From Octopus vulgaris (taxonomy: Eukaryota): a stretch of 64,000 bases of DNA. This document shows, one piece after another, positions 1 through 64,000 of the stretch (positions within the stretch are counted from its first letter, which is position 1; each line of letters begins with the position of its first letter). The notes beneath the pieces were generated by a model that was not told the origin of the DNA, did no database searches, and saw only the letters and a program-made list of their open reading frames with translations. The stretch lies in the NCBI GenBank assembly GCA_951406725.2, contig OX597823.1:45384001-45448000 (forward strand). Reading direction: 5' to 3'. The translations under genes were made by a program, and so were the position numbers.

Positions 1-165
1 CACTGCTGTCTTCACCTCGGGAGAGCAGGCAATGTCAAAGTTGGAGAGGAAATGATGGGATACAGCCACCAAAGCATCCTTTGGCCATCGTTGGAACCAA
101 TCCATTGTACAACCAGATATCAATCCAGGGAACTTCAGTGATCGACTGCGGAACTTTTCCCCAAC
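1..165 (-). CDS. DNAH5: Dynein heavy chain exon 15 (continues beyond window)
   Basis: [55 protein letters not shown]; tcaAG acceptor; CTxDWF..WP.DAL motif. Confidence 0.96.
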
Positions 166-608
166 CTTGAAAAACAGTAACAAACAGCAAAAACTAGAAT
201 AAGAAGTTTTTTTTGCCTGTTTTTTTTTTTTTTTCAACAGGGTCTAATCAGAAGATGAGTTGTACCCATGATTTTTTTCCCCTCTGCAGGACCTCCAAGA
301 TTTGTGTGTGTGTGAGGGTGGGTGGGGTGGGGTGGGGAGGAAGTCAAATATTGAGTAATCCTTAGACCACAAACCTAAGCCAGATGCTTGCAACAGAGTG
401 GGTACTGTGAAAGTAATTCAAGGGCCTGTTGGAATTATTAAACTAGGTGACAGATTAAAAGTACTAATCAAGAACAAGTGATAAGCTTCCAAACAATTTA
501 TTTTCACCTAATTTTACTCCTAGAATTTATACAGAACTAAAGCAATAGTAGATTTTTCCCTTTGCTCAGTGTCTTCTACCATAAGTCCAGCATTCTAAGT
601 ATTTAGAT

Positions 609-939
609 CAGTGGTTCTCAAATGGCATCCATATAAGATTTTAGGGGTCCACACAAGCAAAATAGTAAATTGGGGACCCACAAGTAATATTTTAAGGATC
701 CTTGAAAAATTTTGAAAATAATTTTGATTTTGATGTATTTATTACAGAAACAGCTAGGTTTCTTTCTCTAATGTTTTACATAGTTGAATTTACACAAGTT
801 AATGTGTGGAAAGCAAAATAGGAATTTTGAAAGAATTATCTATAAAATTAGATTTTAAGCACCAAGAAGCTATGGAAGTCCACCAGAGTAAAATAGTAAT
901 CAAAAGCATCCATATGTAAAAAATGGTTGAGAACCACTG
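609..939. mobile_element. hAT (Charlie-like) MITE
   Basis: TIRs CAGTGGTTCTCAA / TTGAGAACCACTG; 8-bp TSD atttagat / agttagat (7/8 match). Confidence 0.85.
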
Positions 940-1189
940 AGTTAGATTGAATATGGAGCCACGTGACTACAAAGCAGACTCTTAACTACATGGTCATAAC
1001 TGTACCATAAATATTCGTTTCCAAATATTAGATCATGAAGTATGAAATCTGTAGAAAAGAAAAAAAAGTTTGCTAATGTTTTATAAATACAAGGTTCCAA
1101 TTTAAATATGAACATTTTAAAGTGAAATGTTTTGCATAATTGAACAAGAGATGATCTAAGGTGGATTAATACAAAAGACAGGTACAAAC

Positions 1190-1354
1190 CGGAGAAAAAC
1201 AGAGAACAACATGAAGATTCTGTCGGATACGACTTAAGTAGTAATCATATAGGTTCTCATTTGTTGGTGGACGCCGAGGGAATTCTTTCTTCATTTGAAT
1301 TACAAGTTCCTGAAGGATTTCATCAATTTCTTCCCGAGCAAACAAGTTTGAAAC
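1190..1354 (-). CDS. DNAH5: Dynein heavy chain exon 14 (AAA4)
   Basis: [55 protein letters not shown]; tgcAG/GTttgt; 165 nt. Confidence 0.96.
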
Positions 1355-1935
1355 CTGCAGTGGTTGAAGAGGATGATATAAGAAAAAAATGAAATGTTTT
1401 ATGTTTTATATAATAATTAACAGAGAAAGACACAAGTGTAGATATTTATCTTCTAATGTTAGTCTTATTTAAATTGGCGAGCTGGCACAATTGTTACTCC
1501 ACCAGACAAAATGCTTAGTGGAAATTCTGATTTTATGTTCTGAGTTCAAATACCATTGAAGTTGATTTTACCGTTCATCCTTTTGGGCCGGTAAGGTAAG
1601 TACCAGTTGAGTACAGGGGTCAATGTAATCAACTTACCCCTCTCCTGAAATTTATGGCCTTGTGCCAAAATTTGAAACCAATATTAACCTTATTTCACCT
1701 ATATATTTCAACTTATTGAATTTATTAGCAAAATATCTGATATATCATATCCTTGTTTCTTCTACCTTTTTCTTCATTCAACCTAGTTTCAAATATTGAA
1801 TGCTGTGGATGTCTTGGATTTTCTATTATTCACACACATGTTCACACAAAAAAGAAAAAAATACACAATGATGGTTTGCTGCTACCTCTAGAAGTGTTTC
1901 TCAGGTGTGCATTCATGTATGAACATAGCCATGTA

Positions 1936-2073
1936 TCACCTGATTAAATATAATTATAATCTTTATTATGTATTAACAAATACTTTCCTTGCTTGTTATA
2001 AAGTGTGTGTGTGTGTGTGTGTGTGCATGTGTGTCTGTGTGTGTGCATGTGTGTATGTTGGTGTTTAAGAAGT
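1936..2073 (+). repeat. Direct repeat copy 1 (copy 2 at 5303-5444)
   Basis: tcacctgattaaatataattataatc...(TG)n...ggtgtttaagaagt nearly identical in both places. Confidence 0.9.
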
Positions 2074-2718
2074 TCCCTTTCCAATTGTATGTTTGTGGGT
2101 TCAGTCTCTCTGTGCAGCACTCTTAAGCAAGATTCTTCTATTGTAGCCACAGAACTTGTAACTGTATGGTAGATTTGTTGCAAGTATTACAAATAAATAT
2201 GATGTGACCTGATTTCTTCTTGAAATGCATCGCTCATAGAAGCTGAGGCGCCCATCTTTTGACATAGCTTGTGAGGTAAAATCTAGATGGCATTAGTCTT
2301 AGCAGAGTTGTAGCTATAACAGAATTGCCTTCATTTAGAGGAAATGGTCTTTCATAAAACAAAATCACCCAAAAGCCATACATAATTCTTATGACAGATT
2401 TGAAAAATGATATTGTTTATCTTTAAAGCATGTAAACAAAGTAAACATACAGTTAGGAAGAGATAGAGTGAGAGAGAGAGAGAGAGAGAGCAACACTGGG
2501 AAGATGTGATGTTTTTAGATCTTTAACCATAAGAGAGATTTTTTTTTCTCCATGGTAACTGCAATGAATGTCACAAACATATTTTAACTGAGCTAAAGTT
2601 CACTTATGCCTAAACACTACTTGGTGCTGATACTGTTGAACATACATACGTACTTGCATACATACATACACACATACAGACACATACATACAGATACATA
2701 CACATATATATGTGCATA

Positions 2719-3105
2719 TCTTTATATATAAAAGTAAGGTTGTGTGTCTGTCTCCTACGATTTAGGTTCCTAAATACTCCCACATTTTGCGGTGCAGTTT
2801 AACCAAAACCAGGTATCTTATAGTCGTGATTCATACTGAGCCCTTCTGGGTATTAGCGCGCGTCTACGATGAGTCTACGATTTTAAAAATAATTTACCAT
2901 CATTTTTTTCCATTTTAATGCATTTTTTCGCTATTATATAAGGGAAGTAACTCTCTAAAAATGTCTACGATGAGTCAACGATTTTTAAAAAGATTTACCA
3001 TAATTTTTTTTCCATTTTTAATGCATTTTTTTGGCTATAACTCTCTAAAAATGCTTTATAGTTATTTCCCTTACAAACCCAAGCAACGCCGGGTGATACT
3101 GCTAG
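2719..3105 (+). mobile_element. Non-autonomous Helitron-like element
   Basis: Inserted A|TC...CTAG|T; starts TCTTTATATATAAAAG; GC-rich subterminal cccaagcaacgccggg then gatactgCTAG; internal tandem duplication. Confidence 0.72.
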
Positions 3106-3124
3106 TATATATATATACATATAT

Positions 3125-3618
3125 TGAGGCAAGAGAAATCAAAATCAAATTCGATGACTGGCATCCATGCTAGTGGAGCACTAAGAGTACCATCCGAGCA
3201 TGCTCGTTGCCAGAGCAGCAAACTGGCTTCCTTGCTGGTGGCACATAAAAAGCACCATTTGAGTGTGATCATTACCAGTGTCACCTTACTGACACTTGTG
3301 CCGGTGGCACATGAAAAGATATTCGAGTGAGGTCATTGCCAAAGCCTCTGGACTGGCTCCTGTGCAGGTTGCATGTAAAAAACACCATTTGAGCATGGCC
3401 ATTGCCAGTACCACCTGACTGGCCCTCATGCCAGTGGTACGTAAAAGCACCCACTACACCCTCAGAGTAGTTGACATTAGGAAGGGCATCAAGCTGTAGA
3501 AACTCTGCCAGATCAGATTGGAGCCCGGTGCAGCCATCTGGTTTGCTAGTCCTCAGTCAAATCGTCCAACCCATGCTAGCATGGAAAGCAGACGTTAAAC
3601 GATGATGATGATGATGAT
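3125..3618 (+). mobile_element. 3' UTR copy of the same (GAT)n-tailed retroposon
   Basis: Shares the tandem units and the ccaacccatgctagcatggaaagc..gttaaacgatgatg end. Other copies ~33752-34163(-), 39080-39900(+), 45440-45850(-), 53520-53820(-), 58030-58210(+), 61960-62128(+). Confidence 0.75.
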
Positions 3619-4172
3619 ATATATATATATATATATTCTCTTAGGTTGGCTTTACTGATGAAGATTAGGTAGGCTATTGTCCATGTCATTTGTACACTTG
3701 TTCACGGCTAATAAGGCCGATGTAGGATCAACATATCCGATTGCAATGATAACAGATGTATGATTGTCCAGGGTCTGATGATGTAGCTGCATTATTTTTT
3801 CGCCTCTGACGTTTGTCTTCAAGAGAGGCACTGCGAGAGATCTCAAAGGAGGTCATCTCAGGCTCCTTGGACCTTTTCACCAACACTGCCTTCATACCAT
3901 ATATGGTAAATGAAAGATATTCGATTTATCTTACATTATCCAAAGCTTAGATGAAATTATTTTAAATGCTTATAAGCAAAATAAACTACAACTTATTTCT
4001 GAATCCTTAGCAATAGATTCTATTAAAATGAACAAGACTATTTCACCAGTATTCTTTCTACTGAAATAATTAAATTCTGGGATGTGTGAAGAATATATAT
4101 ACTATACCAAAAATAAAATACAGAAAAAAAACCCCCCACAAAGCATTGGTAATGGTGATGGATGGAACTAAC

Positions 4173-4326
4173 CTCTCCAGATGCCAGGATGTTGTTGAGA
4201 TATTCCAGAAAGGATTCGTCTTTGATTTCATTGTCTGTAAAGAGAAATGTGACGCTCTTGCCTTCTTGTCCAGCCATACGATAGAGGAATTTAAGGTCTT
4301 CCATCAGATTGGACACATTGTATGAT
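4173..4326 (-). CDS. DNAH5: Dynein heavy chain exon 13 (AAA4)
   Basis: (R)[51 protein letters not shown]; cttAG/GTtagt; 154 nt. Confidence 0.97.
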
Positions 4327-4793
4327 CTAAGAACGGAATTAATAATAATTATAATTTCACCAGAATAATGACAATGTGGTGGTGGTGGTGGTGGTGATAA
4401 CAACAGTGATGATCTTATTTGTTGTGGAGGTAGTGGCAACAACAGTAATATTGTTGGTGGGAATAATTACAAAATTGCCATTGGCGTTGGCACAGATGGT
4501 GGTGGTGCCACATGTAGTAGTGAAGTTCTTGTAGCGAAGGTGACTGGTGGTTATATTTTAATAGTAGTGAGGTTGGTGAGATGATGAAAATGAGGATGAA
4601 GAAAAGGGATGATTATTCTATGAATAAAAAAAGGTGTTCAATCAGGAAGATGATGAAATAAATACATACAAGAAAGATGACCCCACCCAAAAAAAAAACC
4701 CCAGTAAGGTAATAGATTGCCATGTAAGCATTAAAAAAAAGTTCAATGCCATTGCACAATCTGATTGCAACTCATGTGGTCTGTTTTACCCAA

Positions 4794-5186
4794 TCTCTCT
4801 ATATATAAAGCTGAAATTGTCTGTGTATGGCAGGTTTGGTAGCCTTCAACTAACACTATCTCCTCCGAGACCCTGTGGCACAAGTTGACCAAAATTGATA
4901 GTATGATAGAAGAAGGCTTGCTCTTCATTTCATAGAAGAAAAAATTCAAATCGGACCATGTTAACACCAAAAATTATTTACATCAAGAAGGTGCTTTTTT
5001 TTCTATGAAAATCCCTATATTTTACGATTTTTTGACTGCTATGTCACCACTTTTCGGTGTATTTCAACCAGAAAATTGTTTACTTAAAGTGAATAACAAG
5101 CTACATAATGCAAAATTTTCACTTTTCAAAAATTCTGATTCTAAAAGGTTGAAACAAACCCAAGCAACGCCAGGTGATACTGCTAG
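4794..5186 (+). mobile_element. Non-autonomous Helitron-like element (same 3' end, different body)
   Basis: A|TCTCTCTATATATAAAG...aaacccaagcaacgccaggtgatactgCTAG|T. Confidence 0.72.
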
Positions 5187-5367
5187 TGAATTAATAAAGC
5201 CTTCATGCTCTCTTTGACAAAGTAATATTCCATGATATTGCATAACACTAAGCTGTCATCTGAACAAGTATGAAGATGGAAACTAAGAAACCGCTTATTA
5301 TTTCACCTGATTAAATATAATTATAATCTTTATTATGTATTAACAAATACTTTCCTTGCTTGTTATA

Positions 5368-5398
<31 letters not shown>

Positions 5399-5893
5399 CA
5401 TGTGTGTGTGTGTGTGCATGTGTGTATGTCGGTGTTTAAGAAGTGGAGCGAGAGAAAATGATTGCAGCCAAATTGAAAAAAAGCCATCATGGGTAGATAA
5501 GTTGGATCCAACAGGAATGAAAATAAAATTATAAAGATTATAAAATTATAAAAAAAATAAAATATTTATACACTTTTAATATATATTAAACATGATAAGC
5601 ATAATTAAAGTGAGCTTTAAAAAAATTATCTGATTTCACTGAAATAAATAGTTAATTCTGGAACAGCCGGTATAGATGGCTCTACATGTGTATGTGCATG
5701 TATAATGTATGTATAATGTAAAATCAAGAACAGCTTAAAAAAAAACCAAACAGTATAAAGAAAATAAAACATGATAAATTCACTGTTTAATGTTTGAGAT
5801 GGGTATGGAATGTTATAACCTTTCAGATGTTAGTTGATTTTCAGGAGAAAAAAAAAGTAGAGAATGAGGGAGAGGGAGAGAGAGAGGGAGGGC

Positions 5894-5939
<46 letters not shown>

Positions 5940-6379
5940 ATGTAGTAAAAAGCTTGCTTCTCAACCACATCATCCCAGGTTCAGTTCCAATGTGTGGCAC
6001 CTTGGGCAAGTGTTTTCAACTATAGCCAAAGCCTTGTAAGTGGATTTGATAGACAGAAGCTGAAAGAAACCCATTGTGTGTATGTGTGTGTGTGCATGTG
6101 CGTGCACATGAATGTGCTTTTGTGTGAATGTATGTGTGTATCTGTGTGTGTTTGGGTGTGTCTATGTGTCTGTGTTTGTCCCCCCCACCACTACTTGATA
6201 ACTGGTGTTGGTGAGTTTGGGTCCCTGTAACTGAGTGGTTCAGCAAAAGAGACCAAAAGAATAAGTATCAGGTTTAAAAATATGTTAGTACTAGAGTTGA
6301 TTCAACTGGCTAAAATTCTTCAAGGTAGTGCCCCAGCATGGTCACAATCTAATAACTGAAACAAGTAAAATATAAAAGA

Positions 6380-7045
6380 TATTGATTTCAAATATTGACA
6401 ACAAAAGTACATGCGTGTGTATGTGGGGTGGCGTCAAGTTGATTATATCAACCTCAGTGTTCAACTGGTACTTATTTTACCAACCCCCAAAATGACGAAA
6501 GGCAAAGTTGACTCTAGGGGATTTTGAACTCAGAACATAATGGAAGAAATGTAGCTAAACATTTTTTGCACTTCAGTAATGATTCTGTAAGGTTGCTGCC
6601 TTAATATTATGATGAAATAAGGCAGTGAGCTGGTAGAAACGTTAGCACGCCGGGCAAAATACCTACCAGTATTTTGTCTGCCATTACCTTCTGAGTTCAA
6701 ATTCCACCAAAGATGACTTTGCCTTTCATCCTTTTGGGGTCGATAAATTAAGCACCAGTTACGCACTGGGGTCGATGTAATCGACTTAATCCCTTTATCT
6801 GTCCTTGTTTGTCCCCTCTATGTTTAGCCCCTTGTGAGCAATGAAGAATAATAAACGTTAGCACACTGAGACAGATGCTTAACAACATTTCATTGATCTC
6901 TATGTTCTGAGTTCAAATTCCACTCAGGTTGACTTTGCCTTTCATCCTTTCGGGGTTGATAGAATAGCTATCAGTTGAGCACTGAGGTTGTTTTAATTGA
7001 CTTGGCCCCTATGCTGGCTTTTTGCCAAAATTTGAAACCAATATT
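6380..7045. mobile_element. SINE family B: one minus copy head-to-head with two plus copies
   Basis: ~6380-6602 is reverse-complementary to ~6620-6850 and ~6855-7045. Confidence 0.75.
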
Positions 7046-7324
7046 AAGATGAAGTAATGGAAGGGAAACATGGAAGTTGGGGTATGGTGAAGCTGAGGAG
7101 AAATTCCTTTCTTTGAGAGGTGGTCAAGAAGTAAGACGGGGAGGTATAGGTGGTACAAGGGTCGTAGTGTGATCTTACTCAGCACTGACCATATGGGGAG
7201 TTGGTTCACGTGCATGAGTTTATTGAGGAGTAGATATATGTGCATATGTTTAACTCAAATGTGTGTTATTGTGGAAGAGCAGCAGAGTTGCCTAGAGCTA
7301 TTGTGCATTCAGGGATTACAAGTT

Positions 7325-7373
<49 letters not shown>

Positions 7374-7388
7374 CATGCATATAAATGT

Positions 7389-7438
<50 letters not shown>

Positions 7439-7493
7439 GTAAGAAATATTGAATTTCTAAATCTCTCGTAGAGACATGTACGGTGGTGGGGCG

Positions 7494-7730
7494 ATAGAAT
7501 GGTTGTATACTGTCAATCTACCAAGAACATGACAGTAGGGGTACACCACCGCTGTATAGCCCTAGGAAGCATTGAACGCCTTCTGATAGCTTTGACACAT
7601 ATATAAGGACACAGGGAAAAAATGTGTCAAAGCTATCAGGAGGCATTCGATGCTTCCTAGGGCTATACAGCGGTGGTGTACCCCCCTACTGTCACGTTCT
7701 TGTTAGATTGACAGTATACAACCATTCTAT
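7494..7730. repeat. Inverted repeat, ~107-bp arms, ~21-nt spacer, between (TA)n tracts
   Basis: 7494-7600 is reverse-complementary to 7622-7730 with a few mismatches. Confidence 0.9.
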
Positions 7731-8199
7731 ATATATATCATTATACATGCATTGTGTGTGTGCATTAATGCATGTGTATAGGAAGTGAATGGGGTTTATA
7801 AATCCAGGCAGATATCTATAAAGCACTCAGTGTTAAACGAATATAGTTAAATATATCCAACAATCAGATACCAATAAATTCATATAGAATTAATATCCGA
7901 GATAATTCTTCGTGAATGACAAGTAAATCTAAATATCACTTAGTTGGAATTTCAAGAATAAGAATGGATAAAATCACATCTTCAATTGGTGATTACACAA
8001 TACATTACCAACTGTTATTTCTTTTATGCCAGAATATTTAAATAGAGAAAAAAAAGGTATGAGATATCAGTCAAATTGATGTATCCAAAAATATATGCCA
8101 ACATAATGTTATGCAGGCCATCCAAAATTAGTTAAATTCAAAGTGAAATAACAAAATATCTCTAAAAGAAGAGCACATACAAAAAGAACATTAAGAAGT

Positions 8200-8608
8200 G
8201 GCATAGGAGTGGCTGTGTGGTAAGTAGCTTGTTTACCAGCCACATGGTTTCGGGTTCAGTCCCACTGTGTGGCACCTTGGGCAAGTGTCTTCAACTATAG
8301 CCTCAGGTCGACCAAAGCCTTGTGGGTGGATTTGGTAGACGGAAAACTGAAAGAAAACTGTCGTATATATGTATATATGTACATGTGTGTATATGTTTGT
8401 GTGCCTGTGTTTGTCACCCCAACATCGCTTGACAACTGATGCTGGTGTGTTTACGTCGCCGTAACTAAGCGGTTCAGCAAAAGAGACCGATAGAATATGT
8501 ACTAGGTTTACAAAGAATAAGTCCTGGGGTCGATTTGCTCAACTAAAGGCGGTGCTCCAGCATGGCCACAGTGAAATGACTGAAACAAGTAAAAGAGTAA
8601 AAAAGTAA
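8200..8608 (+). mobile_element. tRNA-derived SINE family A (representative copy)
   Basis: A box TGGCTGTGTGG, B box GGTTCAGTCCC, internal TA/TG tract, tail gactgaaacaagtaaaagag. Other copies ~5937-6378(+), 8911-9260(+), 12290-12441(+), 18455-18750(-), 34170-34320(-), 37630-38170(+), 53920-54075(+), 62960-63065(-). Confidence 0.85.
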
Positions 8609-8637
8609 GAAATATAATATTCTAAGAAAAGCTAGTT

Positions 8638-8707
<70 letters not shown>

Positions 8708-9294
8708 CGTGTAATTTTGGTCAAGATAGAACAGAATGATGCACTAAAGACAAAAATGGAAGAGCATTTTGACCAGTGGTGTATAACAACATTTGATAGT
8801 CTGCTCAACAATATGATACTGTGATATTGTGATATACAGTAAGATTGTAGCTTTAACAAAAGCATGTAAAAGATACCATAATAAACACAGTATAAGGAAA
8901 GAATACACAAGAGCAGTTGTGGCTGTATTGTAAGAAGCTTGCTTCACATCTAGAAGGTTCCCGGTTCAGTCTTAATGTGTGGATACTTTGGGCAAGTGTC
9001 TTCTGTTATAGTTCTGGAATCGATTTGGTAGACAGAAACAAAAAAATACCCATCGTGTGTGTGTGTGTGTGTGTGTGTAGATATGTACATACCTATGTAC
9101 TTCTTTGTGTTTGTATTTGTCTCTCACCTTTACTTGACAACTGGTGTTGGTTTGTTTACATCCCCCTAAATTAGCAGTTCAGTGAAGGAGACTGACAGAA
9201 TAAGTACTAGATTTCAGGAGAAAATAATACTGGAGTTGGTTCATTCAAATAAAAACCCTTCAAATGAGTAAATCAGGTAAAAGATAGCAGATGT

Positions 9295-9421
9295 CTACAT
9301 ACATACATGTATGTATGTATGTATGTATGTATGTATGTATGTATGTATGTATGTATGTATGTATGTATGTATGTATGTGTGTATGTATGTATGTATGTAT
9401 GTATGTGTCTATGTACATATG

Positions 9422-9466
<45 letters not shown>

Positions 9467-9470
9467 TTAC

Positions 9471-9551
<81 letters not shown>

Positions 9552-9690
9552 TATCATTATTGATCTTTGATGCTTATGTTAAAAAACTATAATCTTACCT
9601 TTATATGCACACACATATATGTATACATGTATGTGGGTGTGTATATATATATATATGTAGACATACATATATATACATATACATATATGT
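9295..9690. repeat. Compound microsatellite (TATG)n/(TA)n/(CA)n
   Basis: Direct reading. Confidence 0.95.
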
Positions 9691-10267
9691 AACACAACTA
9701 GTCATGCACATAGTATTTAGTACAGCACACATTAGTAGCTGCACTAACTACCATCTTTTATAATAAGGAAATGGGAAAGAAGGGATGGGGGAAAAATTGA
9801 TTAAGAAAGTGAGAAATATGTCATAAAGAAAAGCAAAAGGACTGAGTGAATGAGATAGACAATAATAGGGCAAGGAGTAAGTGAGGTAAGAAGAAGTATG
9901 AAGCAAGGGAGGGAGTATATAAAGAGAAAGGAAGGAAAGTGTACTGAGAAAAGAAAGTGAGTAAAAACAGTAAGAAGAGAAGGGGAGAGACAGAGAAGAA
10001 CCATATGGAGATGCGAAAGCATGAAAAATGAGAGTGGGATAGGCAGAGATAAAGAACAAATATATTGGAAGAATTAGTATGAAAAATGTGTGAGAATTTT
10101 AGGAAAAAATAATGGAAAATAATATTTTAAGTACAAAAAAAAAATGTTATTTTTAGTTATGAGTTTTATTTTTAGTTCAGATAGACAAAAATCAATTGAG
10201 TACCACCTTCAGTTTTATCATGCCAGGCTCTTCTCTGTTTTTAGATTTCTAGAATGTTCTCACTTAC

Positions 10268-10422
10268 CTGGAGAGGGTAATCTGAAAAGTCTTGAAACCA
10301 GCAATAAAAGAAGCAAGCCGAGTTAAACTCTGCTTGCCTGAACCACCAACACCAACCAGAAGAGCGTGGCCTTTTGTTGTTCGAATAATGCGCGAGATTT
10401 TCACAAGATGTGTCATGGCATC
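10268..10422 (-). CDS. DNAH5: Dynein heavy chain exon 12 (AAA4 Walker A)
   Basis: [51 protein letters not shown](R); tttcAG/GTaagt; 155 nt. Confidence 0.97.
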
Positions 10423-10771
10423 CTGAAAAAGAAGCATTAGTTACCCAACTATCTTAGAAGACTTCAATGAATTTGAAGACAAATCACAAGACAATTAATT
10501 ATCAAATAAATATCTTGTTACAATAAACGAGAGACTCCAGACAGATTGGAGACATGTTAGTAACATTCAATTAGATCAGTAAAACATTTTTAGTGTTACA
10601 TTAACAGAGAGCAGTAATATTACAGAAATTAGTTGAACGTCCATCTAATTGAATTACAGTGTTTGGATATAGCTGTCTGGGTTTCAAGTTCAAATCTTTA
10701 AAGGCCTGTCCCTGCCATTCATTCTTTTAGATTTCATAAAATAAAATTTGCTTTTAATATATTGGTTCTGA

Positions 10772-11712
10772 TAAAGCAGCAAGCTGGCAGAAATGTTAGC
10801 ACGCTGGGCAAAATGCTTAGCTGTATTTCGTCTGCCGTTACGTTCTGGGTTCAAATTCTGCCGAGGTCGACTTTGCCTTTCATCTTTTCGGGGTCGATTA
10901 AATAAGTACCAGTTATGCACTGGGGTTGATATAATCGACTTAATCCATTTGTCTGTCCTTGTTTGTCCTCTCTGTGTTTAGCTCCTTGTGGGTAGTAAAG
11001 AAATAGGTATTTCGTCTGTCTTTAAGATCTGAGTTCAAATTCCCCTGAGGTCAACTTTGCCTTTCATCCTTTTGGGGTCGATAAATTAAGTACCAGTTGC
11101 ATACTGGGGTTCGATCTAAACGACTAGCCCCCTCTCCCCAAAATTTCAGGCCTTGTGCCTAGATTAGAAAAGAATATACAGGTGCTGATAAAGCGGCAGG
11201 CTGGCAGAATCATTGGCACACTGGGTAAAATGCTTAGTAGCATTTCATCCATCTTTACATTCTGAGTTCAGATGCTGTCAAGGTCGACTCTGCCTTTCAT
11301 TCTCATGGGGGCAATAAAATAAGTACCAGTTGAGTACTGTGGGTCGATGTAATCGACTTACCCATCCCCTAAATTGCTGGCCTTGTGCCAAAATGTGAAA
11401 CCAATATATTGGGACTGATTAGGTTAAATGTGTCTTTCACCTACAAAGAATTAGCCATGTACCAAAGTAAGAAATCAATATTATTAGAAAGTAAAAGGTA
11501 GCAAGATCACAGAATCATTAGCACACTGGGCCAAATGCTTAACAGTATTTTGTTCATTTTTATGTTTTCAAATTCCATCAAGGCTGACTATACCTTTCAT
11601 CCTTTCAGGTGTTGATAAAATAAGTACCAGTTGAACATAGCAGGGTCAATATAATTGACTTAACCCTCCCTTGAAATTCCTGAATTTGTGCAAAACACTT
11701 GAAACCATTATT
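10772..11712 (+). mobile_element. Cluster of ~4 head-to-tail SINE family B units
   Basis: Repeated head gctggcagaa..ttagcac..gggcaaaatgcttag, B-box-like gagttcaaattc and core gactttgcctttcatcctttcggggtcgataaa..aagtaccagtt (recalls the Deu/Nin SINE core). Other copies ~1477-1685(+), 20755-21355(-), 44270-44455(-), 45141-45350(+), 57070-57215(+). Confidence 0.8.
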
Positions 11713-13355
11713 AGAAAGTAAAGACTGATGTTTCCTCACTCACAATTCTGTATTCAAATCCTTCTCAAGAACAATGAAGGAGTTGCCAGACAGTCATTTG
11801 GCATGCTTGAAACAGCAGGCAAGTCTTCCTTTGATTATACCCTACCATTGTGACAAGAGAGGAACAATAACAGATAATGCAATTCTTGATATAAAATGCC
11901 TGAGAGGAAGATAATGATGGCATGGCTAGAATCAGTCTGCCCTGTCACAGCTGAACTGCAGCTAAACAACTTTTTATTTAACCTTAATGGATATTGATTT
12001 CAAATTTGACACAAGGCCAGGATTCTCATGGATGGGGTAAGTGCACATTGACCCCGAAAGGATGAAAAGTAAAGTCAAATTTGAACTCAACGCATAAAGA
12101 TGGATGAAATGCCATTAAGCATTTTGCCCTTAACCTTAATGCACAGAGTGTCCATAAATTATCTTTACAACTTACATACTTTTAAAATCAATATTGTAAA
12201 AGTACTTTAAGGGCACCTTGTATATCAACAAAATAACTTCCAGTTAGATATTCTAGTTAGTTTAGCTGACTAAGTCTTTACTCTGAGATTCCTCTTCTAC
12301 TATAGCCTTGGGCCGACCAAAGCCTATAGAATAAGTACTAGGCTAACAAAGAATAAGTCCTGGGGTCGATCTGCTCGACTAAAGGTGGTGCTCCAGCATG
12401 GCCACAGTCAAATGACTGAAACAAGTACAAGAGTAAAAGAGATGCCTTGTTCTGTAAACTTTATATTTCATAATTTAAGTAAAAAGTGAATCTTATTTCA
12501 CATCTAAGATGAAATGTGTAAGCAAAGGCTTTCAATGCTCAGTACTGCTATAAAGATTGAGCTTTTGATTCTCTGGTCATCAGTCTTGCATCTTAATTTC
12601 CTAACCACTACCTGCCTGATTAGATGATTGCAAGTGCTTCTGTAGAACTTGGTTGGATAGGATACTATAAAGTGTGATCTAGAAAAATAGAATACAGAAG
12701 CAATATTTTTACTCAAGTTTAGCTGTAGGGCATGTAAAATTTTATGATATACCCCAAGGGACATTGAAGAAATTCTCTGTAGTTGAATGTGGAATTCACA
12801 ATTCATTAGATAAGTTACTAACCTTATTGACTTTGCACTGCATCCCAGCTCATACACACACACACACACATGCACACACATACATACACATATATACATA
12901 CACGCCTTAAAGCAATGCATACACACACACACACATACACACAGATATATACCATATAATAAATATCATCCTAAGAATTACATGAAGCCACAGTATTAGT
13001 ACATAATACTAGATTCTGTAATGCTGGGTGGATGATAAATCTTTTCTGGGTGGATACAAGCTTATTGCAGATAGCTTCCATAGACTGGTTTACTATCTCT
13101 AAAGTAGCATACGGGACATCTAGAATACAGTGGCTTGCCAAAGTATTTGTAGTAAAATACTTTATCTATTTGATTACTTTGCACAAGAGACTAGTCAATG
13201 CACAGGCACATTCATATTTAACAAGGAAATAATTATATAACATGAATTTCTGACAAAATTGTTAGAAATGTTCGAAATGAAGTTAATTTGCTTATCTTTC
13301 TGGAAATATTAACATAATGGCAGATATTGATGATACAAAAAAAGAAGTTGTGTAC

Positions 13356-13504
13356 CTTGAAGAAAACCAAATCCATCACTGAACCACGAATGGCTTCATT
13401 GTATTGATCCATGAAGGTATTAAGTCTGGCAGCCAACTGTTCATAACTGCTGATTGGCTCATAGACTTTTGGTGCTTCCATTTCAACATCTGCTTCCTCT
13501 TCAC
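13356..13504 (-). CDS. DNAH5: Dynein heavy chain exon 11
   Basis: (G)EEEADVEMEAPKVYEPISSYEQLAARLNTFMDQYNEAIRGSVMDLVFFK; cccAG/GTacac; 149 nt. Confidence 0.95.
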
Positions 13505-13966
13505 CTGGGAGATGAGACAAAAAGATTGCTTCCTTTCACAATGGTATTTCCAATGGTTTGATCCAATTAGAGCTATCAGTAAAGAACTGAACATTCCATA
13601 CAAACTTAACGTTTTCCCTCCAATTTTTGAATTCAAATAAAGCAAAAATATATTAAAACATTTAGCTTTTTGAACTGCTGAATGATTTACAGAACATTTG
13701 CACTTGATTCTATTATATATTTCATGCTGAGTTATATACATGATAAAGAGATTACCCTTTTCTCATAACTCATAAAAGAATTTCATTTTCATGCACACAT
13801 GTGCACCAAACACTAGGGAAATTTGTTTTAAAATATCTGCCTGCTAAGCTAACAAACCAGACAAGTATTGAGCCAATGAGCGAGCCTGTATACAGTCACA
13901 TTACTTGCTAAAAAGAATAGCCCAATTTCCCTTAGATCATATTCTATCATTTTAAAGGAAGAAATA

Positions 13967-14132
13967 CTGGCATGGGTTGGACAGTTTGACAGGAGCTGGT
14001 CAGGCAGGAGCCTGCACCATGCTTCTGTGTCTGTTATAGTGTAGCTGTAAAACCCATGCCAAAAACAGACACAGAAGCATGGTGCAAGCTCCTGCCTGGC
14101 CAGCTCCTGTCAAACTGTCCAACCCATGCCAG
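13967..14132. repeat. Inverted repeat (69-bp arms) formed by a retroposon tail
   Basis: 13967-14035 vs 14064-14132, followed by a (GAY)n tail. Confidence 0.88.
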
Positions 14133-14489
14133 CATGGAAGGAGGATGTTAAAAGATGATGATGACAACGACAACGACGACGACGACGATGATGATGATGA
14201 TGATGATGAATGCTGTTGTTCTATAAACCCAAGAGGTGAAATTGCATGGCTTAGTGGTTAGAGTATTTGGCTCACAATCATAAGGTAGTGAGTTCAATGC
14301 CCAGTGGTGCATTGTATCCTTGAGCAAAATACTTTATTTCACATTGACCCAGTCCCCTCAGCTGGCAAAAATGAGTTGTACCTGTAATTCAAAGGCCCAG
14401 CTTTGTCACATTCCCTGTCATGCTGAATCTCCTTGAGAACAACATCAAGAACAAATTTGAACAAGAAATATGATGGCCACATATAGAAC

Positions 14490-15215
14490 ATTGAGGAGAG
14501 TCAAAAGTTTTGCAATATTTGCGAACATGTTAGTTTGTGACATGTATACCTAGTGACCACATCAGCTCAAGCTGTGGAAGGGAACTACTGAGGTTGTTCA
14601 TAAGAAGGTAGTTGATGTGCTGACATATTGTGCATTGCTTCACTCTGTTTGTGGTCTGATAGCCACACATGCAAACGTGCAATGCAATCTTATTTGGGAA
14701 CTTATACTTTATGAGTGTGGACTGGGTCATAACACCATGAAATCACCCAAAACACTTGCTGTGTGAAGGGGGAAGGCACAGTTGAGCACAGTGCAGTAAC
14801 CAGATGATTCAAGAAATTTTGTTTGGGTTGCAAAACCTCATCAGTCAGACAAGGTCAGGGAGGCCTAAAACTGAATTTCAAGGCTGGGTTTCAAGCCATA
14901 GATGCACTCTGAGAGTATCAGATGAGCTTAGCATCCCACAGATGTATGCCATTGTGGAGCAAAAATGCCTGGCTTTTCTGCACCAAGACAACACAAGACA
15001 TACTGCTTGAACAACCAGCAATAAACACCAGGAACTTGAAGGAATCAAACTGATGCCACAGCCAACATATTGGCTGGACCAAGCGCCAACAGATAATTAC
15101 TTATTCCAATCTATGGCTCACTTCCGGAACTTGTAATGCTTCATCAATCAAATGGAGGTAGAAGCTTCAGTGAATGAGTTCTTCACCTCGAAAGACAAGC
15201 ATTGGTATCAGTGTG
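14490..15215 (+). mobile_element. Internally deleted mariner remnant(s)
   Basis: HTH-like LILYE..LGH...GEG.V...FKKF...RSGRP (~14700-14870) and C-terminal HQDNTRH...APTDNYLFQSM...EFFTSKDKHWY (~14980-15210); related fragment at ~49070-49180 (-). Confidence 0.7.
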
Positions 15216-16193
15216 AGAATGAGTGGCTGATATTTGCGTACTTTCTCTTGTGCTGCTTCATTCAAGGCAGCTCTTTTGTTCTTGGCACTGTTGAATTTAG
15301 TCTTTCTGTTCAGTTGTCAATGATGTTTGCTTTCTCTTCACAGACATAGTAACAACAACAAACTTGATTAACACTCAGAAGAAAATCATAGAGAGAATGA
15401 AGACACAACTGATTTTGCTATGCTTTTAAATCCTTCAGCATGTCAGTCATTATAATGACAGATTAAAGAGATTGCTTGGAATCAGACCAACAGACCAGTG
15501 GTGCTTTACATAATTATAAACGAAGGATGCAATGGTTGCGCCAATGTCTGTAGCATTCTTTGATGTAATGTTTACAAATGTTCTTCAGTTATTTGAATTA
15601 ACTTTTAATCATTTTATACAAAAGACAAAATGGTGACTCCAGTATTATTCTTTTGTTCAGGTTATACCCAGTAGAGTTAGTTGTATATTCACAAAATCTT
15701 AGGATTTTGTTTGGGTGCACAGAAATTCATATATTGGATATTCAGATAGGTCTGTCTGCCTGTAGGTCTGTCTATATATTTGTATGTCTATGTACGTACG
15801 TACACACACACACATTTAAATATGCATAAATATGTGCACATACACTCACACATATATTCATATATACACAGACACATGTATGTATGAATATATAAGTGTG
15901 CATCACATACACATACACATGTTGATCTGTGCATCAATGATGTATCATCTTAAAGCAGATACAGCATTGAAACCCTTATTGATGTATAGCATTAAAAAAC
16001 ACAGAAATATTTTAGCAGCAGATGGAAATCATCCAGCATCAGTGGAAAATCTTTGTCTACTGTTAAATATGTATTTCTGCCTCTAAGGGCTTCAACAGTA
16101 TCAAGTCTCCACAGGTGCTTTTAACACTCCAATGAGTAAAAATTAATTAAGTCTGGATCAGGCATATCAGTGATAATGACAATGTGCTGTTCA

Positions 16194-16398
16194 AATGGCC
16201 ACCATGTTCACCGGATTTGACACATTGTGATTTTTTTCTATGGGACTATGTGAAAGGACTTAGAGGAACTCAAGCAAAGAGTCACTGAGGTACTGGAGAA
16301 TGTTATGCAAGACATGTTACAGCATGTTTGGTATGAACTGGGCTACTGACTAGATGTGTATCATGTCACAGAGAGTGTGCATATTAAACATTTGTGAA
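16194..16398 (+). mobile_element. Tc1/mariner superfamily transposase 3' fragment
   Basis: WPPCSPDLTHCDFFLWDYVKG...LEELKQRV...MLQHVWYEL, matching the WPPRSPDLTPCDFFLWG motif. Confidence 0.75.
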
Positions 16399-17230
16399 GC
16401 TTTGTGAAATCAGTTGTAAAATCTACATCCCTCTGAATCTCTTGTTTGAATTTTGATAAATAAATCTCTTATTGTTCAACATAAGACATATTTAATTTCA
16501 TTTGCCTATAGCATGTAGTTTCTCAGATATTCACATTTCAAATGAAGTCAATTTATACAATTCCTACAAAAATTTTATTATTAAAATGAAATAGTACTTT
16601 TTAAACACTGAATTGCTACAAGGGTCTATAGGAATTGCTACAAGGGCAAAATAGGAATCAAAGATGGAGTGGGGGATCCTTAGGCAAAAACTGGTTGACA
16701 ATCACTTATCGAAAGTCATGGCAAATTTTGATTCATAATGATCTATTTTGTCTGGCCTAAACAAAGACAGGTCTCATGGTACCTGAGAAAAGCAGAATCA
16801 GACAAACTGACAGCAGAGAATACTACAAAGGTTCAGAATTGTCAACACATTAGCACATAGTTCCAGTCACATCAGTTCACCATGTTACAGAATGTTTTAG
16901 GCCGTTTCTTTTTTTTGACTTGTCAAAACTTCCAGGACATTTCCTGGATCTGCAAACCTGCGAAGAATGATGTGAGTTGTCATCCTATTGATGGAGAAAC
17001 AAGGGGATTACATCATTTAATTTGTCCTCCCCATTTTATTTTCTTTAAGGTAATGGCGTGTGATTTGAAAGAGATTTGACTGCTATTTGTGGTAAATCAA
17101 GCAAAGCTGTAGAGGCTTTCTCCTTGTCAAGTGGGGATAAATAAAAGGAAAAACTGAAGAAGTCTTAGTCAACTACATACTCAAGTAGAATAACAGCAAT
17201 ATGAATAGAATAACAGGTGTCAAAACTTAC

Positions 17231-17324
17231 CAGTGGCTTCTGGGGCATCTTGAAGGAAGTCCACAAAATAGGGCTCTTTTACCATGTCTTGTGCCAATGC
17301 TAAACCACATTCTTCTTCTACAAC
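17231..17324 (-). CDS. DNAH5: Dynein heavy chain exon 10
   Basis: VVEEECGLALAQDMVKEPYFVDFLQDAPEAT(G); gaaAG/GTaagt; 94 nt, phase-1 end matches the next exon; YFVDFLxDAPE motif. Confidence 0.92.
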
Positions 17325-17710
17325 CTTTCCATGTAAAAAATAGAGACAGTGAGAGTGAAAAACATGATAAATTTAATAAAAGTGGGTGTGCATGTGTGTG
17401 TGAACATGTGCATGTGTGTGCATGTACATGTGCATGTATGTGGGAGTACATGTGTGTGAACATGTGCATGAATGTGCACATGCACATGCATATACACATG
17501 TGCATGGGTGTGCATATATGTATATGTATATATATATGTATATGTGTGCACATGTGTGCACATGTGCATGTGTGTGCACATGTGTGAGCACATGTGTGCA
17601 TGAAGGAATTAAAGAGGATAATGAAAAAGAGAACAACAGAGCAAAGAGAAAATAAAAAAATAAATATAAAATGGAAAAATGTGGAGGGTTGTTGCCTTCA
17701 ATAGCTTTAG

Positions 17711-17920
17711 CCATTTAGTATTCAAACCAGCCAGATCCAGCTTAAATATTCTACACATTTTATGCCAGATCCTGCCTCTCACACCTACCTTACAATGTCT
17801 TTCTAAAAATAAGCAATCACATTATGAAAATCCTGAAGCTACAAGATGATGCATGATTAATTCAAATTTATGGAAATAAATAAGCTTAATAGTTGACAGA
17901 GAAATATGAATATTAAAGAG
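17711..17920. mobile_element. piggyBac-like MITE (second partial copy at ~43830-43990)
   Basis: Ends resemble TTAA|CCCTTT...AAAGGG|TTAA (ttaaccctttaa at ~43827; aaagagttaa at 17915-17924); shared body gcctctcacacctacc. Confidence 0.55.
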
Positions 17921-18167
17921 TTAATACCAATTCCTTTAACCTTACCTGAAATTTATTTTGCAACCAAATCAATATTTCACAACCATCTCACTTTATGTTT
18001 CTAACCTTTATCCATGTATTCAATATTCATATCTCACCACTGGGCTCACACTTTTTACACATGCTTCATACTGTAAATCTTGCTTATCAGCATATCTAAC
18101 AACTTTCTGAAATTCACATGAACCTTTCTTATTCAGCTATTATCCTTTCACCACAATTCCCACAAGC

Positions 18168-18452
18168 GAAGGCACATGGCTAAGTAGTTAGGGCTTTCGG
18201 CTCACAATCATAAGGCCATGAGTTCAATTCCTGGCGCTGTGTTGTGTCCTTGAGCAAGACACTTTATTTAACATTGCTACAGTCTACTCAGCTAGCAAAA
18301 ATGAATAGTACCTGTATTTCAAAGGGCCAGCCATATCACACTCTGTGTCATGCTGAATCTCCCAGAGAACTATTTTAAAGGTACATGTGTTCGAGGAGTG
18401 CTCAACTACTTGCACGTTAATTTCAAGCTGTTCTGTTGATCGTATCATCAGG
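18168..18452 (+). mobile_element. tRNA-derived SINE family C
   Basis: Head ggcacatggctaagtagttag...gagttcaattcc; core tgtgtccttgagcaagacacttt...actcagct. Related copies ~14240-14440, 42577-42790, 44712-44965 (+), 46560-46870 (-); related head at 35868-36165. Confidence 0.72.
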
Positions 18453-20103
18453 GACCCTTTTGCCGAACCACTTCATTATGGGGATGTAAACACACCAACA
18501 TCGGTTGTCAAGCGATGGTGGTGGTGGGGGGAGAAAGGCTGACACACAAATACATACACACAAACACACACACATACACATATGTATATATATACCACAG
18601 TCTTCTTTCAATTTCCGTCTACCAAATCCATTCACAAGGCTTTGGTCAGCCTGAGGCTATAGTAGAAGACACCTGCGCAAAGTGCCATGCAGTGGAAGTG
18701 AACTTGGAGCCATGTGGGTGAGAAGTAAGCTTCTTACCACACAGCCACTGGTAGCCTTGTTAGCTCATAAATAAAGAATATTTATCCATCAATGCAATGC
18801 TGAGCACTCATTCTCACTATTTGATTTTAGTGTGTGTGTGTGTGTGATCCAAATCTTCCATGAAAAAAATGTCCAGCCATAGGGAAATATTAACTTGTTT
18901 GGAGACAGGCAAGGGCTAGCAACAAGAAGGGCATCTGCTTGTAGAAAATCTGCATCAATGAAAACCTGCTTGCATGGTATGTAAACATTAAACAATGATT
19001 GTGTGTATGTATGTGTGTGTGTCCATAATCATCATTTAATGTTTGATGCTGGCATAGGTTGAACAGTTTGACAGGGTTCACTGGATCTGAAGACTGCATC
19101 TTGCTCCAGTGCCTGCTTTGGCGTGTTGTCAATAGCTGGATTCTATTCCCAAGACTAATCCCTTTGCAATATGTATTGGGTGCTCTATTGCGCATGGCAC
19201 CAGCACTTGTGAAGTCACCATGAAGCTTGCAAGATTCATGGTTGCCTTCAACTGAATGAGACTACAGTTGAGAGGAAGGTAGCTTTATGCTATGGGATGA
19301 GAGGGTTAAAGTATGAGAGAAGGGGAACCCAGAACAGAACAGGCTTCTTGTTGCAGGGAACCTACAAAGCTACTCACATTATACAAGAGAAGATGAGAGT
19401 GGCTGATATGTCTATACAACTAGAGCTTAATGACTGCTCAGAAATTTGCAACGTTTAGAATAAACAAAAATTATTTTTTGTAACTGCATTTCTTAGTCTA
19501 AGAAAGAAAAAAAAAACACAATAAAAAAAATGGCTGCCTGTAATTTTTGAAATATCACAATAAAATATGGTAGTTAGGAGAATAAGTAAATATGTAAAAG
19601 AAGCTAGGTTAATTCTCTATTTGATGAAAATTTTTTTGAAAAGATCAACCAAAATGAAACTCAACTTAGAAAAATTTCAATGAATATTCTGTAAAATAAA
19701 TGTTGGTTTTTTTCTTTAATGTTTTTATTTCTAGAATTACATCAAAGATCAAAATGTGTTTATTGAGAGCAATCTACAATATACTATATTTTCCCCTTTG
19801 TTTAGCAGTTTAAATACCGTTATACACCCTTTTGTACTAAATAAAGTATCATAGTTTCTTTCTTATTGGCTTCCAGGAGGTGTGTGTATGTGTGTGTGTG
19901 TGTGTGTGTGTGGAGGGGGAACATAATGTTTTGGAAATGGTTTTTCATGACTTGTACAAGTTCTTGACCTATGTAAAATTTGCTAACTTTTGTAATCTGG
20001 GTTGTAGTAGTTATGGCTGGACTGAGAGTTGTCAAGAGATATTTTGAAAATTCTCTGAAGCATTTCAATGTCATTATTGTGCCAAGTCTATTTTATCATT
20101 ATT

Positions 20104-20106
<3 letters not shown>

Positions 20107-20158
<52 letters not shown>

Positions 20159-20172
20159 TAATGATAATAATG

Positions 20173-20215
<43 letters not shown>

Positions 20216-20221
20216 ATGATG

Positions 20222-20273
<52 letters not shown>

Positions 20274-20286
20274 TAATAATAATAAT
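20107..20286. repeat. (TAA)n microsatellite
   Basis: Direct reading; further (TAA)n at 20703-20755, 20969-21033, 22925-22995 and 23880-23965. Confidence 0.95.
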
Positions 20287-20702
20287 TCTGCTCAAAAGTT
20301 TCAAAAATTTCAAAAATTTGCTTGTCAGTTGTTCAACCTTAACTAGTTGAGCACGTCCGTTACTGGCTGACAATATGAGTATCTCTGATCATGAGTAAAA
20401 GTAGTGGAGGAGCATCATAGATATGTGTTGAGGAGAATTCTTTAGAGCTTGAATAATTCACCTCTGGAAGCATGGGTATTTCATGCAATATCCTTAAATA
20501 ACCCTTATTCACAACCTGAAGAAAATTCTAACTGGGCCCCACTTGCAAGGTCATGTGCTGTTTATCTTGATGTTGCACACATATGGTTGTGATGCATATG
20601 CCTGGTGTCCCCTTATCAAACAGATAGTTATGATGGGTATACTGAGCTTCATATATTTTACCCCAGTGTCACTTTGATGGCATGCACTGCTCCCTCACTC
20701 AA

Positions 20703-20757
<55 letters not shown>

Positions 20758-20968
20758 GTTTCAGATTTTGGCATAAAGCCAGCAGTTTTTGGGGAGGGGC
20801 CAAGTCAATTAAATCGACTCCAGTGCTTACTGGTACTTAATTTATAAACCCTGCAAGGATGAAAGGCAAAGTCAACCTCAGTAAAATTTGAATTTGTATC
20901 TCAGAGACAGATAAAATGCCACTAAGCATCTTGCCTGGCATGCTAATGATTCTGCCAGCTCACCGCTC

Positions 20969-21025
<57 letters not shown>

Positions 21026-21430
21026 TGATAATAATCTTTTCTACTGCACAAGGCCTGAAATTTTAGGGAAAGGATTGAGTTAATTACATCAACCCCAGTG
21101 CATAACTCATACTTATTTAATCAACTCTAAAGGGATGAAAGGCAAAGTCAATCTCAGAATAATAATCCTTTTTACTATAGGCAAAAGGCCTGGATTTTCT
21201 GGTGAGGGAGAGAGTTGATCACATCGACCCCAATACTCAACTGGTACTTAATTTATTGACCTTGAAAAAATGAAAGGCAAAGTTGACCTTGGCAGAATTT
21301 GAGCTCAGAATGTAAAAAAAACAGAAGATATACCATGAGGCATTTTGTCCAACAGTTTAACAAATAATAACAAGAAGAACAAGAAATAAGCCTTTATTTA
21401 TGGGTGTATCACATTTCTTGCATGTGTGTA

Positions 21431-21480
<50 letters not shown>

Positions 21481-22003
21481 TGTCTGGCAAGCTTCTCTCT
21501 TCTGCTCATCTGCAATTTAATTCTTGTTATTATTTCGTTCATGTAGGCTTGATCTAATTGATCTAATAATCAAAATTATAACTATCCCATTTTTTTTCAA
21601 TCTTAATTAATGATAATTATTTTTAACTGTTAATTGCCAAATGCTAATTTTAAAAATTGATGAAAGCTGGCTTTTCATCATCTCTGCAGTTTAGAAACTA
21701 GGAATCTGAGAACCTACAACAAAACACAAATTTTAGTGATGACATTGTCAAATGACTTTACCTCAAACCTAAAACACTTAGAACAAATCCAGCAGGTCAA
21801 TAATTCTGAATAAAACTGATATAGGAGTCTGGCTAGTATTTAGTAAAACCAGAAATAATCCATCTACTGCTGATGATATGGCAAATGAACTAAGAACAAG
21901 CTGGTTGATGATAGAAAGAACATCCAGCCATAGAAATCATGCCAAAAATGAAATGTATGAGGAAGATGTGGATACATTAAGCTACATCATAAGCTACCCA
22001 CCC

Positions 22004-22407
22004 AGGAGTGGCTGTGTGGTAAGTAGCTTGCTTACGAACCACATGGATCCTGGTTCATTCCCACTGCATGGCACCTTGGGTAAGTGTCTTCAACTATAGC
22101 CTCAGGCCAACCAAAGCCTTGTGAGTGGATTTGGTAGACGGAAACTGAAAGAAGCCCGTTGTATATAAGTGTATATATATGTGTGTGTGTGTGTGTATGT
22201 TTGTGTGTCTGTGTTTGTTCCCCCAACATCACTTGACAACTGATGCTGATGTGCTTATGGCCCTGTAACTTAGCGTTTCGGCAAAAGAGACCGATAGAAT
22301 AAGTACTAGGCTTCCAAAGAATAAGTCCTGGGGTAGATTTGCTTGACCAAAAGGCAGTGCTCTAGCATGGCTGCAATCAAATTACTGAAACAAATAAAAG
22401 AGTAAGA
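22004..22407 (+). mobile_element. SINE family A copy
   Basis: Full-length match to 8200-8608. Confidence 0.85.
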
Positions 22408-22937
22408 GCAATAACACTTGATAAGATCTGATATAGAGCAAAGAGACCTCTAGATTGGCTGCAAGTAGTAGTGGTACAGAAAGCATGTTTTCAGGTTATA
22501 CTTTAAGACAGATGCAACAACAAAGTTGGTCAATTTCTGTATTGCCATGCATTAGATAATAAAAATGGAGATGCTGTGTAATCCATCCAACCCAAGCCAG
22601 AATAGAAAAATACACACCAAATTATTATGCTGATGATGATATATTACAGTCCTAACACCAAACAAGAGACTATGATACATTCCAGAAAAATACTTTCAGT
22701 TTACAAGGAATGTAGAGATATAAAACATAAACAAAGATGAAAGGCTGAAGCTGCACTGCAAGCATGAGTCTTTACAGAGAAGATGGACTGATGGCATCCA
22801 GAAAACAAATAACAACCACTTAACAAAAATATGACATGGCGGTAACTGCAGAAACAAACCTTGTATCTGTCAACTATAGTATCATGAGTCTAAGTTCATG
22901 ATGCTTTGAAACTTACAAAAAAAATATAATAATAATG

Positions 22938-22992
<55 letters not shown>

Positions 22993-22998
<6 letters not shown>

Positions 22999-23880
22999 AA
23001 AGAAATATTACAAGTAACTGCAGAATATGTGGAGATGGACAAGAAACATAAACGCAAAAGAAATAGACAAAGAAAAATCCCAGCAATGGTTGAGAAGCTC
23101 AGGACTCAAAGCAGAAACAGAGGGATTTTTAATTGCAGCACAAGACCAAAGCCTCCCCACCAGAAATTACCAAAAACATGTAATGAAAAGAAATATTACA
23201 AGTAACTGCAGAATATGTGGAGATGGACAAGAAACAATAAATCATATTATCTCTAGCTGCCCAGTCCTGGCTAAGAAGGAATATATTCACAGACATGACA
23301 GAGTTGGAACCTACATACATTGGAAGCTATGCCAACATTATGGAATAACAACAGAAAAAAGATGGTATAGGCACACACCAGAAAAGGTCACAGAAAACGA
23401 GAAAGCAACCATACTCTGGGATATGCCGATACACACAGATAGAGAAATTAAGGCCAACAGACCAGATATAGTTGTCAGAGATCATGAAGAAAATAAATGC
23501 TTTTTAATTGATGTATCAATACCGGCAGATGACAACGTGTCTCTAAAAGAAATGGAGAAACTCTCAAAATACAAAGACCTGGAAATAGAGGTAACTAGAA
23601 TGTGGAATCTGAAAACAGAAACAATTCCTATCATAGTAGGTGCATTAGGCATGATAAAAAAATATTCAGACAAATACATAACAAAAACACCAGGACTTAC
23701 AAACACATATAACATACAGAAAATTGCACTACTAGGCACTGCCCACATCCTACGCAGAACACTTTCCATACAATAACCATCAGAGCATCACAACAAATCA
23801 CAGCACATACCCAAGGCACACAGAGCTGCGCTCGGTAGTGAAGTGAAAGCACGCTATAAAAATAAAAATAAAACTACTGA
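22993..23880 (+). mobile_element. 5'-truncated Dong/R4-clade non-LTR retrotransposon inserted in (TAA)n
   Basis: Open ORF 23027-23776 with CCHC knuckle CRICGDGQETINHIISSC, RHD motif and restriction-like endonuclease RPDIVV...IDVS...K.SKY; short 3' UTR; (TAA)n on both sides. Confidence 0.9.
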
Positions 23881-23901
23881 ATAATAATAATAATGATGAT
23901 A

Positions 23902-23965
<64 letters not shown>

Positions 23966-23967
<2 letters not shown>

Positions 23968-24439
23968 GTATAAAAGATGGGCTACAGCAAATATTCTGCT
24001 CAATACCACAGATTTGCTTGTCAGTTGTTTGACCATAACCAGTTGAGCATGTCCCTTAGTGGCTGACGATATGTGCATCTCTGATCATGAGCAGAAGTAG
24101 TGGGGGAGCATCATAGCCATGTGTTGAGAGGGATTCTTTGGGGTTTGAATAGTTCACCTCTGGAAACATGGGTGGTTCTTTCAACATCCTTAAACAACCC
24201 TTATTCAGGGACCTTTTGAGCGGGATGGGCTACTCAACCTGAAGAAAATTCTAACTGGGCCCCACCTGCAAGGTCATGTGCTGTTTATCTTGATATGAGA
24301 TCACCATGTCGCGCACATATGGTTGTGATGCATGTGCCTGGTGTACCTTTATCAGACGGGTAGTCATGATGGGTATATTGGGCTTCGTATATTTTACCCC
24401 AGTGTCACTTTGATGGCATGAACTGCTCTCTCACTCAAT
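23966..24439 (+). mobile_element. Non-coding repeat embedded in (TAA)n (second copy ~20286-20703)
   Basis: Both copies end actgctc(t/c)ctcactcaa and run into (TAA)n, with (TAA)n upstream too. Confidence 0.75.
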
Positions 24440-24559
24440 GATAATAATAATAATAATAATAGATTTTTTTAAATACCCCTGAAACATTCCAAATCCAAGA
24501 ACACCCTAATTATGGTGAATGATTCTCAAAGAAAAGAGGAGATAATTTCTAGAAATTAT

Positions 24560-25060
24560 GATGGTCTGTATTTGAGTATATGCACTGACTTTTCTTTACT
24601 ATAATTTCAAAAGGTGCAAAGGTAATGAACTGGATGGTAATGAAATTGTCATCCTTTTTTATAAAGAAGCTCGGGATGACAGTGGATAAAGATGACCAAG
24701 ATATCTATTGTGCTGGCAATGTAGATATTGTTGTAAAGGACTCTGTCTTTGATGCGAACCATTATGAAGCAGGATTCCTTAATTGCAATGGCCAATCGCC
24801 AATATTTGAAACTCTGAACAGGAACTATGCATATGTATTGGAAGTAAATGTCCAAATCTTAAATAAGTTTGGCAAATGGAAAATTTAACTGAGACTAGAA
24901 ATAATCAATCTGGAAAATATGCTCAATGCCATTATTTTTAATCATTGGTTATAGCTACACTGTAAAGACTTGCATGTGATTAAAACATTTAAAACCACTC
25001 TAGTGTTTCATTACTTGCTTCTTGTAAATGCAGTTTCATGGGACATTAATTATGTCAACA
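24560..25060 (+). mobile_element. Possible decayed MULE-type transposase fragment
   Basis: Coding-like sequence with W.C...CKG (FLYWCH-like) and LHV..TFKT (DGTF-like) traces; frameshifted. Confidence 0.3.
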
Positions 25061-25404
25061 CCAATAATGAAGAAAACAATATCTATTTATAGCATGAAGT
25101 CACACACAGCTTTGTATGAATGTCTGTCTTGATAAAAACTAAAACAGTCTTCTATTGCTACCAATGTCAATTTTATTGTCTGATTACTTCAAATCAACAA
25201 CACAAGAGTAACCTCTCACTGTATTTATCTGGTCATTGATCAATATAATCTCCAGTGTCGACAACAATATGAGGTGGTCTCTATTTGTGAACATTATGCA
25301 ACAGGTATCAATTCTTGTGTATCCATCAGCTTCTATTCTTTACTATATTCACCTTCTTGCATCTTGAGGACGTGCCCTGACACTCCATCACTATCATCCT
25401 TTCT

Positions 25405-26155
25405 TCCTTTCCTGCTGGTATGATCATGTGTTGTGAATGGATGAGGACAGCTGTGTGAAAAAGTGTCACACTCTAGCAGTAGAAAGAACCTGTGGAAGAG
25501 GTAGACCCAGGAAGATGAGGTGGTGAAGTATGAACTGCAAACATGGGGCCTCACCGAAGCAATGACAAGTGACTGAAACCTTTGGAGATATGCTGTGCTT
25601 GAGAAGGCCCATCAAGCCAAATGAGACTATAACTGTGACCTATGCCAGTGTAGGATAACCAGCCCATTTAAGAGTACCCTTCAATCATTGGGCAATAAAC
25701 TGCGCTTGCGAAGATCTGTTGAAGCAAGTGAAATCGTTGTGACAGATGGCAGTACCACCTGATTGGTATCTATGCTAGTGGCATGTTAAAAGCACCATTC
25801 GAGCATGATCATTGCCAGTGCCTCCTGAATAGATCCCGTGCAGGTGGCACATAAAAAGCACCATTCAAATATGATTGTTGTCAGTGTTGCCTGACTGGCT
25901 CCCATACCGGTGTCACATAAAAAACACCATTTGAGCATGGTCGATGCCAGTACCACCTGAGTAGGCCTTGTGCCAGTGGCACACAACATTCTTGGAGTGG
26001 TTCACATTAGGAAAGGCATCCAGCCGTAGAAACTCTGCCAGATCAGATTGGATCCTGGTGCAGCGTTCTGGCTTGCCAGCCCTCAGTCAAACCATCCAAC
26101 ACATGTCAGCATGGAAAGCAGATGTTAAACGACGATGACAATGATGATGATGATG
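25405..26155 (+). mobile_element. RTE-like LINE 3' end with tandem-repeat 3' UTR and (GAT)n tail
   Basis: ORF-end peptides RGRPRK and DEVVK..L...GLTEAMTSD*NLWRYAVLEK; ~60-65-bp internal repeats ggtggcacataaaaagcaccatt; tail gttaaacgacgatgac. Confidence 0.7.
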
Positions 26156-26221
26156 ACATGAAAGAGAGATGAAAGGAAGAAAGAATAAAAGGGATGGTGG
26201 TATATATGTTAATTGACTTAC

Positions 26222-26362
26222 CTGTTGGAAAATGCCTTCAAACCATGTTTTATCTTGAATCTCTGTAAATCGGTCTGCCAAAACACGGGTACATTCATGG
26301 GTCCACAGAGATATTAGGACTTGTGGCTCTTTGATAACTTCTGCTTCTGCTGAGAGCATGCC
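26222..26362 (-). CDS. DNAH5: Dynein heavy chain exon 9
   Basis: GMLSAEAEVIKEPQVLISLWTHECTRVLADRFTEIQDKTWFEGIFQQ; ttccAG/GTaagt; 141 nt; LW.HEC.RV..DR motif. Confidence 0.96.
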
Positions 26363-26377
26363 CTGGAATAGAGATTT

Positions 26378-26425
<48 letters not shown>

Positions 26426-26792
26426 ATCACCACCACCATGGTCGCTACTACTATGACCAACAGTCACTGCTACTACTGCTATTTTGGTTGCTGGTCATTT
26501 TCACTATTACAGCCAACGAATCTAGTCAATGGAAAAGACAGCCATTGTGCTCCTTCCCCACAAAACACCACCATGTGGACTCTGTTGAGACTTAGTAAGA
26601 AGCAATTATGCACTTTTTATTATACTTAACTTTTAAAAATATTTTTGATCAGGTTCGTTTTTTTAAAGAAGAACTGAAACATGTAAAATCTCTAAGAAAA
26701 TTAAAATTTATCTTATATAGTGGCGTTTTCAAACTTCTTTTTTATAAATATATACCCACTCATATGCCACCTACACTTATATATATATATTC

Positions 26793-27190
26793 TTTTATTC
26801 TTTTTCTTGTTTCAGTCATTTGATTGTAGCCATGCTGGCGCACCACCTTTAGTTGTACAAATCAACCCCAGGACTTATTCTTTGTAAGCCTGGTACTTAT
26901 TCTATTGGTCTCTTTTGCCAAACCACTAAGTTTTGGGGATGTAAATACATCAACATTGGTTGTCAAGCAATGGTGTGTGGGCAAACACAGACACACAAGT
27001 ACATACATACATACATATATCTATATATATATGATGGGTTTCTTTCAGTTTCCATCTACAAAATCCACTCACAAGGCTTTGGTTGGCCTGAGCCTATAAT
27101 AGAAGACACTTGTCGAAGGTTTCCCACAGTGGGACTGAACCTGGATCCAGGTGGTTGGGAAGCAAGCTTCTTACAACACAGCCACTCCTG
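26793..27190 (-). mobile_element. SINE family A copy
   Basis: Reverse-complement match to 8200-8608. Confidence 0.8.
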
Positions 27191-27194
27191 CACC

Positions 27195-27228
<34 letters not shown>

Positions 27229-27230
<2 letters not shown>

Positions 27231-30200
27231 TTTGATAATGAAGAGGAGAGTAGAGATTTTATTCACATCCGAAAACCTCTACATATGTTTCAGCTGCAGT
27301 GACTGCACATTGCTTTGTATACAATTATGCTTTTTAGTTGTTCCATTTTCATCAAAGGGTTCATCACTCACAACGTTTTCAAAGTGAACTGATTCAAACT
27401 GATGCATCCTGCATCGATATTCAGTTAAAGGTAATAACATTACTATTTATATCCAATGGAATGCTGGTTTTATAATCACCTCTGCTTGTATTACAGTTGT
27501 AGGATAGTTTTAAAAATGTTTATTCAGATTTCAATTAATTCTAACAGTTTTGTTTACATGTTGCTGTATGGAGTACATTATTTATTTAGAGGTAATTTAT
27601 TAGGTTGTCAAGAAAGTTCTTGCGTTTTTAACCTTTAAGTTCAGATGCATATGTCTTGGCTCAAACAAAACTTTATTAATTAAAATAAACACCATCAGAA
27701 TCAACACACTTTTGCCAATGCGAAACAAGTTTATTTATGCCAGTAGCGTAATGATTCTGTGTTCTGGTGGCGATGAAGTTGTTGAAGGCGTGTTTGGCAT
27801 TGTCTTGGTTTTTTAAGAATTTCTCATGCAGGAAGTTGCCGAGATGCTTGAAAATGTGGTTGTCGGTAGGTGAGAAGTCTGGTGATTATGGCAGGTGAAG
27901 CAGAGTTTCATAGCCCAATTCGTTCAACTTCTATAGAGACAGCTGTGCGACCTGTGGCTGAGCATTGTCGTGGAGAAGAATTGGTCCTTTTCTATTGACT
28001 GATGCTGGCTGTTGTTGTTGGAGTTTCTTATGCATTTCATCCATTTGCTGACAGTACTTCTCCATCATAATTATTTCACTTGGATCCAAAGAACTGAGAT
28101 GGATGAGACCAGCCACAGACCACCAAACAGTCACTATGACCTTCTTTTGGTGCAACTTTGGCTTTGGGAAGTGCCTTGGAGCTTTAATGGCATCCAACCA
28201 CTGAGCTGAGCATCGCTGGTTGTAGTAAAGAATCCACTATTCATCACAAGTCACATTCCAGCTGTGAAATGGGTCATTCTTGTTGCGTAAAAGAAGGGAA
28301 GATGAATACCCATTTCTCAAGTATTTTTGTTTTTCCAATCTCTTTCAAGTGGTTGGAAATTGTTGTATATGTTATGTCTAATTCAGAAGCAAGCTCTTAA
28401 ACATTTGTGCATGGATTGGCTTTGACTAAGGCTCTTAGTTGATTGTTGTCAACATCCGATGGCTGACCACTATGCTTATCATCTTCAAGACTCTCATCAC
28501 TCCTATGAAATTTCTTGAACCACCATTGTGCTGTACATTCATTAGTGTTTCCTGAGCCAAATGTATCGTTGAAATCTTGAGCTGTTTCAGCAGTTTTTTG
28601 GCCTAGCTTGAACTGTAATAAGAAAATTGTGCGAATTTGCTTTTTATCCATGTTGTATTCACCGTTTCAGAAAAACAATGGCCTAATTATTCAAAAAGAA
28701 AAAGAGCAACATGATTAGATAGAACGAAAAACAGGCTTTAAAATGATATATAAAGTCAAAGTAATTTAATGAAAATTAATTTGAAAATACATCATTTAAA
28801 ATCAAAATTAAAAATTCCGCAAGAACTTCCTTGACAACCTAGTACTTATTTTGGGTTTATATCCTCAATCAATATTGTTATCATCATTATTATTATTATC
28901 ATTATTATTATTAGTAGTAGTATTAGTATAAATATCATTTATTTTTTTAATTTATTGTAAGTAGCATAGTTACTATAGATGATAAGTTGTGTTTATTTAA
29001 ATTGTTTAAAAGTATATTTTCTCAAGTGTGGACAACTTAAAGCCTGTTCCCATCTAGTGTTTAACAGTAAATTTGGAAATGAACATTTGGTACATTTTTT
29101 TCCACATTTTACAAGGTTTTGTATTATTAATTATTTCCTAACCAACCGAATATGCTTTGTTACAATCTTTTAGTGCCCAAATTAGTTTACTAAGGCTAGT
29201 AGTATTCATTTTGCCCCTATATCTAAACGAATTTAAATGATTGGCAATTCTTTGTTTAATATAACATGAGCTAATTCTGTATGGAAGTAGACCCTATACT
29301 CTGAGGTAACCTTACATCTGTATACAATATTTTAATACTTACAATTAGAGTTAAGCAGGCAAATACTGTTCCTTGAGCAATCGCATTTGATAGTTCTTTT
29401 ACTTACATTAATAGTTTCCTCTTCAGCTTCACTATCTTTTAAGCTATTACTCTTTCCCACATAGATAACATTCTGAGTACTGTGCTTTCTAGGATTCACA
29501 CCTTTGAGGATAATGCAGGAGTTTGTTTAAGTACCTTCCATTTTATTAGTTGTCAAACCATAGTTCCTATTCTGATACCTAGTTGGGTTACTTATGGTTT
29601 GGTCATCATGTTGGCATTATTGCTATTAATTGATCTATAATTGTTATTCTGTTTACTATTATTAAACTGGTTAATCTATTAGCCTTGTGTGCTGCTATAA
29701 TATGTGCTAGATTTCTGCTATTAGAAAAAGCTAGTCTAAATCTATGTTTATAAAATATTCTGTAGTATTTACTGTCTTTTGGAAAATGTTTAACCAATGC
29801 CAAATAGAATAATTTAGGTATATTGGAAATTATTTGTTTTCCAAAAGGAATTATATACCACTTGATATTGCTGGAAGTATCTATGTTATTGTGGTATGTA
29901 TTTCTACCTAAGCTTTTTGTGAAAGTGTATTACCTATTTACCTGGTTTTTATTCTGGCATTGGGTTTGTTTGCTGTTGTATTTGTCAGTTATTTGTGTAG
30001 TACTATTAGCAGAAATTAAATATTGGTTGCCTTCCCTATTTGAATGGGATTTCTTGTTAGGTCCATTCTTATCTAAGTTACTTAGTACTTTATTTGGCAC
30101 AAATTCATGTAAATTTTGATGAAATTGCAATGACTAGAATGTATAATTGTTTACAAAGCAAAGTGCAGTCACTGCAGTCAAAGCATATGTAGGTCAGATG

Positions 30201-30280
30201 TATATACTGCAGAAAACTTTTAAATATAGAAGTATTTGGATGTGAATAAAATCTCCACTCTCCTCTTTATTATCAATGTT
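27229..30280 (-). mobile_element. Decayed Penelope-like element with inverted pseudo-LTR, interrupted by a mariner
   Basis: Minus-strand peptides KHFPKDSKYYRIFYKHRFRLAFSNSRNLAHIIAAH (29606-29803), CLLNSNC..KNIVYRCKV and IWALKD..KCTKC resemble the PLE RT C-terminus and GIY-YIG endonuclease; ~27229-27362 and ~30111-30280 are inverted homologues with degenerate hammerhead motifs. Confidence 0.68.
27600..28842 (-). mobile_element. Near full-length mariner (Hsmar1/cecropia-like) with pseudogenised transposase
   Basis: 25-bp TIRs TTAGGTTGTCAAGAAAGTTCTTGCG (27600-27624 and 28818-28842, 2 mismatches); TA on both flanks; ORF pieces MDKKQIRTIFLLQFKLG...WWFKKF...SGQP, HQKKVIVTVWWS, ILLHDNA, HLP*SPDFSPTDNHIFKHL with stops and frameshifts. 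Confidence 0.93.
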
Positions 30281-30484
30281 AAAAAAATACTGTGTAGAAT
30301 TTTTGAAGGTTTGAATAGGAACTTGGAATTACCTGAGTGAAGTTACCAGTACCAGTAATAGTATCACTTTCTAAGACTGAGTACTATAAAATGAACCATT
30401 GTTGATAGCTGGCATCTAAACCAATTTAAAAGATAATATGGTACTCACCAGGATAACTTATCTCTTTTATACTCTCTCTCTCTT

Positions 30485-30564
<80 letters not shown>

Positions 30565-32712
30565 AGTGAGCTTTGTTATAATTATATTGTCTTGCTTCAG
30601 TATACACCCATTTTATCCACTGATAAATGCAGACTAATATGATCTTGGCTAGAGTACATGAAAATTAAATATTTCAAAATATGCATTTGGATGTATGAAG
30701 TTATGAGTGTGGGTGTGTATGTGATATCTTTTATTTTTTTTTTATAGGTATCTTACACAGCAGTTCATCTCTTCAAACCAAGGGAAATTGCTAAAGACTG
30801 GCCAATGTCCATTTTTGATTAATGCTTCAAAAACAAAAGTATAAAATTCAATTCCTTATATTATTATTAACATTATTTAACTTTTAATCTATTGCCTCTA
30901 GTATTATATGACCATCTCCAAAGATAACATTTATGGGAATAAGTAATGAAGATTATGATAAAATATATCAACAGAAGTTTAAATTGAATGCAACAGATCA
31001 AAATAGAATAAAAATCAAAACAGACCAAAACAAGATTTATAAAAAAAAGAAGATAAAGCTGATATTCACAAAACTGTGGCAAAGTTCATTTTAACACAAA
31101 TGTTCATAAGGACATTAATACAAAATACACAATATTTTAAATAACAGAATAAAATGATTTGTGTTTTGTTATAATATGAATGTGTCTGTGTGTATTATGT
31201 CCATATGACAGAAAATCTTTGCAGTCTCAAGTGGACTGATGTGGTGGTGTGTGAGTGAGAATATCGTTTTTCTGTTGTATGTTAGCATGTATATATGTTA
31301 GAATGTATTTGACTGTGTGAGAGAACGTCATCACAGTCTCGAACTAACTGACATATGTGTGGCTGAGAGTGTTCGTTATAGTTTTATTAATGCGTATTAG
31401 GCTGCTTATTTTGTTTATCAAGCCTTGAATAAATCTTGTTCAAAATATGAACAGCAATGTATTTTACAAAAGAAGGCAAGAGGTATCAGAGCGAATGAGA
31501 GAAAGGAAGAGGATGTATGTCAGGATGTTGCTTTTGTCTGTTGAACATCTTTGCCACAAAAATTCATGGCTTTTTTTTTTATCAAATACAGGTAGTTCAT
31601 GGCATCTGTAGCATACACTCAAGTGAAATTCCTTTCCCTTTTATTAGATATATGAGCATTTGAACATAGCAGATAACAGCTAACCTTTGGCTGCTATTTG
31701 GACCCCATTGTGTCCACTACCCTGACTGGTTGGTATTGGCACAATTTGTCTCTTACTCTGTTGCACCAATATGCAGCATAGAGCCAATTGGAGCCCTTAA
31801 ATAAGATCATGTGAAACAGCCTTTCCTCAACCCCGTTTGGACTTGCTGTTCCTTATAAAAACTCCCCTTCTCCTTGTCTCAAGGTCTTTAGTGCCAGACC
31901 TTTTTAGGTCTAGCCACTGACCACACAAGACACAGCCAGTTCCAGTGACAATTCCACGCAACCTGTCCAAAAGTATTATGTCAACCTCCATCTTCATTGC
32001 TACCATCATCTTCTTAATGTCGTCAACATTATCTCTCTATGTACACAGCTCAAGCAACACTGCACAGGTTCCAACTTAGCACTGTTTGTTAATTACTTCA
32101 CCACGATTAATAGCAAATATAAACCTGTGAGAGCTCTCATACCAAGTAACCTAGTCCGCAGCATTATAGCCACAACTTCGTATGACACGTATCGCACTGG
32201 CGCCTCATCATCACCACAACTTCTTGTTACAGTATTTCAATTACTATGTACAATTGACTACTTAATGGTATTTCTTATTCTTATGTCTATGAACACTTGT
32301 CTAACTTCTCATTATAGACTCTCTCACAGTCTACTTCGTTGCTATTCTTATATGTACTTAACAAATATATACTTAACAAATCCATGTCTATACACACATA
32401 CACTTTGTTCTCATGACGGCCTGTCTATTATTCTGTATACATGATGCACACACAGACACACATGTTAACATATCAATAAATCTTCTCTCAAACATCCTAC
32501 TCCTCGGTTATATGTATTATTCCAGCCTTCTGAACGGAGTCGTTATTAAATGGTTTCTCCATGGCATTCTAGATCACAATTCCTTCTGATATGGTGACCT
32601 GACATAGAACACACACCACCATTCCATCTATACATCTAAAGTAGGAAAGCCTTAAGCAATCTTTGTGTAATAAGTAGTAAGTGAATAAACCTTCCAGTAC
32701 TGCCTGGCACTA

Positions 32713-32929
32713 TGAAGGGGTGCTGAAAAGTTCCTGACATTGGGTAAAAGAAAATACAGGAGGATCAGTTAATTATGATTTTATTCAACATATTCTCCTC
32801 TCAGATTCACACACTTATTGCAGCATTCCTTCAGTTTTTCCAAGCCCTGTATAAGAACTCAGAAGGTTGAGCCTCCAACCGGATCTTTTGCAATAACCTT
32901 AAAGTCAGGAATTTTTCAACACTCCCTTG
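32713..32929. mobile_element. Tc1/mariner-type MITE
   Basis: ~26-bp imperfect TIRs tgaaggggtgctgaaaagttcctgac / gtcaggaatttttcaacactcccttg, with TA on both flanks. Confidence 0.78.
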
Positions 32930-34317
32930 TATGTTGTGGAAACATCTTTAATGTAAGAATATATTTGTTAAAAGCCCAATCAATGCTAAAATATAATAAA
33001 CAAACAATGAAGCAAGTTGAATGAGGTGTATTGTACTGTAATTTGCATCTGCTTCTGAGGGAACTCTTTTATCATTGTTAACAAATTTTTCTGAGGAACT
33101 AGTATTTATTTTGTGCAATTTTAATGGAGGAAGTGGAGAAGAAAGCAATGAGTTTGAGGCAAAGTAATTTTCTTAATTTGTTTATATTAATACATTATTA
33201 ACATGTTAATACTAATTTCTTATCATCTGGAAGTTTTATCTTTAGTTCTATGACAGTAAACATTTGTTTATGTTCATCCATTTGAGCTGTAAAATAAAAA
33301 TACAAATCTGACTCTCTATGTTCATCCATTCATTCATTAACATTAAATTTGGCTTTATATAGATTATTCAACTCTATATATGATTACCTATGTGACTAAA
33401 AGTTCAATTAAGCTATCATCCTTTTGTTTGAGAATAAGAAATGTATAATACATACAACCAATACTAAACAGATTAGCATTAAACTAGTTATTGAACTGTC
33501 TGATCATTTGCGTAATCAAGCATACATAAATGCAAGACAATACCACAAGGACAATGACATTAACACATGCACGTAAGTTTTGAATAATTTCCTGAATGGT
33601 TGAAGCAAATATTTGACATCTGAATGCTTTTACATAAGACTAACTTTTCTACTAAAAGCTGTAAAATGTTATCAAGTGATGCAGATAGTGAGTGTGCTTT
33701 TGTCAAAGGGTTCAGCTGAATATTATGAAGCTTTGGTACCGCTTTAAGATATCATCATCATCATCATCATCACCGTTTAATGTCCGCTTTCCATGCTAGT
33801 ATGGGTTGGACGATTTTGACTGAGGGCTGGCAAACCAGGTGGCTGCACCAGGCTCCAGTCTTGATCTGGCAGAGTTTCTACAGCTGGTTGTCCTTAATGC
33901 CAACCACTCTGAGAGTGTAGTGGGTGCTTTTTTGTCCCACTGGCACGGGGGCCAGTCAGGCGGTACTGGCAACGACCTCGCTCAAATCTTTTTACACATG
34001 CCACTGGCCCAGGTGCCAGTAAGGTGATGCTGGTAACGATCACGCTCGAACGGTGCCTTTTACGTGCCACTGGCACGGAAGCCTGTTAGCCACTCTGGCA
34101 ACTATCACGCTCGGATGATGCTCTTAACACCCTACTAGCATGGCACAGGTGCCAGTAAGGCATTCTCTTTCTCTCTTTTCTCTTTTACTTGTTTCAGTCA
34201 TTTGACTGCGGCCATGCTGGAGCACCGCCTTTAGTCGAGAAACTCGACCCCGGGACTTATTCTTTGTAAGCCCAGTACTTATTCTATCGGTCTCTTTTGC
34301 CGAACCGCTAAGTGACG

Positions 34318-34362
<45 letters not shown>

Positions 34363-35393
34363 CAGCAGAGGGACCAGCCAGCAATTCATCTACAACAAAT
34401 TTGCATTATTTTGCTACAGTTTCAACCATGGTAACAAAAGAAAAGAAAAAAAAAACTACATATTTTCTGATTTAAATGTCTGCAACTTTTTCCTATTTCC
34501 CATTGGGAAAATTGTTAATTAAATTCTTACAAAGCATTTATCTATTTCCCTGTGCACTGAAAAATTTTATAAACTGTCTGCAATTCTTGGGCTTAAAGCT
34601 TGTAGCTATATAGTATATCAATTTGTATTGAATAATCAATGTAATATTTTGGCCTTTTTTTAGCCAGTGTAAAAGCAGAGAATTGTGGATAATACTTGAC
34701 AGAAGTAAATAAGATACAAAATCAGACAATGCTGGAAGGTACTAGACAATTCTGGACAGAATCAGTTATCAGATGACAAAACTAAGCAGCAGTTGGTTGA
34801 ATTTGAGAGTGTCAGATAGAATAATCCCAGCTATCAGACATTAAACAGCCATCTGTAGAATACTGGAGAATAGCTTAGAAATAATAGATGAAACTACAAG
34901 AAATCCAATAAAAATGCTCAATAGCTTACCAAATAGTACTACGCAAAACCATGTGGTAGCTGAGAAGTGAGAAGAATATAATGTAATACTAGAGAGAATG
35001 AGTAATTACCAAAGAAGATAAATTAAAACTCAACAGTAAGAACCAGATTAACCATTAAAATAGGAATAGAAATAGTATTAGATAAGCACAGAAAAAATAT
35101 TGATCAGACAGATATATAAAGCCATAATAGACAAAAAGCTTACCAAAACTAGGGATAGATGCAGTAAAAACAAAGTTTATCTCTAATATCATGGAATATT
35201 GAGGAGATACAACATTAAAACAATAGGGGAAAAAAGTTTGAACTTATAGTGTATGAGTTGCTGATCTGACTTGACAATGACATCATCAAGGAAATCAATA
35301 TGCCATTATTTCAACATGAGAATCAATAATCAACAGAAGTAAATAGTAGGAATAATAAAACCAAAAAGAACTTCCTTTGTCTGCATATCTTAC

Positions 35394-35546
35394 CTGCCAA
35401 ATTCGGCTGAGATCCCTCAGGTTAAAGACATAATGGAATTTTGCTGGAGTCGGGAGCATTTTCAGTTTGACCTTCTGCCATAGTTTACGGGTTGCTGGTA
35501 CTAGAATCTTCACAAAATCTATAACACTGTCAGGGAACTGTCGTTC
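35394..35546 (-). CDS. DNAH5: Dynein heavy chain exon 8 (AAA3 lid)
   Basis: [51 protein letters not shown]; ttacAG/GTaaga; 153 nt; canonical [16 protein letters not shown] motif. Confidence 0.97.
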
Positions 35547-36887
35547 CTGTAAAATAAATGTAATCTTTTATTGCACATACATACACACATATAAATTCAT
35601 CAGTTGTAAAATTTAAGTTGGAATTTTGAAAAAAGGATAGCTTCTGATCTGCTGAAATATCAGTAGAAGAAATCACTATTATAGTAATTTTGGCGGGACC
35701 TGTGGAAGGGATAATAGATATTATTTAGGAGGGTAATGAAGATATAATTAAAATCAAGTAATAATGAAATATGTGAAATGAGATAAAGCTGACGATGATG
35801 TTCATAAATAGAATACTCATGGTGAATATATTATGAGGGCAAGGCAATGGTAGTGTGATGGCTAGTGGAGGCACATGGCCTAGTGGTTAGAGCAGCGAAC
35901 TCGTGGTTAAGGGATCGCGGGTTCGAATCTCAGACCGGGCGATGTGTGTGTTTATGAGTGACAAACCTAAGCTCCACGCGGCTCCGGCAGAATGGTGAAC
36001 TTCTGCTGACTCTTTCCCCACAACTTTCTCTCACTCTTTTCACCTGTATCTTGCAGCTCACCTGCAACGGACCGACGTCCCATCCAGGTGGGGAACCTAT
36101 ACACCAAGAAACCGGGAAACCGGCCCTTATGAGCCAGGCATGGCTCCTGAAGGAACAAACAGCAACAAGTGTGATGGCTCAGTTTCTCATATGTAGACTC
36201 AAAACCCAAAGATCCTGTTGTTCCTACTTCTGTGTCATCATCTTGTCTGTGAAGTCCAGTATCCTAAAACACCCACTTTACTTCATTCTACCTATTTATT
36301 AGTCTTGCTTTGTTAAAGGAAGCCTCCACTGTCGTCAGTACATGGCATCTTTCTCACCTGTTTTCATTATCCTTTTTAATCTTGTCTCATCATAACAACC
36401 ATTATTTTCATTGTATTCATTATCAACATTGTCATTGCTGTCTTTGAACGGAAACTTTTTCTATGACATCTAAGTATATTTTGTCTGGTGAAGGTAAATG
36501 TTCTGACTATTCTATAATCTTCTTTGATTTGCCTGTTTCATATATAATTAATACCAATTCTTACACTACTTATCTTGTTGTTGTTGCTGCTACTCTGCTC
36601 TGATTATGCAACATACCTATGATAAAATACATTCAATCTAAGACATTCTTGCTTTATTTCTAACATAGTGTCTAGGACAACATTATGCAATGTGTTTTCT
36701 TCCTTTTTTTATTAAGACGGAAAGAATTGATTCAATCGAGATTTTGCTGCTATTTCTAGCTATTTCTGGAGGATCTCTCACCTTAGCTCATTGTTGTTAC
36801 TGTTGGTTGTGGCAGTGGTATTGCTATATTTAACCCGGATTGGTTCAACCTAGAAACACCTTATAACATAGATAACTGATCATATAC

Positions 36888-37254
36888 TCGTTTACTTTTT
36901 CACTTGTTTCAGTCGTTTGACTGTGGCCATGCTGGAGCACCGCCTTTAGTCGAGCAAATCGACCCCAGGACTTATTCTTTGTAAGCCTAGTACTTATTAT
37001 ATCGGTCTCTTTTGCTGAACACCAACATCAGTTGTCAAGCGATGGGGTGGGGGAGAACAAACATACACATACACACACACATACACACATATATACGATA
37101 GGCTTCAGTTTCCATCTACCAAATCCACTCACAAGGCTTTGGTTGGCCTGAGACTACAGTAAAAGACACTTGCCCTTGGTGCCACGCAGTGGGACTGAAC
37201 CTGGAACCATGTGGTTGGTAAACAAGCTACTTACCACACAGCCACTCCTACGCC
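36888..37254 (-). mobile_element. SINE family A copy
   Basis: Reverse-complement match to 8200-8608. Confidence 0.83.
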
Positions 37255-40200
37255 TTACATATATATATTTATATATATATTTAAAACTATCTCATAGATT
37301 CACTATGCCTGATATGATATTGTTCACAACAATCTAAATCACTGTATACTTTATACAGAATTTGCAAAAACAAACGGTAAAGCTAAAATTGAGGAAGTTG
37401 GTTAAGGATGGTTTTGATTCCAGAAGAATCTATTATAAAAGTTGTATAACATGATATCAACTACATATTATCATTTCTTCTGTTATTACTTGGGACAGCT
37501 AAAGGTACCAGTCACTGAAGCAGTCACCAGGAGAGCAACATGATTTGGGGATCCACGTCATATCTTGGGGGTATTCCCAAAAATTGAAAGGAAAAATATG
37601 AAAATAATAAATAAAATATTTTCTTCATACAAGCATAGCTGTGCGGTTAAAAAGCTTGCTTTGAAATCACGTGGTTTCAGGTTCATTCCCACTGCACAGC
37701 ATCTTGAGCAAGTGTCTTATACTCTAACCTCAGACCAATCAATACCTTGTGAGTGAATATGGTAGCTGGAAACTGTGAAAACCCCGTAGTATGTGCATGT
37801 GTGTTTATATATTTAGTGTGCAAACATTACAAAAAGTACAACATAGAAGCAAGGTAAAAAATAAATACAGATTTGGTATTAGTTTGATGCTCACAAACAC
37901 ACACACACACACACACACATCACATACATGCGCATGCATGCGTGTGCTTTTGTTTCCCTTCCCAGCCTGACAATAAATGTTGGTTTGTTTAAGTCCCCAT
38001 AACTTAGCAGTTCAGCAAAAGAGACGAATAGAATAAACACCAGACTTAGAAAATGATTACTGGTGGTGGTGGTGGTGGTGGTGGGTGAGGGTCGATCTTT
38101 TGCCTAAAACATTTCAAGACAGTACTCTAGTATGGGTCACAGTCCAATGACTGAAACAAGTAAAAAGATAAATTACACCTAATAAATTGTTATAAATATT
38201 CTATATCTACATTTATAGTTCTGAGGTTTTTACTCCTTGTCAAAGAAACACGCCCAAAATTCCATCTTGCCAGAGTGCCAACAACCATAGAACTAATCCT
38301 GTACATTTCCATAAGTCATTGTTGTCTCCAACTGATTGGATTATCACAAGTTATTAGTTATATTTCAGTTATGTGAAAATTTGGGTTTTCCTTAGATCAC
38401 TTAAGCTTAGTTATTGAAACTCATCAGTTTTAATGCTTCCAAATAATGATTAGCGGTTTCATTCTACATCTAATATTCTCTATCTGCTGTTGTAAGTTAT
38501 TATGATACATCTAAATCTCATGCTTAATCAACCTTACCCTCTATATTTTGCTCAGCTTCAACATAACAAGCAAGCATCAGCCATAATTCTCTTAGATTTT
38601 ATCTAACAAATTATCTTGCAATGTTTCATGGTTTAATCCATGCTTTAAAAATACTCACAGCTAATGGAAAAAAAAAAATGATAATAATAATGATACGTTT
38701 TAAAATTCAACTCTATTAAATTATAAGCAATAAAATTAAAATTATTCATAATAAAACAAATATAAAAGACGTGTACATGTTTAGATAAAGCAGATGCAAG
38801 CAAAAATGACAATAATTATACAAAGTCAAAGAGTAAGGATCCCACTTTTTGATTCAGTGTCACATAAGCCATTTGATTTTTGCATCCACTTAATTAAAAA
38901 GCTTCGCTATTTTTGTTTTATTTTACATTTTTTCTATTTTTTTCTTTTTGCAAAGACTAGAAAGAAATGAAGCTAGCATGCTCTGCTGGATGTGCAACAT
39001 CAGTGTAAATGCACAACAAAGTCCAAATGTGTTTAGCGAAAAAAAAAAAATGAGCATAAAAGGCATGAGATGTGATGTACAAGAGAGAAAACGGAATTGA
39101 TATGGTCATGTGATGTGAATGGATGAGGACAGCTGGAAAACATGGGATGAAGCAGAGAAGCCCGACCTCAGAATGTGGGACCTCATGGAAGAGATGACAA
39201 AGGACTGGGATGAATAATGATATGCTGTGTTTGAGAAGACTCCTTCCATCCCAGCAAAAATGAGGTTCTGTTAAATCTTCCCCCCACAACTCATCTTCTA
39301 ACACACATCCCTCCATTAACCTCCTGACTATGATATTGCTTCCTCAGGTGCTATAAATGATACCATCTCTTTTCCTACACGTCACATTTTATCCCTATTA
39401 CTGTCCCTTATCATCATCTCCTTCTTCCTAACCCAATTCTCAATTCTAACCCAATTATCTCTAATCATCTGTCACTCTCTTTTCACACTCTAGTGCATTT
39501 ACCTTCCCAGTCACCTTTTCTATCTCTCCTTCCTTATTCTCTCTCTCAAATTCACCTTGTACTTTGAGAATATGCCCTCACTACTTCTCTTTCCAACTGG
39601 GAAATCCATGTATTCACTGGTTTAGCAAGTTACCAGTTCCTGTCTCTCTATCATACTTTCACATTCTTCAATGTTATACCCCACTCAGTTGAGGGAGTCT
39701 TGTTTTGCAAGTACTCAGTGACTTTACTAGTGCTGTGTCATGAAAGTGTACATAATACACTTTTTTTTTTGTTAGGTGGTTGGTGTTAGGAAGGACATCC
39801 AACTGTAGAAACAATGCCAAATGATAAGTACCTATTGAACTGTTCAACACATACCATCATGGAAAGGTGTGATGTTAAATGCTGTTGCTGATGAGGATAA
39901 TTAAGCTGATGAGGTGTAATATATTCTTCATTCAATGCAGTTTAGATCCAATAAAATGTAAATTTAACTTAGATTTAAAAATTTCTAAAATATCTGAATA
40001 TCGAAGATGGTCTGTGTTCATCTTTGAATTGTAGAATTGAGCTTCATAATAAAAGATTCAGTGGATTAGTAGAATTGTCAGAGGACAAAATACCTTCCAG
40101 CATTTAGACATGTCCCTTTATGCTTTGATTTCAACCCTTACTGATTTCAACTATCCCTTCATCTTTCTACACTCAATAAAATAAAATATCAGTCAACTGC

Positions 40201-40849
40201 AGAGAATGAATATTATCAGCTATCTTCACCCCATCCTATTTGTGCCTTTGTACCTATGTTAAAAATCATTATATTGATTTCATTGTATTAAACTGCCAAA
40301 GTTTAACATTTATTGTCTTAGAATCATACATTACAGAAGATTAAATCCTGTGGTTCATCAACAAAAGCACCACTCAAAGGGTTAAATGGCATAAACTAAG
40401 TATACAACATAAAGATATGAATGAAGATTTGGTCAGACTTTTCAGTTTAAATAACCTTAGATTTGACATAATTTATTATTCTAAATGCTTATACATCTGC
40501 CAGAATGGATAAGTCTGATAACTATAAACCTATCAATATTTCCCATTTTGGTAAGCCTTGATCAATAAGATTCCTGTAGTAGTAGTGACAACAATGACAA
40601 TGACGACCATAGTAATGGTGATGGTGATGATGATGTTGATGAATAGCTGAAGGATACTGGATATGTATTGTTGATCTGCAAGAATACTAAGAAAGATTCT
40701 TGAGATTTGAAGAAACTTATTGTCATCACATCACGGGGTAACATACTCACAAACTGAATTGGCATGTAATGGATTTTGAATAATGATGATGATGGGGCAA
40801 CAATGATGATGAGGATAACGGCAAAAGTGGTAGCAGCGTTGGTGGCCAA

Positions 40850-41178
40850 AATGGAGAGCTAAACTAACATCAGGTCAAGATAGGTTAGCTGAAGTCAGCA
40901 TAGGTAAGGGAATATTCCAAGGTGATACACTTTCACCACTGTTATTCATGATTGCTTTTATCCCTCTTTCATTGACCTTGGGAGAGGCTAAATCTTGCTA
41001 TGAATTTAGCAGAAATGAGAAAATAAACCACCTCCTGTTTATGGATGATCTGAAATTATTTGCCAAAAGTGAGAAAGCTTTAGATTCATTGGTTCAGACT
41101 GTTTGAGTTGTGAGTGATGACATTGGTACAGAATTTGGAACAGATATATGTGAGATGCTAGAAATAAGGAGAGGAATA
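40850..41178 (+). pseudogene. R4/Dong-type reverse transcriptase fragment
   Basis: Frame from 40861: KGIFQGDTLSPLLFMIAFIPLS...INHLLFMDDLKLFAKSEKALDSLVQTV*VVSDDIGTEFG (RT motifs QGDxLSP and FMDD), one stop. Confidence 0.85.
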
Positions 41179-41179
41179 A

Positions 41180-41800
41180 AAGGTCGATTTCATTGCGATT
41201 GAAATGCATATCACAAATATTGATTCGTTGTGTTAAATGAATCTCTTTCAATTTATGTGGAACCCAAATATTGAGCTTCTTAATGAGTCCAAGACATTTT
41301 AAGTGATTTTCAATTGCTGAGTGTGATACATTTAACCACTTTGCAATCTCTTGCACAGTTATATGACAATCAGATTCAATTATGGCTTTGATTTGGTCAT
41401 CATCAACTTCAGTTAGTCAACTAGAATACTGGTCATCTTTGAGTGAAAAATCTCCAGAACAGAATTTTTAAAACCATTTCTGACATGTGCATTCTGTTAA
41501 GCAATCAACATCATAAACTTCACATATCTCTTTGTGAGCCCTCAGCAGTTCTCTTGCCTTTACAGAAATAAAAAAGCAAAATATGGCAAAAATGTTCGTT
41601 TCTGCTCTCCATGTTAAAATTGACACTGAACTAAGATTTGTAAACAAAATTACGCACAAATTTGCTTCCAAAATAAGCTAAAGGTAATGGTTGTCAAATG
41701 TCAAAAGGGAAAAAATCATAACATTGAAAAAATCATTCAACATAATCATAACTCTATCTATTTGTGAGAAACGAAATTACTTTCTAGCCAAAACCCAATA
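41180..41800 (-). mobile_element. Mariner 5' half nested in the R4/Dong remnant
   Basis: Peptides RAHKEICEVYDVDCLTECTCQKWF and EIAKWLNVSHSAIENHLKCLGLIKKLNIWVPHKL (WVPHEL motif); TIR-like gaaattactttctagccaaaacccaata ending near 41800. Confidence 0.82.
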
Positions 41801-42050
41801 AAAGAGTATGTGAGAAATAACATAGAAAATCTGATTTTAGCTGCTAGAGGAGATGAGAAAGAAGCTGTGGATATGGCAATGGAATACAAGAAAAGAGGAA
41901 AACAGGAGTGAGAAATAAATATCAGGGGAAAAGGACTACATGGACAACATCTCATTCAAACAGGGCATCACAGCAGAGGAGTCTTGGATATAGCTGAAGA
42001 ACTTAAGAAGGAAATGGATAGATTCATAATGGCTGCTCAAAAGCCAGTCA
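41801..42050 (+). pseudogene. Continuation of the decayed R4/Dong element
   Basis: Degenerate KGLHGQH and SWI*LK..LKKEMDRFIMAAQ parallel WLRSSGLKAETEGFLIAAQ of the 23-kb copy. Confidence 0.62.
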
Positions 42051-42245
42051 TTGTAAATGACATCACTTATGCTAGTATCAAGACATCACTTGTGCTAGTA
42101 TCATAGAAAAATCCCTCAGTAAGTACACCCTATGGTTGGTATCAGGAAGGGCATCCAGAAACCATACCAAAAGCACAGTGCAGTCACCCATCTTTTCAGC
42201 AACAGATTATTGAAATAGAATTTAATTATTAAAAGAATATTTTAC

Positions 42246-42488
42246 CTTGCAGAAATGGCCACAGCCAAGGGTGGTGAAGATTTTATCAATTGATGCATTT
42301 GATGGTAAAGTACAGTTGAAAATACAGAAATGTCGCTTGAGTCTTTCAGGTATGTCATTGCGGCCACCTCCAGGGTGAATCATGGCAGCCAGCATTTGGA
42401 TATCCACAATAGTAGTAAACTCTCCAGGCTTTTCCAGGTTAAAAAACCCATTTGTTTCCATCAATTGTCGTGTGATTTCATTAGTTAC
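42246..42488 (-). CDS. DNAH5: Dynein heavy chain exon 7 (AAA3)
   Basis: [81 protein letters not shown]; tttcAG/GTaaaa; 243 nt. Confidence 0.97.
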
Positions 42489-43491
42489 CTGAAAAAATAA
42501 ACCAAAATTTCATACTCTTTTCCTCTCTCTAAATATTTATACACACACACACATATACACATATACGTATATAGTAGAGGCACATGGCTTAGCTGTCAGG
42601 ATGTTGGACTCATGATTATAAAATTATGGTTTCATTTCTTGGACTGGGCAAAGCACTTCATTTCACATTGCTCCAGTCCACTCAGTAATCCTGTGATGGA
42701 CTGGTGTCCCATCCAGGCAGGAAATTTATACACTGGAGAAACCGAAAAACTGGACTTATGAGTCTGTATGACCCAGGAAGGAACTTTACATTTTACAGAC
42801 ACACACGCAAAATTGTTGGTTTATTTAGAAGAAAGGAATATATATATATATAAATATAAATATATATATATGAGGATTCTTCTCAGAGTCTTTGTGACTC
42901 TCTTAGAATTAAGATCAGTCTTGGATGCTTGCAATCATGTAGGTTTTCATTAAAGACACTTGAGAGTAAGATGACAGAATTAAATTATGGAATGGATTAA
43001 GATTACCACCCAACTGGAAATCTAATAATATAAAAGAGCTCTCTGTTTACTAAAACAGAAAAAAACACCTATTCTTGCAAGTTGATATACACATAATTGA
43101 CTACAAATGCACAAGCAGCACTGATTAAAGCTACTAAAAAACAACAACAAAAATCACTACTGTAAAGGCCCCTGATCCTCTGAGTTACCTGGGCTAATTC
43201 AATCTTCACTCAGATATTTCCAGCCCACTCCTCCTTCCTGTTTTGTTCAAACCTCAGACTTCATTCTAGTCACTATGTCCAATCCTTCCTTTCCAGAACT
43301 CCCTCAATGCTCGTGTGTTTCTTGCAATTGCTGACTTACAACAGTTCAAGAGAAACATGAACAGCATCAATCTCACTGATGTGAGAAGGTTGGCAAACAC
43401 CATAATAGTTTGCTCTTTCCACCAGATCCATTAAGTTAAAAAAACTAATAATAAACAAAAAAGACAATGTAAAGTTACGTTTATGTCTTAC

Positions 43492-43614
43492 CTGGTCACC
43501 CCACTCATTGATGACAGGCATGTTGATGTCATCAACAAAGATGCTGAGCTTTTTTCCTGCTGGAGGTCCATATGTTGTCCCCATTCTCTTGTCAACATAA
43601 CTCTCAATGGTTCG
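43492..43614 (-). CDS. DNAH5: Dynein heavy chain exon 6 (AAA3 Walker B)
   Basis: RTIESYVDKRMGTTYGPPAGKKLSIFVDDINMPVINEWGDQ; gaAG acceptor and GTaaga donor; 123 nt. Confidence 0.95.
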
Positions 43615-43731
43615 CTTCATTTGCAACAAAATAAAATTATATGAATAATTTTATGTCCATGATTTCTTTTTTATATAATTTATTTAATTCTAGTTTCCAC
43701 ATAAAATCACATACCTTCTAGACTGGATTGC

Positions 43732-43766
<35 letters not shown>

Positions 43767-44048
43767 TACTATTATTATTATTAATTATTATTATTATTAC
43801 TTTGTGGTGTTTCATCATAATTATTTTAACCCTTTAATATTTAAACAGGCCATATCCAACCCAGTTTGTTTTATGTTCAAACTGGTGAAATCCAGCCTCT
43901 CACACCTACCCTATAATGTTATTCTAAAAATAACGATCATGTCATTGAAATCTTGAGGCTTTGAGATAATGCATTATTAATTCAAAACAAGAATAGCAAG
44001 AACCACTCTGACAGCAACAAAGAGCAAATTGGTCAAGAGAGAAATTAC

Positions 44049-44159
44049 CTGGAACATAAAAGGTGTTGTGGCACTGGAGAAGCTGAAGCTCTTGAAGAGG
44101 TATTGTTCTGGGTTATATTTACTGCAATATCCCTGAATCATAACAGTTTTTGCTGTCCC
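44049..44159 (-). CDS. DNAH5: Dynein heavy chain exon 5 (rest of AAA3 Walker A)
   Basis: [37 protein letters not shown]; ttgtAG/GTaatt; 111 nt; completes GEQGTAKT. Confidence 0.95.
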
Positions 44160-45989
44160 CTACAAACAGAAGTAGTTCAAAATTTATTGAGTGTTAAAAA
44201 ATTCAGTTACCAGCAAGACTACATAAACAAACATACAAACACTCACACAGGTAATTCCAAATTCCACTATATTGGTTTCAAATTTTGACACAAGGCCAGC
44301 AATTTTTGAGGAGAGGGTAAATCGATTATATCAACCACAGTGCTCAGCTAGTATTTATCAACCCCTAAAGGATGAAAAGCACAGTCGATCTCAGATGGAC
44401 GAAATGCCACTCAGCTTTTTGCCCAGCATGCTAATGATTCTGCCAGCTTGCAGCCTAAGCATATTCCCCTATATCAACTCACATACACACCACATGCCAG
44501 TCCCCACACATGCTGTGTTGGGACCAGCACATCAAAGGACAGACCCAACATTTCCTGTATGTCAAAAAGGCAACTAAAAGAGATCAAGGTAGAATTTACA
44601 CTCCAACTTTGAAAAACCTGCACCGGCAACAACTACCCAAACAGATACATGGGTTGGAGGGTTGCCATTTGAGTGGTGAAATCATCTATCAGGAGTAGTA
44701 CAGAAAAGTGGTGGTGTGTGGTTTAGTGGTTAGGGTGTTGGACTCATGATTATAAGATTGTGGTTTTGATTCCTGGACTGGCTACATGTTGAGTTCTTAA
44801 ACAAAGCACTTTCTTTCACATTACTCCAGTTCATTCAGCTGGCAAAAATGAGTAATCCTGTGATAGATCGGTGTCCCAATCAGTTGGGGAACATATATGC
44901 TATGGAAACCAGGAAAACCAGCCCTTATGCATCAATATATACTTGAGAAGGAAATTTTACTTTACTTTACTTAGTAGTATGGAATCACCTACAAATGATG
45001 GTTGCAACGATGCACTGTTACAACACATGTTCCCATACTACTATTACTACTATGCACCAGTTGTAACAGTCTGTTTGTATTATAGATCTAGCTGTGATCT
45101 TTGCGACTATATTTCAGGCTAATACTTATAAGCACAAATAAGGCAGTGAGTTGGCAGAATCGTTAGCATTCTGGACAAAATGCTTTTTTGTCTTTCTTTA
45201 TGTTCTGAGTTCAAATTCCATCAATATCGACTTTACTTTTCATCCTTTCAGAGTCGATAGCATAAGTACCAGTTGAACACTGGAGTCAATGTAATCGACT
45301 TCCGCCCTTCCCTGAAATTGCTGGCCTTGTGCCAAAACCTGAAGCCAATACTTATATACACTAATACATGCACACATACTAATACATACAGACGAATATA
45401 CATATTCACACACACCTCCTCCTCCTCCTCATTATCATTGTCGTCATCATCTTTTAGCATTCATTTTTCCATGTTAGCATGGGTTAGATGGTTTAACAGG
45501 AGCTGGTAAACAAAAAGACTATGCCAAGCTCTACAGCTTAGCTTTGAAAAGGTTTCTAGAGCTGGATGCCTTTCCTAACACTAACTACTTTACAGAGTGT
45601 ACTAGGCTCTTTTTTATGTGGCACCAGCACCAATGAGGTAACCAAATAACTTGCAAGACAAAATTCCTCAACTAAGAGCGGAGATAAGTATTGAGGGAGG
45701 TAGTTCTGTACCAGGTGATGAGATGTTAAACTATGAAAGTGAGACTGAAGCAGGTGCCTTGTTGTAGAGGAGATACAAGACTTCCTCAGTTAGAGAAGAG
45801 CAAGAGAGAGAGAAAGAATAGTTGCGAAGATGTGTTGGGCTACACTCTCAAGGTACAAGAGCGAAGTGGTACAGTGGACTGGACAGGCTGAGTGGGCAGT
45901 GAGTTTATGAGTGCAAAAAGAGAGTAGGGAATAATGAGAGGTGAACAAGGGTGTGTATATACATATATATATATACATACATACCAAAT

Positions 45990-46300
45990 CTCAAACAGCA
46001 TCTGAGAACAATGACAGTAGCAGCTGACCATTGAAGACAAAGTCTGGCAGTGAAGGCTATAGTGGTTTAGCCATGTCTCCGGTATGAGTGCTGGAAGACT
46101 ACCGCACCAACTTTTGTGGCAGCAGCAATACACACACTGGGAAATCCAGCACAGAACACCAAAGAAGATGTGGGTTAAACAAATTGCAGAAGTCCTGAAG
46201 TTGCAGCACTTCAACCTAGAGCATGTTAAAGTCAGTGCCATGGATTGGAACGTGTGGAATAGCATCATTGCCAGAGTGTGCCATCCAGCACCATCCACAA
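45990..46300 (+). pseudogene. RTE-like LINE ORF2 C-terminal remnant
   Basis: *RL*WFSHVSGMSAGRLPHQLLW...PKKMWVKQI...L...AMDWNVW, matching the RLRWxGHVxRM..RLP...W...A.DR..W pattern. Confidence 0.65.
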
Positions 46301-46340
46301 CAGTGCATGGGTTGAGAAGCATTTCTTCCACTTCAGTTGC

Positions 46341-46560
46341 CAGCAGCAGCAGCAGCAGAAGAAGAAGAAGAAGGAGAGGAGGAGGAGGAGGAGGAGGGGA
46401 GGGTGGGGATGAGGAGAATGAGTATGAGTATGATGATGAGAAGAAGAAGAAGAAGAAGAAGAAGAAGAAGAAGGAAGAGGAGGAGGAGGAGGGTAGGGTG
46501 GGGATAAGGAGAATGAGTATGAGTATGAGTATGATGATGAGAAGAAGAAGAAGAAGAATG
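46341..46560. repeat. Compound trinucleotide repeat (CAG)(GAA)(GGA)
   Basis: Direct reading. Confidence 0.9.
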
Positions 46561-47487
46561 ATCATAAGATTCCACTTAGAAAGTTACCCTCCGAGGCACA
46601 AGTCTGGGCATGCTTGTTTATGGAAGACCAGCAGTCACCCATGCATACTAGCCTTCCCTCTCCATGTCACTGATGTTACCGAAGTGAAAGGCAAAGGCTG
46701 ATACAGCTTGGTACCAGTGATGTCACAGCTCATTTCTACAGCTGAGTGAACTGGAGCAATGTGAAATAAAGCGTCCTGCAATACACAATACACAACCTGG
46801 CTCAGGAATCGAACTCACTACCTCATAATTGCGAACCTGATGCTCTAACTGCTGAGCAATGCACCTTCACTTGTGAGTGTAGTCATGAATATAGTCATGA
46901 GCAGCACAGTTACAACCCAAACAATGTTTCCTGATACACATTGAGGTGATAGGTGAATTCACTATGCAAGTGGCAGAAAATTCCATAGAAAGGTGTACCC
47001 TTATAGCAATTTCCATACCAAATCAGTGTAACATAATGGGACAACTTTGGAACTTTGAATTACAGGAACAATCTAGAGTGAAAGAGAGAAACAGAAAGAG
47101 AACTGACCTCAGTTCTGGATTGGTATTTTTTTATGGACTCTTAAAAGGATAACCGGTAAAGTTGATCATAGCAAGATTTGATCTCAGAAGACAGATAGCC
47201 AGAACAAATATGGCAAAGCATTTTATCTAAGGCTCTAATGATTCTGTTTGTTCACTACCTTTATATTTAGGAATTTCATACACATACACCCGCATTATTA
47301 CATTGCATCTGCTACTATGTTATATAGATATATATATCATGCGTGTATGACATATAAAATTCCTCATGCTACATTTCCTAGACATTGTATATACACTAGT
47401 AATACATATACACCAATACTTAAACACACACACCACTATACACAGATAGCTACACAATTATATATGAGTAACAATTTGTATCCCTAC

Positions 47488-47628
47488 CTGTTCTCCAGTA
47501 AGTAGCACTGCTTTTCCTTGTTTAGAAATGGAACCAATCAAAAAGTCAGTTCTGACATTGTCTACATTTGGTACCAAAATAGCTGTGTACTCTGGTGTGG
47601 AATCAGTTGGGTATATATAAGAAGAAAC
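47488..47628 (-). CDS. DNAH5: Dynein heavy chain exon 4 (start of AAA3, first half of Walker A)
   Basis: [47 protein letters not shown]; ccAG/GTaggg; 141 nt. Confidence 0.96.
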
Positions 47629-47937
47629 CTGGACAATAATAAAAATCAAAAACTGAATCAATTGCCAAAAAAGCAAATGCAATTATAGACCTTAAAACTT
47701 TTTGCTGTCTCAAGGATTTTTTTTGGTAAAAGAATATATAACATTAATCCATATAAATTCCATCGCAGGCCTTGACCAAAGCTACCTGGATCTTCAATGT
47801 TTTTAAAAAGTTGCTTACTCTGCTAGAAGTATTTTATATTTACCTGAAATACATAGTTTGTATCATCATCATAGTTTAAAGTCCGCTGTCCATGCTGGCG
47901 TGGGTTGGTCAGTGTGACCAGAGCTGGCAAGCTAGGG

Positions 47938-48101
47938 GGCTGCATCAGACTCTAATCTGATTTAGCATGGTTTTTACAGCTGGATGCCCTTCTAATGCCA
48001 ACCACTTTGTATAGTATGCTGGATGCTGTAAAGTGGTTGGTGTTAGGAAGGGCATCCAGCTGTAGAAACTATGCTAAATCAGATTGGCGTCTGGTGCAGC
48101 C
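47938..48101. repeat. Inverted repeat (~70-bp arms) formed by a retroposon tail
   Basis: 47938-48008 vs ~48030-48101. Confidence 0.8.
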
Positions 48102-49278
48102 AGACTCTAGTCTTTGAATATGTTATGATCGATTGTATTTAATATAGGGATAAACAGCTACAATTTGTCCTTGTGAACAATAAATTTTGTATCATTTCAG
48201 ATCATAAACACATTTATGTGTGTATACATAAAGGTTAATATTCTCAAACTTCTCCACTCTGCACTGGTCAATACTAAAAATGGCAGAAAGTACCAAAAAA
48301 AAAAGGCAATTGGTATTTAAGTTCCAACTAGTCAGGATTAAATAGCAAATAATCTTCTCTTTGGTTATTGAATATGAACTTTACAGCAGGATTCATGATT
48401 GCCCCAATAATCTCTTTACCAAGTTTTAAGTGAGGGTCACATGTACTAAATATTAAATATTATGGCAGTAAGCCTCATTATAAAAGATAAAATAGAAAGA
48501 GGTGGTCAGAAAGTCAATGAAAGGTTAAAGTTGGAGTTCAATCCTGACCAAGATACTGGACATCTGTGGTGTTTTAAATCAGCACAGGCAAGATGAGGGA
48601 TGTGTGATGTAGACCACTGTTAAATATTTAATCTGCGCTGTTTATAGATAATTTGAATTTTTCCTCACCACATTATGTATGGTGCCACTATGCTGGTTGT
48701 TATTCATATGCTAATATATGCAAATCATATGACTTTTCCAGATACCATCTAAAGTAATAAATGACTGAAGTAAAGAAGCCTTCTTCACAACATATAGCAT
48801 TATGTATATTCCAACTTGCAATCCTATAATTATAAATGATGTAGTAATCAAAGATATTTAATGAAACCCTTAAAATATTAACAAACTTTTAATTACAAAA
48901 CTAAACAAAGAATTAAAACAGAAATAGGAAAATATCATGTTGAGTTATAAGTTGCAATATATTCTGGCAACTTATTTGCTTTATTCAAGTTACATCTAAC
49001 TCAACTTCACATTCAAAGTAGAGGCCATCATGTTGCACTGTCTGAAGTCACCTTTCTGCTAATTCTTTGATCCCGGGTTGATATTACTTCTTGTTCTTTG
49101 AAATGAAGAACTCTTTCACTTTAGCTTCCACCTCATCTTGGTTGATGAAGCGTCATGAGTGCAGAAAGTGAGCCTTGGATGAGAACTTTGAATGCTTGGT
49201 TGCTTTTGTTGTAACTTGACAAATAAAGCATATAAGTTATAGAATTAAAACACTAACACAAGTAAACTTATATACCTA

Positions 49279-49313
<35 letters not shown>

Positions 49314-49314
49314 A

Positions 49315-49388
<74 letters not shown>

Positions 49389-49614
49389 TATATATAACTA
49401 ATGTAGGATAAAATTTTTTTCCCGAAAAAAATTTTATCAATGGCCAGCATATCAAAAAATACCTTTAAAGGTTAAATTTATAAATAATTTACAAAATATG
49501 GGCAAAAGAAAAATTCTAATGCCAAATATGCCGAAAAAAAGACAAAATTGTCAATAACCATTATAATTTATGCGTCTCGAAATAAACTGATAGAAATTTC
49601 TAAAAAATCCGTTA

Positions 49615-49675
49615 TTACCGTATTGGTCCCAATTTCGGTGTTAATTCATAAGAATTTTCCCCTCCTCAGCAATAA
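49615..49675 (-). ncRNA. Type I hammerhead ribozyme (core intact, one stem II mismatch)
   Basis: Minus strand reads ttattg CTGAGGA gggg aaaattcttatgaattaa cacc GAAA ttgg ga ccaa TA cggtaa; stem I ttattg/cggtaa; AUA triplet. Confidence 0.8.
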
Positions 49676-50144
49676 ATACGTGAGATATAAGTGAAATACT
49701 TACTCATACCCATGGAAAAAGCAAGCACGAAGTCCTGAGCAGACCTAAGTACCCCAAATATATCCAAAATAGAAAATCTTCGGCACATCTCGAGACACGT
49801 GTGATTTGAACTAGAAACTTTCACAGAGTGAGAGAATTCGGAAGTGAACACTATTAAATTTATAACTAATGTAGGATAAAATTTTTTTCCTGAAAAAAAT
49901 TTTATCAATGGCCAGCATATCAAAAAATACCTTTAAAGGTTAAACTTATAAATAATTTACAAAATAAAGGCAAAAGAAAAATTCTAATACCAAATATGCC
50001 GAAAAAAATACAAAATTGTCAATAACCATTATAATTTATGCATCTCGAAACAAACCGATAGAAATTTTTTAAAAATTTCTAAAAGGACTTAGTGCTTGCT
50101 TTTCCCATTGGTATGAGTAAGTATTTCACATATATCTCACATAT

Positions 50145-50205
50145 TTATCGTTGAGGAGGGGAAAATTCTTATGAATTAACCCCGAAATTGGGACCAATAC
50201 GGTAA
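50145..50205 (+). ncRNA. Inverted copy of the same hammerhead, core C3->U (probably inactive)
   Basis: ttatcg TTGAGGA gggg...cccc GAAA ttgg ga ccaa TA cggtaa; stems perfect but first core base mutated. Confidence 0.7.
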
Positions 50206-50329
50206 TAACGGATTTTTTAGAAATTTCTATCGGTTTGTTTCGAGATGTATAAATTATAATGGTTATTGACAATTTTGTCTTTTTTTCGGTATATTTGGCA
50301 TTAGAATTTTTCTTTTGCCCTTATTTTGT

Positions 50330-50372
<43 letters not shown>

Positions 50373-50374
50373 AT

Positions 50375-51247
50375 ATAACTTTTTAAATAAGAAAATGAAG
50401 AAAATGTATAAAAATTTATGTACTGATATTTTTATTTAAAGACATTCAAATTCATTTATAGAAACTCCTACATACAGCTATTTCTATACCAAATTCTTTA
50501 ATTTTGGAAATAAAATTCCATATTAGAAACCAGTGAATTCGGTATATCCTCAGGAAGTCATTTAACAATGTATAGGCTAACCTATGACAAACTATGTAGG
50601 TAAAAACTGGTAATAGGTGGGTTCTGTTTGGGTTTACTTTATACATATCAATTGTGTATTTGCATAAACATTGATTGATGTAGCAATTTTGGATGCAGTT
50701 GGATAGAATTTGATATGATATATTTTGTTAATCTGTAGTATTATTGACAGGCATATGCTCAACGAATTGATGTGTCTAGCTGTTCTCTCTTTAACAATCA
50801 ATATATAACATTCTCCTTTATTCACTCATTTTATCTAGCATTCTTTTTCTCTCAATAATGTCTATATCTTAGCTATCATAACACCATCAATGAACTATTG
50901 TGTATCATATTGGCATGAGCAAGGATGTGCTGAATATGTTTATTTTTGTGTATATGTGGTAATGAAGGTTTCTATGGAACACTTGCATTCAGAAAAAAGA
51001 CACACACTTCTGAGTTTAGCATAGGTTAGCCTACATATTGTTAAATAACTTCCTTTTGAAATTCTCCTTAAGGATATACCCAATTCACTGGTTTCAGATA
51101 TGGAATTTTATCTCTGAAATTAAAGAATTGGGCATCGAAACAGCTGTAGGTATGAGCTTCTATGTATAAATTTGAATATCTTTAAATAAAAACATCAGTA
51201 CGCAAATTTTTATCCCTTTCTTCAGTTTCTTATTTAAAAAGTTTTAT
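50375..51247. mobile_element. Penelope-like 3'-end remnant with ~220-bp inverted arms
   Basis: ~50375-50592 and ~51013-51247 are diverged reverse complements, each with a hammerhead remnant; lies between (TA)n tracts. Confidence 0.6.
50473..50553 (-). ncRNA. Decayed hammerhead ribozyme of a third family (inverted partner at ~51066-51150, + strand)
   Basis: CTGAGGA, 12-bp stem II tataccgaattc/gaatttggtata, GAAA, palindromic stem III tagctg (cagctg in the partner), TA; stem I not pairing. Confidence 0.6.
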
Positions 51248-51365
51248 TTAAATACCTATACTAAACTAAATACTAAACTAATGTACTTGTTTTTCTCTGA
51301 ATGTTGGTATAAATAGGATGCTCACATTTTTTAAGGGACTTTAATTCTTTGACTAATTAAGTGAA

Positions 51366-51402
<37 letters not shown>

Positions 51403-51849
51403 AAGAGATAGCTATGACCAGTCTATGGGATTACTCTGGGTTTTATGTCCATAAAGTGCTTAGCTTTATGACATCTTTATGGACATGAGGCCCAGGGTAA
51501 CCCCACAGACTGGCCATAACTATCTATATCTAATTACTCTACTGCTCTATAAGTTAGTGTCTGCTTCTCTTTAGGATGTATGATTTACTGCCAAGCCTTC
51601 TTTTTTCTATCAAGGGTTTATATGCCCCTTTATTAGACTATTTTCCTTAGTAATTGTATAGTGATCGCCATAAGTTTTAAGCTTATACAGAAATACCATT
51701 ATTATTATTTACAGGATTGTAAAAACAGCACCATATAAAAAACCATTTACACCGAAAGCATATATATATATATATATATATAGTAGTAACAGAAAAAAGA
51801 AATTTTGATTATCCCTACGTGGAGATATATATATATATATATATATATA

Positions 51850-52550
51850 TACCAATTAAGGACTGAACACGAAAAGTGGACAGTCAACAGACGTCTATAT
51901 CTAGCATGTTGACTGTCCACTTTTCGTGTTCAGTCCTTAATTGGTATATATAAATATTTTAATCTTCGGATTCTTTTTAATATGCTAGACCACTGGTTTT
52001 AATTGACTAATATCAATTTCTACCCTTAATTAATTTTTAATATAAAATATATGTTCTTAAGCCGATAAATTGACTGCTGCTAATTATTAGCTGCTGGCTG
52101 GTTTTTCGGGTCTCAGCGCGCCAAAAGTAAAGGCATTTGAAAGATACATTCGAACTTAATCGGTTGTACTGTATGCATGCGAAACTCCGGTATCGTTTTT
52201 TGCATCTAGTCCAGCAAATTATGTTCATAACAGACTGTGCTGACGAAGTTACAGATATCCTTGTGATATTAATAACTGAAACTGATCGGTACACAGGTGA
52301 TTATTTCATTTCGTATATTTTCATTTGTCTTATTTATTGCTTTGGTTTGTGCTGAATTTTATTTTATTTGAGAACATAATCTTTGTGGAGAATGGCGATT
52401 TGACGTCTATATCTAGCATGTTGACTGTCCACTTTTCGTGTTCAGTCCTTAATTGGTATATATAAATATTTTAATCTTCGGATTCTTTTTAATATGCTAG
52501 ACCACTGGTTTTAATTGACTAATATCAATTTCTACCCTTAATAAATTTTT
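51850..52550 (+). mobile_element. Non-coding hammerhead-bearing element: 512-bp period direct repeat with short 5' inversion, (TA)n-flanked
   Basis: ~140-bp identical repeats start at 51890 and 52402 (gacgtctatatctagcatg...); 51850-51889 is the reverse complement of ~51908-51947; hammerhead at 52235-52296. Confidence 0.82.
52235..52296 (+). ncRNA. Type I hammerhead ribozyme (intact core)
   Basis: Stem I ctgtg/cacag; core CTGACGA 52240-52246; stem II agtta/taact with inner atatc/gatat hairpin; GAAA 52278-52281; short stem III with palindromic gatc loop; GUA cleavage triplet ending at 52291. Confidence 0.88.
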
Positions 52551-53129
52551 ATATATATATATAAATATATATATACAAATATGTATATATATGTATGTGT
52601 ATATATATATATGTATGTATGTCTATATCTATATATGTGTTTATGTATCTAGATATATATATATCTACATGTATATGTATGTATGTATCAATCTATCTAT
52701 CTATCTATATATATATATATATTAGGTAGAAAATATTTTAGTGGGGGAACGCATGTGTTTGGATATACACAGAAAGAGAAAAGAGATGAAAACACAAGAT
52801 TTGTTTTACAGAATTAAGGAGTATATTATAGTCATATCTTTATTATTTGGACTCTACTCCTTAGGCCTGTAAAACAAATCTGTGATTTTTCGTCTTTTCT
52901 CATTCTGTGTATATATATATATATATACAGTCCCCTCTCATCTCCTCTGTGAGTCCCAATATCTGTAGATCTTTTCTGATGTTATTCGCTATAGTAAAAC
53001 TGTTTGCAGTTATCCGATAACAACAAAATCCATCAACATGAATAGTCAACTAATGGCTGATACATGTTTTATCTATCCCAACACCCACCTCCTCCAAAAC
53101 TGAACAAACAGGAAAAGAATTCATTCTAC

Positions 53130-53246
53130 CTTTTCAGACCAATGTTGCCAGGTTCCCTGCTCAGATACAAGGTATTCAAAAATGGTATTGTCATCGTCAA
53201 CATCAGGTAGTGAAAGAGAACAATTGGTCTTTATAAATTCTTCCAG
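53130..53246 (-). CDS. DNAH5: Dynein heavy chain exon 3
   Basis: LEEFIKTNCSLSLPDVDDDNTIFEYLVSEQGTWQHWSEK; ttacAG/GTagaa; 117 nt; TIFEY...W.HW dynein motif. Confidence 0.92.
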
Positions 53247-54885
53247 CTGTAATTAGGTATTGAAACATAATAAAATATTTAAGATAATTAATTGTTATAG
53301 TCATCATTAACATCAAGACCATTGAAACCATCATCATAATAACGATCAATATCAATGCCAAAACCAACAATTACATTTCATTTGCACCATACTGATACCA
53401 GTTAGAGAGAAATGATAATATTCTAAGCTAATATTGTATATAATGGAACATGTGTTCTGAAACAAAGGCTTTATACTTAGTAACCTTCTAGATTCATCAA
53501 CATCATCATCATTATTATTATAATCAACATCATCATTTAATGTCCATTTCCCATGCTGGAGTGGGCTGGACAGTTTGGCAGAAAACTGGTAAGCTGAGGA
53601 ACTGCACCAGGTTCCAATCTGATTTGGCATGGTTTCTATGGCTGGATGCCCTTCCTAACACCAACCACTCTGAAAGTGTAGTGGGTGTTTTTACATGCCC
53701 TTGGTCAGGTGCCCGTTACTTAAAACTGACATCAGCCATGACAATGATCTCACTTGGCTTGACAAGGTTTCCCAGGCAATAATATATTGCCAAAAGTCTC
53801 AGTTACTTGTCATTGCACTTCCTAAACAAATAGAGTACGTGTTACAAACAGTGGTCCTTAGCAAGGCCCTTACAGATACAAAGCTGCAATGACAATATTC
53901 AGGAATACTATGTAGATGCAGACATGGCTGTGCATTAAAAAATTTGCTTTGCAACCATGTGGTTTCAGGTTCAGTCCTACTGCATGGCACTTTGGGCAAA
54001 TGTCTTATATTATAAAACCTTTCACTAGCCAATACTTTGTGAGTAGATTTGGTGAACAGAAACTGTATGGAAGCCCAGGAAAAGCTGTATAGTAAGAAGC
54101 CTGCTTCTCAACCTCATAGATGTTCAGAAAAGACATTCTATGTTGTGTTGGCTGTACAACATTTAGAAGTTAGAAATTGTGGACAGAGTCCAAAACAATA
54201 GAGATTTTCTTGATACACTTTATCATTGTTGAATAGCTTCAGTGAGTTCTGCTTGAGCAGTAATATTAAAAGGAGACAAGCCAGCTGAATGCTTAAAAGT
54301 AGCCAACATGTCTTATACTTCATATTTAATAAGTAAGCAGCCTGTATACCCCTACCATGCAGTGACTATTAGTAGACAAAAATAATTTTGCTATCCAGTG
54401 TTTTCAGTTATGTATATTCAAATGCTTTGATGTTGTCAAGGAGAGTCAAGTTGGCCTCAGTTTTAATTCTTTGAGATAAAATGTGATGTTAGTGTAAGCA
54501 ATCAATATTGCAACTATTTTTGTATTAATCTGATCAGGTGAAATATTTTGCAGCTATAAAATGCTGCATTGTCAGTGCTGTTATTGTTATTTAACCCCAG
54601 GTTGCCTCCAATTGAGCAGGTCTATGATCAAAGATGTTTCAGTAATGAATATCCTTGTCTCATTTTAATAGCTTTGATGACATTATCTAAAGTATTTTAA
54701 CAGCATTTCAAGGTGGAAAGGAGTAATCTGAGGAGATTTGGCTACTGTTTCTACCAAACCAAGTAACCACAGAAAGGATCTACCATTGTTGGCAATGGCT
54801 TTGGAAATTTTGCTTATAGTCTTAGTCAACTCTGATCTTAAGTCACTTATCCTTAAATCTAAAATGCAAAGTTCTGATTCATAAT

Positions 54886-55284
54886 ACTCTCTTTACTCTT
54901 TTACTCTTTTACTTGTTTCAGTCATTTGACTGCGGCCATGCTGGAGCACCGCCTTTAATCGAGCAACTCGATCCCGGGACTTATTCTTTTGTAAGCCCAG
55001 TACTTATTCTATCGGTCTCTTTTGCCGAACCGCTAAGTAACGGGGACATAAACACACCAGCATTGATTGTCAAGCAATGCTAGGGGGACAAACACAGACA
55101 CACAAACATACACACATATATATATATATATACATATATACAACGAACTTCTTTCAGTTTCCGTCTACCAAATCCACTCACAAGGCTTGGTCGGCCCGAG
55201 GCTATAGTAGAAGACACTTGCCCAAGGTGCCACGCAGTGGGACTGAACCTGGAACCATGTGTTTGGTAAACAAGCTACTTACCA
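54886..55284 (-). mobile_element. SINE family A copy, ~90 nt downstream of the exon 2 donor
   Basis: Reverse-complement match with repeated (tactcttt)n tail. Confidence 0.85.
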
Positions 55285-55372
55285 CGAGGATAAGGACAAA
55301 GATTTTGTTACTGGTTACTGAGAATTTATCAAATTGCTCAAAAATTTGTGAAAAGAGAAAAAGAATCCTTAC

Positions 55373-55537
55373 CTTTTGACGGTCAGAAATTTCCAACAGT
55401 GCACCGAGGGACCACATCATGGCAAAAACTATGAGGTTGTCTAAATGAGTGTGTGTAATATCTTTACGATCTTCCTCACTAGGAATCAAGCCTTCAAGAA
55501 GATCAATTGCTTGGCGGATATAATTACATTCAAGCAG
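55373..55537 (-). CDS. DNAH5: Dynein heavy chain exon 2
   Basis: LLECNYIRQAIDLLEGLIPSEEDRKDITHTHLDNLIVFAMMWSLGALLEISDRQK; tctAG/GTaagg; 165 nt; carries the dynein F.x.WS.GA motif. Confidence 0.93.
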
Positions 55538-56194
55538 CTAGAGATTTGAAAGAAATAAACAGAATTTTCAGTGATGGTGTGTTTAGAGGGAAGAATAATT
55601 TTGTAAATTTCTTGTACAGTGAGGAAGACAGTTGGATAAAGTTAACACCTACAAGTAACAACATCAGATAAAAACTCTTATTGGTTTAAATATCATCTAA
55701 ATCTACAGTCCTACTTCTCAACCAGAAATCAAGTTATTAAGCTTACAGCAGCTAGACTTGGTATTTATGTAGGATGCCTTAATATCTATATGTGATGTTT
55801 TACATATAAATATATATATATTTATATACCTTCATCATCATCATCATCATCATCTGGCATCTCTACATCATGTACATGCACACACACACATACACGCACG
55901 CACACAGGAGCAAACAACAATTTAGCTGTATGATATCTACTCATTTCACAATGATCAGCTGTGTTTTAACAATTTAACTTAATTTATATACTGTTGTGTC
56001 TGAGGAGAGATAGTCATTCTCTTTTAATGCCTTATAATTTAACACACTCACCAGTAAAATCTCCACTCATTTACTTATTTATTTTTCTAAAATTTTCTTT
56101 GTGTCTTGCAACTTTTTCAATAGTTGTTGACTGTGCGTTATTCAAGCTGCATTCACTTTCTTTGTTTGTGCGCATGCGCGTGGGTCAGATTGTG

Positions 56195-56790
56195 TATGCA
56201 TACACATGCATGTATGTATGTATGTATGTATGTATGTATGTATGTATGTATGTATGTATGTATGTATGCATGCATGTATATATGTATGCATGTATGTATG
56301 TATGCATACATGTGTGTGTATGTATGTATGTATGTGTGTGTATATGTATATATGTATGTATGTGTGTGTATATGTATATATGTATGTACGTGTGTACGTT
56401 TGTATGTATGTATTCTGCATATTCATGTTTGTGTGTTCATGTTTGTGTGTCTTTTTGTGTGTGTGTGTGTGTGTGTGTGTTTGCATGTGTGTGTGTATGT
56501 GTACCTCTGTTTCCTTGTGTGTACATGTCTGAGTGTGTCTGTGTGGGGGGTGTATGGGTTTTATGACTATGTACTGTGTCTGTATGTATGGATGTATATC
56601 TCCATATGTGTCCTTGTGTGACATGAAGTGTGTGTGTATAAGGTCATGTGTCTTCATTTGTGTATGAGTGTATATGAGTGCATGTCTGTTCATATAACCT
56701 ATGTATCTATCTGTCTGTATGTCTATCTGTTTACTTTCATATTTATATGCCTACATACATGTGCATACACACATACACATACATCTATCT
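56195..56790. repeat. (TATG)n/(TG)n low-complexity tract
   Basis: Direct reading. Confidence 0.92.
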
Positions 56791-57349
56791 ACATAACAGC
56801 CCACTAATTATTCTACCTGTATATAAATATAAACTGTGGGTATATGGGTATGATTGTTTACTATGTATCTTTCCTATTTAGTACTGGGTATGTTTCATTT
56901 ATGAGAACGTACTCCTGTATTTGTCTGAATGTTGGGTCCTTTGGGCGCTTGGATAAAAAGCGGATGTCAAGTTGACCCAGGTTGCCTCCATGTTGGTCCT
57001 TGGCGTGTTGGTAGAGTATGGAGGACAGTTTTTTTGTTGTCGTATTTTAGAGTTTATAATCAGGATACAGGCAGTGAGTGGGCAAAGTTACTGGGGTCTT
57101 AGAATGCACTGCAGTGTTTGTTCCAGTTCTCTGTGCATTGAGTTCAATTCCACAATGTCATTATTTCAGGGTCAATAAATAAAGTACTAGTCCACTGCTG
57201 GAGTTGATTCTTTTTCTCACACTCTTCCCCTTGAGAATAAATTGCTTGTGTTCAGGCCTGGAGAGAGAAGAGCTCTACCAGTTTTTGGCATCTCTATAAC
57301 TCCAACAGAAGTTAAAAGCTCCAGCCAGCCACCACTCAGGATATGTAAC

Positions 57350-57777
57350 TCCTTACTCTTTTTTACTCTTTTACTTGTTTCAGTCATTTGGTTGTGGCCA
57401 TGCTGGAGCACCACCTTTAGTGGAGCAAATCGACCCCAGGACTTATTCTTTGTAAGCCTAGTACTTATTCTATCAGTCTCTTTTGCCAAACTGCTAAGTT
57501 ACGGGGACCTAAACACACTAGCATCAGTTGTCAAGTGATGTTGGGGGGACAAACACCGACACACAAACATATACACACACATAGATATATGTATATATAT
57601 ATATATATATACATATATACGACGGGCTTCTTTCAGTTTCCATCTACCAAATCCACTCACAAGGCTTTGGTTGGCCCGAGGCTATAGTAGAAGACACTTG
57701 CCCAAGGTGCCATGCTGTGGGACTGAACCCGGAACCATGTGGTTGGTGAGTAAGCTACTTACCACACAGCCACTCCT
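57350..57777 (-). mobile_element. SINE family A copy
   Basis: Reverse-complement match to 8200-8608. Confidence 0.85.
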
Positions 57778-58598
57778 CTAATACTTATGCATTATTTTTA
57801 TCTATTTCATATATCCTTGATTATTGCCTCTGCTGTCTATTTTGTTCCAGTATAACTGTATGTTGAGGTAGACACCATGGCAGAACTAGGCAGAATGGAC
57901 TTGGATGGAAGGTATCAGTTATTGTTCTTCTGCTCTAGTTTCTGGTGGTCCAAACACAGTATTTACAGATATCACTGTTGTGAGTCTTTTACTGTGTGCA
58001 TGTGTTTAATGTACTGGGTCCTTTGTAAACTGGTTGGTGCTATGAAGGGCATCCAGCCATAGAAACCGTATCAAAACAGACAAGCAGAACCTGGTACAAC
58101 TCTCTAACTTGCCAGCTTTTATCAGACTATCTAGCCAATACTGGTATGGAAAACAGACGTTAAACAACGATATCAACTTTGGCAGTAGTAGTGACGATGA
58201 CGATGACAACAACGATCTGTTTTTGTGCTTGTTGAGTGAAAGAGAAGGATATTGTTCTTAAAGAACATCATTTTGGCATCATTTGTTTATACCTACTGCT
58301 TTTTTAAAAAATGTGCTGTGAATGCCTTGAGGGCATTTCCTTGGATGTTGTCAATAGACAATTGGTTTATTTCATTTCTTTATTCGATATCTATCGTTAC
58401 AAGAAGTGAGATTGTGCAGGTGATATTTTCAACATGTTTGTTTGAAGCCAGGTTTCAAACTGGTTGATCTAAAATTGGAGCTCCAGACTGATAGACAACT
58501 TCAACTGAATAATGGTTGCTGAGAAGTAACTACAAAGTCGAAGATATACAAAGTTGTGAGTTGGTTGCTATGAAATGTAAACAAGTCATACAGACATA

Positions 58599-58931
58599 AT
58601 TACCTCCGCCTTAGCAAAGTCCATGGACAAGATATCTCAAGAACCACTGGATTGAATCAGATGAAACTTTCAGGGATGTTTGGTCTCATGACTGACACAA
58701 ACTGATTAGATTTTGGGCTCGATCTGGTATTGGACAAAGATTCTGGATTATTTTTCCTGTTTTTTTTTTTACTTAATTTCTGAGAGCGGTCAGGTTCATT
58801 TTTAGCATTCTTGTTTGTGAGAGCAGTCGAATTTATTTCAGATATTCACATTTAAAAATTATCTCTGGCTAATCATTGAGAAGACATTTGTGTTGCCTTG
58901 GAAGAGCTTTGCGCTCTCTGAGTGCTCTTGT
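58599..58931 (+). mobile_element. Helentron/HINE (DINE-like) non-autonomous element
   Basis: 5' subTIR ttacctccgcc; degenerate 3' counterpart followed by terminal hairpin gcgctc-tct-gagtgc. Confidence 0.45.
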
Positions 58932-59914
58932 CCTACATGTTATATTGTAATCTACATAGCCTCAATAGCTTTAGCTATAGTTTACTCTTCAATGTTTCTT
59001 TGTTTCATATTATTTCTTAAACAGAACAACATACTATAATACTAAACACATCTTTAAAATATGACAATCAAGAAGTTTTAAGAAATAACAGCAAGATCTC
59101 CTTCAAGTCATGCACCCTATTGTCATGAGGAAAAGGATACATTGGCTAATGTATTCCAAGTTATACTATTACTGATTAAAATGATTGTAAGGTAATGGCA
59201 TTAAAGCTTTTGACCAAATATTAGTTCAATCAGAGCTGATTTAATGTTAAACAGCAAGAATAACACACCCACAAAAAATAAAAACTGGTGTATTATTGCT
59301 CAACTTATTAATCCTACATAAAATACAACAATAGCTTGTGTGGAATTTGTAATTTCACAGAAGCACTGGCATGAGGAATATCCATTCTATTTTAATTTAT
59401 ACCTATACAACCAACCCACACACTTGCAATGCACAATCAAAATTTAACAAATGATATTATAGAAATATTAAAATTTAATATTTTTTAAACTCAACTTCAA
59501 AAGAAGTTCCAAATAGATTGAATGTTATATATTGAATAACAATGATAATGACGATGGTACCAATGAATATCTTTACTGCTTCTGCTGCTACTGTGTTGCC
59601 TTCATCGCCACAGAGATTTGATTCATGCAATTACAACAGCTGTAGCTAGATATTTTTATAATTAACTTCGTACTACATGGATACAATATTTCAGATTTAT
59701 AAAAGAGAAAGTTCATGAGAATGTGTGGTGCTTATGCTTTTTTTTTTACATGAACTGATGACAGAAAATAAGTCAAATGATTAAAACTGGAACCCAAACA
59801 GCTGCATGGTTCAGCTTCACAAAAGATCTGTGTATCTTACACAGTTACTTTACTTCAATTAATGCTGAAAGTTAAAATAAGAAAACCAACAGTAATGAGA
59901 AAAGTTGAACTTAC

Positions 59915-60027
59915 TTTCATTTTTGGTGAAAGATTCTGAACTAAATATGAATAAATGATTGAGAAAGCATTTTCAAATGCATTGAATATGTGTTCACTCT
60001 GACTTGGAGGTCTAGTCAACAACCAGC
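59915..60027 (-). CDS. DNAH5: Axonemal dynein heavy chain (DNAH5/8-like) exon 1 of 15 in window
   Basis: Reads (G)WLLTRPPSQSEHIFNAFENAFSIIYSYLVQNLSPKMK; tttcAG acceptor and GTaagt donor; joins in frame to the next exon; resembles the DNAH5 segment ending QNLEYKME. Not in the ORF track. Confidence 0.8.
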
Positions 60028-63000
60028 CTGAAACAACAGATACAGATGGGAAGATTTTAGAAAATTTTTAACCAGTATTATATTTATAGCACAATATATC
60101 TATATATATATATATATATATTCTTTTATTCCTTTATTTGTTTCAGTCATTTGACTGTGGCCATGCTGGAGCACATGTGTTTGTGTGTGTGTGTGTGTGT
60201 GTGTATGCATTATCCAATCGCATATATATATATATATATATATATCAGAGGTGACTCCAGGTCATCAGTATCACTTGGGCTCATCACATATTTTGTATAA
60301 GACACATGTCTACTCGAAGAATTTCGCATTTTCCACAATATTTCTCACTCCAAATGGCTTATTCTTGTATATCTAGCTCTTTGACTTTCTCCATTTCTAA
60401 GTTAAGGGTAAAAATAAAGCAACCCTGCAAAACACAACTGATTTTTACATACAGACACCCAAAATAATAGCAATCAAATAACAACAGTGCCTGAGTTGCT
60501 GGATGATTTTTCATTCCTTTAAGAATATTGTAGAATGGAAACTTTTTATTGACTGGAGTTTAAATCCTAATCGCTATAGAAATTGATTGTTTCAAGAAAA
60601 AATTGAATTTTAATTACTTTTAATTTTTTTGATTATAGATAACAACTCAGGCCATAACATCTGAGCCACAAGTCAGGCATGTGTGAATGATGTCGAGAGA
60701 ATATCTACTGCAAATTATATTTCTTGACACAGGGCACCTCTAAGATGACCGCCAGATGCTGAATGAAAGTAGATTAACTGCAACCAGGCTCAATAAAAGG
60801 CGCCTGAGTTATTGGTTGCAATTACATACTTGAAGTCAGTGTTGGCAGAAATTGAATCAGCTTGCAAATACACATTAATTTTACTAAATTTAAGCTCAGG
60901 TTAAGCCTAAACAACCCAAGTCACCTCTGATATATATATATCTTGCTTCTGTATTGAGATTCCATATGATGTGCTGCAGCATGCCTTTGCTGATCTTGAG
61001 AAGGTCTCATAAACATGATGGAAATTAGATGATCTTAGTATTATTACAGAATTAAAAGTGAAAGAATAAAAGTGAAACAATATTATATTACATTACTATA
61101 TAAATCTTATTCTTTCACTTTGATACAGAATACTGAACCAGTGCCAATGTTATATTATTTTAACTCAAATTGAAAAAAAATACATATTGACACTAATGGC
61201 ATCTGATACTACTACCTTGTAAAATTTGATTTGATTTGGTCAAGCCATTTGAGAATATATGGAACAGACAGAAACACAGACAAAAAATTATTTTTATATA
61301 TCTCTCTCCTGCACTTTCAACAACAACCCTCACCACATTATTTTTCTATGAACTCACTTTCATATGAAGATCCTCTTACATCTGCCATTGACACTCTTGC
61401 CCATTTTTTGGTCACTCATTATATCACTGCACCCTGCTACGTGATTCTGACCTCTGTCTCTGTCTCACAGAACTCCTTCCTACTTTCCATCTCCCCGTGC
61501 CTTTATATGTACGGCCACTCATTACTTCCTCTCCTCTGATCCACATTTTCCTTTGCCTTCCCCTAAACTGATTATCATTACTGACCACACCTTTACTCGT
61601 GTTCATCATTCACCTCTATCTCCATCTCGTTCACTCTCCTTTGTCATTCTTGTCAACTTGCCCATCCAACCATCCCCCAGTCTCTGTCCCTTTCCTCTCT
61701 TTATCCAACATCTTGTACCTTGAATGTATGCCTTAACATCTTATCACCACCATCCTCTTTCCTCTTCTTGCTGAGGTAGCCATGTATCCCCTTTTTGGCA
61801 GGACACCAGTCCTTGTCTCCCTATCATATTTCAAACTCTGAACACTTGACAAATAAGCCATATTCCTCAATATTGAGTGCCCACTCTGTCAAAGGGTCTT
61901 GTATTTCAAGTCCCTTTGTAACCCCACTAGTCCAGGTACCACAAAGTACTATGTGCCATCTGTAAGATGGTTGGTGTTAGGAAGGGCATCTGGCCATAGA
62001 AACAATGCCAGAGCAAACATTAGAGCTCAATGCTGTCCTCTGGCTGACTGGATTCTGTCAAACCAGTCAACCCAAATCTGCCTGAAATATGGGCATTAAA
62101 TGATGATGATGATGATGATGATGATGATGTGCGCATGCCCTATTGGCCAGTACATAATCCTGCATCACCTCTCTAGAATATGGCTAGCCACAACAAACAC
62201 AAAGCTTTGAGAGGCTCACTTATGGTCATTGGCATTGCAAGTGGCTATTTACAGAGTTAAAAGTAATCACAAGAGACAGCTCATAAATCATAGCCAGTCT
62301 CCTCTCACCTCCAGCACCAAAAGGCAGCATCAAATAATCAATGAAATTAAATCAAATATGAATAATGCACCATCATCTAGGTGATTCTCCTGGCTATATG
62401 CAAAATATTTCATCATAACCTAATACTTATACAAATAGATTCTTCTTTATTTTGCTCTACATTTATGTATGTGCCTATGTATGCTCTTGTGTATATATAT
62501 ATATATATATATGCTTCTGTGTATGTGCTTCGCTGTGGGTATGTGTGTATGCTTTTCTGTGTTCATATGCTTCTGTGTGTGTATATGCTTTTGTGTGTAA
62601 GTATGCTTGTATAAGTGTATGCCTCCGTGTGTGTGTGAGTGTTTGTGTGTGTGTGTGTATGTGTGTGTTGTGAGAGGTCTTCTTTCTCAATTGCTTTTCA
62701 AAGTAGTTCAACCAGAAATAAGTTCCCTCTCTCTGTCTTTCTGTCATTCTTTCTTTCACTCTCTATCTCACTTTCTATCTGTCTGTCTGTCTCTTTCTCT
62801 ATTCCTCTCGTTCTCCCTCCTGGTTATAATTTACCTACCTGTTGTAGTATATAGTTCTTGATCCAGCAGACCTATTGTCAGTCATAACATTCCCATGTTT
62901 TTGTCAGGTATTGTGTATCTCAGACCACATCATACAAATATATACAATTTGCAGGCTTCTGCACAATTTCCATTTACCAAATTCACTCATTAGACATTGG

Positions 63001-64000
63001 TCAGCGTTGGGGTTATAGTAAAAGATACTTGCCCAAGATTTTGTACAGTGAGACTGGACCTAAATCTACTATCATTGATATGCTCAATCAACAATACCAC
63101 TTTTTCCTATATTTCTATACATGTTTCTTAACCTTAAAAATATGCTGTTGTAGACTCAAAGCTGAATTGCTAGACAGCTGTGCAGATGCCACTCTGAGAT
63201 CACTATAGTTTCATGTGACCAATCATCATCAAGCCATCACCCAATTCAAATTTCAAGAACCTTCTAAAGGATCTTATAAAAGGCAGATATTTTGACAGAA
63301 ATTTCAGAATACTGAGACAGTTTTAACAACTCCATTCTCATTTCTTCATTCTCCCATTCTCCAACTGTGCAGATTGGATGCACAGATTTGCCATCATGAA
63401 TTTAGCACAAAATCTCCCTAATTGTAATGGACTAGTCACAGGTCAACATGTTATATCTATTTTGTCATAGACCCCAGAGATTATCTTTCCCAGTGTTTAA
63501 GAATAACTATTTTTATTCTTCATTCAAAAACTAACACAAAAAAAAAAAACACTATATGCAGTAAATAATGCTTCTGTTAATTGCTTGTGAGTGTTGTTTA
63601 TCATTTTCCATACAGCCAACAAGCAAGCACAACCTCGAGAAAATGCTTTGTTGCCAAGATCTAACAAGATCAAAACTTGTCCACTGCTTTTAACATTTGA
63701 CTTTGAAAGCAAGATTCACCCACTGCATTCCCCTCCCCTCCATCTCCAACTTTCTGTTTTCACTCTAGCAAACGCACCTGCTCACTTATCCTTTCTAATC
63801 CTCAGTACCACTTCACATACATATAATTCACTGTAATTTGAGGGTACACTCCAGCATATCTTCTCTCTCTCCAGTTCCCTTTCCGAGTGGCCCACCCCTG
63901 TATCTCTTCTACAGTATGATACCTATAGGGTGTACAGTATGACACCCTACTTGGTGTTCTCACTAGTGCCAGTGCTACAAAAACATGCACCCAGTAATAT

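Follow-up and report, generated by a model that had tools for sequence, protein, structure and literature searches.

How do five mutually unrelated inserts, each with inverted arms, come to share one 5.5-kb intron without being nested in one another? A preliminary description of this locus, which lies in a 64-kb stretch of Octopus vulgaris DNA (the window), had reported at least five such inserts within 3.6 kb, and inverted arms were indeed recovered at the places claimed for all five (A to E). Similarity among the five families was insignificant (best E 0.03–0.04 over 11–36 nt). The host intron (47629–53129, minus strand) was assigned to a DNAH5-like axonemal dynein heavy chain gene from exon alignments and GT/AG ends: the GT lies at 53129 and the AG at 47630, the exon at 53130–53246 aligns weakly (E 0.27) to DNAH5 2520–2543, and the following exon, from 47628, matches DNAH5 2546–2595. 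With flanking exons aligned to adjoining DNAH5 segments, the placement in a single intron holds. The locus is an un-nested array of mixed families joined by microsatellites, and, since the mirror-image pattern is known for Penelope-like retrotransposons (PLEs), it represents a clear but mostly ordinary case of a known insertion pattern.

Anatomy of the inserts

The array is bordered by a (TATC)n/(TA)n tract on the left (49269–49396) and a (TA)n tract on the right (52910–52927), and contains a (TA)n tract between A and B (50334–50377), a (TA)n(GA)n tract (51366–51405), two (TA)n tracts flanking a 42-nt spacer (51760–51851; spacer 51783–51824) and a mixed (TA)n/(TATG)n/(TATC)n tract (52550–52722). 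Besides these tracts, the 42-nt spacer between C and D and another of 118 nt after B (51248–51365), single-copy where tested (bin 51293–51398) and either host DNA or an old B tail, are present. Given these spacers inside the pile, the inserts need not all derive from one tract. A head-to-head inverted 5' copy was found in all five inserts; polarity could be read from hammerhead motifs in A, B and D only, where the 3' ends face outward as had been proposed. One-sided extensions measure about 87 nt in A, 90 nt in D, 230 nt in C and 40 nt in E, with an ambiguous picture in B. A partial tandem, or pseudo-LTR (pLTR), covers 212 nt of the 468-nt unit in A and 150 nt of the 512-nt unit in D; none was seen in B, C or E.

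The main copy of insert A (49397–50076, minus strand) comprises a 468-nt unit (49397–49864) and a 5'-truncated partial tandem (49865–50076), with its 3' end on (TA)n. Its inverted copy (50084–50336, plus strand) stops at an internal TA-like site short of the point matching the main 3' end and runs into (TA)n. The inverted arms (49473–49736 and 50084–50347) are 94% identical, with 10 differences in 204 positions and 14 in 250, and the direct repeat (49387–49608 and 49855–50076) has a period of 468; about 340 nt lie between the arms. In insert D an inverted arm (51839–51889, minus strand), ending at an internal TATATATA, faces its counterpart (51907–51957) across a 17-nt fold-back loop, and the main copy (51890–52551, plus strand) consists of the partial tandem and a 512-nt unit whose 3' end is on (TA)n. 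Its direct repeat (51890–52039 and 52402–52551, period 512) is 99% identical, and with 1/150 and 0/44 differences between copies and arms D is the least diverged of the inserts.

Insert B has a left arm (50378–50593, minus strand), a middle of 420 nt (50594–51012) and a right arm (51013–51247, plus strand); the aligned arms (50360–50593 and 51013–51260) are 80% identical (27/202 differences) and their ends nearly symmetric. Insert C (51406–51759, plus strand, an orientation derived from contig depth only) starts with an inverted arm of about 56 nt (51406–51461), followed by a short loop and a main copy that ends on (TA)n. Its palindrome spans 51400–51531 (78% identity, 8/54 arm differences, folding z-score -11.7) and that of insert E 52763–52914 (75% identity, 11/61 differences, z-score -11.1). 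Together with its one-sided extension (52723–52762) to (TA)n, E occupies 52723–52914 and, being outside the contig comparison, was judged from a single copy. Elsewhere in the window a sixth TA-anchored inverted insert, devoid of hammerhead, lies at 7494–7730. As arm divergence ranges from below 1% (D) to 18% (E), the inserts arrived at different times, and ages spanning 0.7–18% imply that one small region was used repeatedly.

Public contigs identify A, C and D as high-copy repeats and the B middle as a low-copy one. Pieces of run X1, which may be the source sample, had depths of 36–49 where identical to the window, and its depths by insert, which are sums over contigs and not copy numbers, were 66k–485k for A, 11k–408k for D, 4k–107k for C and 0.1k–1.1k for B. 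A gradient of depth expected from 5' truncation was clear in C (4k, 9k and 107k, rising about 25-fold towards 51716) and D (3' part some 20–35 times deeper than the hammerhead part), and not in A or B. In run X2, filed like X19 under another organism label and study, 22 contigs depart from D at 52044 and continue as (TA)n. C-family contigs cross the palindrome end at 51526 by 47–52 letters. Their loose ends hold a stretch which, by eye, we take to resemble a tRNA T-arm; ARAGORN found 0 tRNAs in 49200–53000. The B junctions were bridged in the three runs by near-identical pieces: 50393–50735 (X1, 0 differences), 50393–50902 (X2), 50389–50902 (X19), 50882–51067 (X2, 2 differences) and, across X1, X2 and X19, pieces from 51071, 51100 and 51169 to 51353. 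Other copies, too, have the B middle directly adjoining the right arm, and in X2 and X19 one A inversion junction was covered about 10 times as deeply as single-copy sequence; some inverted units may therefore be copied whole.

Hammerhead motifs and coding content

Three hammerhead families had been proposed for this stack, and candidate type I motifs of three different families were found in A, B and D. Judged by their letters, the motifs in A, D and the left arm of B possess the type I core (CUGANGA, GAAA, UH) joined by three helices, and the sense motifs lie 94–260 nt from the 3' end in A, B and D. That of A (49621–49669, minus strand) has an intact core and a short, near-palindromic helix III; its second copy (50151–50199, plus strand) has one core mismatch, the majority letter at 50151 in public contigs being the canonical one, and the majority letter at 49639 restores a helix II pair. 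The D motif (52240–52291, plus strand) has an intact core, helices of 5/5/4 pairs and GUA. In B, the minus-strand motif (50553 to 50469) combines an intact core with a long, 12-bp helix II, and the decayed plus-strand motif (51068 to 51148) carries two core mismatches; the majority letters at 51068 and 51070 are those of the canonical core.

A motif descriptor, composed after the motifs had been seen, gave three matches in 3.66 kb (missing both B motifs) and two in the remaining 60 kb, while 500 dinucleotide shuffles gave none in 465 cases, one in 34, two in 1 and never three. Rfam reported no hammerhead family in the region even at E ≤ 10, just chance miRNA-like hairpins, and for each of the four motifs tested the predicted hammerhead fold lay 1.4–6.3 kcal/mol above the minimum-energy fold. 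Modelling predicts that the three short helix III segments would self-pair as dimers (-13 to -14 kcal/mol) and hardly as monomers. No hammerhead was found in C or E; a candidate in C was rejected, as core letters are absent from both arms.

No reverse transcriptase (RT) or GIY-YIG coding was detected in any insert by Pfam in six frames or by word search, the sequence-database searches having taken in two of the six frames of B. A GIY-YIG-like minus frame in the B middle, picked out by eye, gave a single match in a full search, to a fish membrane protein of repeated LMBR1 pieces, and was discarded as spurious; a Hydra-type C-terminus seen by eye in a plus frame of the same middle was unsupported by Pfam or word search. 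Neither tblastx against the decayed PLE frame of the window itself nor further homologue searches gave a match. The family motifs were found 0 and 0 times in viral contigs; a 17-mer motif hit 36 metagenome loci, none aligned over more than 35 nt, which we ascribe to chance. Four family motifs are absent from the consulted parts of the Craig 2021 supplement (PMC8557442). The inserts are not autonomous PLEs; lacking RT and endonuclease coding, they appear non-autonomous and retrozyme-like.

Several known systems share part of this anatomy. Hydra-clade PLEs have sense, type I hammerheads with a helix III of 3–4 pairs and a loop of 1–3 nt, (TA)n is given for 25 of the 27 Hydra families listed, Hydra-1_Obim included, Penelope-13_HM bears a 5'-truncated inverted copy, and the (TA)n preference is known for Hydra- and Naiad-clade elements, Octopus families among them (PMC8557442). 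The inserts resemble them in (TA)n insertion, in a sense type I hammerhead that has a short helix III and sits about 100–200 nt before the 3' end, and in a 5'-truncated inverted copy at the 5' end; the clade is otherwise marked by RT phylogeny, a CxCX5C linker and the lack of CCHH, and in these protein-less inserts only the siting and the hammerhead build agree. In contrast to these PLEs, an RT-endonuclease frame is not detectable in the inserts, the units of A and D are non-coding and 468 and 512 nt long, and five families are stacked. In canonical PLEs the inverted pLTR is shorter than the direct one, the tail is optional and junction palindromes have been interpreted as self-priming (PMC3846280), and the endonuclease nicks AT-rich DNA on both strands, RT starting at internal RNA sites and leaving a one-sided tail (PMC11167929). 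Partial tandem, shorter inverted pLTR, one-sided tail and junction palindrome all recur here; however, the extensions are 40–230 nt as against the 30–40 nt described, E alone fitting the published length, and the ends lie in microsatellites, where a target-site duplication is unreadable. The reading of the inserts as Penelope-like is carried in A, B and D by tandems, inverted copies, hammerheads, the 3'-heavy depth of D and (TA)n ends, and in C and E by anatomy alone.

Animal non-LTR retrozymes have been proposed to be non-autonomous PLE derivatives (Cervera and de la Pena 2020, PMC7229834; Li et al. 2026, 10.64898/2026.07.22.740005). To the extent that the parts of these sources consulted describe them, they share non-coding, low-GC units, type I hammerheads and tandem arrangement with the inserts, whose units, in contrast, exceed some 300–390 nt and form direct runs of 1.3–1.45 units with one hammerhead each; inverted arms and (TA)n siting are not described for retrozymes there. 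At least two consecutive units, each with a complete hammerhead, mark an 'active' retrozyme (Li et al.), and the A and D tandems end before the hammerhead. Finally, the SaTar arrays of guayule and rice are un-nested, unrelated non-autonomous elements joined by (TA)n (PMC5907723). They are alike in being mixed arrays so linked, but consist of Mu-like DNA transposons with symmetric terminal repeats, as opposed to asymmetric, 5'-truncated, hammerhead-bearing retroelements in an animal host.

Origin of the arms and of the stack

We consider it likely that the stack arose from five independent insertions of non-coding retroelements, which would have relied on an enzyme supplied by a PLE that targets (TA)n, the Hydra clade being the best candidate. 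Such an enzyme would nick a (TA)n tract and copy the RNA, mostly stopping early; the mirror arm would arise during insertion, most simply by fold-back of the new DNA, with loops of about 10–25 nt in C, D and E, and would be closed onto the remaining half of the tract where a TA-like microhomology occurs internally. In the 7494–7730 insert and in A, D and E, (TA)n takes over where the mirror arm ends at an internal TAT/TATA, so that over six inserts four ends are clear, one is of TCT type, leading into (GA)n (C), and one is ambiguous (B), on a baseline of 8–10% of positions being TAT/ATA starts. Each insertion may split the tract without destroying it; two targets would then be left, and later families would land beside the earlier insert, not inside it. 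Against this explanation stand the long middles of A and B, which need no fold-back, the inserts devoid of RT or GIY-YIG matches, the silence of Rfam and the lack of motifs in C and E, and a TA density that is not unusual in the pile.

A and B, whose arms start far apart, would fit a second priming event, in which both nicked (TA)n strands prime reverse transcription at two preferred internal sites, on two RNAs or two tandem units, and the cDNAs join mid-way. The PLE protein, when purified, is able to cut either strand and extend it, is modelled as a dimer and has two internal start sites (PMC11167929), and the helix III segments are predicted to pair as dimers, but in C, D and E the arms start within about 10–25 nt of each other, an unlikely outcome of two independent truncations. 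This route is rather doubtful as the source of the mirror arms. Private differences, which number 4, 3 and 2 among the three A copies over 112 columns, do not separate it from fold-back. Less probable still is a pile of mixed class in which C, E and perhaps B are TA-targeting DNA transposons with terminal inverted repeats (MITEs or SaTar-like MULEs): C and E are palindromic, TA-flanked and hammerhead-free, E is outside the contig comparison, plant SaTars make such arrays and the B ends are nearly symmetric, yet C contigs pass the palindrome end with the depth gradient noted above, and B has hammerheads in both arms. Symmetric terminal inverted repeats with fixed ends were not found, one arm being longer in A, C, D and E. 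In C one arm continues as far as 51759 and in E for a further 40 nt, each time reaching a (TA)n of its own, whereas the mirror arm breaks off internally, at a microhomology of TA-like letters; symmetric MITEs are thus an improbable reading of C and E. Errors of assembly or library making around TA repeats are a very improbable source of the arms: the D copies are 99–100% alike and no listed contig spans the centre of A, of C or of D, but the arms of A, B, C and E differ by 5–18% with private changes and near-identical pieces bridge the B junctions in three runs.

Whether the stack required renewal of its target is a separate matter. TA tracts are not significantly denser in the pile (it holds 6 of the 30 merged tracts in the 64-kb window, with a scan P of 0.35, or by another count 7 of 31, P 0.12). 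TA-anchored inverted inserts are clustered, as a span of 3.66 kb holds 5 of the window's 6 (P 2.7e-4), or 5 of 13 when all local inverted repeats are counted (P 0.037), values that are post hoc because the window was chosen from a scan; of the eight repeats outside the pile, seven look like SINE pairs or fold-backs (six regions viewed directly, two judged less directly) and were excluded from the former count and kept in the latter. A random tail among many TA-seeking copies, or long or several starting tracts, may account for the stack with no renewal, as the unremarkable TA density, the two spacers and the post hoc P values would allow. Opposed to this, just one TA-anchored inverted insert lies outside the pile, touching 2 of 24 tracts, and a toy urn (25 tracts, 6 inserts) places five inserts in one lineage with P 1.1e-3 with renewal and 1.7e-5 without. 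A Fisher test was set aside as circular, having also counted 1 outside tract in place of these 2. No empty (TA)n allele was seen among the 15 of 106 contig joints listed. A self-renewing landing pad is plausible, and we suggest tentatively that in this animal lineage one (TA)n-targeting PLE enzyme serves a non-coding guild with (A, B, D) and without hammerheads (C, E and the 7.5-kb insert), its integration by fold-back and closure at a TA microhomology doubling the target at each event.

Inverted pLTRs, tails, hammerheads, the (TA)n preference, non-autonomous derivatives and plant TA-linked arrays are already published; what is apparently new are three hammerhead-bearing and two hammerhead-free non-coding families, which may have been listed before in the Craig 2021 supplement, the O. 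vulgaris repeat paper (PMC13282606) or the retrozyme preprint. No host function is suggested, and the pile is selfish and, in so large an intron, probably neutral. So compact a locus lets junction rules be read, namely a mirror arm ending at an internal TA-like site and loops of 10–25 nt, and counting over the likely thousands of family copies could separate fold-back from double priming, between which work on PLE integration has yet to decide. A caution for annotation also follows: stumps of PLEs may be hidden among the TA-flanked palindromes that are entered as MITEs. If the guild exists, un-nested, SaTar-like retroelement arrays would be built genome-wide, introns would be seeded with long hairpins of graded age, and the arrays would constitute a natural record of PLE inversion and tail formation.

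Anatomy of the insert stack

The window has a G+C content of 35.6% and many microsatellites, and carries DNAH5-like dynein exons on its minus strand. Gapped self-comparison recovered five inverted structures (inserts A–E) at the positions of a preliminary description, which had placed them in one intron; indeed, all lie within a single intron of the DNAH5-like gene (47629–53129). Insert A (49397–50336) consists of a 468-nt unit and a 212-nt partial tandem copy on the minus strand, plus an inverted 253-nt copy; B (50378–51247) of a 420-nt middle between two 235-nt arms; and D (51839–52551) of a 512-nt unit, a 150-nt partial tandem copy and a 51-nt fold-back whose loop measures 17 nt. In the self-comparison, C (51406–51759) and E (52723–52914) appeared as palindromes. 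The five families are mutually unrelated, with no further copy of any within the window. Mismatches between repeated parts amounted to 1/150 and 0/44 in D, 10/204 and 14/250 in A, 27/202 in B, 8/54 in C and 11/61 in E, which would indicate a wide spread of insertion ages if these parts were identical when inserted. The left arm of B is missing 15 nt that occur in its right arm, and the B allele in two public contig runs, X2 and X19 (50393–50902), is 15 letters longer with 10 substitutions; both length differences probably reflect the same deletion.

Public contigs and hammerhead motifs

Three contig sets were compared over 49385–52560, a span that covers inserts A–D. Contig depth, which by the tool's own warning does not equal copy number, was hundreds to ten thousand times that of locus-specific pieces for A, C and D, and up to some tens of times for B. 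The 3' part of D had ~20–35-fold the depth of its hammerhead part, and in X2 a total of 22 contigs ran from D into (TA)n, as expected for a 5'-truncated retroelement with a TA end. Contigs also traversed the end of the C palindrome, beyond which depth rose from 4k to 107k; C therefore forms the fold-back head of an insert 354 nt long that reaches to the 51760 tract. The stretch after C was ruled out as a non-repeat gap, being repeat by contig depth. Loose ends of C-family contigs contain a short hairpin (window 51560–51600), seemingly lost from the window copy, which we take to resemble a tRNA T-arm; ARAGORN found no tRNA there. All three B junctions were bridged by near-identical pieces from runs bearing three organism labels, so B is real and shared among these runs; its middle-to-arm junction also occurs in 88%-identical copies. 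In X2 and X19, depth at one inversion junction of A (49828/49937) was about tenfold that of single-copy sequence, and some inverted A-family units may have been amplified whole. None of the 24 pieces listed, out of 27,611, spanned the centre of A, C or D, and no empty insertion site was seen among the 15 of 106 junctions listed.

Hammerhead motifs of different families had been noted in three inserts, with both 3' ends facing outward where orientation could be read. Type I motifs with differing helices were found in A (two), B (two) and D, and those of A and B point outward on both arms. Helix III is short with a 0–2-nt loop; the left motif of B has instead three pairs and a longer loop. This build resembles that in the Hydra-clade hammerhead table of PMC8557442. 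A post hoc descriptor matched three times in the insert region and twice in the remaining 60 kb, and three matches were reached in none of 500 shuffles of the region. Where the window copy departs from the core (50151, 51068 and 51070), most family contigs carry the canonical letter (40 of 411 rows listed). Rfam models scored none of the A, B and D motifs, the hammerhead fold lay above the lowest-energy monomer fold in all four motifs tested, and folding z-scores were modest (−1.1 to −3.1). We regard these motifs as putative type I hammerheads, with self-cleavage a prediction from sequence.

Insert junctions and (TA)n tracts

A sixth TA-anchored fold-back insert was found at 7437–7738 (arms 7494–7730, 87% identity), with no hammerhead match in scans. 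In A, D, E and this insert, the mirror (inverted) arm ends at an internal TAT or TATA followed by (TA)n (CTAT in the sixth), and the main copy reaches its own (TA)n further out, by 87, 90, 40 and 57 nt, respectively. C has the same layout against (GA)n, with an extension of ~230 nt, and B shows no clear layout of this kind. Arm starts lie ~10–25 nt apart in C, D and E.

Earlier studies describe insertions of Penelope-like elements (PLEs) as partial tandems, often with a 5'-truncated copy in inverse orientation and a one-sided tail (PMC8557442, PMC8969392, PMC3846280), with junction palindromes interpreted as self-priming (PMC3846280). They further report cleavage and extension by purified PLE protein on both strands of AT-rich DNA, with two internal RNA sites (PMC11167929), and (TA)n as the target of Hydra families (PMC8557442) and cephalopod Naiad families. 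In the mechanism proposed here, a TA-targeting PLE enzyme would copy the insert RNAs into (TA)n tracts, fold-back would give rise to the mirror arm, which would be sealed at TA microhomology, and the split tract would still be usable as a target. Double priming is a rival source of the mirror arm. It differs from L1-type inversion, in which the inverted part is no duplicate of the remainder.

The stack had been described as a hotspot in which TA microsatellites renew themselves as landing pads. Clustering within the window held, as the stack contains five of the six TA-anchored inverted inserts (P 2.7e-4, post hoc) and five of the 13 local inverted repeats (P 0.037, post hoc), but TA tract density was not unusual (P 0.12–0.35). 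A toy urn model favoured renewal ~70-fold over uniform choice of tract. It is possible that several TA tracts were present from the start, with no renewal needed, and the spacers inside the stack, of 118 and 42 nt, are compatible with several original tracts. For the hotspot idea, the (TA)n-linked SaTar arrays of plants (PMC5907723) are a close precedent.

Classification and surrounding repeats

Fragments resembling mariner transposase pieces by eye lie at ~49040–49200 (minus strand), 27931–28236 and 41039–41416. A 5'-truncated non-LTR retrotransposon, which we assume to be Dong/R4-like, lies between (TAA)n tracts at 22926–23966; its 252-codon frame matched zf-RVT in Pfam (E 3e-6). Short un-nested repeats are strung between (TAA)n tracts at 20107–21035 and 23856–24461, and these strings parallel the (TA)n stack as a further array linked by microsatellites, here of a different repeat unit. 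Tight SINE-like hairpins (84–87%) at 13964–14135 and 47938–48101 are without (TA)n flanks; fold-backs may arise in other retroposons too.

No encoded protein was detected in the inserts by Pfam in six frames, word search, homologue search with two of B's six frames or tblastx against the PLE frame of the window, so they are not classed as autonomous PLEs. Animal retrozymes have been proposed as non-autonomous PLE derivatives (PMC7229834 and preprint 10.64898/2026.07.22.740005). As Naiads are without canonical hammerheads, the enzyme behind the inserts is probably a Hydra-clade PLE. A decayed PLE reading frame (~28990–30480, minus strand) is flanked by (TAT)n on one side and (TA)n/(GA)n on the other and had no Pfam or homologue match; by eye it carries a CxCX5C linker and CxxC and CxH near the C-terminus, given as Hydra-clade marks in PMC8557442. 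This frame suggests that TA-targeting autonomous PLEs were once active in the vicinity.

In the open-licence literature, we found neither a report of (TA)n-linked arrays that combine several PLE or retrozyme families nor one of octopus hammerhead families beyond Craig 2021, and the available passages of an O. vulgaris repeat paper (PMC13282606) do not contain the word 'hammerhead'. The stack is real and is well explained by known PLE biology, and inserts A–E are apparently new families of a known kind of element.

Follow-up and report, generated by a model that had tools for sequence, protein, structure and literature searches.

The element at positions 51852 to 52551 of the window, the 64,000-nt stretch of Octopus vulgaris DNA analysed here, is very probably a 1.3-unit copy of an ORF-less non-LTR retrozyme of about 510 nt, whose reverse transcription and insertion into (TA)n were likely carried out in trans by a Hydra-type Penelope-like element (PLE) through its RT/GIY-YIG protein. 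The class of element and its PLE origin are already in print; what is new is the family itself and the insertion-signature evidence for PLE mobilisation. The initial annotation had opposed an independent retrozyme to a Penelope element. This proved to be a false choice, as the unit has no ORF and yet is inserted with a PLE signature.

The window copy and its genomic family

The copy lies between a left (TA)n tract (51825-51851), read from the flank as the insertion target, and a right TA/TATG microsatellite (52550-52722). It opens with an inverted 5' arm on the minus strand (51852-51889; unit positions 18-55), which ends at the 3' site A described below. This stretch is the 38-nt non-TA part of two inversion arms (51839-51889 and 51907-51957) that are 98% complementary, and the inverted and direct arms meet in the palindrome GACGTC. 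A complete unit of 512 nt and 33% GC follows on the plus strand (51890-52401), with longest ATG frames of 60 aa (+) and 63 aa (-), and then a partial second unit (52402-52551, plus strand; positions 1 to about 150), which ends at site B within the TA tract. The resulting direct repeat (51890 = 52402) is exact over 141 nt and does not extend to the left; over 150 nt, at a spacing of 512, the likeness is 99%. All of this agrees with the initial annotation, which had described a segment between (TA)n tracts with a 5' inversion of about 40 bp and a repeat of about 140 bp at a distance of 512 bp.

The window copy is intronic in a dynein heavy chain gene and antisense to it. Exons of axonemal type were found on the minus strand within window positions 35400-55550 (near 55300, 47580, 42371 and 35426), among them an exon in open frame at 55202-55534 (minus strand; Pfam Dynein_AAA_lid, E 6e-9). 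As it contains only one hammerhead, the copy could not itself release a monomer, and this together with its antisense intronic position makes it probably an inert dead-end product with no function of its own. Elsewhere in the window, a degenerate PLE remnant (29014-29860, minus strand) is kin to the 717-aa PLE family described below, with 31-52% identity in short pieces. A stretch at 28300-28700 (minus strand) resembles a Tc1/mariner transposase fragment, judged by eye.

In the genome searched (2.8 Gb in 227 contigs), the unit forms a dispersed family at more than a thousand places. A search with the window unit gave 1,547 candidates, and among the 40 that were scored, full-length copies are 89-99% alike. 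The nearest copies of the window element are 97-99% alike, in line with the young insertion that had been proposed. The 26-nt 3' tail motif has 1,417 exact matches in the genome (none for the control), and the hammerhead 5' core has 639 (7 for the control). Subfamilies are 72-99% alike, with unit sizes of 505-534 nt. The first 30 tail matches on one contig (C1), which were not picked by overall likeness, all belong to one unit family, most of them to older subfamilies.

Units are arranged head to tail in arrays of up to three per copy. Two or three hammerheads occur in one arm at no fewer than six loci (at least L007, L017, L022, L023, L028 and L115), of which L023 is a 3-mer running from site A to site A. 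The longest arm among the 74 insertions analysed below comprises three units in 1,537 nt, and adjacent hammerheads occur in at least two arrays among the first 100 of the 639 core matches listed. An ORF continuation was found in none of the 74 insertions, the upstream sequence being another unit or flank; the initial annotation would have given way to an ordinary Penelope pseudo-LTR (pLTR) had all copies been joined to an RT/GIY-YIG ORF. A tblastn comparison of three PLE proteins with the unit gave no match and no protein remnant, and the RT plus GIY-YIG ORF that marks an autonomous PLE is absent from inside the unit. The family has several of the features by which retrozymes are recognised: tandem hammerhead units that are protein-free, a GC content below 50% and a strongly self-paired unit of a few hundred nucleotides. 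The earlier description of the window segment as a retroposed copy of about 1.3 units of an ORF-less tandem hammerhead unit is thus supported.

Hammerhead structure and conservation

By sequence reading, the hammerhead core of the window copy consists of CUGACGA (52240-46), GAAA (52278-81) and GUA (52289-91), and this order (CUGANGA, GAAA, NUH) is that of type I. Stem I is formed by 52235-39/52292-96 and stem II by 52247-51/52273-77, while stem III has only 3 bp (A-U, C-G, U.G) with a GAUC loop. Including an extended stem I (52227-30/52301-04), the motif spans 52227-52304 on the plus strand. It is predicted to cut its own RNA after the A52291 of GUA. The short, near-palindromic stem III region (ACUGAUCGGU; 52281-52290, plus strand) is predicted to form a 10-bp self-duplex of -12.2 kcal/mol.

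The loose core pattern occurs at chance level (11 matches versus 8.0 expected). The Rfam search suggested with the initial annotation came back blank for the window, with no hammerhead at the gathering score and none at E<=10, a match to the Rfam model being a library test and not a defining property. The reality of the motif therefore rests on covariation and the consensus fold. Weak miRNA-type Rfam matches were traced to the inversion hairpin and rejected. The local fold at the hammerhead is unremarkable in the window (z -0.8 and -1.6), and the lowest-energy fold of the window monomer is not the hammerhead (-15.3 versus -8.8 kcal/mol for the hammerhead).

Among 41 distinct hammerhead variants, chosen by a tolerant pattern, 96% of cells are paired and compensatory changes occur in 9 of the 18 pairs, whereas slid controls are only 21-43% paired. 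None of 500 shuffles reached the covariation score, which kinship among the sequences inflates, and the count of further pair types in the same variants shows no excess over shuffles. RNAalifold recovered stems I, II and III unguided from 26 full units chosen by BLAST coverage, together with an extension of stem I that carries compensatory changes. The 12 letters of the catalytic core are intact in 25 of these 26 units, even though six old full units share just 72-76% with the window unit. We conclude that the window hammerhead is real, on the basis of covariation and the unguided consensus fold, and that the complete type I hammerhead of the initial annotation, with its GUA, short stem III and GAUC loop, was read correctly. 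The same annotation had likened it to the minimal-stem-III type; stem III is indeed short, but stems I and II are extended in the family consensus, which brings the motif closer to retrozyme hammerheads than to minimal PLE ones. Stem III is often a palindrome, and six variants are predicted to form self-duplexes of -8 to -14 kcal/mol. This would fit cleavage as a dimer, by analogy with axolotl retrozymes (PMC7229834; here and below, published work is cited for excerpts of its text).

The whole 512-nt unit folds better than its shuffles, whether treated as a circle (z -4.6; 0 of 40) or as a linear molecule (z -4.7; 0 of 100). An old unit has a circular z of -4.3, and the opposite strand of the window unit one of -2.1. 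Both the hammerhead and whole-unit folding persist in subfamilies that differ by 25%, an argument for selection acting on the RNA.

Insertion signature and candidate helpers

The insertion signature was analysed in 74 distinct insertions out of more than 1,000, of which 44 were found through likeness to the window copy or neighbourhood searches and 30 through the tail motif, with duplicates dropped. The 5' ends are variable. In contrast, the 3' ends occur at two fixed sites, A and B, separated by about 90 nt, so that of the check on abundant copies with circularly permuted starts, the abundance was confirmed and random permutation was not found at the 3' ends. In the window copy, site A is the internal TATATATA (51945-51952) and site B is an AT-rich stretch at 52036-52044, both on the plus strand. 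One class of genomic copies stops at A and the other at B, and the two sites are the putative reverse-transcription starts 1 and 2, respectively. Between them lies the 'tail' of about 90 nt (51953-52035, plus strand), which is found at one end of inverted insertions. Loose TA ends occur at 51957 and 52044 in contigs of sequencing runs.

Inversions were present in 41 of the 74 insertions. Thirty-five of them, including the window copy, are A/B, one is A/A, none is B/B and five are unclassified; picking by the tail motif, as for 30 insertions, disfavours the A/A class. TA flanks 69 of the 74 on one side or both, a count that is partly circular as site A is itself TA-like. The insertions thus carry the PLE signature, namely a (TA)n target, a truncated 5' end, an inverted 5' copy and a tail on one side. 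L1-type twin priming was rejected, and so was pure fold-back copying, as by arm coordinates each fits only part of the inversions. The sole A/A insertion (L022:968-1270 and 2901-3203) is part of a larger inverted duplication, which takes in flanking DNA. Different PLE-type elements are often found end to end in one (TA)n tract (L060, L188, L124).

Several PLE families co-exist with the retrozyme. A family encoding a 717-aa protein (L072, L135-L138) is very young and very abundant (19,772 candidates), and its 2,578-nt unit (L137) contains, in order, a hammerhead-like motif, A, tail, B and the ORF. Its inverted pairs are A/B in six of six cases, on our reading, and its hammerhead-like motif has CCGAAGA where CUGANGA is expected. 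A Hydra-type family encoding a protein of about 960 aa is also very young, with 40 of 40 scored matches at 100% rounded identity among 2,456 candidates. Its unit (L170, L172, L174, L210-L229) is about 5.6 kb with a long 3' UTR, and its hammerhead-like motif combines a palindromic CAGCUG with a stem II spanning about 90 nt. Both proteins carry the Hydra-clade motifs RWK/RWR, DKT, CxCx5C, CxxC and CxH (motif list in PMC8557442, as excerpted). In searches of PDB and Pfam, the full 717-aa protein was unrecognised, and its GIY-YIG part gave E 0.0035, short of the cut-off. A separate search for protein homologues yielded no named match.

A 781-aa family has DKG and Cx4CxxC and is Neptune-like according to the description excerpted from PMC8557442. 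Its copies (L187, L190, L198) end in (TA)n and have a minimal hammerhead-like motif with core UUGAUAA and the stem III palindrome CAUG. The fifth PLE family (L188:121-217, minus strand; L232-L246; 2,009 candidates) has a canonical hammerhead with stem III CGAUCG, A and B ends of its own and a tail about 100 nt long. In addition, a short repeat in a TA tract at about 1550-1750 of L172 has a minimal hammerhead (CUGACGA, GAGC/GCUC stem II, GAAA CG UA) and is possibly another non-autonomous family.

A parent pLTR was sought in five autonomous families, namely the 717-aa, ~960-aa and 781-aa families, an older Hydra-type set and the fifth, hammerhead-bearing family, and no homologous pLTR was detected in their 117 loci. 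In nhmmer comparisons with the unit, the best E among 100 PLE loci was 3.5, with L045, L060, L140 and L171 excluded as their flanks hold a retrozyme copy; 17 more loci gave as sole match an old copy of the retrozyme itself.

The A and B windows of the retrozyme gave their highest scores with the corresponding ends of the ~960-aa family. In the old subfamily, this score is reached by 0-1 of 2000 shuffles and by 1-5 of about 360 other TA-abutting windows, and for the young subfamily by 68 and 9 of 2000 shuffles, the windows being AT-rich, 24-28 nt long and chosen post hoc after inspection. The B windows score against the ~960-aa A end as well. We take this likeness as a lead only. Tentatively, and with slightly less than an even chance, the young ~960-aa family would be the likeliest helper.

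Mechanism, alternatives and significance

In the mechanism that we propose, multi-unit source loci would be transcribed and the hammerhead would cut after GUA, likely as a dimer via the palindromic stem III or with the help of a protein. The released monomer may then be ligated into a circle, a step about as probable as its opposite. The PLE protein would nick both strands of a (TA)n tract and initiate reverse transcription once per strand, at A and at B, for which another PLE offers an in vitro precedent. Two 5'-truncated cDNAs joined head to head would give an insertion with one A end and one B end, and synthesis beyond one unit length would give the tandem.

Units that share an array show no consistent excess of likeness over units at other loci, so that arrays are no proof of a circular template. 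For the tandem form to last through subfamilies that differ by 25%, some means of regeneration would be needed, which a circle or template jumping would supply. The unit is covered, and the joint from 52401 to 51890 was found, in contigs of four sequencing runs, three guessed to be RNA and a fourth (X15) of unrecorded kind, taken as the DNA comparison. Since the joint is also present in X15 and is explained by genomic tandems, it has no bearing on expression or circles.

Non-LTR retrozymes have been described in coral, mussel and axolotl (Cervera and de la Pena 2020, PMC7229834), and in the excerpted text they resemble the octopus family in having tandem units that each carry one type I hammerhead, have a low GC content and no ORF and are strongly self-paired, in genomes where PLEs co-exist. 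Those of axolotl share the short stem III with a palindromic tetraloop. Published metazoan units are about 170-400 nt, whereas those found here are 505-534 nt, and the octopus arrays, known from genomic sequence, are short (three units or fewer) and dispersed in (TA)n. Animal retrozymes have been treated as non-autonomous PLE sequences by Li, Clavereau and Pollet (2026, bioRxiv 10.64898/2026.07.22.740005), whose invertebrates, as excerpted, are three insects and one anthozoan. Their work also concludes on PLE dependence and describes monomers, dimers and multimers, with a size range (51-972 bp) that includes the present unit. They draw on co-occurrence and pLTR homology in Xenopus, whereas we draw on insertion signatures, with pLTR homology not found.

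Hydra-clade PLEs (Craig et al. 2021, PMC8557442) are described in the excerpt with (TA)n targets, a hammerhead, 5' truncation, an inverted 5' copy and a one-ended tail, as here, but their tail is 30-40 nt against about 90 nt, and the retrozyme has no ORF. Two reverse-transcription starts also bound the tail of the Poseidon PLE of Anolis in vitro (Frangieh et al. 2024, PMC11167929, as excerpted), which cuts AT-rich DNA on both strands and whose hammerhead needs help to cut. Poseidon differs in being autonomous and in having its starts inside a stem-loop that is AC-rich and lacks homology with the target, while A and B are AT-rich and target-like. The excerpt of PMC8967140 does not mention ribozymes. 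In excerpted literature, mostly at the level of listings, on octopus hammerheads, cephalopod ribozymes and circular RNA, octopus non-autonomous Penelope elements and non-autonomous PLEs with tails in microsatellites, neither this family nor a tail signature on a retrozyme is described; Repbase, subscription papers and supplements lie outside the scope of this statement.

Alternatively, the unit could derive from an unsampled or extinct autonomous PLE, as its detached pLTR or through internal deletion, and spread from linear multimeric transcripts with no circle and with a hammerhead dispensable for insertion. This overlaps with the retrozyme explanation and differs from it on origin and circle. 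The layout of the unit (hammerhead, A, tail, B, spacer) is that of the 717-aa PLE minus its ORF, and uncut hammerheads are read through in many copies. Xenopus retrozymes match PLE pLTRs (bioRxiv 10.64898/2026.07.22.740005), while hammerhead mutants of the anole PLE still insert and its main substrate is uncleaved RNA (PMC11167929), according to the excerpts. Against these points stand the lack of pLTR homology in the five families and of any protein remnant in the unit, and the maintenance of the hammerhead and of whole-unit folding across divergent subfamilies; on balance we regard this alternative as somewhat unlikely. That the window segment comes from an ordinary autonomous Penelope, as its 5'-truncated 3' end (a pLTR and part of a tandem), is very unlikely and already largely refuted: autonomous PLEs do share the inversion, tail and TA targeting (excerpt of PMC8557442; the 717-aa PLE), but in the 74 insertions all copies of testable length run upstream and beyond B into another unit, never into an ORF, and arrays reach three units. 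A satellite or MITE-like origin, with DNA-level amplification by unequal crossover or rolling circle and an incidental hammerhead, is scarcely plausible. Tandem copies and inverted arms are present and crossover growth of satellites is discussed in the excerpt of bioRxiv 10.64898/2026.07.22.740005, but the copies are dispersed and short with variable 5' and fixed 3' ends, folding is stronger on the hammerhead strand than on its opposite and the hammerhead carries compensatory changes.

A bolder form of the retrozyme explanation, which we consider unlikely, is that a ribozyme-bearing circular RNA, not a pLTR remnant of any living element, parasitised a Hydra-clade PLE in several waves solely through short mimics of its two start motifs, each inverted insertion representing one A and one B start in a single complex. 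If this were true, a retrozyme-helper pair would have been named from its insertion signature, and the retrozyme would offer a minimal substrate for solving PLE integration.

The family shows that Rfam overlooks abundant animal hammerheads. Re-insertion of animal retrozymes has so far been inferred from co-occurrence and pLTR likeness. In the octopus family, a retrozyme with no ORF bears the two-start (tail) signature specific to PLEs, and the same genome holds young candidate helper proteins with open ORFs, which makes mobilisation testable with one RNA and three proteins.
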